From a virus (lineage: Duplodnaviria; Caudoviricetes), in IMG/VR virus record IMGVR_UViG_3300030116_002679, positions 1 to 35,176 of that record: a stretch of DNA of 35,176 nt, one strand, 5' to 3'. The translations under genes were made by a program, and so were the position numbers. Under the pieces are notes generated by a model, which ran no database searches, had not been told where the DNA came from, and saw nothing but the letters and a program-made list of their open reading frames with translations. This document shows positions 1 to 35,176 of this stretch, in pieces. The first letter of the stretch is position 1, and the number at the start of each line of letters is the position of its first letter.

Positions 1-875
1 TCCGGCAGATCCTCCACCAGATTCCGCTTTTTGTTAAATGCGTATACAAGAGAGTTTTCATCACGGACCCACTCGCCCAGATACTCCCGCCGGTAGGTGG
101 CATCCTCATCATCCCATCCATTTTCCTCGCGCCGCCTTTCCAACCAAGCCGCTGCACCAGGTAAGTGCGGATTTTCCAATAACGTCCAGAAATGCTTCTC
201 CCACGGTGATCGATCCAGCTGGTCCATGTCATAAAAATACCCCGCCGCACTCGCCGCAGGCGTGCCAAACATCCATACTGATCCATCATAGTCCAGCAGC
301 GCAGGCTCCAAGATATCATCCACCAATGTCTCCAACGTCTTGCTCCTGATACTCTGGCACTCATCAATCACGCACAATGAATATTTCGGCCCTCTAAACT
401 TCTCAATCTCCTGCTCATCCTGGCACCCGCCCATGATGATCTGACTCCCATTAGGAAATCTTACAATCAGCTGGTTCTCTAAAAACTCCATCCCAAATCC
501 CCAGTTGCGCTCAATCTCCCTTAACGTGGACCATACAATCCTTCTCGCATTTTTAATCGACAGCGTGATGTAAGGCACCAAAACATTGTCCGTCTCAATC
601 GCAGCCCTCACCAATCCCACTGCTGCCAGATGCGTCTTGCCCGCACGCCTGGAACACCGCGCCAGCTTCTTCTTCCGGCCACTCTCAAAAAACTCGCGCT
701 GCTTGGGATGTAAACTGTTTACCAGTGAATCCCCAACCGCCCGTAACTTGTCCCGGACTCCGTCCCTAGCTCGCTTTCTTCTTACGGCCTCTTCCACCAG
801 CAGACGCTGTTCCCGCGTCCACCCCAGATTGTTTGCCGCTTCCCTTCTCGCTCGCTTTTTTGGACTTCCTGCCAT
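1..875 (-). CDS. terL: Terminase large subunit, N-terminal ATPase domain (truncated at window edge)
   Basis: Not in the ORF track; translated by hand from ATG 875 (GAGGAAG upstream): MAGSPKKR...LHPKQ...CSRRAGKT (Walker A)...KFRG...LCVIDECQ (Walker B)...MFGTP (motif III)...YRREYLGEW. Open to position 1. Confidence 0.93.
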   Translation of the reverse strand, partial: MAGSPKKRARREAANNLGWTREQRLLVEEAVRRKRARDGVRDKLRAVGDSLVNSLHPKQREFFESGRKKKLARCSRRAGKTHLAAVGLVRAAIETDNVLVPYITLSIKNARRIVWSTLREIERNWGFGMEFLENQLIVRFPNGSQIIMGGCQDEQEIEKFRGPKYSLCVIDECQSIRSKTLETLVDDILEPALLDYDGSVWMFGTPAASAAGYFYDMDQLDRSPWEKHFWTLLENPHLPGAAAWLERRREENGWDDEDATYRREYLGEWVRDENSLVYAFNKKRNLVEDLP

Positions 876-1059
876 CTTCCTCAGTCTCAAAAACTAAAAT
901 GTGATGCTTTGGTATATAACGCACCCACTCACCCGCACGCTCCACCCGCAGCAAATCCTCCATTAACTTCAAACTGATCTTATCCCCAGCTCGCAACATA
1001 TCACCAGAATATCCGGGTACCTGAATCACTGAGCTGAAAAATACCTGACTTAATTCCAT
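766..1059 (-). CDS. Hypothetical protein (basic C-terminus overlaps the terL start)
   Basis: 97-aa ORF whose start overlaps the end of the upstream gene; fills the gap in the operon. Confidence 0.6.
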   Translation of the reverse strand: MELSQVFFSSVIQVPGYSGDMLRAGDKISLKLMEDLLRVERAGEWVRYIPKHHILVFETEEDGRKSKKASEKGSGKQSGVDAGTASAGGRGRKKKAS

Positions 1060-1646
1060 GCCATCATCCTATAAGGGTTCCATAACCATCTGATCCCCGG
1101 CCATGCACGATACAAAGCCGGTGTCCTGTGACTCATCACTACCTCATCTCCCCACAAACCCGTTTCCCGCAGCAACCACGATCCCAATCCAAAACGGCGG
1201 AATGCACTCTTGACATAAATGAAATGAAGACAGTCCACCTCGCTCACGCTGAAACCCCATACCGTGTCACGGCTGTCTGGGTCACAAATGAGCGTAATGT
1301 CGGTGAAGGGGAAAAGTTTTTTGAGGAGTGTGTCGTGGTGCCTAAGGTGGATACCCCGGGGTACGGGGCAGGGCTGGTACCCCCCTGGCCGCCGAGAACC
1401 ATCCAACTTAACTGATATATCAGATACTGACATATCAGATCTTAGGTACTGATTCCAAGGGCTGTGATCTGCTGCAGCCCGCGTCATGCAATCTAGGACT
1501 AGGCCCAGCGCCTGATCATCTGGCTCCGGGCTGCGGACTAGCACCTGGATCTGCTCGCCATCACGCCCGTCCAGGGTAACACACGGATCTGTAGACCGTG
1601 AGCCTGCTGCTGATGTCCTTGATATCATTGGCGATTCTTCTGGCAT
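1050..1646 (-). CDS. GNAT-family acetyltransferase-like protein
   Basis: LHFIYVKSAFRRFGLGSWLL matches GNAT motif A (beta strand, then the R-x-x-G-x-G acetyl-CoA loop), preceded by VWGFSV. Start codon uncertain. Confidence 0.7.
   Translation of the reverse strand: MPEESPMISRTSAAGSRSTDPCVTLDGRDGEQIQVLVRSPEPDDQALGLVLDCMTRAAADHSPWNQYLRSDMSVSDISVKLDGSRRPGGYQPCPVPRGIHLRHHDTLLKKLFPFTDITLICDPDSRDTVWGFSVSEVDCLHFIYVKSAFRRFGLGSWLLRETGLWGDEVVMSHRTPALYRAWPGIRWLWNPYRMMAWN
1352..1385. other. Candidate packaging initiation/cleavage (pac-like) site
   Basis: Perfect palindrome TACCCCGGGGTA (1352-1363) and GGTACCCCCC (1376-1385) lie at a visible switch in strand composition between terS and terL. Confidence 0.4.
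1411..1440. repeat. Tandem 15-bp repeat with palindromic cores
   Basis: ACTGATATATCAGAT then ACTGACATATCAGAT; CTGATATATCAG (1412-1423) is a perfect palindrome. Confidence 0.75.
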
Positions 1647-1654
1647 CAGCAGAA

Positions 1655-1675
1655 TTGTGAATATATTGTGAACAT
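1655..1675 (-). repeat. Pair of ATRTTCACAA motifs identical to the attP arm repeats
   Basis: TTGTGAATAT (1655-1664) and TTGTGAACAT (1666-1675), 11-bp period, directly after the terS stop codon. Confidence 0.85.
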
Positions 1676-2089
1676 TTAGTTCTCGATTTGCTGCTCGATT
1701 TCCAATCCTGCTGCGTTCAGCATCTGTGGATCTTTGCGTAGCTCATCCAACAGCTGCGAGTCTGACAGCCTGCCGAGATTGACCTGGATCTGTGACACGG
1801 CCTGGATATCATTCCACTGGTCCGGGCGGCGGTTCTTCAGATAGAACACAGCGGCCTGCGTGTTCCCGGCTTCAGCCTGCTCCACCAGCGCAGAGGTTAC
1901 GCGCCGAACTCCTTGCGCGCGCCCGCGCGATATAGATTTCTCAAGATCCTCGTAATCGGATTTCTTCTCACTGAACGTGGTAGGATGCAGCCCAATATTC
2001 CAAGCGATGTCTTGCTCGTTGAGGCCACTGGCAGCCATCTGCTCAATGTCCCGTAAGATCTCTGGGGTTGGAATCCATTTCTTAGCCAT
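1676..2089 (-). CDS. terS: Terminase small subunit-like HTH protein
   Basis: N-terminal HTH (GLNEQDIAWNIGLHPTTF) and the AAVFYLKNRRPDQW motif typical of TerS-like proteins; lies upstream of terL. Confidence 0.7.
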   Translation of the reverse strand: MAKKWIPTPEILRDIEQMAASGLNEQDIAWNIGLHPTTFSEKKSDYEDLEKSISRGRAQGVRRVTSALVEQAEAGNTQAAVFYLKNRRPDQWNDIQAVSQIQVNLGRLSDSQLLDELRKDPQMLNAAGLEIEQQIEN

Positions 2090-2096
2090 GATTGCA

Positions 2097-2126
2097 GTGG
2101 TATCGTCCAGTTTGATGCTGCGTCAA
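2097..2126 (-). promoter_or_regulatory. Possible late promoter upstream of terS
   Basis: TTGACG-18 bp-TACCAC with an upstream A-tract in a 45-bp gap; the -10 is weak. Confidence 0.3.
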
Positions 2127-2134
2127 GCTTTTTT

Positions 2135-2347
2135 TTACGCCTGCGTTTGAGCTTCCCAGCTGTTGGGTGAGAACTCCAGTGCTGCGATGAGCTGGTCCTT
2201 GGTCATGTACCTGGACTTTCCGGGCTTGATAGACTTGAGCCTGCCGGATCTACACCAGCGTTGGATGGTGCGCTCAGTGATGTTGATGTTGAACTGCTTC
2301 AGGTAGAAGTCAGCGGCTTGTTTGCTGTCGTAGTATTTCTGAATCAT
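2135..2347 (-). CDS. Excisionase/MerR-type winged HTH DNA-binding protein
   Basis: YYDSKQAADF...ITERTIQRWCRSGRLKSIKPGKSRYM is an HTH_17-like pattern. Confidence 0.8.
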   Translation of the reverse strand: MIQKYYDSKQAADFYLKQFNINITERTIQRWCRSGRLKSIKPGKSRYMTKDQLIAALEFSPNSWEAQTQA

Positions 2348-3255
2348 ACGGCCTCTTGCTGATGGTTTTGGATGAGTTGATTGACATCAATGCCCTCTTC
2401 AAAGGCGGCTTTGATGATGGCAGTGTCGATGCCTTTGCATTGATCTCTGACTTTCAGGGCGTAAGCCCCATAGGATCTCATGCCAGTGGCTGGCGGTTTA
2501 ATATCTCTGACGGGTTCAGGATCTGCTGCTTTCTGTGCTTTAGCTTCCTCAGTCATCCAGGTTTGCCACTCCATGTTCCTGAGGATGTACTTGGCTTTCT
2601 TAGCGTATCTGGCCCTGGCTCTTGAGTGAACAGATCCGTAGCTAAAAGCAAACTCCAGCAGTTCCTTTTCATGATCGGGCTGCAGCTCTTGGTAGAGTTC
2701 AAATGCTTCAGCTTTGTCTTCATGCTTTGGATAGATCTTCCAGAATTTTTCAAACGCCTCAGAATATTCGGGTGCATCTGTAGTTATTCTTTTCCTTCTT
2801 TTTCCTTCTTTTCTTTCTTTTCCTTCTTTCTGTTGTGGTTGGCCGCTGGTTAGTTGCTGGTTAGGCGTTGGTTGATCGCTGGTTAGTTGCTGGTTGCTAC
2901 CCTGGTTAGTGATCTGTTTCCAATCCTGCCAGGTTGAGTAATTGCAGACGTTGATAAGGGTTCCACCGTTGGTTGGACTGATGGTTATCATTTGGCACCT
3001 TGCGAGATACTTTTGTGCCGTTCTGATCTGCTGCCGTGACAAGCCTAATGCATCCGAGTCTCTTGATGCAGATGATATGAAGCTGCCGCGCACCAGCATA
3101 TGCTCCTCATTATTCCACCACACTTTGTGATCCTTCCAGGCTGCCGATTCTAGGCAATGCATCCAGTAACTGAACAGCACTGGCTTGGATCTTATGTGAT
3201 GGGTCTTTAGGTTTCTGTGGTACAGAATAAAGCCGTCCGATGGCGTTGCAGTCAT
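2344..3255 (-). CDS. Phage replication initiator protein
   Basis: N-terminal wHTH (GFILYHR...RGSFISS...LSRQQIRT...GTLINVCNYSTWQ), Q/T/N-rich iteron-encoded linker, basic stretch, then FEKFWKIYPK C-terminal domain. Confidence 0.85.
   Translation of the reverse strand: MTATPSDGFILYHRNLKTHHIRSKPVLFSYWMHCLESAAWKDHKVWWNNEEHMLVRGSFISSASRDSDALGLSRQQIRTAQKYLARCQMITISPTNGGTLINVCNYSTWQDWKQITNQGSNQQLTSDQPTPNQQLTSGQPQQKEGKERKEGKRRKRITTDAPEYSEAFEKFWKIYPKHEDKAEAFELYQELQPDHEKELLEFAFSYGSVHSRARARYAKKAKYILRNMEWQTWMTEEAKAQKAADPEPVRDIKPPATGMRSYGAYALKVRDQCKGIDTAIIKAAFEEGIDVNQLIQNHQQEAV
2788..2910. repeat. Putative origin of replication: iteron array plus adjacent polypyrimidine/polypurine tract
   Basis: TGGTT at 2836, 2847, 2858, 2869, 2880, 2891 and 2903. 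The 19-bp repeat CGCTGGTTAGTTGCTGGTT occurs at 2844 and 2877. T/C-only tract at about 2788-2831. Confidence 0.75.
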
Positions 3256-3518
3256 CAGCTCACCATGGGTTCAGGTTTTTGTATCTGGTGATCTTCTTCA
3301 TCCAGATATTCTTGCACCCGGTTAAAGACCTTGGCCTGTTCATGTAAAAACATGGTTACGTCCTTCAGCATATCGACAACAATTTTCATGGTTTCATGCG
3401 ATATTTGATTCTTTTTTAACTCTAAAATCTCATCAATTATATATTCTAAATCCATCATGCGGTTTGCACTTAGTTCATCAAAATGATGCAAAATATTTTT
3501 ATATTGTTCATCAGTCAT
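3255..3518 (-). CDS. Hypothetical protein
   Basis: 87-aa acidic helical ORF; TGATG coupling to the initiator gene. Confidence 0.75.
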   Translation of the reverse strand: MTDEQYKNILHHFDELSANRMMDLEYIIDEILELKKNQISHETMKIVVDMLKDVTMFLHEQAKVFNRVQEYLDEEDHQIQKPEPMVS

Positions 3519-3654
3519 TTTGCTTTTTCCTTTCCACTTCTTTGATCAGTTTTCTCAATAGTTTCTGCGGGTTGTATTTGATGCAGCCACGGTGCAGGAT
3601 CTCTGCTTTGAAAGGCTTGGGGTGTTCCTCTTCCGGGTTGATTTGCCAGATCAT
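3511..3654 (-). CDS. Hypothetical protein (47 aa, MIWQINPEEEHPKPF...)
   Basis: Hand-translated; ATGA overlap with the upstream stop at 3651 and 8-bp overlap with the next gene. Confidence 0.6.
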   Translation of the reverse strand: MIWQINPEEEHPKPFKAEILHRGCIKYNPQKLLRKLIKEVERKKQND

Positions 3655-4028
3655 GATTCAATATCGTCAATGATTTCTGTGGGAACATTGGCCGGGTGAT
3701 ATTCTGCAGGCTCCGGCGGTTCAATGCGGTTGATAGTTCCTCCGCGTTTTAGATATTCCTTCACAGCTGCATTAACCTGGTCCCTGGTGAGGGGTGCAGC
3801 TTTTTGTTTTGATGGGATCATGCGCGGCATAGGCTCGTAATCTTGTAGAAATAGTTCACGGCGTTTTAAATAGTTCACCAGATCCTGATGCTCGATCAGA
3901 ATCCCGGAATGATCATGGGATACCCTACGGTGTTTCAGCTCACCAGCGCGGCAGCTGCGCCGCAGGGTATCGATATGCAGACCTGAGATTTCAGCTGCTT
4001 CCGCCAGCTTCATCTTTTTCCTGGTCAA
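3651..4028 (-). CDS. Excisionase-like HTH protein with C-terminal extension
   Basis: MKLAEAAEISGLHIDTLRRSCRAGEL HTH_17-like pattern; C-terminal VKEYLKRGGTI motif of small phage proteins. Confidence 0.75.
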   Translation of the reverse strand: MTRKKMKLAEAAEISGLHIDTLRRSCRAGELKHRRVSHDHSGILIEHQDLVNYLKRRELFLQDYEPMPRMIPSKQKAAPLTRDQVNAAVKEYLKRGGTINRIEPPEPAEYHPANVPTEIIDDIES

Positions 4029-4902
4029 TAGCTTCCAGCTGTTCCTGACCTAGTTTTTCCAGATCTTTGATCTGCTTTGCAGTGAATCCAATCTGCGGCC
4101 ACTTCATAGACTTGGAAACTTTGAGGTAGCTTTCCAGATCACGTTTGCGCGTGTAGCTTCTGATCTTGTCCTGGGCCAGCTCATACGGGGTTTTGGCATC
4201 CACCTCAATCGACACGGGGCCGTCTTTGGTTTCTGCTACTTTCTCAATGACCTCGGCTTGCTCTTGCAGATTGTTTTCATCATCTATTTTTTGATCAATT
4301 GCAGATTCAAGGCGCTTCTGCAGATCAGATTGCTTCTGCTCTGCTTCTTCAGTGATGTCCTTCATCTGGCGCTTATCCGGGTCATAACCCATGTCACGGG
4401 CCTCATCCTCGTCAATCAGATTGCTGCCACCAAATGCGACACGGACGCCCTGCATGATGGCTTTGTGGCGCAGCATCCTTTTCGGAAACTGCTTCCAGGG
4501 TTCTGTGTTCCGTTTGCACTCGTCCATTTCCTCTTCAATGATGGTGGGATGGGAACGGTCCTTCCGATGGATCTTGCAAGTTGCCGATATGACTTGCCCT
4601 TCCCCATCCCGGTTCAGGTTCACTTCCATGCCGTCAAATGCAGGGTGACGGTTAGCTATCGCAATGAAACCGTCTACGCCGATCATGGCCTTGACTCCGC
4701 CTTTGTGCGGAAACGCATGGATCTGATCTGTCAATGGATTCAAATCGACTTCCTTGGCCACCATTAAAAATGCAGCCAGGTGTTCATTGCTGACGTTTGC
4801 ACTTGGCATCACTGTCTTTTTCACAGTGTCCAAAAATGCTTCACGTTTCATTTCATATTTATCTGCCAAACTGGCAACCAACGATTTATTTTCTTCACTC
4901 AT
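3991..4902 (-). CDS. bet: Single-strand annealing recombinase, lambda Red-beta/RecT family
   Basis: LNPLTDQIHAFP, IGVDGF, PWKQFPKRMLRHKA and AFG...IDEDEA motifs. Start placed at ATG 4902 after AAGGAG. Confidence 0.92.
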   Translation of the reverse strand: MSEENKSLVASLADKYEMKREAFLDTVKKTVMPSANVSNEHLAAFLMVAKEVDLNPLTDQIHAFPHKGGVKAMIGVDGFIAIANRHPAFDGMEVNLNRDGEGQVISATCKIHRKDRSHPTIIEEEMDECKRNTEPWKQFPKRMLRHKAIMQGVRVAFGGSNLIDEDEARDMGYDPDKRQMKDITEEAEQKQSDLQKRLESAIDQKIDDENNLQEQAEVIEKVAETKDGPVSIEVDAKTPYELAQDKIRSYTRKRDLESYLKVSKSMKWPQIGFTAKQIKDLEKLGQEQLEAIDQEKDEAGGSS

Positions 4903-5000
4903 TTTTTGTCTCCTTTTGGAAGCAGGCGTTTCATTCTGCCGGACCAATGTTTCAGGCTCGGCTTCTCTAGTTTTCTCACAATACTATCGACTGGATTCAT
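4899..5000 (-). CDS. Small hypothetical protein (33 aa, MNPVDSIVRKLEKP...)
   Basis: AGAGGAG ribosome-binding site; ATGA overlap with the bet start. Confidence 0.55.
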   Translation of the reverse strand: MNPVDSIVRKLEKPSLKHWSGRMKRLLPKGDKK

Positions 5001-5025
5001 AGCTCCTCTATCGTTTAGTTTTGAA

Positions 5026-5151
5026 AGACCTGGCAGCGTTGGCATGATGCCGTTTTGCTTAACTGGTAATGTTAAGATTGTTAGTCTTTGCCAGCATGAT
5101 TCGGCTCAAGGGATGGCCAAGGAGGTGCTGGCACCAGGTTTAACCAGGTCT
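5026..5151. ncRNA. Candidate structured RNA element (multibranch)
   Basis: AGACCTGG/CCAGGTCT closing stem encloses three hairpins in a largely non-coding gap. Confidence 0.35.
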
Positions 5152-5625
5152 CAATTCACTTAACATTTCCTCCAAATTTACAAACTTCACAATTTCTAAG
5201 GGACACGCATATGTCACTGCTTTGGTGCCTCTGCGTGAATCCGTTATTTCACGCTCTGACCAGTACATCTGTGTGTCCTGATTAATCATCATGGCGTGTG
5301 TACCCATACGATTTAAAATGATGTAGCCAAGCGGCTTTTCCCGCGCGTTATCCCAGGATGATTTAGTGCATACCAGGGCGTCTTTAAATGGATAGTCTTG
5401 GATGCCGGTCCAGTCATTAGTTTGCTGTTTGACTTCAATTCTTTTCAGCACGCACAGATCACCAAGATCCGCATACTGTTCTCGTTCATTGTGTGTCGGC
5501 GCGTAGTGCAGCCCATTCACCTGGATGTTCATTCCTAACCGGGTCAGATACATAGCCACGGCACAGACGGCAGACTGCGATTGATGCAGCTGTCTGAGGA
5601 AATGCCGGTGCGTTTGTTTGTTCAT
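5140..5625 (-). CDS. PD-(D/E)xK nuclease-like protein
   Basis: DLGDL...RIEVKQ pattern; start at ATG 5625 overlaps the upstream stop (ATGA). Confidence 0.6.
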   Translation of the reverse strand: MNKQTHRHFLRQLHQSQSAVCAVAMYLTRLGMNIQVNGLHYAPTHNEREQYADLGDLCVLKRIEVKQQTNDWTGIQDYPFKDALVCTKSSWDNAREKPLGYIILNRMGTHAMMINQDTQMYWSEREITDSRRGTKAVTYACPLEIVKFVNLEEMLSELRPG

Positions 5626-6476
5626 GGATACTGCAGCCGGTTCATCATCCACTGAGGCACAGTCATCAGATCATGCCCGGTGCCGTAGCCGGTAGGCATC
5701 ACGTTAGATTCCCAACGCTGCCACAGCTGCACGGCGCGGTACACCTCTGTGATTCCAATCTCAATCCACTCTTTATCCAGGCCGATGACGTTGACCTGGT
5801 AAGGCGGTTCATGCTCGATCAGAATGTAATAATATCCGTTGACGGTGTAACCGAGCTGCCGCCACAGCTCGACTTGCAGCCCCGCCTGAATGTAGGTTTT
5901 CCAGTGGAAAAAATCTTTGAGCCATGCGTCTTGATGGGCCTGGCCAAGCTGCCTGCTTTTGATGTCAACCAGATCCCCGGAAAACTTACTGCAATCTAAA
6001 TCAGGGCGGGCTTTGACACGGGTCTGCAGCACCTGGCCAAACCCGGACTTTTCAAACTTTGCATTTTCCAGAAACAGTTTTGCTTCTGGGTGTTCCCAGG
6101 CTTGGTAAGAACATGACTGCGCCATCGCTTCCTGGGCCTTAGTAATGACGGTGCGGTCACCAGATGCCTCTTCAAAGATGTTCCACTTTTCTTTTCCTTC
6201 TTTGGTCCGCCGGTCTACATCTGGCGCGACTGCATATTTCTCATGGAAACCAGGCCAGTCTTCTACTGCGTCATGGATAATGTGGCCGCGCAGCATGGCC
6301 GGTGTCATATCTTTGGGATGGCTTTTGTTGTGCTGTGCCAGCTGCGGGCTTATCTGAACATCCATCAGATTGTGTGCAGACATGGCAGGATGAGCGTGAT
6401 AATCCTGCAGGCTCATGCCTTCATGCTCTGACAGCAGCGGATTTAAAACGGAGTGTACTGATGTATTTTGTCCCAT
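5622..6476 (-). CDS. Exodeoxyribonuclease VIII (RecE-like) PD-(D/E)xK exonuclease
   Basis: YHAHPAMS, TPAMLRGHIIH, VAPDVDRRTKEGK, KARPD...VDIKS and YIQAG motifs. Confidence 0.85.
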   Translation of the reverse strand: MGQNTSVHSVLNPLLSEHEGMSLQDYHAHPAMSAHNLMDVQISPQLAQHNKSHPKDMTPAMLRGHIIHDAVEDWPGFHEKYAVAPDVDRRTKEGKEKWNIFEEASGDRTVITKAQEAMAQSCSYQAWEHPEAKLFLENAKFEKSGFGQVLQTRVKARPDLDCSKFSGDLVDIKSRQLGQAHQDAWLKDFFHWKTYIQAGLQVELWRQLGYTVNGYYYILIEHEPPYQVNVIGLDKEWIEIGITEVYRAVQLWQRWESNVMPTGYGTGHDLMTVPQWMMNRLQYP

Positions 6477-6832
6477 GTGGCATTTCTGACTATTGATATG
6501 GATTCCTCAACTTGCTCGATGGAGCGGACGATGAAATACCAGCCACCATGCACGGTGATGGTTTTCTCAAATTCTTTTTGGCTGTGGGTCTGGCGGCCTC
6601 TGGCATTCTTAACCTCAAACCAAATTCCGATTGGCAGCCCTTCCACCATTAAGGTGCAGTAAATATCTGCCATGCCTTTCTGCTGGCTTGGGCGATACCG
6701 GCCAGGCTTGCCGGGGATTGGGATTCCGATCACGTTGATGCGGAACATTTGCAGATGATCCTGGTATGCAGCCCACTGGAGGATGCTGCGCTGGACCATT
6801 GCTTCTGAACTAGTTACTGAAGTAACCCGCAT
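6443..6832 (-). CDS. VRR-NUC domain nuclease
   Basis: SEAMVQRSI...KGMADI...WFEVKNARGRQTHSQKEF...GGWYFIVRS. Confidence 0.88.
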   Translation of the reverse strand: MRVTSVTSSEAMVQRSILQWAAYQDHLQMFRINVIGIPIPGKPGRYRPSQQKGMADIYCTLMVEGLPIGIWFEVKNARGRQTHSQKEFEKTITVHGGWYFIVRSIEQVEESISIVRNATWDKIHQYTPF

Positions 6833-7001
6833 TTCTCTCTCGCATCTGTTCCATTTCCTTTTCCAACCGGGTCAAGGTTTTGGTTTTTTCTACTTCAGGC
6901 AAGAGCTTCTCAGCGATCTGGAAGAACCTATGAAGGTCACGCTGAACATCACGCAGCTGGGCGATGTAGGTGGCCATTAATTTTTTTTCAGCGTCTTGCA
7001 T
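6810..7001 (-). CDS. Hypothetical protein, first gene of the leftward operon
   Basis: 63-aa helical ORF overlapping the VRR-NUC start. Confidence 0.55.
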   Translation of the reverse strand: MQDAEKKLMATYIAQLRDVQRDLHRFFQIAEKLLPEVEKTKTLTRLEKEMEQMRERNAGYFSN

Positions 7002-7008
7002 TTTTATG

Positions 7009-7037
7009 TTGACTCAATGTCGTTATGTTGATATAAA
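7009..7037 (+). promoter_or_regulatory. Sigma70-type promoter for the lysogeny unit
   Basis: TTGACT-17 bp-TATAAA, overlapped by two TTATGTTGA direct repeats (7004-7012, 7023-7031). Confidence 0.7.
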
Positions 7038-7123
7038 GTACACAAACGGTTATTAAAACACTCTGTGTGCTATACAAATGCCGCAAAGTTTTATTATTGT
7101 CAACCTAAAAAATCAAGCAACTT

Positions 7124-7375
7124 GTGGAAAAACTTTTAAGACTTGTTGAGTTGCGTGCAGAGATTCTGGAGCTGTTGCCTTACAAGGCTAATGTTTATCC
7201 CTATGATCCTATGACTGGTGAGTGGGGTGATGGCACTAAAATGGGCAGGGTTAGAAGGCAGATAGAAGAGCTGAAAAAACTTGGTTACAACAAAAACCGC
7301 CGCAAGGCTTTGCAGCAGATATGTCGTGAGATTGTTGCAACCTATAACGATTTAAAGAGAAAGGGCAAAATATGA
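7124..7375 (+). CDS. Hypothetical protein
   Basis: 83-aa ORF, GTG start, ATGA coupling to the integrase. Confidence 0.65.
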   Translation: MEKLLRLVELRAEILELLPYKANVYPYDPMTGEWGDGTKMGRVRRQIEELKKLGYNKNRRKALQQICREIVATYNDLKRKGKI

Positions 7376-8616
7376 AAAACCTGAAAGACCTCAAAAAGTT
7401 CAAGGGCAACCAGCGCGGTGCTGACTTCAAACTAGAGCCAGCTGGCAAGCTACGTTCTCAAACATCTGTTGAGCAGATCCGCAAGCTGCGTCCTGACCAG
7501 GTGAATGTCTTGGCTAAGATCCAAAAGCCAAATGCTAAGAAAGGCGTGTTTAAGTTTCATGTCATCTGCAGGCTTGACCAGCTGCCAGATACCGATCAGC
7601 TGACTTGGATCATTGGCAAGATACAACAGATCAAAAATGAGCAGCTCCTTAAAAATGACGCTGTGCCAGATGCTGATGCTGTGGTCACTATCAAGACCTT
7701 GATCAACAAATATAAGCTAGAGGTTCTGGTCCATAAGAAAGACGTTTGGACTGCATCGCAGCGCCTTGATTATTGGGCCGAGCAGATTGGTGATGAGGAT
7801 GTCAAGGCCCAGGATCTCCCTGCCAAGATCAGTGCCTGCAAGCGTAACCTACGCGACACTGTCAGCGGTGCGACAGTCAACAGATATCTCAGCTGCTTGT
7901 CCCAGGCATTCAGCTACGGCATCAAGGAATTATTCTGGTGTACCATTAACCCGGTCAAACTGGTTACAAAGGAAAAAGAAAACGGTGACATTAACAACTG
8001 GCTACGCGAGGACCAGCTTGCTGCACTGTTGGCCGAGGTGGAAAAGTCAGAGTCAGATCAGCTGAAAGACCTGGTCATCTTCTGTTTATCCACAGGCTGC
8101 AGAATTTCCGAGGCAAAGGGTTTGCATTGGCATGACATCGATTTTACCAGTAACAAAATCAACTTCACGCACGCCAGGCGCAGAGTTTTGGCAGCTGGAG
8201 CCACTGAGGTTGACGGAAAAGTAGAATACGATTACGTTAAGGATGCTGTTGATGAAGGTTTAAAAAACGGCAACAGCATTAAAGTTTTGGACATATCAGA
8301 ACAGCCGGAGCTGCGGCAGCTGCTGCTTGAGCGGAAACTGCGTAGTTCTACGGACCTGGTATTTCCTAACGTGGATGGCTGCAGAAAATCATGGGCTAAT
8401 GCACTGCGCCGCGCAGGCATCAAGGGTTTTAGATTCCATGATCTGCGTCATACTTGTGCCAGCTATTTGCTGCAGAGCGGCAAAAGCCTGGTATATGTAG
8501 GTGCCTATCTTGGGCATAAAGGTATCGCCAGCACTCAACGGTATGCTCATCATGCAGATGAGCTTTCCAAAGAAGCAGGCGGCATTCTCTCAAAACGTAT
8601 TTATAAGAAAGGATAA
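7372..8616 (+). CDS. int: Tyrosine recombinase/integrase
   Basis: STGCRISE (R), LKNG (K), FHDLRH (H-x-x-R), LGH and TQRYAH (catalytic Y); ATVNRYL core-binding motif. Confidence 0.96.
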   Translation: MKNLKDLKKFKGNQRGADFKLEPAGKLRSQTSVEQIRKLRPDQVNVLAKIQKPNAKKGVFKFHVICRLDQLPDTDQLTWIIGKIQQIKNEQLLKNDAVPDADAVVTIKTLINKYKLEVLVHKKDVWTASQRLDYWAEQIGDEDVKAQDLPAKISACKRNLRDTVSGATVNRYLSCLSQAFSYGIKELFWCTINPVKLVTKEKENGDINNWLREDQLAALLAEVEKSESDQLKDLVIFCLSTGCRISEAKGLHWHDIDFTSNKINFTHARRRVLAAGATEVDGKVEYDYVKDAVDEGLKNGNSIKVLDISEQPELRQLLLERKLRSSTDLVFPNVDGCRKSWANALRRAGIKGFRFHDLRHTCASYLLQSGKSLVYVGAYLGHKGIASTQRYAHHADELSKEAGGILSKRIYKKG

Positions 8617-8778
8617 TGTTATGGTAATTAAAGACTATGCGCTTAGGGTTGTGGGCAAATGGTCCCGGATGGATCAATTAACGTGGTTGGGATCATTTGA
8701 AATAGGAGGCAACTATGGCCCCTAAAATAATACGCGTGATGGGAAACCACGCTAAAAACCTCACCCATTCTGCTCCTG

Positions 8779-9162
8779 ATGCAAGAAATAACAATTACTG
8801 CTTTACCCGTAGAAGAAGAAAAAAAGCAACTACGGAGTATCATCCACCTCCTTTTATTACATATGAAAAAACGAGATACAGAAATCGGCAAGCGGCTCAA
8901 GCTGCTGCGCCAGGAAGCCGGACTAAAGCAGGCAGACATTGCCAAGCTAGTTGGCCACTCCAATACAGCTGTAGGCCGCATCGAGCGCGGTGAACAGACT
9001 ATTGATTTAAAAACTATTTTAGCCTATAAAAAACAATTTAATGTCTCTGCAGATTACATCATTGATGGAGTCAATAATGGAAATGAAGATATTTCTGATA
9101 GGCTTAAATTTGCAGAGCAGTATATTGATAGGCTGGAAAACATTCTTAAAAATAGGACATGA
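8779..9162 (+). CDS. XRE/Cro-CI family HTH regulator (probable repressor)
   Basis: IGKRLKLLRQEAGLKQADIAKLVGHSNTAVGRIERGE...FNVSADYII. No S24 peptidase domain. The true start may be ATG 8863. Confidence 0.88.
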   Translation: MQEITITALPVEEEKKQLRSIIHLLLLHMKKRDTEIGKRLKLLRQEAGLKQADIAKLVGHSNTAVGRIERGEQTIDLKTILAYKKQFNVSADYIIDGVNNGNEDISDRLKFAEQYIDRLENILKNRT

Positions 9163-9284
9163 AAGAAACCGATCAGCGCAAAGCACTGGAGTACCTGTAC
9201 AGGCTCCGGCTGCTGCTGCGTGGAGACAAAAAGACGCTCATGGAAGAGCGAGAAAAGGAGGCCAGCGTATCCAAATCTGCGTGA
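9159..9284 (+). CDS. Small hypothetical protein (41 aa, MKETDQRKALEYLYRLRLLL...)
   Basis: Hand-translated; ATGA overlap with the repressor stop; ends immediately before the first att arm repeat. Confidence 0.55.
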   Translation: MKETDQRKALEYLYRLRLLLRGDKKTLMEEREKEASVSKSA

Positions 9285-9358
9285 AATATTCACAAGATAT
9301 TCACAATTGCCGGTACTGGCTGGATGCTGGTACCCGCAATCCGTTGCAAATACTGCAC

Positions 9359-9405
9359 GGAGATGGATGCGTCACTGGTGGGCGCCCCGGTCTTCAAAAC
9401 CGGGG
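9359..9405 (+). pseudogene. selC: 5' half of tRNA-Sec (anticodon UCA), att core; not a complete tRNA
   Basis: GGAGATGG acceptor strand, D-arm GCGTC-ACTGGTG-GGCGC, 6-bp anticodon stem CCCGGT/ACCGGG, loop CTTCAAA with TCA at 9394-9396. No variable arm, T-arm or 3' acceptor strand follows. Confidence 0.88.
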
Positions 9406-9416
9406 TGCTATAGTAA

Positions 9417-9429
9417 TATCAACAACTTA
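9417..9429 (+). promoter_or_regulatory. IHF binding site
   Basis: TATCAACAACTTA is an exact match to WATCAANNNNTTR, between the core and the right-arm repeats. Confidence 0.75.
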
Positions 9430-9492
9430 ACAGCAAAAAGTATATTCACAAATGTTCACAATTGCAGAAAATATTCACAATTATGTTCACAA

Positions 9493-9573
9493 TTAATAAC
9501 GCTTTTTCCTGCCGCGCTTCTTCTTTTTCAGGGCCTTACCTTTGCCCTTCTTCATCTTGCTTTTGTATCTCAT
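9493..9573 (-). CDS. Very basic 26-aa peptide (MRYKSKMKKGKGKALKKKKRGRKKRY)
   Basis: TGATG coupling to the endolysin stop; its stop codon abuts the last att arm repeat. Confidence 0.55.
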   Translation of the reverse strand: MRYKSKMKKGKGKALKKKKRGRKKRY

Positions 9574-10082
9574 CATTCTGGTAATCCTGGGGTGTATTTT
9601 ACTGTGCCGTTTTCATCACGGCTGGCGGTTAAAACTTTGTTTTCATTGTTGCCAGTTAGGTCATAACTAACATGGACCCATCCACTGTGCGGCCCTTTAC
9701 TTTCACGATAAAATTCAAGAATGAGCTGTGAAAATTTCAGATTGTCTCTGATCCACATAGCCAGCTCCAGGTTGCTTACCTCGACATCAAAAACCTCGAT
9801 ATCTGCAGCAGACTTATACACGTTGCCATGATCGTCTTCACTGCAGCAATGTGAACTCGTTTTTGACCCTCCCACCAAAGCATTAACCTCAGGTGAGCGG
9901 TAACAGCTGTTCACCTTAACTGGACCAAACCGATCACGCACCGGCTGCAGAACTTTCTGCGCCAGTGTCGTTATCGCTATTAGTGCTTTTTTGGGTGGCT
10001 TGTTAGAAAGCCCGTTTCTGATCGCTGTGGTGCTGGCAGTCAGTTCTTCAATCGTAAAATTCTTGCTGACTCGGACTGCCAT
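9573..10082 (-). CDS. Endolysin, peptidase M15 (D-Ala-D-Ala carboxypeptidase-like) family
   Basis: SKNFTIEEL, LQPVRDRFG, SCYRSPEVN...VGG...SSH, AADI, QLILEF, GWVHVSY (Zn ligands H, D, H). Start placed at MAVRVSKNF. Confidence 0.92.
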   Translation of the reverse strand: MAVRVSKNFTIEELTASTTAIRNGLSNKPPKKALIAITTLAQKVLQPVRDRFGPVKVNSCYRSPEVNALVGGSKTSSHCCSEDDHGNVYKSAADIEVFDVEVSNLELAMWIRDNLKFSQLILEFYRESKGPHSGWVHVSYDLTGNNENKVLTASRDENGTVKYTPGLPE

Positions 10083-10086
10083 CAGA

Positions 10087-10356
10087 TCATCCCTTGACCA
10101 GATCGAGGAGGGATTTATGGTTATGGCTACTATCATCATTAATAGCGCCATCCAGTGCCTCCCTGGCTTCTTTTGGTAGCTTATCAAGATGTTCTTCTAA
10201 GTTTTTTTCAACAAAATCAGTGGCCTTATCTTTTACGATTTCAGCCAACATGTTCCCTATCATTGGCAAAACTAAATTCAGCATGGGTTCCTTTCCTTCA
10301 GCTGTGTCCGGCGTACCGAACAGTTTTAAAAAAAAATTAAGCATTCTGTTTTTCAC
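10087..10356 (-). CDS. Hypothetical protein in lysis module
   Basis: 89-aa ORF with AAGGAGG upstream and an amphipathic segment. Confidence 0.65.
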   Translation of the reverse strand: MKNRMLNFFLKLFGTPDTAEGKEPMLNLVLPMIGNMLAEIVKDKATDFVEKNLEEHLDKLPKEAREALDGAINDDSSHNHKSLLDLVKG

Positions 10357-10708
10357 CTCCTTCCTTAAGTTCCTCAGTTACAGATGCACTATTATCTGTG
10401 TCTTGGGATTTAGTCATATCGCTAGACGCATCACCAAAATAAAAGGCGCCTAATTGTGCTAAAATGACGGTGAGACTACCCACCATTACCTGGGTTAAAC
10501 TGGATATTTTGTCGGACATCTCACCTTCAAAAATAAACAAAAAATAGATAGTGGCGCTGTAAACACCAAGAACTAAAATTGCTAGTAAAAATCTAAATCT
10601 AGCCCGCGATAATTGAATGCGGTCTTGCACTGACATACCGTTGCCATTTTTCTTTTTTGGTTCAGGATCTGTTCTAACTATTTTCTCAATCGTTTCAGCC
10701 ACGGCCAC
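10337..10708 (-). CDS. Putative holin (two transmembrane helices)
   Basis: FLLAILVLGVYSATIYFLFIF and VMVGSLTVILAQLGAFYFG; upstream of the endolysin. Confidence 0.65.
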   Translation of the reverse strand: MAVAETIEKIVRTDPEPKKKNGNGMSVQDRIQLSRARFRFLLAILVLGVYSATIYFLFIFEGEMSDKISSLTQVMVGSLTVILAQLGAFYFGDASSDMTKSQDTDNSASVTEELKEGGEKQNA

Positions 10709-11135
10709 CTCCTATTCTCCCGGAAATTATAAAATCCTTCATGGTTTCCAGCTCCCGCTCTAGGTTGGTCATCTTGGAATTTATTGCAGCAATATCAGTT
10801 TTAACTTCAATAATGTCCGTTTTGTCCAGGCTTTCCCGTACCAGGTTCTGCAGTTCATCAGTCAACTTAATTCTATCCTGCCGGGCCTGTGTCTCTGTGC
10901 GGAAAAAATACAGTGCCAAAACCAGCAGCATAGCTCCAACTATTCCCTGACCCATAAACATATCCACCAACATATTTGGCAGCTCGTTCAGGCTGCTCTG
11001 CTGCGGCTGTGGTTGCGGCTGGTAATATTGTGGCGGCGGCCCTTCACCCATGCCTGGATGCTGTGCCATAAGTTTGTCAGCAGCTGCCGGGCTGCTTATT
11101 GCCATAAATAGGCTTATTAAAATTATTGTTCTCAT
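10695..11135 (-). CDS. Membrane protein: signal peptide, P/Q linker, TM helix, coiled coil (holin/antiholin-like)
   Basis: MRTIILISLFMAISSPAAA-D signal; QGIVGAMLLVLALYFFR TM helix; heptad-rich C-terminus. Confidence 0.55.
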   Translation of the reverse strand: MRTIILISLFMAISSPAAADKLMAQHPGMGEGPPPQYYQPQPQPQQSSLNELPNMLVDMFMGQGIVGAMLLVLALYFFRTETQARQDRIKLTDELQNLVRESLDKTDIIEVKTDIAAINSKMTNLERELETMKDFIISGRIGGGRG

Positions 11136-13567
11136 AAGGCCATTGCGGACTGTGCTTCAGTTTCTAGTTTAGGCGCGTTAAATTTTCCGCCTAATGACGC
11201 AGCTGGCTGACGTTGATTTTGAAAATACTGCTGCGTGTTTTGTATAAATGATGCTTCTAGGGCCTGGTCTACCGGCTGACCAAGAAACCTGGAAAGGCTG
11301 GCGCGTTGACTGAGATCCAGCTGCGGTGGCTTGGTCATAAATGCTTCCATCATCCGGCGCACCTGGTCCTGGTATAATCTTGGGAAAACCGCATTCAAGG
11401 TTTCCATGTGTTCTTTGGCCAGTGATCCAGCTGCTAGATGCTGCAGCGCACGGTTAGGATCATTCACAATCTCAACGTGCCGCATGAATCGCATGATGTC
11501 CGGCATGGGTGGCAGCAGGCTGTCATCCTGGTTAAAGACTACTTGCTTTCCTGCAATCGGATTCATCGGTAGCTTTTGACTGAGATGGCTGACGGCGTTG
11601 CTCATGATCTGCACAAACTCGGCGTTCATGGATTGGTTGCCGTCTACTTCCGGCAGCATATTTTCTATGCGTGCATAGAGTGTTTCCGGGTTACTGGAAA
11701 AGTTTTGTATGTCTTTGCGTATCTTTTTAAATTGTTTGCGCGTTTCCTCCGGGCTGTCCGGCGTAGGTGCTGCAATCTTAATGGTGCTGGCAGCTCCGGC
11801 CTGTGTCAGTTTGCTGATAGTGCTTTGTATTGCACGCTCGGATTTTCCTGCCAGGTTTAATGTCTCGCCGTAGTCTGTGATGCGTCCCATAGTCCGGGCC
11901 AGCAGCAGCTCCCCGTTATCCCGTAAATATTTTCTGGCCAGTGCCGTACCGGCAAACGTAGCAGCTGCGCCCAGGCCGCCGGTCAATAATGAATCTGCTG
12001 CTAGAAATCCTGATGTCGCAAAACCGCCGCCCATGATGTAGCTGGTCAATGGCAGCCGGTTGTTCACAGCTTGCCTAGCAGCTGCACCGGCAGAGATGTC
12101 GCGGATCTGCTTCAGGGATTTATAGATTTCTTTTGCTTCTATAAACTCGGCCTTCACGTTTTTTGGAAGTGCGTCAAATTTCTGCAGGCGTCCGGCTACA
12201 GCATCCAGAGCGTTCTCGGATTCCTCGCGGATGATCCTGGCCATGTCCTGGAAATAATCGTAGTTTTCTGGATTCTTTTTGTAGTCCGCCAGGTTGCGCT
12301 GATACCAGCGTTTTAATCCTTCTGATTCCCGGAATGACAGCCTCTTGCCTAGCCCAAGCGCCCTGGCCACTTGCTCCTGCACGCCAATCATGTTTTCAAA
12401 TGCTTTGTCCCGGAATGCTTCTATGCTCCGCGCTGCACGGCGCTGCTTGGCAACCATCTGAGGGTCTTTGATGATGCCTCTACCAAGTGCTGCCGGGTTA
12501 TCCAAAATTTCCTTAATCATGCGGTCAGCAATCATGTCCGGGTCAAACCTGAGATCTGACACAGGCACGCCGGATTTTTTTGCAGCGTCATCAACCTTAG
12601 TGATTAGGTCATCAATCTTTTGTCCGTATGCTGGCAGCAAAACGTCATCCAGTTCTTTGACTAGCTCTTCAGCGTCATTAAGGTTTTGCAGCACGCCTTT
12701 CTTGTCTAATTCTCTAATGCGCTGACCGAGCTGCTGCACCGCTTCCGGGTACTTGCCTTTCTTAGTGACCAGGTTCCATTCTGGTTTGCGCGGATCGAGC
12801 GCCCGGAAATAGGCTTCATCTGTAATCTTTTTAAATTTACCGGCGCCAGTAGTCAGAACAGTGGACAAGGCCCCCAACAGGCCCCCAGCTGCGGCACCAA
12901 AACCAGCGCCAGCATAAACATGATCTGCGAGTAATGGATAGTTTTGATCATCACTGAGAAGGTAATCACTGTTGGCATACATTGATCCAACCACAGCGCC
13001 CTCGGCAGCTCCTCCAGCTGCACCTTTGACCACTCTACTGTTCAAAGTAGATCCCAACCGGCGTGCGCTGGTTTCTGCTACCAGCTTGTTTCCTGCTCTT
13101 GCGGTCAGGCTCGATGCTGCCCTTGCAGCTCCGCGTGCGGCTAATGATGTCAGACCAAATGGAAATACCAGGCTGCCAATCTCACCGGCTGCTGTCGCTA
13201 TCGGATTAAGATCTCGGTAGGCTTTTATTTCTTCCGGGGTGTATCCAGCAATCTGTAATGCGCCGTCTGATAAACCAAAAGACAAACCACGCATCGCACC
13301 AAAGGCTAATGCTGTACCGGGTGAATCTGCTGCTATTTTCTCTAAATCTTTGCGTTCAACGTAATCGGTAGGTGCGTAACTGTAGCCTGCACGCAGGGCC
13401 AGGTGAGCGTTTTCTGCAGGAACATTGAAGAGCTTGCCCTGGTCATCCTGAACTACAATTTCCTGGCCTGCTATAAACGCATAGTCACCAGAATCAATCA
13501 GCTCACCAACGCGCTCATCTGCTACGTTGACGCCAGCGCCAAGTCTAAAATCCCAAAGTCTTGCCAT
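11132..13567 (-). CDS. Putative internal virion/DNA ejection protein
   Basis: 811 aa, Ala/Gly-rich helical segments (RGLSFGLSD, GAAGGAAEGAVVG); third large gene after the nozzle. Confidence 0.6.
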   Translation of the reverse strand: MARLWDFRLGAGVNVADERVGELIDSGDYAFIAGQEIVVQDDQGKLFNVPAENAHLALRAGYSYAPTDYVERKDLEKIAADSPGTALAFGAMRGLSFGLSDGALQIAGYTPEEIKAYRDLNPIATAAGEIGSLVFPFGLTSLAARGAARAASSLTARAGNKLVAETSARRLGSTLNSRVVKGAAGGAAEGAVVGSMYANSDYLLSDDQNYPLLADHVYAGAGFGAAAGGLLGALSTVLTTGAGKFKKITDEAYFRALDPRKPEWNLVTKKGKYPEAVQQLGQRIRELDKKGVLQNLNDAEELVKELDDVLLPAYGQKIDDLITKVDDAAKKSGVPVSDLRFDPDMIADRMIKEILDNPAALGRGIIKDPQMVAKQRRAARSIEAFRDKAFENMIGVQEQVARALGLGKRLSFRESEGLKRWYQRNLADYKKNPENYDYFQDMARIIREESENALDAVAGRLQKFDALPKNVKAEFIEAKEIYKSLKQIRDISAGAAARQAVNNRLPLTSYIMGGGFATSGFLAADSLLTGGLGAAATFAGTALARKYLRDNGELLLARTMGRITDYGETLNLAGKSERAIQSTISKLTQAGAASTIKIAAPTPDSPEETRKQFKKIRKDIQNFSSNPETLYARIENMLPEVDGNQSMNAEFVQIMSNAVSHLSQKLPMNPIAGKQVVFNQDDSLLPPMPDIMRFMRHVEIVNDPNRALQHLAAGSLAKEHMETLNAVFPRLYQDQVRRMMEAFMTKPPQLDLSQRASLSRFLGQPVDQALEASFIQNTQQYFQNQRQPAASLGGKFNAPKLETEAQSAMAL

Positions 13568-15312
13568 CAGTTTCTAGCTTTCAATCCTGGAACGCTCTGC
13601 GGCGTTTGGTCATATTGAAATTGCGTAGCACTGACGCCCTGGGCTTTCATCTTATTTTTATAATCATCAATCAGCTGCGTGCGGAAATTGCGGATCGATT
13701 TTTTAGCTGTGCCTAACAGTGCTGAAAAACTGTTGTCCATGGTTGTTGGAATCTGTGCTGTGTTCAGGCCGATTTCCCGCTCTGCGTAGTTAGCACCAAA
13801 TCCATTCAAATTCTTAAATGCTGTTTCCAGCTTTGCTGTGATCTGATCAATTTCAGATCTCGTCTGGCTAAAAATTTTAGGTGCAAACCTGGAAGTATCA
13901 TCAAGCAACGGTTCTAGCCTGTTCAGCAAATCATTAGCTGTGTTTGTCAGATCATGGAACTCGCGCATTTTTATGCCTTCTTTATCACTCAATGCCTGGT
14001 ATCCAGCAAACGCCACAGGGTTGCCTTCTTTGTCGTTTATAATAATTGGTGGCACTGACTTAGCCCGCTGACCCTGATTAAGTTTTGCCTGCGTTGCTTG
14101 GAAAGTTAGGAAAATATCTTTGTAATAATTAGCTACAGCCAGCTGGTAAGATTTATCAGTCTGTTCTTTTTCCTGCTGCAGCATCTCGCTGATTCTTTCC
14201 AGGCTGCCAATAGCTGTGGCTTTTTGCAGATTAAACTGCGCCACTCCTTCCATGCGCCTGGTTTCATTTATCAGCTGCTGAATGATTTCACCACGGCGCC
14301 GTATAAGATCCAGCCGTTGGTTTTCTGCAGACTTGATCCGCATATTTTTAGAATTCAGGAATTTATCCTGCTCGTTATCTACAAACGCCATGAGCATCTG
14401 CATGGCCTCGTTTGGTGTCCTGGTCAATGCAGATCCAGCTGCACCAATGGCCGCGCCTAATATGGCCAGCACCTTGTTCATTCCTTCCAGGACTGGCTTT
14501 TGTTTTTCCTGTGCTATGTCTGCAATTTTATCTTCATAGCTGTTGATTTCTGTTGTCAGCTGATCCCGGAGCTGCATCAGCTCACCAGGTTTGCTCATAG
14601 GATAAAAACCGCCCTCGGTGTCATCTATGCTGAGAGCTTTAACCTCATTGATGATGTCATCAAATACTGTTTTTACTTTTGGGTTTGTGATGGTTTCACC
14701 AACCTTGGTTGCTTCCGCATCAAAATTTGTTTGATCCAAGCTGACTTCAGTAGCTTGTGCATCTGTTTGGTCAGCATCCTCATCCTGCACCATCTGCTCC
14801 GGCGTTGTTGCAGCTGCTTCTGTAACTGCTTTTTTTGCCTGGTCTGCTTTCTCAAATGATTCTGTGGTTTCAGTGACCTCAACCTCAGGCTGGTCTGATC
14901 GCATTGCAGAATCACGGGCGCCTAATGTAAAAATGTTGCCCCGGCGGTTTTGCCGCGCACCTGGCAATGGATTGCCTTGTCCTAATTCCATTGATTCCCG
15001 GAATGGACTCATCCGATCTAAACGATTTAATGACTGGTCAATCTCAGTGCCTGCTTGTTCAAACTCTTGTTCTGTTGGCACGGGCATATCGCCTGACATC
15101 AGACGCATAAAATTATCCAGCTCCGGCATAGGCTCGGCAGCTGTGTCAGTCATCGGTGCGTCTGTGGTTGTCATCGATACAGCTGCTGATGTATCACCAA
15201 AACGCTCTTGCAGTTGCCGGTGCTGATCATTCTGATCCGGCTTCAGCTGGTCAGTTCTAACTAAAAAATCGTAAAGTTCTCTTGCTGATTCCAGATTTGC
15301 TTCTGCCATCAT
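13567..15312 (-). CDS. Putative internal virion/DNA ejection protein
   Basis: 581 aa, acidic N-half, hydrophobic LAILGAAIGAAGSAL segment, coiled coils; position in the ejection cluster. Confidence 0.55.
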   Translation of the reverse strand: MMAEANLESARELYDFLVRTDQLKPDQNDQHRQLQERFGDTSAAVSMTTTDAPMTDTAAEPMPELDNFMRLMSGDMPVPTEQEFEQAGTEIDQSLNRLDRMSPFRESMELGQGNPLPGARQNRRGNIFTLGARDSAMRSDQPEVEVTETTESFEKADQAKKAVTEAAATTPEQMVQDEDADQTDAQATEVSLDQTNFDAEATKVGETITNPKVKTVFDDIINEVKALSIDDTEGGFYPMSKPGELMQLRDQLTTEINSYEDKIADIAQEKQKPVLEGMNKVLAILGAAIGAAGSALTRTPNEAMQMLMAFVDNEQDKFLNSKNMRIKSAENQRLDLIRRRGEIIQQLINETRRMEGVAQFNLQKATAIGSLERISEMLQQEKEQTDKSYQLAVANYYKDIFLTFQATQAKLNQGQRAKSVPPIIINDKEGNPVAFAGYQALSDKEGIKMREFHDLTNTANDLLNRLEPLLDDTSRFAPKIFSQTRSEIDQITAKLETAFKNLNGFGANYAEREIGLNTAQIPTTMDNSFSALLGTAKKSIRNFRTQLIDDYKNKMKAQGVSATQFQYDQTPQSVPGLKARN

Positions 15313-17459
15313 CCCTCTTCTAAGCGGCGGAGCCGGTCATGAATGTTAGACTGTGATGCCAGGATAGCTGCCAGGCCGTGGCCGTAGTCAACCATCTTGC
15401 CCTGCGGTGTATCTTTGACAAATGATGCGCCCATCGGCGTCTTTTCTAAATCCTGCGCCATGACGCCAACAAAAATGCCAGGGTCAGAACCTGGTGCGTG
15501 CGGATCTTTGTATTCATATTGATAGGCATTCAGTGCATCCAAAAATCCCTCTACCTGGCTGTCAGCTGCGCGGATCTCACGTTTCATTCTGTAGTCAGAT
15601 GAGGCTGCTGCAATAGTGGCGTATCCAGTAATTGCTGTGCCTATCAATTCTAATAGTGCGCCTTGTCTTGCAGTGTCAGCTTGTGACATACGCCACTGTC
15701 GGGTCAGCTCGGCAACATACCGCTGTGTTTCTGCATCCAGCTCTGCCAGATCCCGCTGCACCTCAAAACCCATTTCTGTCAAACTTGCCTGAAGCTCTGC
15801 TAAATCTACTTTTGTAATAAGTCCATAAAGAGCTTGCTGAGAGCTGAAATTGGCAAGGGCAAGAGTATCGTCTAAGGCCCTGCTTTGTAGTGCCAGCGTG
15901 GCGTTTGTGCGTGCTAATATGGTGTCTTTTTCCAAGTTTGCAAGTGCAGTTGCCAGGTCTAGTTTGCCCTGCTCCAATGCTTCTTTTTTCCGAGCATTAA
16001 GGTTGGCAATCTCAACATTAGTGCTGGCTGTTGCATCTGCAATGACACGCGCCAGGTTAGTTGATTGGATTGACAGCTGCCGGGCCTGTTCCAAGTCCGC
16101 ATTTTTAAAAGCCGTTTGTCTGCGTGTTTCTAAGTTTGCCAGCTCCACCTGGGCCTGAATCGTGCCTTTGGTACGCAGCACTTCAATCAGTGCCTGCTCG
16201 GCTTGCTGTGCTTCTTGTGATCTTAGGATTGCGCCTTGACCTACAGCTGCCTGCTGTGTGTCTGCATATATTTGCCGGAGCTGCCGCAGTTTTGCAGGAT
16301 CAATATCATTGCCTGCTTCCAAACTTAGCAGCTGTTTTAAATTGCGCTCTGTTGTTTGCGCCAGCTGCTGCTCTGCAACTGATGCAGTTTTACCATCAAG
16401 CCGGTCATTTATTTTTTGAGCCAGCTGATCAAAATCCTCGACTGCAGTGATGTCACCAATATTGATTGCTGTAATTTGATCAACAGTAACCTGGTCCGGG
16501 GTGTCTACAGCTGCCGTTGTGGGTGCAGTTGCTTCTGCAGTTTGTGCAATGGTTTGAGCAGCTGCGTCTGCTACCGGCACCGCTTCTACTGATTGCCTGG
16601 CAAATTCTTCAACCTCGCCGGGTGTCAGTGTAAATGCTTCTTCCCGGTCAAATGCGTACCGTGCAGACTCGTACATAGCCAACCGGGTTGCATTAGACAG
16701 CCTGCTATAACCCTCATCACCAATGGTTTGTATGATCTGCTGTGCGCCGTTTTCAGGGTTTGCCCGGATTGTGTTATTCAGGGCCTCGACATACAGCGGG
16801 ATTTGCTCCCGTGCTTCATTGACTGCAACAGCTTTAGCATTATTGAAAGCCGTTTCTATTTCTGATTCTGGAAGATAGGTAAAACTCGGCAGCTGATTAT
16901 TAGTTTTTAATAAACTAAAATTTGCGTCTGTAGTCAGATTATTAAATGACGTTGCTAGAGTTGCCCGCTCTGCATCAATTGCTGCGTTTGCTGCATCTCT
17001 TGCAGCTGCAGAATTGTATTCATTGCCTAGTTTGTCATAGTATTTTGGCGGCGGCGGAGGAGGTGGCGGAGTGTCGTTGTCGCGCTGTCTTTGTTTTTCT
17101 TGCTCATCCATCATGTCTTGGACACGCTGCTTTGGATCTCTTTCAAACTGCTTATCAATTGATGTTCTTTCTTTTTTTTCAGATTTAGATGATTCTAATC
17201 CGCCCCTAGATTGAGTTGACTGAGATTGACTTCCTGAGCTTGGTTTGTCACCAGGTCCGCCTCTTCCTTTTGCGTAACTTCTAATCGGCCCGCCAGCTGG
17301 ACCCATGCCTTGCGTACCAGGTAATGCTTCCCCTGCTCCTCCAAGTGCTTTCAGCAGCTGCGCCTCGCCACTATTAATTGCAGCCAGGCCCTCACCACGC
17401 TCTTGTAAAATCTGCGCTAACCGTTGCAGATCCGCTTCATTCATCATTTGATTAATCAT
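15309..17459 (-). CDS. Putative ejection protein with C-terminal peptidase S74 (intramolecular chaperone) domain
   Basis: Long Ala/Gln/Leu helical body; C-terminal SSDYRMKREI...YQYEYK...GVMAQDLE...MVDY pattern. Confidence 0.7.
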   Translation of the reverse strand: MINQMMNEADLQRLAQILQERGEGLAAINSGEAQLLKALGGAGEALPGTQGMGPAGGPIRSYAKGRGGPGDKPSSGSQSQSTQSRGGLESSKSEKKERTSIDKQFERDPKQRVQDMMDEQEKQRQRDNDTPPPPPPPPKYYDKLGNEYNSAAARDAANAAIDAERATLATSFNNLTTDANFSLLKTNNQLPSFTYLPESEIETAFNNAKAVAVNEAREQIPLYVEALNNTIRANPENGAQQIIQTIGDEGYSRLSNATRLAMYESARYAFDREEAFTLTPGEVEEFARQSVEAVPVADAAAQTIAQTAEATAPTTAAVDTPDQVTVDQITAINIGDITAVEDFDQLAQKINDRLDGKTASVAEQQLAQTTERNLKQLLSLEAGNDIDPAKLRQLRQIYADTQQAAVGQGAILRSQEAQQAEQALIEVLRTKGTIQAQVELANLETRRQTAFKNADLEQARQLSIQSTNLARVIADATASTNVEIANLNARKKEALEQGKLDLATALANLEKDTILARTNATLALQSRALDDTLALANFSSQQALYGLITKVDLAELQASLTEMGFEVQRDLAELDAETQRYVAELTRQWRMSQADTARQGALLELIGTAITGYATIAAASSDYRMKREIRAADSQVEGFLDALNAYQYEYKDPHAPGSDPGIFVGVMAQDLEKTPMGASFVKDTPQGKMVDYGHGLAAILASQSNIHDRLRRLEEG

Positions 17460-17460
17460 T

Positions 17461-20400
17461 TTACACCAATTTTTGCTGTGGCAATTTCATGCCGGTTGGC
17501 TTGATACCAACCTCTAGCATTAAATTGCTGATGCTGTAGCTTTGGCCAATTTCCGGCGCAGTAGATCCGCTGTCTTCACCGTCTTCAATGCTGAACCTGA
17601 TTGACTCGCATTTTTGTTTTCCCAGGTTCATGCGGAATTGGTAGACGCCATCTGCCACCTCGCTGGTCCCGCCACCAAAAACTTCAGATCCAAACGGGTT
17701 TTCATCACCAAAATTTTGTATGCCGAGGTCACTGCTATAATTAAAATTATGGGTTTCTTGATATGATTGCTGATAATCAAAACCTACTTGGACTCGTAAA
17801 TTGTGTTTGCTTTTGTAATCTCCTAACACAAATGCTTTGCGGCACCGCTGCAATCCTTGAATGTTATTGGTTTTGATCCAGGCTGTGGTTAACTTGAGCG
17901 GAAATCTGGCACCGTTGTCAGTATAGTTCAGGCTTTGCTGCCATACCTCGCCGTTGGTCCGCAAATATACATAGTTGCCAGTCTTAACCCACACTGTGGC
18001 ACCACTACCCTGGTGATCTGAAAACGTACTCCACTTATTAAAAAAATAATCATAGACCAGGGTTGTGCCGTCACTGCTCAAAAACCGCACCTGGTTCTGG
18101 TCCTGCAGCAGCTCCGCGCTGGTTATGATCTGGTTATTGAATGCTTCTACTGGCGCACCTACATAAACCGTTTCCAGTGATCTGTTAAGTAAATAGATGC
18201 CTTTGTTAGATTGAAACATAATGCCCTGCGGGATCAGCACAATACTGCGCGGCTCGGAGCAGCCTGCGTCTGAAGTAATGAGTGCAGGATCTGAAAAATC
18301 ATTTTGATCCCCGGTTGTGGTTGGTCCTGCGCCGGTCATGGCAAAAATACGGTCTTCTTCAAAAATAATTAGCTTTTCATCCATAGCCTGCAGACCAGTA
18401 ATTTCTTTAGCTTCCGGCACTGTGATGGTAAACGTATCGCTGAAATCAATGGCGTTGTTGCCAATCTGCTGCTTGCTAAAATGCAGGACATTAGGATTTT
18501 CTGATGACACGGCAAACATACGTTGCCCAAAAGTGCCAAGCACTGAAATGGCAGGCGGGCTGATGTTTTCTAAAATGCCGCCAGTAGTATATAAATTTTC
18601 TTTGGCAACCAGGTTGGTGTCATTGATCGCACCGTTGTCTGCAAAACTGACTGTGTCTGCGCTGGTGTCGTTGGCTACTGTGCCAATCTTGTAATAGACC
18701 GTTCCTGCTGCAACTGTTCTGTAGACTTCTATGGTGACGTTTGCATGGTCTGTTATCCGCAGCGTTGGGATGGTGATGGTATTGATGGAACTGCCGCCGC
18801 CAGATGCTGCTTGGCTTTTTGCTACAGACGGCGCAGAGCGGTGTATGTGACCTTTTGCATCCTGGTAGACATAAATAACTTTGTATGAATAAGTCCCGTC
18901 TGCCAAAGATCCGCCACTGGTTGCTGTGCCGCTGGTGACGTTTTCCGGGAAAATATGAAAACCTAATTCATCAATAACCTGGCTGTCATACTGTGATAAA
19001 AATCCGCCGCCTAAAACCAGCACCTTGCCCAGCTCTTTATTTAAAAATGTCCTGCCACCTACAAAATCAGCTTTGATCCGGGCCAGACCTTTTAATCCAT
19101 ATATGTCATTGTCGCGAGATTCCAACCGGGTTGTAACCTGGACCGGCAGCTCAAATATACCTGATGAAATATTGATCCATGACGATGGCACGGGCCTGGT
19201 AGGCAATGCGCCTGCAGATGACTGTTTAAATTTAGCCAGTACCAGCCCGCTGCTGTCGATTAAAAAATAGGTAGGCTGCAAGCTAGATTCATGCAGCACA
19301 AAAATATAGCTGGTTCCGTTGTATAAAAATGGCCTGGATACTAACCCAACCGAGCGCATGACTACAGTGGCCGAGCCTATTGAGTCAGCACTGGTGTCAT
19401 AGACCCGTAGATTCAGCAGATGGTTATATGTTTGAGCAGCACTGTGTTCATAGTAAACATCCAAATTGCCTGCACTGTTGTAGACCATGCCAATGCGCTT
19501 GATCTCTGTTGCATCCCCGCTGGCTGTGTTTGCCGTTGTGCTTAGATCCGTGTCGAGTCTAAAAACTTTTAATCCGCTGCTGTCGCTGTTTTTTGATACA
19601 GCTACATAAATATCTGTGGCTGTTGCCTTGTCTGCATAGATGCTGATTGCATCCTCCGGCTGCGTAGATATTGTTACAATATTAGGAAATCCGTTTGCCA
19701 AAGTTCCCTGTTCCCCGGAGCTGGTAATGTAGCAGACTTTCAATGTGCTGCTGTTGTCAGCGTAGGCCAAGACCGCGCTATCATCTGCTGTAGTATCGTA
19801 TTGATGAACATCAAAAATGCTGATGCCAGTGCTGATGTCTGATGCTACTGATTTTGCTGCAGCAAAACTTTGCGGATTATCCGTATTAATTTGGCGTGAT
19901 TTGATGATGCTTCCAGAAACTGTATCAACATATAACACAGTCAAATTTTTACCTTGAGCTACGCAGCGCGGTAATGTCCCGGAGTTAGTCAGCTGTACGT
20001 CTTCCAGAATAACAACATCATTGCCAGAATCTACAACACTGGCGCGGATTCCGCCGCTGGTATCCTCCCATGCGTAAACGATGACGCCGTTTGATTCTGC
20101 TGAATCTGTAGCGCTTTGTTCATTTTCATTTCTAATGATGTCTGCGCTGGTTGCATCAACGGACCTAAAACCGCCACGGTCAATCCATTTAGTTAATCCA
20201 GACGCGTAGCTATACAGTTTGTTTGATCCAAAAGCCAGCAGCTCATCTTCCAGGCTAGTTAATGCCTCGCCAGTTGGTAATGCTGTGCCGTCTAAAACCT
20301 CGGTTCCAAGTGCATCATATCCATATCGTTTTGTAACAACTGAGCCGCGAGTAAATACACCATTTTCTAGCTCAACTAAATTAGTAGGCAATACCAGCTT

Positions 20401-20466
20401 TTGATCAGTTTTTGTGTCAATTGATCCACTTAGATCAATCGGAACCATCGCTTTCTGTAGTGCCAT
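17461..20466 (-). CDS. Putative tail nozzle / tail tubular protein B-like
   Basis: 1001-aa beta-rich protein; LENGVF...VTKRYGY N-terminus; propeller-like segments (LIIFEEDRIF, AGCSEPRSI, TLVYDYFFNKWS); precedes the ejection genes. Confidence 0.65.
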   Translation of the reverse strand: MALQKAMVPIDLSGSIDTKTDQKLVLPTNLVELENGVFTRGSVVTKRYGYDALGTEVLDGTALPTGEALTSLEDELLAFGSNKLYSYASGLTKWIDRGGFRSVDATSADIIRNENEQSATDSAESNGVIVYAWEDTSGGIRASVVDSGNDVVILEDVQLTNSGTLPRCVAQGKNLTVLYVDTVSGSIIKSRQINTDNPQSFAAAKSVASDISTGISIFDVHQYDTTADDSAVLAYADNSSTLKVCYITSSGEQGTLANGFPNIVTISTQPEDAISIYADKATATDIYVAVSKNSDSSGLKVFRLDTDLSTTANTASGDATEIKRIGMVYNSAGNLDVYYEHSAAQTYNHLLNLRVYDTSADSIGSATVVMRSVGLVSRPFLYNGTSYIFVLHESSLQPTYFLIDSSGLVLAKFKQSSAGALPTRPVPSSWINISSGIFELPVQVTTRLESRDNDIYGLKGLARIKADFVGGRTFLNKELGKVLVLGGGFLSQYDSQVIDELGFHIFPENVTSGTATSGGSLADGTYSYKVIYVYQDAKGHIHRSAPSVAKSQAASGGGSSINTITIPTLRITDHANVTIEVYRTVAAGTVYYKIGTVANDTSADTVSFADNGAINDTNLVAKENLYTTGGILENISPPAISVLGTFGQRMFAVSSENPNVLHFSKQQIGNNAIDFSDTFTITVPEAKEITGLQAMDEKLIIFEEDRIFAMTGAGPTTTGDQNDFSDPALITSDAGCSEPRSIVLIPQGIMFQSNKGIYLLNRSLETVYVGAPVEAFNNQIITSAELLQDQNQVRFLSSDGTTLVYDYFFNKWSTFSDHQGSGATVWVKTGNYVYLRTNGEVWQQSLNYTDNGARFPLKLTTAWIKTNNIQGLQRCRKAFVLGDYKSKHNLRVQVGFDYQQSYQETHNFNYSSDLGIQNFGDENPFGSEVFGGGTSEVADGVYQFRMNLGKQKCESIRFSIEDGEDSGSTAPEIGQSYSISNLMLEVGIKPTGMKLPQQKLV

Positions 20467-20584
20467 TTTCCTGATCTTGAAGTGCTTGCCGGTAACCTAA
20501 TAATCTTTGTTGTATTGCGTAATATTCATTAATTTTGTTTTGAACTTGAATTAGTTCAGCATCGATTTCTTCTAGTGTCTTCAT
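20435..20584 (-). CDS. Small coiled-coil protein (49 aa, MKTLEEIDAELIQVQ...)
   Basis: Hand-translated; ATGA overlap with the upstream stop. Confidence 0.6.
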   Translation of the reverse strand: MKTLEEIDAELIQVQNKINEYYAIQQRLLGYRQALQDQENGTTESDGSD

Positions 20585-20889
20585 TCAGGCTTTGGATTGT
20601 CTGATTTGACTTTAGCTACTGCATCCTTCCACGTTGTTGTCCCATTAACTTGATCCCAATATTGCATATCAAGCTGATCTTGAATGCTTGGGTATTGGGA
20701 TGCTCTGTCTCGTTGGTATTGGTTTGCTTCGTATTCTGCTTGGAGTTCAGCTAGTTTTGCATTTACTTGTTCAAGAGTTGCAGGATTTTCTGGTGCATTT
20801 ACCCATTCTATTTGTGAGTAGTCATCATCTCGTAAAATAAAAGAATTTTCTGGATGTAATGCATTAATAGCATTGGAAATATCAATCAT
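20581..20889 (-). CDS. Putative tail fibre assembly chaperone (XkdW-like)
   Basis: YQRDRASQYPSIQDQLDMQYWD...WKDAVAKVKSDNPKP motif of marine phage fibre-associated proteins. Confidence 0.7.
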   Translation of the reverse strand: MIDISNAINALHPENSFILRDDDYSQIEWVNAPENPATLEQVNAKLAELQAEYEANQYQRDRASQYPSIQDQLDMQYWDQVNGTTTWKDAVAKVKSDNPKPE

Positions 20890-21485
20890 CGTTGCACCTC
20901 CATAACTGTTAAATATCTTTTACCTATTTGAAGATTTTGGGTTTGATTAGGATTGTTTTCATTGTAATTAAAAGCATAAAAACCTACTGTAATATTTCCT
21001 GTTGCTATTGTGTCACCACTATATTCACCAACTAAAAGTGATCCTGACCAATCTTCGCCATAACTCGATGAAAAGCCATAAGCACCATAAAATGGGAATA
21101 TACTGCCTTCGTAGCCTCTATTATTTCCTGAAGCATCGGGTACTACAAAAATACCTCCCCAACATCCTTTGTTTGACATTAATCCATCAATAGATTGACA
21201 TCCAAACCAACCACTAAGCATTAAATCATTACCAGATGTAACATTTACAGTAACAGATGCTATTTTGGTATATACTCTAAAATTAGTATGAACATTTGTT
21301 ATATTATCGGTATTAGTTGCTTGCCCACCAGTATTTGAAACAGTTAAGTTAGATGTAACTTGATCAGACCATACATTGACTATTGAACCCGAAGGTAAAG
21401 TCACATTACTTAGTGTCCCTGAATTAAGGTAAGTCGTAACCCCGTTGGCTGACTTTAGTTGGTCGGCTTGTATGATACTAGGCAT
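20886..21485 (-). CDS. Short tail fibre / receptor-binding-like protein
   Basis: PSGSIVNV motif and LTVMEV terminus; G/S/T/N-rich beta content. Confidence 0.65.
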   Translation of the reverse strand: MPSIIQADQLKSANGVTTYLNSGTLSNVTLPSGSIVNVWSDQVTSNLTVSNTGGQATNTDNITNVHTNFRVYTKIASVTVNVTSGNDLMLSGWFGCQSIDGLMSNKGCWGGIFVVPDASGNNRGYEGSIFPFYGAYGFSSSYGEDWSGSLLVGEYSGDTIATGNITVGFYAFNYNENNPNQTQNLQIGKRYLTVMEVQR

Positions 21486-21490
21486 GATTT

Positions 21491-21709
21491 TTATTCTGGT
21501 TTAGTGGGCCATTCAACCTCAGTTAGATTTCCATCCGACCATTTTGCATTTGGTGAATTTTTTGGAAGATCACGCAAGGCTTGTCGGTACTCTTTAAGTG
21601 CAGTTGCATCACTACCATTTTCTAGTGCTTTTATCATCTCCCAATCGGTTACACTAAGTAACAAATTTCTTTCTTTTCTTAGGTAATGTAGTGGATCTGA
21701 TATGTTCAT
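21491..21709 (-). CDS. Tail fibre assembly chaperone
   Basis: LRKERNLLLSVTDW...YRQALRDLP...WPTKP signature. Confidence 0.85.
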   Translation of the reverse strand: MNISDPLHYLRKERNLLLSVTDWEMIKALENGSDATALKEYRQALRDLPKNSPNAKWSDGNLTEVEWPTKPE

Positions 21710-22308
21710 GTCTTCACCTCAAAAACTGTTAAAGTGCAATTTGCCCCACTACCTGCATAATTCAAATACCTTGTTGCAGGGCTGACAACTTCGCTGGCAA
21801 AATAAATAGTTTGATTGGCTGTATTAGATAATGTTCCGTTTACAACAAAACACGCAGTACAAGATTCAGGTATATATCTCCATTTACATTGAAGACCAGT
21901 AAGAACTGTTGCTCCATGGCTAGTATTCCCCTGACCTGCAGTGAATGAGCTGGTTTTATAGGCTAATGACATTGTGGCTGAACCAGTTGTTGTATTAGAA
22001 TAAATTTCACCATAAGTAATTAGCCCCATCACTTTTGCGTTAGCTTGTATTATTTGCATACTTACAACTGGGCCAACTACTTCTGAAGTAGAACTAAACC
22101 CAACATCACCTGTAAAATTATACATACCACTATTAGCTTGCAAAATGTGACCACCAAAAGAACCAGAAGCGGGTCCGGGAAAAACAACTGAAGAACCTAA
22201 AGTCCCTGCACTTATCGTATTATTAAACGAAACATTCCCACTACTAATGGTAATCGCTTCGTTGTTAGAAGTGTCTCTAATACTGTTTACTTTCAGTTCG
22301 CTAGACAT
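21706..22308 (-). CDS. Short tail fibre / receptor-binding-like protein
   Basis: MSSELKVNSI N-terminus, GHILQ motif, LTVFEV terminus. Confidence 0.65.
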   Translation of the reverse strand: MSSELKVNSIRDTSNNEAITISSGNVSFNNTISAGTLGSSVVFPGPASGSFGGHILQANSGMYNFTGDVGFSSTSEVVGPVVSMQIIQANAKVMGLITYGEIYSNTTTGSATMSLAYKTSSFTAGQGNTSHGATVLTGLQCKWRYIPESCTACFVVNGTLSNTANQTIYFASEVVSPATRYLNYAGSGANCTLTVFEVKT

Positions 22309-22574
22309 TATTCAGGATTAGTTTGGGATTTTAAGAAAGTCTGATAATTATCTTTTACTTCTTGTGTCATAACCGCATTGAATTGGGCTAATACTATTGG
22401 ATCAGTTATTGTAGAAGCATCGTGATCTGGTTGAATGACGTAACGATGAAAGTTTTGTGATATTACTTGCCCATCTTCAAGCACCTGAATAGCTTCACGA
22501 ACTTGTAGTACAAAGTGATCTTGTACTCGTACAGACTCAATTTTGTCTGTAATTGTTTCTTTAGTTAGTGTCAT
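22308..22574 (-). CDS. Fibre-associated small protein (probable chaperone)
   Basis: MTLTKETITDKIE...LQVREA...EDGQVISQNFHRYVI pattern, typically found after DDYEEG-type fibres in marine phages. Confidence 0.65.
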   Translation of the reverse strand: MTLTKETITDKIESVRVQDHFVLQVREAIQVLEDGQVISQNFHRYVIQPDHDASTITDPIVLAQFNAVMTQEVKDNYQTFLKSQTNPE

Positions 22575-23116
22575 TAAGCAGCCTTATAAGAAATTTGAAA
22601 ATGTATTTGTTTTCCATCTCCTAAAGTGGAAGTGGCATCACCATCATATATATTGAAATTAGTACCACTGACTAATAATCCATATTGTCTATGATGTTCA
22701 TCTGCATTTTGAAACATCGTGCTTCCACCCCCTTGAGCATTTCCAACACTAGAATCGGCAGTGAATGGTAATCCTCCAATTGCGCTTGTAGTACCACCGC
22801 TACTTGCTATAATCCATCCTTGGATATGAATCATAGATCCAATTTTTACATAAACTCCAACTGATGAACTACTAACACCCGTGCCTGATGGAGTCCAAGT
22901 TCCTTCTTCGTAATCGTCTAGTAAATTACTTGATGGATTTCCAGAGGTTGCATAAGCAGAAAAATTAATACCTTTGTTCGCAGTAATTTTTATATTTTCC
23001 GCAAAAGTTGCTTCACCATTAGTGGCTACAGTAATACTTGCAGTCCCACCTTCATCTTTAATCGTTAATGCTTGACCTGAAGATGGTTGGATTGTGTTGT
23101 TAGTTACGACTGTCAT
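22574..23116 (-). CDS. Short tail fibre / receptor-binding-like protein
   Basis: KGINFS...NLLDDYEEGTWTP...YVKIG...GGLPF signature. Confidence 0.75.
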   Translation of the reverse strand: MTVVTNNTIQPSSGQALTIKDEGGTASITVATNGEATFAENIKITANKGINFSAYATSGNPSSNLLDDYEEGTWTPSGTGVSSSSVGVYVKIGSMIHIQGWIIASSGGTTSAIGGLPFTADSSVGNAQGGGSTMFQNADEHHRQYGLLVSGTNFNIYDGDATSTLGDGKQIHFQISYKAA

Positions 23117-23676
23117 ACGATGACCAAAGTTCCGTGTACTGCCAATGACCCTGCACTGGCTTCTATGTCGATTAGATTGCCCATGTCATTTCCATGCGTG
23201 GTGCATTTATATCTGAGTTGCGGAGCAGACGCAGCAACCACAATAGTAATGATGCCTGTGCTTGATTGGTTGTCAGTTACTCCAGTGGTGTATGCTGATC
23301 CTGTGCTTGCATTAATAAATGAAATTGGATGAGTTGCGTAAGCAGGGTTACTAAAGTTGTAAGTGCTACCCTCAATCATCCTTAGTCTTGGGTTGTTGAC
23401 TCCATCAATCACAAATATGTTTGTGCCATTGACTGATCCTATGGTCACCGTGTAGGTCAGAGTTTCTGCACCTATTGAGATTGGTCCTGCAATGGCAGCG
23501 TTTTCTCCTGCGCGGATTATGACATCATCGTTGATGGTGCTGGCATTTCGGAACATAAACTCGGTACTCATTCCGCCGGTTCCGCCTTTGGCAACGGTCT
23601 GCCCTCCTGCACGGATCTCAACCTCACCGCGTTGGGTCACTTGCGTGCCGTCCATGACTGCGCCAACTTTTTTCAT
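23113..23676 (-). CDS. Fibre-associated structural protein with inserted cupredoxin-like domain
   Basis: ENAAIAGPISIG...LVIV scaffold interrupted by a domain with THP and YKCTTHGNDMG. Confidence 0.6.
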   Translation of the reverse strand: MKKVGAVMDGTQVTQRGEVEIRAGGQTVAKGGTGGMSTEFMFRNASTINDDVIIRAGENAAIAGPISIGAETLTYTVTIGSVNGTNIFVIDGVNNPRLRMIEGSTYNFSNPAYATHPISFINASTGSAYTTGVTDNQSSTGIITIVVAASAPQLRYKCTTHGNDMGNLIDIEASAGSLAVHGTLVIV

Positions 23677-23969
23677 TATGTACTTGCCTCATCTAATACA
23701 GACACATAGACCGCAACTGTTCCTGTGTCTACTGTTAAAGCTAGAGCATCACCACTTACTGCTACTATTTTGCCCTGAACTAATTCAACTGATCCACCCA
23801 CTGGAATTTCAAGATTTTTAGCTATATCAGTGCCTGAAAGAGTAATGCCTATTTTAGATGTCTGCGTTGCGTGCGTATTGACGCAAAGAATTCCAACAAT
23901 GACATCTGTAGAATTTGCCGTATAGACTGTTCCTGCAGATGTATATTCATATCTTTGAAATGTTGCCAT
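23676..23969 (-). CDS. Small beta-rich tail structural protein
   Basis: VYTA...GILCVN...IPVGGSVEL...KIVAVSGD...VSVLD pattern. Confidence 0.65.
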   Translation of the reverse strand: MATFQRYEYTSAGTVYTANSTDVIVGILCVNTHATQTSKIGITLSGTDIAKNLEIPVGGSVELVQGKIVAVSGDALALTVDTGTVAVYVSVLDEAST

Positions 23970-23972
23970 AAG

Positions 23973-25139
23973 TCAGCCGAGTGCAATTGCAAAAATTATC
24001 GCTTGTGATTCAGCGTATTGTTTAGTCGCTGCTTGAAGTGCAGATGACGGGTCTGCATTAAGTGTGACGGTTCCTGCAAAAGTCGCATTAGCGCCTGACA
24101 TCGTCAAAACAGTGGCGCCGCTGCTTTTGATGTCATTGCCGGTTACCGTCAAATCGCCGCCTATCGTTACATTGTCGCTGGTGTCCATAGTGATCGCAGT
24201 CCCACCGTCAGACGCCAGGATTTGGTTTCCTGTAACTTTTAATTTTGTCCCTACTGCAACAACTCCAGCGCCGTTCGGTGTCAGTGTGATATCACCGTCT
24301 GCACCGTCTGTCAGAGTAATATTCCCGGTTGTGCTGTTGCCGGTTTCCAGGACCAGGTCAAAGTTTCCGCTGCTGGAAAGTTTGCCAGTTGCTCCGCCGT
24401 TTCCAATAACAACTTCACCAGTGCCATGTGGCGAGAGTGTTATGTTAGAATTTGCGGCGCTGGTTGCGAGATCCAGCGTGGAGCTGCTGCTGAGATCAAT
24501 CTGACCGGCAGATGCGGTGATGGATAAGTTGCCGCCTGCGTAGGATGTTGCCGTGGTCAGTACGGTTGCAGTTTCATTTGGTAGGGTCAGCTCGGCGGCG
24601 CTGCCGGTTGCTGTGTATTTGACAATAACATAATCAGTGGTTCCGCTACCGTCTGAAGAATATTTATAAAGCAGCATATCGGAGTGCGCCATCTTGGCGT
24701 ATTCATTACCGCTTTGATTATGAAACCATGTAAACAGATCCTGGGCGCTGACATAGTTTGCTGCAGCCGGGCTGCTTAAATTTGTAATTGATCCGCCTGC
24801 ATTTACAGATCCGCTTGCTGTCAGCTGCACCTGGTTACCACTCGGATCTCGATAGTACAGTTCCCCGCCTAACGCATACAAGGATCTGCTTTGGTCTGTA
24901 GGATGAGATCCCTGGTTTTCAAATGCTGCTTGTTTCAGCTCCAGCGCGTTGTTGCCATTAAACTCCAGGGCTGCATTGATGTTCATTGCAGCAGGCGTGA
25001 TTCTTACGCCCTTGTTACTGGTATGATCATGGTTGTCAATTGCGTCTAAACTGGTGTTTAGATTAGTTGCCCAATCTGGTCCTGGCGTGACCGATACTGT
25101 CGATTTGACAATACTTGTTATATTTGTGCCTGCAGTCAT
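23973..25139 (-). CDS. Proximal tail fibre protein
   Basis: S/T/G-rich, repeated ITLSPHGTG/ITLTPNGAG motif, AATKQYAE and AIIFAIALG terminus. Confidence 0.75.
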   Translation of the reverse strand: MTAGTNITSIVKSTVSVTPGPDWATNLNTSLDAIDNHDHTSNKGVRITPAAMNINAALEFNGNNALELKQAAFENQGSHPTDQSRSLYALGGELYYRDPSGNQVQLTASGSVNAGGSITNLSSPAAANYVSAQDLFTWFHNQSGNEYAKMAHSDMLLYKYSSDGSGTTDYVIVKYTATGSAAELTLPNETATVLTTATSYAGGNLSITASAGQIDLSSSSTLDLATSAANSNITLSPHGTGEVVIGNGGATGKLSSSGNFDLVLETGNSTTGNITLTDGADGDITLTPNGAGVVAVGTKLKVTGNQILASDGGTAITMDTSDNVTIGGDLTVTGNDIKSSGATVLTMSGANATFAGTVTLNADPSSALQAATKQYAESQAIIFAIALG

Positions 25140-25142
25140 CTT

Positions 25143-25457
25143 CTAAAAAAAGAAAAGGTCAACTGTTGTGGTGGCGCCTGCTTTTAGAATCACTTGCCGG
25201 TCAGGAAAATCATTGGTTGTGCTGGACACAAAAACCGAGGTGTCTGCGTCTTGTTTTGTTACAAAATAGCCAACCATATTTCTGCCAAGTCCGTGATCCA
25301 CTAAAGTGTCAGATGTTGTCAATGCCACTCCTGTTTTATGGACGCCTGCAGAAAACGGCAGATCCAGCACTGGATTAAGTGCAGCCTTAATGTTTTTCTG
25401 TATGCGGTTAACTGAATCATCTTTAGATTGAACTTCAGTGAAGCTGGGCCTGCTCAT
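25143..25457 (-). CDS. Hypothetical structural protein
   Basis: 104 aa, VDHGLGR motif; position in the tail cluster. Confidence 0.6.
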   Translation of the reverse strand: MSRPSFTEVQSKDDSVNRIQKNIKAALNPVLDLPFSAGVHKTGVALTTSDTLVDHGLGRNMVGYFVTKQDADTSVFVSSTTNDFPDRQVILKAGATTTVDLFFF

Positions 25458-25795
25458 GATTTGAGGGTATAGCTTACGCTTAAAGTTGCTCCCGATCCGC
25501 CGCTGGTATGGTCAAAGAAAATGCGGATGTACCTGGCAAACACAGTAGCAGTCAGCTCATTGTTTTCTGCGCCTGATATTGCTGTCGTTGCTGTTCCAGA
25601 TCCATTAATGAAAGTAGAATTGTCATTGGAAAACTGGATGTAAATGTCACCAGCCGGGCTGTTGTTGCCGGTGTTTACTGCAACAAATGAAACCTGGCGG
25701 AATTGTGCAGCATCGATGGTGCTGCCAGTTACATCTCCAGAGATATCGCCGCCGCTTATATAGCTGGCGTCATTTCGGTATTGAACAGGGTTCAT
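25454..25795 (-). CDS. Hypothetical beta-sandwich structural protein
   Basis: 113 aa, IQFSNDN and ARYIRIFF motifs. Confidence 0.6.
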   Translation of the reverse strand: MNPVQYRNDASYISGGDISGDVTGSTIDAAQFRQVSFVAVNTGNNSPAGDIYIQFSNDNSTFINGSGTATTAISGAENNELTATVFARYIRIFFDHTSGGSGATLSVSYTLKS

Positions 25796-25803
25796 ATCAA
25801 TCT

Positions 25804-26688
25804 CTATAAATAGTTTTGGTAATCAAAATCGGTGTAATAGGTTGAGACATCTGTGACGCTAACCGGCTCACCCATGTCTCGCATCTCTGCAACTGCCAGG
25901 ATGCGCTGCCGCACCTGGTCCTTACTGACCATGATTGCAGTAATGTCAGATTCTTCTTTAATCAGGCAATCCATTGCGGCGCATAAAATAACGTATTCAT
26001 CCCATCCTGCGTAAAAATCCAAACGTGTTTCAATCGTTCCAAATGTTGTGGGATCTGATAGGCCGCTGCTGTCTAAGTCTGTGGTTACGGTGGCATCTCC
26101 TACGGCGCTGATCGTTTGATCAACATTGTAATTATCTGCATTGATGAAACCTACGCCGGTGATGGTGTCACCTACGACAAACCCGTGGTTTTTACCTACA
26201 GTCCACATGGTGCTGGTGCTGCGTGTTATGGCCGTCACCGTCTTTTCAATAAATTTTTTTGGCGTTGGGACATAAAACACAGTCAGAACATCATTGGTGC
26301 TAGGCTTTGGATTGATTGCTAGGACATTGCCCTGGAAACGGTAACGCATGGTCCGGCTCACAGAATATCTGCTGCCAACATTGCGCTGCGTAAAGTTATA
26401 TCGGCGCAGTGGGATGGTATCCGAGCCAACGGTAAGATCCACCCCACGGCCTTTATAAAAATCAGATGGAAGATTGTAGGTTTTGGTCCCTGATACCAGC
26501 TGCACGGTGCTGCTTGATAGGAAATAATCCTCGGAGTTTGCTGATGTCACAATGAGATCATAAAGCTCCGCATATCCCCTATTGATGTAGCGCCGCATTT
26601 CATCGTCAGTCACAAACTGACTGTTTTCCATGTCAGCCCGTTGCCGGGCTAACAGGCGCAGGGTACTCAGAGAAACAAAATCTGTCAT
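25804..26688 (-). CDS. Head-tail adaptor / tail tubular protein A-like
   Basis: LRLLARQRAD...YINRGYAELY helices, GTKTYNLPSDF, INPKP and YVPTP motifs, C-terminal helices. Confidence 0.7.
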   Translation of the reverse strand: MTDFVSLSTLRLLARQRADMENSQFVTDDEMRRYINRGYAELYDLIVTSANSEDYFLSSSTVQLVSGTKTYNLPSDFYKGRGVDLTVGSDTIPLRRYNFTQRNVGSRYSVSRTMRYRFQGNVLAINPKPSTNDVLTVFYVPTPKKFIEKTVTAITRSTSTMWTVGKNHGFVVGDTITGVGFINADNYNVDQTISAVGDATVTTDLDSSGLSDPTTFGTIETRLDFYAGWDEYVILCAAMDCLIKEESDITAIMVSKDQVRQRILAVAEMRDMGEPVSVTDVSTYYTDFDYQNYL

Positions 26689-26909
26689 GAATAACTCATG
26701 TAGATTCCATGAATGGATTCCAGAATGCTCTGGGTGTTTCCAGATTTCACAGCACTCATCAGCTCTTCAGCCATTTCATGCTGCTCATCGGAATATTCCA
26801 TTTCCATTTCTTCCATTTCACTATCCATTTCATCCATGCCGCCATACATATCATCCGAGGATTTTTTCCCCTTCATGATCATGACGGCAGTTTCTTTAGG
26901 TCCATACAT
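26685..26909 (-). CDS. Acidic, Met-rich hypothetical protein
   Basis: 74 aa, GGAGG ribosome-binding site, ATGA coupling to the adaptor. Confidence 0.7.
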   Translation of the reverse strand: MYGPKETAVMIMKGKKSSDDMYGGMDEMDSEMEEMEMEYSDEQHEMAEELMSAVKSGNTQSILESIHGIYMSYS

Positions 26910-26917
26910 ATCCCCTC

Positions 26918-27316
26918 CTATTTAGTTAGGGAGGTGTTCCGTAAAAGAAGAACAAAATGAACATGATTGTGAGCGTGCGCTGCAATGTCCGTAGCTACCG
27001 GGGCAGCTGTGCTGGACGTTGACAATGCAGTAAACACAATCGTCTTGTTAGTGGTTACATCATGGGCGCCGGTAATCTGCATAAACGTAGCAGCGGCAGT
27101 GTTTAATGCGGCTGTTGCCTGTGCGGAAATCAATCCGGGATATGACTCGTCTAGGGTGACGGTGTATTGCCCGGTGCCTGTCCGCTCGACAGTGAAGCCT
27201 GTGCCTACGTTTGCATCGTTTGAAATCGCGCTGGAACCATTCGGCTTGAAGGTTCCAGCAATGATTTTCATTGACGGCTGCGCGGCTTGTACCCCGTAAA
27301 AAATTTTACTAGCCAT
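26918..27316 (-). CDS. Putative capsid decoration/minor head protein
   Basis: 132-aa beta-rich ORF directly after the capsid gene; AGGAGG ribosome-binding site. Confidence 0.55.
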   Translation of the reverse strand: MASKIFYGVQAAQPSMKIIAGTFKPNGSSAISNDANVGTGFTVERTGTGQYTVTLDESYPGLISAQATAALNTAAATFMQITGAHDVTTNKTIVFTALSTSSTAAPVATDIAAHAHNHVHFVLLLRNTSLTK

Positions 27317-27328
27317 CAGATCCTCCTA

Positions 27329-28546
27329 TTAAGATGGGAGGGTGATCACACAATTGTATCCGGGTGCTTCACAGGCCATGTTGGCGTAGCTGTGGACCCT
27401 AACTTCTACGCCATCGTCAGAAGACTGGCGGAGAACTCGGTTTCCATCCAACTCGGTCAGCTGAACCATCGGACCAATTGACATAAGGCTCCAGGTATCC
27501 ATTTGCAGCAAATATGCAGTCCCGCTGGGGCATGATTTATCCGGCACAACTTGGACCACTCCGTGCGGGGCAAAGAATTCCAGGCTGCGGTATCCGCTGA
27601 TGGAATCATTTTGCTGCACTTGGCGGTTGACCTGGGCGTTCATGGTTTTTTCCAGATTCACAAAATCTGCAAAGCTGCAGAACATATAATCTGGCTTTCC
27701 ACCTTCTCTGGCTGTCAGAGCTGCGCCCTCGATGATGGCCTCAGTGATGGTATCTGAAGAACCATCATAACGCTGGCCAGCAAGACGGGTGGCATCGGTG
27801 CTGCGGTCTTGTCCAAAAAAGGAATCTCCGCCGCTTGGTGCTGTTGCAGGCAACCATCCTTCAAGGCCGGTCAGCAGCCCATCGTAATCACCTTGCATAT
27901 AAATAAAATCGTTTGCAGCAACGCCGGACCCGCCTGCAATGGCACTCAAAGCATCGACTGTTAAGGTGCCGGTGCTGCGGTTGATTGCAGTGATGGTGAC
28001 GCTACCTGATTTTAATGATCCACCACTTTTGGTTGCACTAAAAACTAACTCCATCCCAACCTCAAAATTGACAACATCGTTGCTATTTTTAAGGACCAGG
28101 CTGGTGCTGGTTACAGATGCGTTGCACTGTCCAATAGCTCCAGATCCATCACGGAAAAGCGCGGTAGCGACACTGTCACCAACCGAGCGCAATACACCGT
28201 CAATCTCTGTGGTCATCGCATTAAGGAAACTAAACCGATCCCCTTCTGATGCAGCTACGGCCTCGCCTGAAATTGTGGCTACTCCGTACCGGGTCTTCCT
28301 GGTCATCAGGAATTCACCGATCTTAGACGCAGATGCGTTGGATTGTGCTGTGGAAAAAGTTGCAGATACGCCTTGCGGGCGTGTGAAGTAAACAGGCACT
28401 GGTGCATTTTTACCTCTAAAACTCTCATCCTTAGGGATTAGCTCCATAAATGGATGCGAGTCATACACTACTTTGCGGACCTCATCAGGCCGATAGTATT
28501 GCTTTAGGGCATTGTTCCAGGCCGTAACAGTTGTGGCTGTGGCCAT
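27329..28546 (-). CDS. Major capsid protein
   Basis: 405 aa after the scaffold; strong AGGAG; ALKQYY, LFRDGSG, LTGLEGW, VVPDKSCP and PGYNCVIT pattern. Confidence 0.85.
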   Translation of the reverse strand: MATATTVTAWNNALKQYYRPDEVRKVVYDSHPFMELIPKDESFRGKNAPVPVYFTRPQGVSATFSTAQSNASASKIGEFLMTRKTRYGVATISGEAVAASEGDRFSFLNAMTTEIDGVLRSVGDSVATALFRDGSGAIGQCNASVTSTSLVLKNSNDVVNFEVGMELVFSATKSGGSLKSGSVTITAINRSTGTLTVDALSAIAGGSGVAANDFIYMQGDYDGLLTGLEGWLPATAPSGGDSFFGQDRSTDATRLAGQRYDGSSDTITEAIIEGAALTAREGGKPDYMFCSFADFVNLEKTMNAQVNRQVQQNDSISGYRSLEFFAPHGVVQVVPDKSCPSGTAYLLQMDTWSLMSIGPMVQLTELDGNRVLRQSSDDGVEVRVHSYANMACEAPGYNCVITLPS

Positions 28547-28568
28547 AAGATACTCCTATAGAACATGA

Positions 28569-29495
28569 TTAGCCTCTCACGCTTGTGTCAAACACAGCTA
28601 GGGCCTCCTCCAGCCGTTCACGCTTAGTGCGTGGTCCAGCCTTTGGTGCCGGTTGAGAAGCGGAAACTTTATTTCTTAAAGTTCTCGTTCTTGTCCTTTG
28701 AGAATCTGATGGCGTATCCTTAGTTTTGCCAGCATCAGTCTGGCCAAGCAGCTTCTTAATCTTGCTGGCAGAAACCAGCTGTTTTGTCTGCTGCTCATAG
28801 AAATCTTCAACATCTTGTAAGATTTCATGTTCCGGCTTTACGGTGCCGGATTCCGTAGCTACGATTTTCTGCATTTCTAAAATCGTAGGCCAGGCGTTGT
28901 CCCATTGTGCGCGTACCAGCTCAAAACGGTCATCAGTGTCTACAATGTTTTTGAGTTTGCCCACATAGGAATCAATCTCTTTTTGTTTCTCCATCTGTTC
29001 CAGCTTTGCCAGGCGCTGCTCGATTTCTGGAGAAACCTCTTTCTGTGTCTGTTTTGCTTGTGGCTTGCCGTCTTGCAGCACCTGGTTGGTAGCATCCTGG
29101 TAATTCCATCCAAGTTTGTTCATCGCTCCCAGCATATCGCCGGAATCTGCTGCTTCTTTTGCCTGCTGAAAGACCTTCAGCTCATCTTTTAACTGCGTCA
29201 GCTGCTGCCGCTCGGACTGCAGTTTTCTTTCTTTTGCAGCCACCTTTGAAAACGCTCGACTGACTCGCGGCTGCTCTGTTTCTGGTTCTGGTTCAGCGGC
29301 ATCATCCGCTGCAATCTCAGGATCTGCTGCTTGCGCTTCAGGCTCAACTTCATCCACAACTGATTCATCCACTGTTTCAGTTTCATCAACCTCCTGGACT
29401 TCAATTTTTCCTTTGCTTTCTAGCCAGGCAACCATGTCCTGGTCTAGCTGCTCGGTTTCTGTGGATTCTACTTCTTGAACTTCTGCTTCACTCAT
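28569..29495 (-). CDS. Scaffolding protein
   Basis: Acidic N-terminus, coiled coils, basic C-terminal helix; between portal and capsid. Confidence 0.8.
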   Translation of the reverse strand: MSEAEVQEVESTETEQLDQDMVAWLESKGKIEVQEVDETETVDESVVDEVEPEAQAADPEIAADDAAEPEPETEQPRVSRAFSKVAAKERKLQSERQQLTQLKDELKVFQQAKEAADSGDMLGAMNKLGWNYQDATNQVLQDGKPQAKQTQKEVSPEIEQRLAKLEQMEKQKEIDSYVGKLKNIVDTDDRFELVRAQWDNAWPTILEMQKIVATESGTVKPEHEILQDVEDFYEQQTKQLVSASKIKKLLGQTDAGKTKDTPSDSQRTRTRTLRNKVSASQPAPKAGPRTKRERLEEALAVFDTSVRG

Positions 29496-31372
29496 ACTGG
29501 CAATCCTTCAGTCATTGGTTCCGGCACCGCAGGCCCTGCTCCCACATTTGGCAGTAGAGGAGTGCTGCCTTCAGCCGGTGGCGCCGGAGTTTCTGTTCCT
29601 GTTTGCGCCGGGGTTTCTACTGTTTCAGCTTGCGCTCCCGGTAGCGGCTGCTGGGCCGCCGCCATCAAGGCATCGCATTCATCTATAAATTGCAACATTA
29701 AAGTCAATTTTCCTAATTCCAGCCCGTCCTGCTGTGCTTCCAGGTACGCAATCGTCATGCGTTCCTTGGCAAACGCCAGATCCATCAGCGGCTCCGGGGC
29801 ATGGTATATGTTGCTGTCAATGATCTCGGAAATCCTCCACTCAACATCACGCTCCAGGGCGTCATACATACTGGTGACTGATTGCAAATCAGGAAAATCA
29901 AGCAACCGCACAATATGCTCCCGGCTGTTGATCACGCCGGTCTGCATCAGCTCAGTAACTGCTGCAAGCCTGCCTGCTGGGGTGCTGGGCAGCAGGCTGA
30001 CTGGATAGGCTTGCAGGACAAAATCATTCTGTGCCATGTCGATATCTTTAAAATCCAGCTCCTCCAGGCTCATGGCCTTGATCCCTTTGACCGGGAAAGA
30101 TCCAGATTCTTCAACAATCTCACGCGCAAGGTCCATGAACCATTCTGCTGCTTGCATAAATGCGTCTTCATATCGCTGGGCTACATTCATGAAACGCTCA
30201 GTTTCTATGTCATGATACACTCTCAATGCGGCGCCGCTTTCTAGTCCAGCAGGCTTTTTACCAGATGCAGATAATTCAGAAACGCCTGCAATCTCATAGG
30301 CGCGTTGATACAGCCGGTCCATGTGTGCATAGACTTCCGGGTGCATGGCCTGCGGCGTGTAGGTGACTGGCGGCTGGCCTACATAGTTGATGATGCAACC
30401 TGGTTGGTTTCTGATATGGGAGTCAACAACGCGAGATCCGGCCTGGACAAAAACCCACGGCACGGACAGCAAGTGCATCGATTGCTGAATGCGTAGCGCC
30501 AGCTTATTGATCTCAAACTGGATACTCTTCAGCTGCTCCGCCAGGCTTACCCCTGAGAAACCAAGCACCGAGTCACCCCAGCGCAGGAACACAAACGGAT
30601 ATTTGTTGTAGGTGTACTGCTCTGACATCAGCACCAGGTTATCCATTGTGATTGCGTGCATACCGTCATCGGCCCCAGTGATTGATGGCAGATGCCAGGA
30701 TTCTGCAACCTCTACCATCTTGGCGTCATGACCTTCTTGGCCCATGTATGATGATTCATCTCCGTGCGCGTAATATCGGATCTCCTGTTCTTTTTCTGGA
30801 AACTGCAGGACCAGCTGCTCCACCGGGATCTCTTTCACCTGGTGCAAACTCGGCGGCGTTTCCATGTAAAGACTGGCATTGATATCCCAGTACAGTTCAT
30901 TTGGAAAAACGCGCTCCACAAAAATATCATTTCCATCACGCCCAACCTTAAGAGCAGCAACATCAAACACGCAGCTGTCCAGGAATATTTTAGGCATCAG
31001 ATTAAACAGCCCGGATTGGTGGAAGATGCCTTCCATGACATCAGTCAGACGCCTGGCACGTTGGCGGAGCTTGTAATCTCCGCGCCGTGTTAGGTACATC
31101 GGCTTGGGCTTGGCCTTGCCAATCCGGGAAACGAGCGTGTCTACTATGTTACCTATGACATTCAAACGCATACGGAAGTCTTCACCAATTGGCATTCCCA
31201 TACGCTGGCTTGGGTCAAACCGATCCAGCCGGTTGTATTCCCGCTGCGTATACATCCGCAGCATATCCAGGTTCATGGTCCTGCGTCCCATGTGATCATC
31301 CTGCATCTCATGAATGGTTTCTGAGAGCAGATTTCCGATTTCCTCCTCGTTATCCGTTTGCCACCAGTACAT
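29492..31372 (-). CDS. Portal protein
   Basis: 626 aa; NVIGNIVDTLVSRI, YPFV, IQFEINKL, AYEIAGVSELSASG...SGAAL; Pro-rich tail; position before the scaffold. Confidence 0.85.
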   Translation of the reverse strand: MYWWQTDNEEEIGNLLSETIHEMQDDHMGRRTMNLDMLRMYTQREYNRLDRFDPSQRMGMPIGEDFRMRLNVIGNIVDTLVSRIGKAKPKPMYLTRRGDYKLRQRARRLTDVMEGIFHQSGLFNLMPKIFLDSCVFDVAALKVGRDGNDIFVERVFPNELYWDINASLYMETPPSLHQVKEIPVEQLVLQFPEKEQEIRYYAHGDESSYMGQEGHDAKMVEVAESWHLPSITGADDGMHAITMDNLVLMSEQYTYNKYPFVFLRWGDSVLGFSGVSLAEQLKSIQFEINKLALRIQQSMHLLSVPWVFVQAGSRVVDSHIRNQPGCIINYVGQPPVTYTPQAMHPEVYAHMDRLYQRAYEIAGVSELSASGKKPAGLESGAALRVYHDIETERFMNVAQRYEDAFMQAAEWFMDLAREIVEESGSFPVKGIKAMSLEELDFKDIDMAQNDFVLQAYPVSLLPSTPAGRLAAVTELMQTGVINSREHIVRLLDFPDLQSVTSMYDALERDVEWRISEIIDSNIYHAPEPLMDLAFAKERMTIAYLEAQQDGLELGKLTLMLQFIDECDALMAAAQQPLPGAQAETVETPAQTGTETPAPPAEGSTPLLPNVGAGPAVPEPMTEGLPV

Positions 31373-31374
31373 AG

Positions 31375-31611
31375 TCAGAATTGTTCAAATTGTTGTTTTA
31401 GTTCCTGCTCGGTTGGCTGCTGCTGCAGACGCGGCATCAGATCCGGCAGTTCCTGGTAAAATTTAACCTTGATGCCTTGCCCTTCAAACTCGGCAACGCG
31501 GTGCTGGGCCAGGTATGCCACCAGCTCCTCGACATCTTTCTTGTCAGGTTTACGCTGCAACAGGCGTCCTCCCCATGATCTGTGGCGCTTGTAATCTTGC
31601 CATCTGCTCAT
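31375..31611 (-). CDS. Small hypothetical protein upstream of portal
   Basis: ORF ends 2 bp before the portal start; more likely start is TTG 31560 after GGAGGA. Confidence 0.6.
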   Translation of the reverse strand: MSRWQDYKRHRSWGGRLLQRKPDKKDVEELVAYLAQHRVAEFEGQGIKVKFYQELPDLMPRLQQQPTEQELKQQFEQF

Positions 31612-34600
31612 TTTTTCTTCTCATTGGTTTTTCTAGTTGGGTCAAAAAATCGTCAGATTCTGGATTGAACAAACCTATATTTCCTTGTGCTGATTTAATC
31701 TGTTTAGGATTGAAAACAACAACCTCGCCGCCGCCTACGATAGCGTCAAATCCTGCTTCCTGTGCAAGTTCTGACATATCAATCCCTAAAAATTCTGCAT
31801 AGTTTGTGATGCGCTGTGAAAATCCTATTTTATTTTCAGGATCATTTTTTATAGTTCTTAATCTTTCAAACATTTCTTCTGCTTTTTCTTTTGTAAGATT
31901 GTGGCTGGTGTAGGTCATGGCCTGATTAAAACCTTCTTCCAGCTGATCAATCATTTCATCAGTCAGTTTTCCAGGATTTAAATTTAATGGTTTTTTGATT
32001 GATAAATAAAACGGCATGATTTCTGGTGCAAAGGTTTTTTCATCCATCTGCACAACTGCCATCTGATCTGCATACTGGTCTTCTGCAAATTGTTTTAAAC
32101 CTGCAGCAGTTTTTGGATAATCCGATTCATAAAATTCAGAATCATCCATTGTGTATTCATCAATTTGTTCTGTAAGTTCATCAGAACCAATCTGGGAGGG
32201 ATCTGCAAAAACTTTGGCAACAGGCCCGCTTTCATCCTGTGCTGCCAGCATCTCATCAGTAGATTCTGCATAACGCTCTGCACTTTGCGGCTTTGGCGTA
32301 AAGTAAAATCCTTTTCCTAAATATCCATGATCGCGCAAACCTTGTTTGTCAGGGTCAAATCGGGTGCCTTGAAAATTAGGTGAGCCATGATAAAAAATCA
32401 TGGGATCAGTAATATTTAAATCTTCTGCTGTGCTGGTACCAAAACGGTTGTTGTAAATTTGTTCTGGCCCTATGGTGATGTTGAAATCACCTTCCTTTTC
32501 ATCATAAAACAATTCAAAGGTAGCAGCAGACGGAGTATCACCAGCCTGGTTCTTTTCAAAGTCCCAGTTCCACCAGCGATCAAAATTGTGTTTGCGTTTT
32601 GCAGAATCAAGGATGGGGTTTTGAATCTGACGCGCAGATTCATAATCTTTTAACGCGTCTTTTAATACTGATTCATCACCAAAGATGTTTTCACCAGCAT
32701 CACCTGGTAAGACTAGGCGTCTTCTTTCCGGGATTGCTCTGGAGAAGTCTTTTGTATCGGGAATCCCTTGCTGTCCACCAGTTCTGAGACTTGCCTGGCC
32801 GAGACTATTCCTAAGGAAGGCTTCAAATTCTGGCCGGTGACGATCTCGTATGGAGTCGGCGAGGGCTTGTCCCCCGGTTTCGGAAATCCTTTGTAAGTGA
32901 CTTTTGCCATCAGGGTTTTGTGTCCAGTCGTTTTGATTATAACGTATGTTAACATCAACCGGGTTTATAGTAAAGTTTGCATCCCCTGGAAAAACATTGT
33001 CAATGGTTGTTCCGAGTGCATCTGCATTTTCATCTATATAATCCCGTAATTTTTGTTTTGATTTAAACGGACTAAATTCAAATGGAACGATAACTCTAAT
33101 GCCTGGTTTTCCATCGCGTATGATTGGCTGATATCCCTGGAAAACTTCAGGATTAAATTGATTAATTTTATTCCAAACATTAATGAGATTTGCACCTTTT
33201 GTGATACGGTCAGAATCTTCTTCTAGTATATCAACAGCTACGCCATTAGCTTGCGCTGACCCAGTGGTGACTTGTTTGACAGCCCAAACTTCAGTCTGCT
33301 GCGCCAGGTATCCAACAATGTTGGCATACAGATCTGCACCTTCTGGGGTGGATAGCAGTGTTTCCACCATTGCTGGTGATGGAGGATAATTTTGCCATCC
33401 ACCTGAACCATGCACGCGGCCTACATTCAACGTGCCTGCCAGCTCATTGGCTCGATCACCAACCCATGCCATAGCCTCGCGGGTGACTCGGTACTGTTCT
33501 TCTGCAGAAAGATTGGCAAATTCTGGAAACTGCTCATTGTATGGTGCGCCCTCGCCAAAACTCAGCTCTGCACTGACGCGCTGAATATTTCTTTCTATCG
33601 CTTCAGGAACATCCTGGCCTTGTGCGCCATATAATCGTGACAATGCAATCCATCCTATGGCCTGGACATCAGGCGGCTGCAGTTCACCCAGTCCAAGCTT
33701 GTCACCATATCCCATTTTATTCAGTTGAGCTGTCAATGAACGCCCGGCATCTGCTGCAGCCTCGTACTGTGTTTCTTGTGGTGCGCCTACGGGTTGATCT
33801 ACCTGGATGGTAAAACCTTTTGGGATAACATAGTTTTCTTCCAGGAATTTTTTGTAGGTATCATCAACATATCCCATGTCACGGAAGCTGTGGACATCAA
33901 CCACAAATGGTTTCCCGGCACCAGGATCATTGGCATAAAATGTCCGGGTTGGGTTCTGCATTGCAGAATCGTAAAAATCGTATATTTTTTGCCCTGCGCC
34001 GCCGGTGACTTGCTCACCTTTGGCAATCTGGTACAGCGGTGCGTCTTGCTGTCCTGATTTACGCCGATCCTCAAATTTTACCCCACGCCGGGCCTGTTCA
34101 CGCTGCCGTAGGTAGGACATGAGTGCAGCTGCAGGCGATTTTTGCTGTGATCCTACTAAAAATCCTGATTCAATCTCTGGAGTGTCTGCTGGACCTACAG
34201 TTCTGAGAAAAGGCTGCAACATTTTGCCGGATCGGTACCATTTTGCAGCATCTGCAATCTCTTCATCCGTTAAAATACTCTCTACCCGTCCAATCCAGTC
34301 ATTAACTTTCTGTTTTCCTATCCTGACCGGCGGCAGCATAACCCCAGGCTTGGGTTTTAACAAAATACTTTTGTTTTTTGGCGCTCCTGCAGTCGGATTT
34401 TTCTTTTTTCTGCCCTGTTTGCGCTTTGCACGCTCCTGAGATCCAGGTGGCGCCGTCAAAACTTGCTTAAAATCGGTTAATTCTTCAGGCACCTCCATAA
34501 ACATGGAAGAAATGAGGCTGCCACGGTCTTTTTCTGTGCTTGATGGTGACCCAGCAGGCAGGGTCATGGGCTTGATCGTAGGTGCTTGGGCCTCTTCTGG

Positions 34601-34759
34601 GTCCATCAGCTCCGTAATCGCAGCACCAGGCTTGCCTAAAATCCTCCTGGCAGTTTGCTGTGCGTTGATACCCGGCAAAACACCGCTCATGGGCGGCGTC
34701 ATGCCAGTATCTTGCTGTGTACCTATGCCTGGAAAATTTAAATCCTGCTCTTCAGCCAT
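31550..34759 (-). CDS. Large polyvalent protein with C-terminal ADP-ribosyltransferase (ART-PolyVal-like) domain and N-terminal glycosylase-like helical domain
   Basis: ART: FYHGS, GKGFYFT, AERYA, IMPFYLSIKKP, GFDAI, EVVVFNPKQIKS...GNIGLF. N-terminal: KWY, KIYDFY, FVVDVH, PPDVQAIGW. Confidence 0.75.
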   Translation of the reverse strand: MAEEQDLNFPGIGTQQDTGMTPPMSGVLPGINAQQTARRILGKPGAAITELMDPEEAQAPTIKPMTLPAGSPSSTEKDRGSLISSMFMEVPEELTDFKQVLTAPPGSQERAKRKQGRKKKNPTAGAPKNKSILLKPKPGVMLPPVRIGKQKVNDWIGRVESILTDEEIADAAKWYRSGKMLQPFLRTVGPADTPEIESGFLVGSQQKSPAAALMSYLRQREQARRGVKFEDRRKSGQQDAPLYQIAKGEQVTGGAGQKIYDFYDSAMQNPTRTFYANDPGAGKPFVVDVHSFRDMGYVDDTYKKFLEENYVIPKGFTIQVDQPVGAPQETQYEAAADAGRSLTAQLNKMGYGDKLGLGELQPPDVQAIGWIALSRLYGAQGQDVPEAIERNIQRVSAELSFGEGAPYNEQFPEFANLSAEEQYRVTREAMAWVGDRANELAGTLNVGRVHGSGGWQNYPPSPAMVETLLSTPEGADLYANIVGYLAQQTEVWAVKQVTTGSAQANGVAVDILEEDSDRITKGANLINVWNKINQFNPEVFQGYQPIIRDGKPGIRVIVPFEFSPFKSKQKLRDYIDENADALGTTIDNVFPGDANFTINPVDVNIRYNQNDWTQNPDGKSHLQRISETGGQALADSIRDRHRPEFEAFLRNSLGQASLRTGGQQGIPDTKDFSRAIPERRRLVLPGDAGENIFGDESVLKDALKDYESARQIQNPILDSAKRKHNFDRWWNWDFEKNQAGDTPSAATFELFYDEKEGDFNITIGPEQIYNNRFGTSTAEDLNITDPMIFYHGSPNFQGTRFDPDKQGLRDHGYLGKGFYFTPKPQSAERYAESTDEMLAAQDESGPVAKVFADPSQIGSDELTEQIDEYTMDDSEFYESDYPKTAAGLKQFAEDQYADQMAVVQMDEKTFAPEIMPFYLSIKKPLNLNPGKLTDEMIDQLEEGFNQAMTYTSHNLTKEKAEEMFERLRTIKNDPENKIGFSQRITNYAEFLGIDMSELAQEAGFDAIVGGGEVVVFNPKQIKSAQGNIGLFNPESDDFLTQLEKPMRRKNEQMARLQAPQIMGRTPVAA

Positions 34760-34947
34760 TACTTTTTCTTAGCAGTCTTGGCGGAACGCCGGAACGCAGC
34801 AGCTGTCGGAGCGCCCTTGCTCCCCGGCTTACGGCGCCGTTTGGTTTTACCAGCACCAAGCCGCTTCAAGTTGATATTGCGATACAAACCAGGTTTCTGA
34901 CGCTTCAGTTTGCGGATCTTGGCCGCCTTAGACATTTTCTTTTTCAT
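34759..34947 (-). CDS. Small basic phage protein
   Basis: PGLYRNI...KPGSKGAPTAAAFRRSAKTAKK pattern recalled from marine podoviruses; TAATG coupling to the next gene. Confidence 0.75.
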   Translation of the reverse strand: MKKKMSKAAKIRKLKRQKPGLYRNINLKRLGAGKTKRRRKPGSKGAPTAAAFRRSAKTAKKK

Positions 34948-34950
34948 AAA

Positions 34951-35176
34951 TCACCATGATCTGCAGGCCCAATACCTGGCTTTGGTCTTAGGGCCTGGGG
35001 TTGAGCAGCGGTGCCTCTTTCTAAAATTGGCCCGTGCCTTAGGATTAGATTTGCGATTCCGCATTTTGGGATCTCCAAACCTAACAATTTTGACCTTGTC
35101 ACCATCTTTGACATAAACCTTGAACGCCTTGCGCTCACCGCTGGTGCGGATTGGCTTGTTCAATGGCACTTTCTTG
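34951..35176 (-). CDS. Small basic phage protein (DUF6321-like), probably 5'-truncated by the window
   Basis: LNKP...FKVYVK...KIVRFGDPKM...ARANFRKRHRC...ARYWACRSW; frame open to the window edge. Confidence 0.75.
   Translation of the reverse strand, partial: KKVPLNKPIRTSGERKAFKVYVKDGDKVKIVRFGDPKMRNRKSNPKARANFRKRHRCSTPGPKTKARYWACRSW

What the first reader, a model, noticed from the sequence alone, without database searches (positions are those of the whole stretch)
9286..9492. attP carries the 5' half of tRNA-Sec, so lysogeny would put host selenocysteine decoding downstream of phage sequence
Seen: 9359-9405 folds as the 5' acceptor strand, D-arm and UCA anticodon arm of a tRNA-Sec, then stops. 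It is flanked by arm repeats and an IHF box, and the plus-strand int-repressor unit reads into it. Known: most tRNA-targeting integrative elements, including the enterobacterial selC islands, carry the 3' part and leave the host promoter in charge; 5'-restoring elements are the minority. Inference: after crossover near the anticodon loop, the host promoter drives a truncated RNA. The intact selC (phage 5' half plus host 3' half) is then transcribed from the prophage. Because selC is normally single copy, the prophage could control host selenoprotein synthesis, or gain protection from deletion.
Basis: partly seen in the sequence, partly recalled or inferred. Interest (0 to 1): 0.9.

Follow-up and report, generated by a model that had tools for sequence, protein, structure and literature searches.

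The report
SAR324 phage supplies tRNA-Sec front half
This marine phage carries the front half of the selenocysteine tRNA gene of SAR324 bacteria in what is very likely its integration site, so an infected cell's repaired tRNA gene would sit behind phage DNA (a rare but known arrangement), and the phage also keeps a second half-copy of that site beside its DNA-packaging gene that its integrase likely binds.

Summary
Observation confirmed. Window 9357-9402 is identical to the selC of a SAR324 lineage and lies in a lambda-type attP: inverted core around the anticodon loop, 2+4 arm repeats, IHF box, intact tyrosine integrase upstream. Marine metagenomes hold all four forms: 49 attB, 10 attP-like, 10 attL and 22 attR among 116 hits. 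Most junctions come from related island elements; one attL and one attR are of this phage's type, none of this exact phage. The geometry is known: pelagiphages restore 5' tRNA ends, as do 159 of 3919 Islander islands. Prophage control of selenoprotein synthesis is unshown, and decayed elements argue against protection from deletion. The stronger new feature lies outside the finding: a half-site beside terS (arm pair 1655-1675, core-like repeat 1578-1604, different 7-bp spacer). Its arm motif matches each phage's own attP in 7 of 8 records and tracks the integrase N-domain, not TerS, repressor or the Xis-like protein. It is likely integrase-bound; I favour self-recombination (0.4) over docking (0.3). 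The scan noted both features before on other DNA (e1-5870914, e1-6284801, e1-9720072).

The parts
9359..9402 (+). 5' half of tRNA-Sec (acceptor 5' strand, D-arm, anticodon arm; anticodon TCA 9394-9396); identity to SAR324 selC runs 9357-9402
9382..9408 (.). attP core: 10-bp inverted repeats (9 of 10 pairs) around the 7-bp anticodon loop 9392-9398, the inferred strand-exchange overlap
   Evidence: junction edges
9286..9306 (+). left pair of arm-type repeats (ATRTTCACAA), starting at the stop codon of the 41-aa ORF
9442..9492 (+). four right arm-type repeats (9442, 9452, 9471, 9483)
9417..9429 (+). IHF consensus site (consensus recalled), kept at this position in relatives
9337..9349 (-). degenerate IHF-like site on the left arm (2 mismatches, read from the sequence; closer to consensus in L191-type relatives)
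9306..9340 (+). hairpin upstream of the tRNA half, no U-tract; G-U pairs and two pairs with changes on both sides among 4 close relatives
   Evidence: z -3.4 on +, -3.0 on -
7372..8616 (+). tyrosine integrase, 414 aa; R244 K298 H356 R359 Y391 invariant in 24 of 24 aligned homologs; hypervariable three-strand N-domain (residues 20-72)
8779..9162 (+). HTH_3 repressor-like gene
9159..9284 (+). 41-aa ORF, kept in 4 close relatives at 83-95% identity; last gene before attP
7124..7375 (+). 83-aa ORF upstream of int, no family match
1655..1675 (-). second-site pair of arm-type repeats directly after the terS stop codon; motif matches each phage's own attP arms
1578..1604 (-). second-site core-like inverted repeat with a 7-bp spacer (1588-1594) matching the attP overlap at 5 of 7; spacer starts 81 nt from the first arm copy
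1676..2089 (-). terminase small subunit
   Evidence: phrog_309, E 2e-22
1050..1646 (-). 198-aa ORF between terS and terL, no family match; its predicted N-terminus overlaps the second-site core
9573..10187 (-). endolysin, last late gene, converging on attP

Best explanation
The stretch 9286-9492 is very likely the attP of a temperate SAR324 phage whose tyrosine integrase likely crosses over in the anticodon loop of the host tRNA-Sec gene, so that the phage-borne 5' half would rebuild selC at attR, where it would likely be transcribed by read-through from the prophage's repressor unit rather than from the host promoter. Shown: 46-bp identity to SAR324 selC, att anatomy, and attL and attR forms at this gene in natural DNA. 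Inferred: exact crossover, IHF use, read-through and processing of the tRNA from the repressor-orf41 transcript (about 0.6). I read this as passive coupling that keeps selC on in a lysogen, not as a regulatory switch. The same integrase likely also binds a second half-site beside terS (arm pair, bend site, core-like repeat with a different spacer; binding about 0.85). Its most likely job (0.4) is recombination between two copies of itself, to circularise terminally redundant DNA or resolve dimers, with the spacer mismatch insulating it from attP and attB.
For: Host match: L218, L247, L264, L275 carry the full gene; 3 of 4 L218 neighbour proteins looked up are identical to proteins that NCBI names SAR324, the fourth is named Deltaproteobacteria. 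The 20-mer at the tRNA start recurs in 8 other viral contigs with unrelated arm motifs and integrases 43-48% identical. Junction classes among 116 metagenome hits: 49 host+full, 10 element+arm, 10 host+arm, 22 element+full. L309 joins the L218-type host flank to a phage-type right arm; L219 joins a phage-type left flank to a full gene. Full integrase homologs lie co-oriented directly upstream of intact selC in L246 and L277 (39%, 35%). The anticodon loop is intact in 22 of 22 attR and 49 of 49 attB copies but damaged in 2 of 10 attL copies; an attL half is heavily decayed in L248. A TGGAC(A/T)-17-CAnAAT-like motif precedes host selC and stays at attL. No + strand terminator-like site lies between int and the tRNA half. 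Second site: own-arm match in 7 of 8 records, top-scoring pair outside att in each; 12 of 13 further terS regions match one of 14 arm sets; core-like pattern at 81-82 nt in 18 of 20 records against 0.03 expected per 140 nt. Integrase residues 20-72 are 45-46% identical in two pairs whose residues 106-414 are 97% and 92% identical and whose motifs differ. TerS, repressor and HTH_17 helices are decoupled from the motif.
Against: No junction of this exact phage and no full prophage was seen; most attL/attR rows belong to related island elements in other SAR324 lineages, the classes rest on my own flank patterns, and rows are redundant across samples. No promoter was located for the restored gene; the only nearby sigma-70-like hit (9125-9153) is at chance level (8 found, 4.1 expected). 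In L201, L231, L239 and L252 both the host promoter and the integrase unit are gone, so selC there needs some other promoter, which weakens dependence on the repressor unit. Sec use by the host is unverified, and Peng 2016 (PMC5029168, Table 1) lists two SAR324 single-cell genomes as orphan-SelD. For the second site: L322 and L325 have lost the core and part of the pair yet L325 is a near-complete genome, so it is dispensable there; L327 does not match (contig end); the window, L315, L325 and L326 lack an IHF match at 1 mismatch; the core overlaps Arg-x3-Pro codons of orf198; the phage also encodes RecT-like and exonuclease genes that could circularise DNA; the fold match of the N-domain is weak (Z 4.7).
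Confidence: 0.75

Rival explanations
1. One reading: the prophage regulates host selenoprotein synthesis through the restored selC, or is protected from deletion by it.
For: The geometry removes selC from its host promoter-like motif. Arm sites and a conserved hairpin lie between the repressor unit and the tRNA, so bound Int could modulate read-through.
Against: Elements at this site have decayed: a 90-aa integrase remnant in L234, none detected in L237 or L254, about 1.07 kb of foreign DNA in L201-type contigs, a short phage-type scar in L219, all with intact selC. No expression data. Host Sec machinery unverified.
Confidence: 0.15
2. The restored selC has its own promoter in the left arm of attP, so it is independent of the int-repressor unit.
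For: selC stays intact behind element flanks after the element's genes are lost; Fionnbharth supplies its tRNA with its own promoter (PMC10865867).
Against: No sigma-70-like site within 200 nt upstream of 9359; the conserved left-flank bases read as an IHF-like site.
Confidence: 0.25
3. The second site is a docking site only: Int bound there gates transcription of orf198-terL and the virion genes, or shields the packaging start until the prophage has excised.
For: The pair lies in the short gap before the first late gene, oriented with transcription, about 8 nt before the start codon in several phages. Int represses transcription from arm sites in KplE1 (PMC2951348). Rapid change of the motif fits an immunity-like role (inference). 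The spacer differs from the attP overlap.
Against: A docking or roadblock role does not need a core-like inverted repeat with exact 7-bp spacing at a fixed distance, kept in 18 of 20 records and following the clade's own core. Promoter-like sites there are at chance level.
Confidence: 0.3
4. The second site recombines with attP (inverting the 7.7-kb early region) or with a second chromosomal target or satellite.
For: It faces attP in inverted orientation; spacers agree at 5 of 7; sequence right of the core is replaced in L320 and L321 and brings another tandem pair.
Against: All records holding both int and terS show the same arrangement (9 loci plus the window). Lambda-type integrases need matching overlaps (recalled).
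Confidence: 0.12
5. The repeats are bound by another protein (TerS, repressor or the Xis-like HTH_17 protein), not by Int.
For: TerS differs between the window and L315 almost only in its helix-turn-helix.
Against: L333 and L336 share the motif but not the TerS helix; L317 and L333 share nearly the same helix but not the motif. HTH_17 is identical in L332, L335 and L336, which have three motifs; the repressor helix is the same in L317, L335 and L336, and in the window and L224. Integrase strand segments track motif halves in a 2x2 pattern.
Confidence: 0.07

Closest known systems
Temperate pelagiphages HTVC021P/022P/121P/201P (tRNA-Cys), HTVC105P/109P (tRNA-Leu), HTVC120P (tRNA-Arg), HTVC028P (tRNA-Asn); 10.1101/410191 and PMC8477408, passages read
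   Same: Marine phage, tyrosine integrase, attP downstream of int, phage 5' tRNA piece rebuilds the host gene; for HTVC028P a 40-bp core with attL/attR shown by PCR.
   Different: Host is SAR324, target is tRNA-Sec, a repressor-like gene and a small ORF lie between int and attP. The passages read do not mention promoters (0 occurrences in both papers) or a second site.
Islander islands with a 5' tDNA fragment (159 of 3919; anticodon-centred site A in 2083; PMC4383910 Table 1) and the SIT shape of Panis 2010 (SIT plus OD under 8% of 1273; PMC2951348)
   Same: Same minority geometry and same anticodon-loop crossover class.
   Different: Whether any of the 159 is selC was not checked; SAR324 is not mentioned in the parts read.
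selC-targeting elements with a 3' fragment: Pf-tRNA-Sec prophages of Pseudomonas aeruginosa (27-bp 3' piece; PMC7549136, passages) and enterobacterial selC islands (recalled)
   Same: Same target gene, tyrosine integrases.
   Different: They keep the host promoter on the intact gene. SAR324 selC is also hit at its 3' end by DUF6538-type integrases, so it is used from both sides.
tRNA-dependent lysogeny (Fionnbharth and others; PMC10865867, abstract and passages)
   Same: The lysogen's tRNA function depends on phage sequence.
   Different: There the core is about 10 bp and the phage encodes a whole tRNA with its own promoter; here a 46-bp shared piece rebuilds the gene and no whole tRNA is encoded.
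Lambda Int attL-type half-sites and P1 loxP/Cre beside the packaging start (both recalled, no paper read); KplE1 IntS autorepression from arm sites (PMC2951348)
   Same: Arm pair + bend site + core is the make-up of a lambda half-site; a recombination site just downstream of terS would fall in the terminal redundancy of headful DNA, as loxP does in P1.
   Different: P1 uses a separate simple recombinase; KplE1's regulatory arm sites are inside attL. Here one arm-binding integrase appears to serve two sites 7.7 kb apart with different spacers and a shared, fast-changing arm motif.

Membership tests
Lambda-type (heterobivalent) tyrosine integrase attP | Integrase with R-K-H-R-H/W-Y catalytic set | tested here: met
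   PF00589 E 6e-24; R244 K298 H356 R359 Y391 invariant in 24 of 24; model matches Tn1549 and lambda Int, E 2e-9 to 5e-9
Lambda-type (heterobivalent) tyrosine integrase attP | N-terminal three-strand arm-binding domain | tested here: inconclusive
   Model has 3 strands and a long helix; top VIA hit is the HPI integrase arm-type binding domain 3jtz_A, Z 4.7, rmsd 3.4, 69 aligned, tied within 1 with unrelated rows; Foldseek gave no match at E 0.001; co-variation with the motif supports it
Lambda-type (heterobivalent) tyrosine integrase attP | Inverted core sites around a 7-bp overlap shared with the host | tested here: met
   9382-9391 / 9399-9408 around 9392-9398; same left site and overlap in host L218
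Lambda-type (heterobivalent) tyrosine integrase attP | Arm repeats on both sides and IHF-type bend sites | tested here: met
   2+4 copies in the window and in 12 of 14 att sets (6 copies; L230 gave 5, L212 gave 4); IHF consensus 9417-9429
Lambda-type (heterobivalent) tyrosine integrase attP | Recombination attP x attB by Int | not testable with these tools
   needs assay; natural junctions of relatives only
5'-restoring tRNA-targeting element | attP holds the 5' tRNA part; intact gene at the element-proximal junction, 5' fragment upstream | tested here: met
   L234, L237, L254 hold 5' fragment, element and intact selC in that order; for the phage type only separate junctions L309 and L219
tRNA-dependent lysogeny | Short core that fails to rebuild the tRNA, plus a whole phage tRNA gene | tested here: not met
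   46-bp identity from before +1; no whole tRNA in the window; the record lacks about 0.84 kb inside terL
Functional bacterial tRNA-Sec target | Full gene passes Rfam RF01852 with UCA anticodon | tested here: met
   L218 64.5 and L219 64.3 bits against gathering 47; the acceptor stem folds as 7 pairs plus an unpaired G/A position
Functional bacterial tRNA-Sec target | Host encodes SelA, SelB and selenoproteins | not testable with these tools
   no SAR324 genome handle could be reached; literature hit lists two SAR324 single-cell genomes as orphan-SelD
P1 loxP-like circularisation site | Site lies in the terminal redundancy just after pac and recombines with its own copy | not testable with these tools
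   position just after terS is shown; pac, genome ends and recombination are not

The most novel reading that the evidence does not exclude
One integrase, two insulated sites: the same enzyme integrates the phage into the SAR324 selenocysteine tRNA gene, leaving the cell's selC co-transcribed with the phage repressor, and uses a second half-site with a different spacer beside terS to circularise or monomerise packaged DNA. All eight arm sites and the integrase's N-terminal strands switch specificity together by a modular code, which works as a private address among phages and islands competing for the same tRNA gene.
Probability: 0.3. Interest if true: 0.82.

Novelty: new variant of a known kind. 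Interest (0 to 1): 0.6.

Why it matters
It names a host (SAR324, an abundant, largely uncultured marine lineage) and an exact attachment gene for a family of unclassified marine phages. It shows that SAR324 selC is a hotspot where 22 of 71 full copies with a host-type or element-type left flank sit behind element DNA, which makes the open question of who transcribes a 5'-restored tRNA testable. The family also offers a natural series of matched integrase N-domains and arm motifs (at least 12 distinct att motif sets), useful for reading or engineering arm-site specificity. If the terS half-site recombines, an integrating phage would be using one heterobivalent integrase for both integration and genome circularisation, which I did not find described in ten literature searches.

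Tried and rejected
GTDB scan with a 29-mer ending at 9403: 108 full tRNA-Sec-like genes, by their record titles mostly Actinomycetota and Geobacteraceae, none the host, because the host differs at 9403. A 31-mer in viral contigs found 0 for the same kind of reason. Single-protein integrase scan of viral contigs found no relative; the alignment scan stopped at 11 of 64 parts. Cultured phages: best 29% identity, no close relative. Junctions of this exact phage: none in 4 runs laid on the window and none in 4 runs laid on host locus L218, which showed only the unintegrated form; contigs drop rare variants, so this is not absence. No RNA holder was listed. SAR324 genomes could not be reached, so SelA/SelB and selC copy number were not tested. 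TerS as binder of the repeats: suggested, rejected. Repressor and HTH_17 as binders: rejected. One search held one misplaced row (L217) and was redone; alignment A6 held one misframed row (L246) and was redone as A7. Foldseek on the N-domain gave no match at E 0.001. Promoter scans around terS and in L201 were at chance level. Tycheposon preprint and Mukai 2017 passages do not mention SAR324; PMC11769102 passages did not cover P1 circularisation. Literature searches (listings only unless cited); none listed a SAR324 selC prophage or a terS-adjacent integrase half-site. The library lacks most subscription papers and no supplements were consulted; Islander's island list and the pelagiphage supplements may bear on whether 5'-restored selC is already on record.

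Full report
Setting. The window is a whole marine virus record of 35,176 bases, classed linear and 98% complete; by comparison with L315 it lacks about 0.84 kb inside terL. Nearly all genes run on the minus strand (recombination, replication, terS, terL, portal, capsid, endolysin). Only an 83-aa ORF, int, a repressor-like gene and a 41-aa ORF run on the plus strand, ending at 9284. No cultured phage is close (best integrase match 29%).

Observation. Rfam tRNA-Sec aligns from 9359 through the anticodon arm and then fails. Six arm-type repeats flank it (2 left, 4 right), an exact IHF consensus (motif recalled) lies at 9417-9429, and 10-bp inverted repeats enclose the 7-nt anticodon loop 9392-9398. 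The integrase keeps its catalytic residues in 24 of 24 aligned homologs and folds like lambda and Tn1549 integrases. The first 20 bases of the tRNA recur in 8 other viral contigs, each with a half tRNA and its own arm motif; the 6 of these that include int encode homologs 43-48% identical.

Host and junctions. A metagenome scan with that 20-mer gave 115 loci. After dropping two duplicate loci of the same contigs (L233, L236), 116 occurrences remained. By flank patterns of my own: 49 host flank + full gene, 10 element flank + element arm (9 phage attP and the decayed L269), 10 host flank + element arm, 22 element flank + full gene (plus 1 cut and 4 at contig ends), 6 full genes behind a perfect sigma-70 consensus, 2 other, 9 with too short a flank, 3 not tRNA. 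Rows are redundant across samples. The window is identical over 9357-9402 to L218, whose gene scores 64.5 bits and whose neighbours are identical to proteins named SAR324 (3 of 4). Neighbours of L254, L237 and L275 fall in clusters with SAR324-named members. L309 joins the L218-type host flank and 5' half to a phage-type right arm; L219 joins a short phage-type left flank to a full gene (read by eye). Neither runs on into phage genes, so both look like scars. L234, L237 and L254 hold 5' half, 1.8 to 5.4 kb of cargo and intact selC on one contig; L246 and L277 have a full integrase homolog directly upstream of intact selC. In several attL copies the base right after the loop already differs from the host, which bounds the crossover on the right; the left bound is inferred from core symmetry. 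No junction of this exact phage was seen in 8 runs laid.

Who transcribes the restored gene. Host selC is preceded by a TGGAC(A/T)-17-CAnAAT-like motif in many lineages, and this motif stays at attL; that it is the promoter is inference. In a prophage it would point into the late genes on the antisense strand. The only sense transcription upstream of attR is the orf83-int-repressor-orf41 unit; no terminator-like site lies between it and the tRNA, and no promoter-like site above chance. A hairpin at 9306-9340 is kept in 4 close relatives with G-U pairs and two double changes and folds slightly better on the plus strand, a weak sign that this strand is transcribed. Restored copies look maintained: the anticodon loop is intact in 22 of 22 attR copies, damaged in 2 of 10 attL copies (the scan misses copies decayed in the first 20 bases, such as the attL of L248). 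I infer read-through from the repressor unit (0.6). Whether this host makes selenoproteins was not testable; Peng 2016 lists two SAR324 single-cell genomes as orphan-SelD (PMC5029168, passages), which may reflect incomplete genomes.

A second site beside terS. Two more exact arm repeats follow the terS stop codon at 1655-1675. In 7 of 8 records that hold both places, the pair after terS scores best against that record's own attP arm matrix (21-35 bits, best elsewhere 11-18); L336 and L337 are near-duplicates, and the miss, L327, ends there. Of 13 further terS regions, 12 match one of 14 att arm sets at 21 bits or more. A sister clade (integrase 31% identical) carries the reversed 3' half of a tRNA with a CAT anticodon, read from the sequence, with the same 2+4 arms and the same second site, so 5' versus 3' restoration is a matter of orientation within one architecture. 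An earlier scan note (e1-6284801) led me to look for the rest of a half-site. A core-like inverted repeat with a 7-bp spacer starts 81-82 nt from the first arm copy in 18 of 20 records (0.03 expected per 140 nt); its halves follow each clade's own att core, and its spacer differs from the att overlap (5 of 7 in the window). The pattern was derived from these same loci, so the count is descriptive; the fixed distance is the independent part. An IHF match at 1 mismatch or fewer lies at a fixed offset in 10 of 14 records, not in the window. The core overlaps the predicted start of orf198, where three unrelated peptides share only Arg and Pro, written with the same codons. L322 and L325 have lost the core; L320 and L321 have other sequence right of it.

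Which protein reads the motif. Integrase residues 20-72 are 45% and 46% identical in the pairs window/L230 and L191/L192, whose residues 106-414 are 97% and 92% identical and whose motifs differ. In the sister clade two strand segments track two parts of the motif in a 2x2 pattern across L317, L330/L332, L335 and L336 (few cases, and the motifs of L332 and L335 are known only from the terS pair). The variable residues lie in and between three predicted strands; the best structural match is an integrase arm-binding domain, weak at Z 4.7, and Foldseek found none. TerS looked like a candidate but its helix is decoupled from the motif, as are the repressor and HTH_17 helices.

Mechanism. Shown: the sequence anatomy, host identity, natural junction forms, co-variation. 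Inferred: Int with IHF recombines attP x attB in the anticodon loop (0.9); the rebuilt selC is cut from a repressor-unit transcript (0.6); Int binds the second site (0.85). For its job I commit to self-recombination that circularises terminally redundant DNA or resolves dimers (0.4), by analogy to P1 loxP and lambda attL x attL reactions (both recalled); docking that gates late genes or packaging is close behind (0.3; precedent for repression from arm sites in PMC2951348, abstract and passages).

Comparison and novelty. 5' restoration is rare but known: 159 of 3919 islands (PMC4383910, parts 1-2 of 3 read), SIT plus OD shapes under 8%, and several pelagiphages with verified junctions (10.1101/410191 and PMC8477408, passages). 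The selC elements I could check carry the 3' piece (PMC7549136, passages). It is not tRNA-dependent lysogeny (PMC10865867, abstract and passages). Ten searches listed no SAR324 selC prophage and no terS-adjacent half-site; supplements were not consulted. The scan noted a 5'-half tRNA-Sec attP and integrase sites beside terminase genes on other genomes; these are unchecked notes, not support. Verdict: new variant of a known kind, interest 0.6.

Noticed in passing
L249, L260, L272, L283, L286, L289 (upstream of the tRNA match); L281: Six contigs carry a complete tRNA-Sec variant behind a perfect TTGACA-17-TATAAT promoter; L249 and L272 pass the Rfam gathering score, and neighbours include ribosomal protein S21 and a homing endonuclease, which suggests large phages encoding a whole tRNA-Sec. 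L281 has a similar gene beside a phage DNA-binding gene.
   Followed up: partly
L234:281-2210, L237:98-4196, L254:8001-13529: Integrase-less or near integrase-less cargo cassettes between attL and attR at SAR324 selC: a reductive-dehalogenase-like Fe-S protein, an amidohydrolase plus FAD oxidoreductase, an amino-acid ABC transporter unit.
   Followed up: partly
L201:8172-9998, L234:2313-4127, L263:164-2002; L218:1023-1054: A second integrase family (about 605 aa, DUF6538 + PF00589) sits just 3' of selC with GGGGTAC-type repeats, and contigs in 3 runs carry a 32-bp 3' piece of selC, so the gene is targeted from both ends.
   Followed up: partly
L321, L322, L325 just after the terS site; L320 similar: These phages carry a tandem GGGGTACA pair like the repeats beside the 3'-side chromosomal integrases, inserted after or replacing their own second-site core; possibly a binding site for a resident island integrase.
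   Followed up: no
window 1676-2089 against L315:3936-4349: TerS differs almost only in its helix-turn-helix (residues 34-52) and varies independently of the arm motif across relatives, suggesting separate diversification of packaging-site recognition.
   Followed up: partly
L212 around 1381-1400: Left arms read one motif and right arms another, either a recombinant attP from tandem prophages or an assembly chimera.
   Followed up: no
L218:1027-1125: SAR324 tRNA-Sec folds with a 7-pair acceptor stem plus an unpaired G/A position rather than the 8 pairs seen in the Geobacter gene.
   Followed up: no
window 1050-1646: The 198-aa ORF between terS and terL has no Pfam or PHROG match but holds a stretch that looks like a GNAT acetyl-CoA motif (recalled, untested).
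   Followed up: no
L318, L339, L342, L344, L346, L350: 6 of 27 orf198 loci begin within 300 nt upstream of that gene, which may reflect a packaging start or just polymorphism that breaks assemblies.
   Followed up: no
window 26743-26814 (-): Weak Rfam fluoride riboswitch match, 21 bits against gathering 34, probably chance.
   Followed up: no
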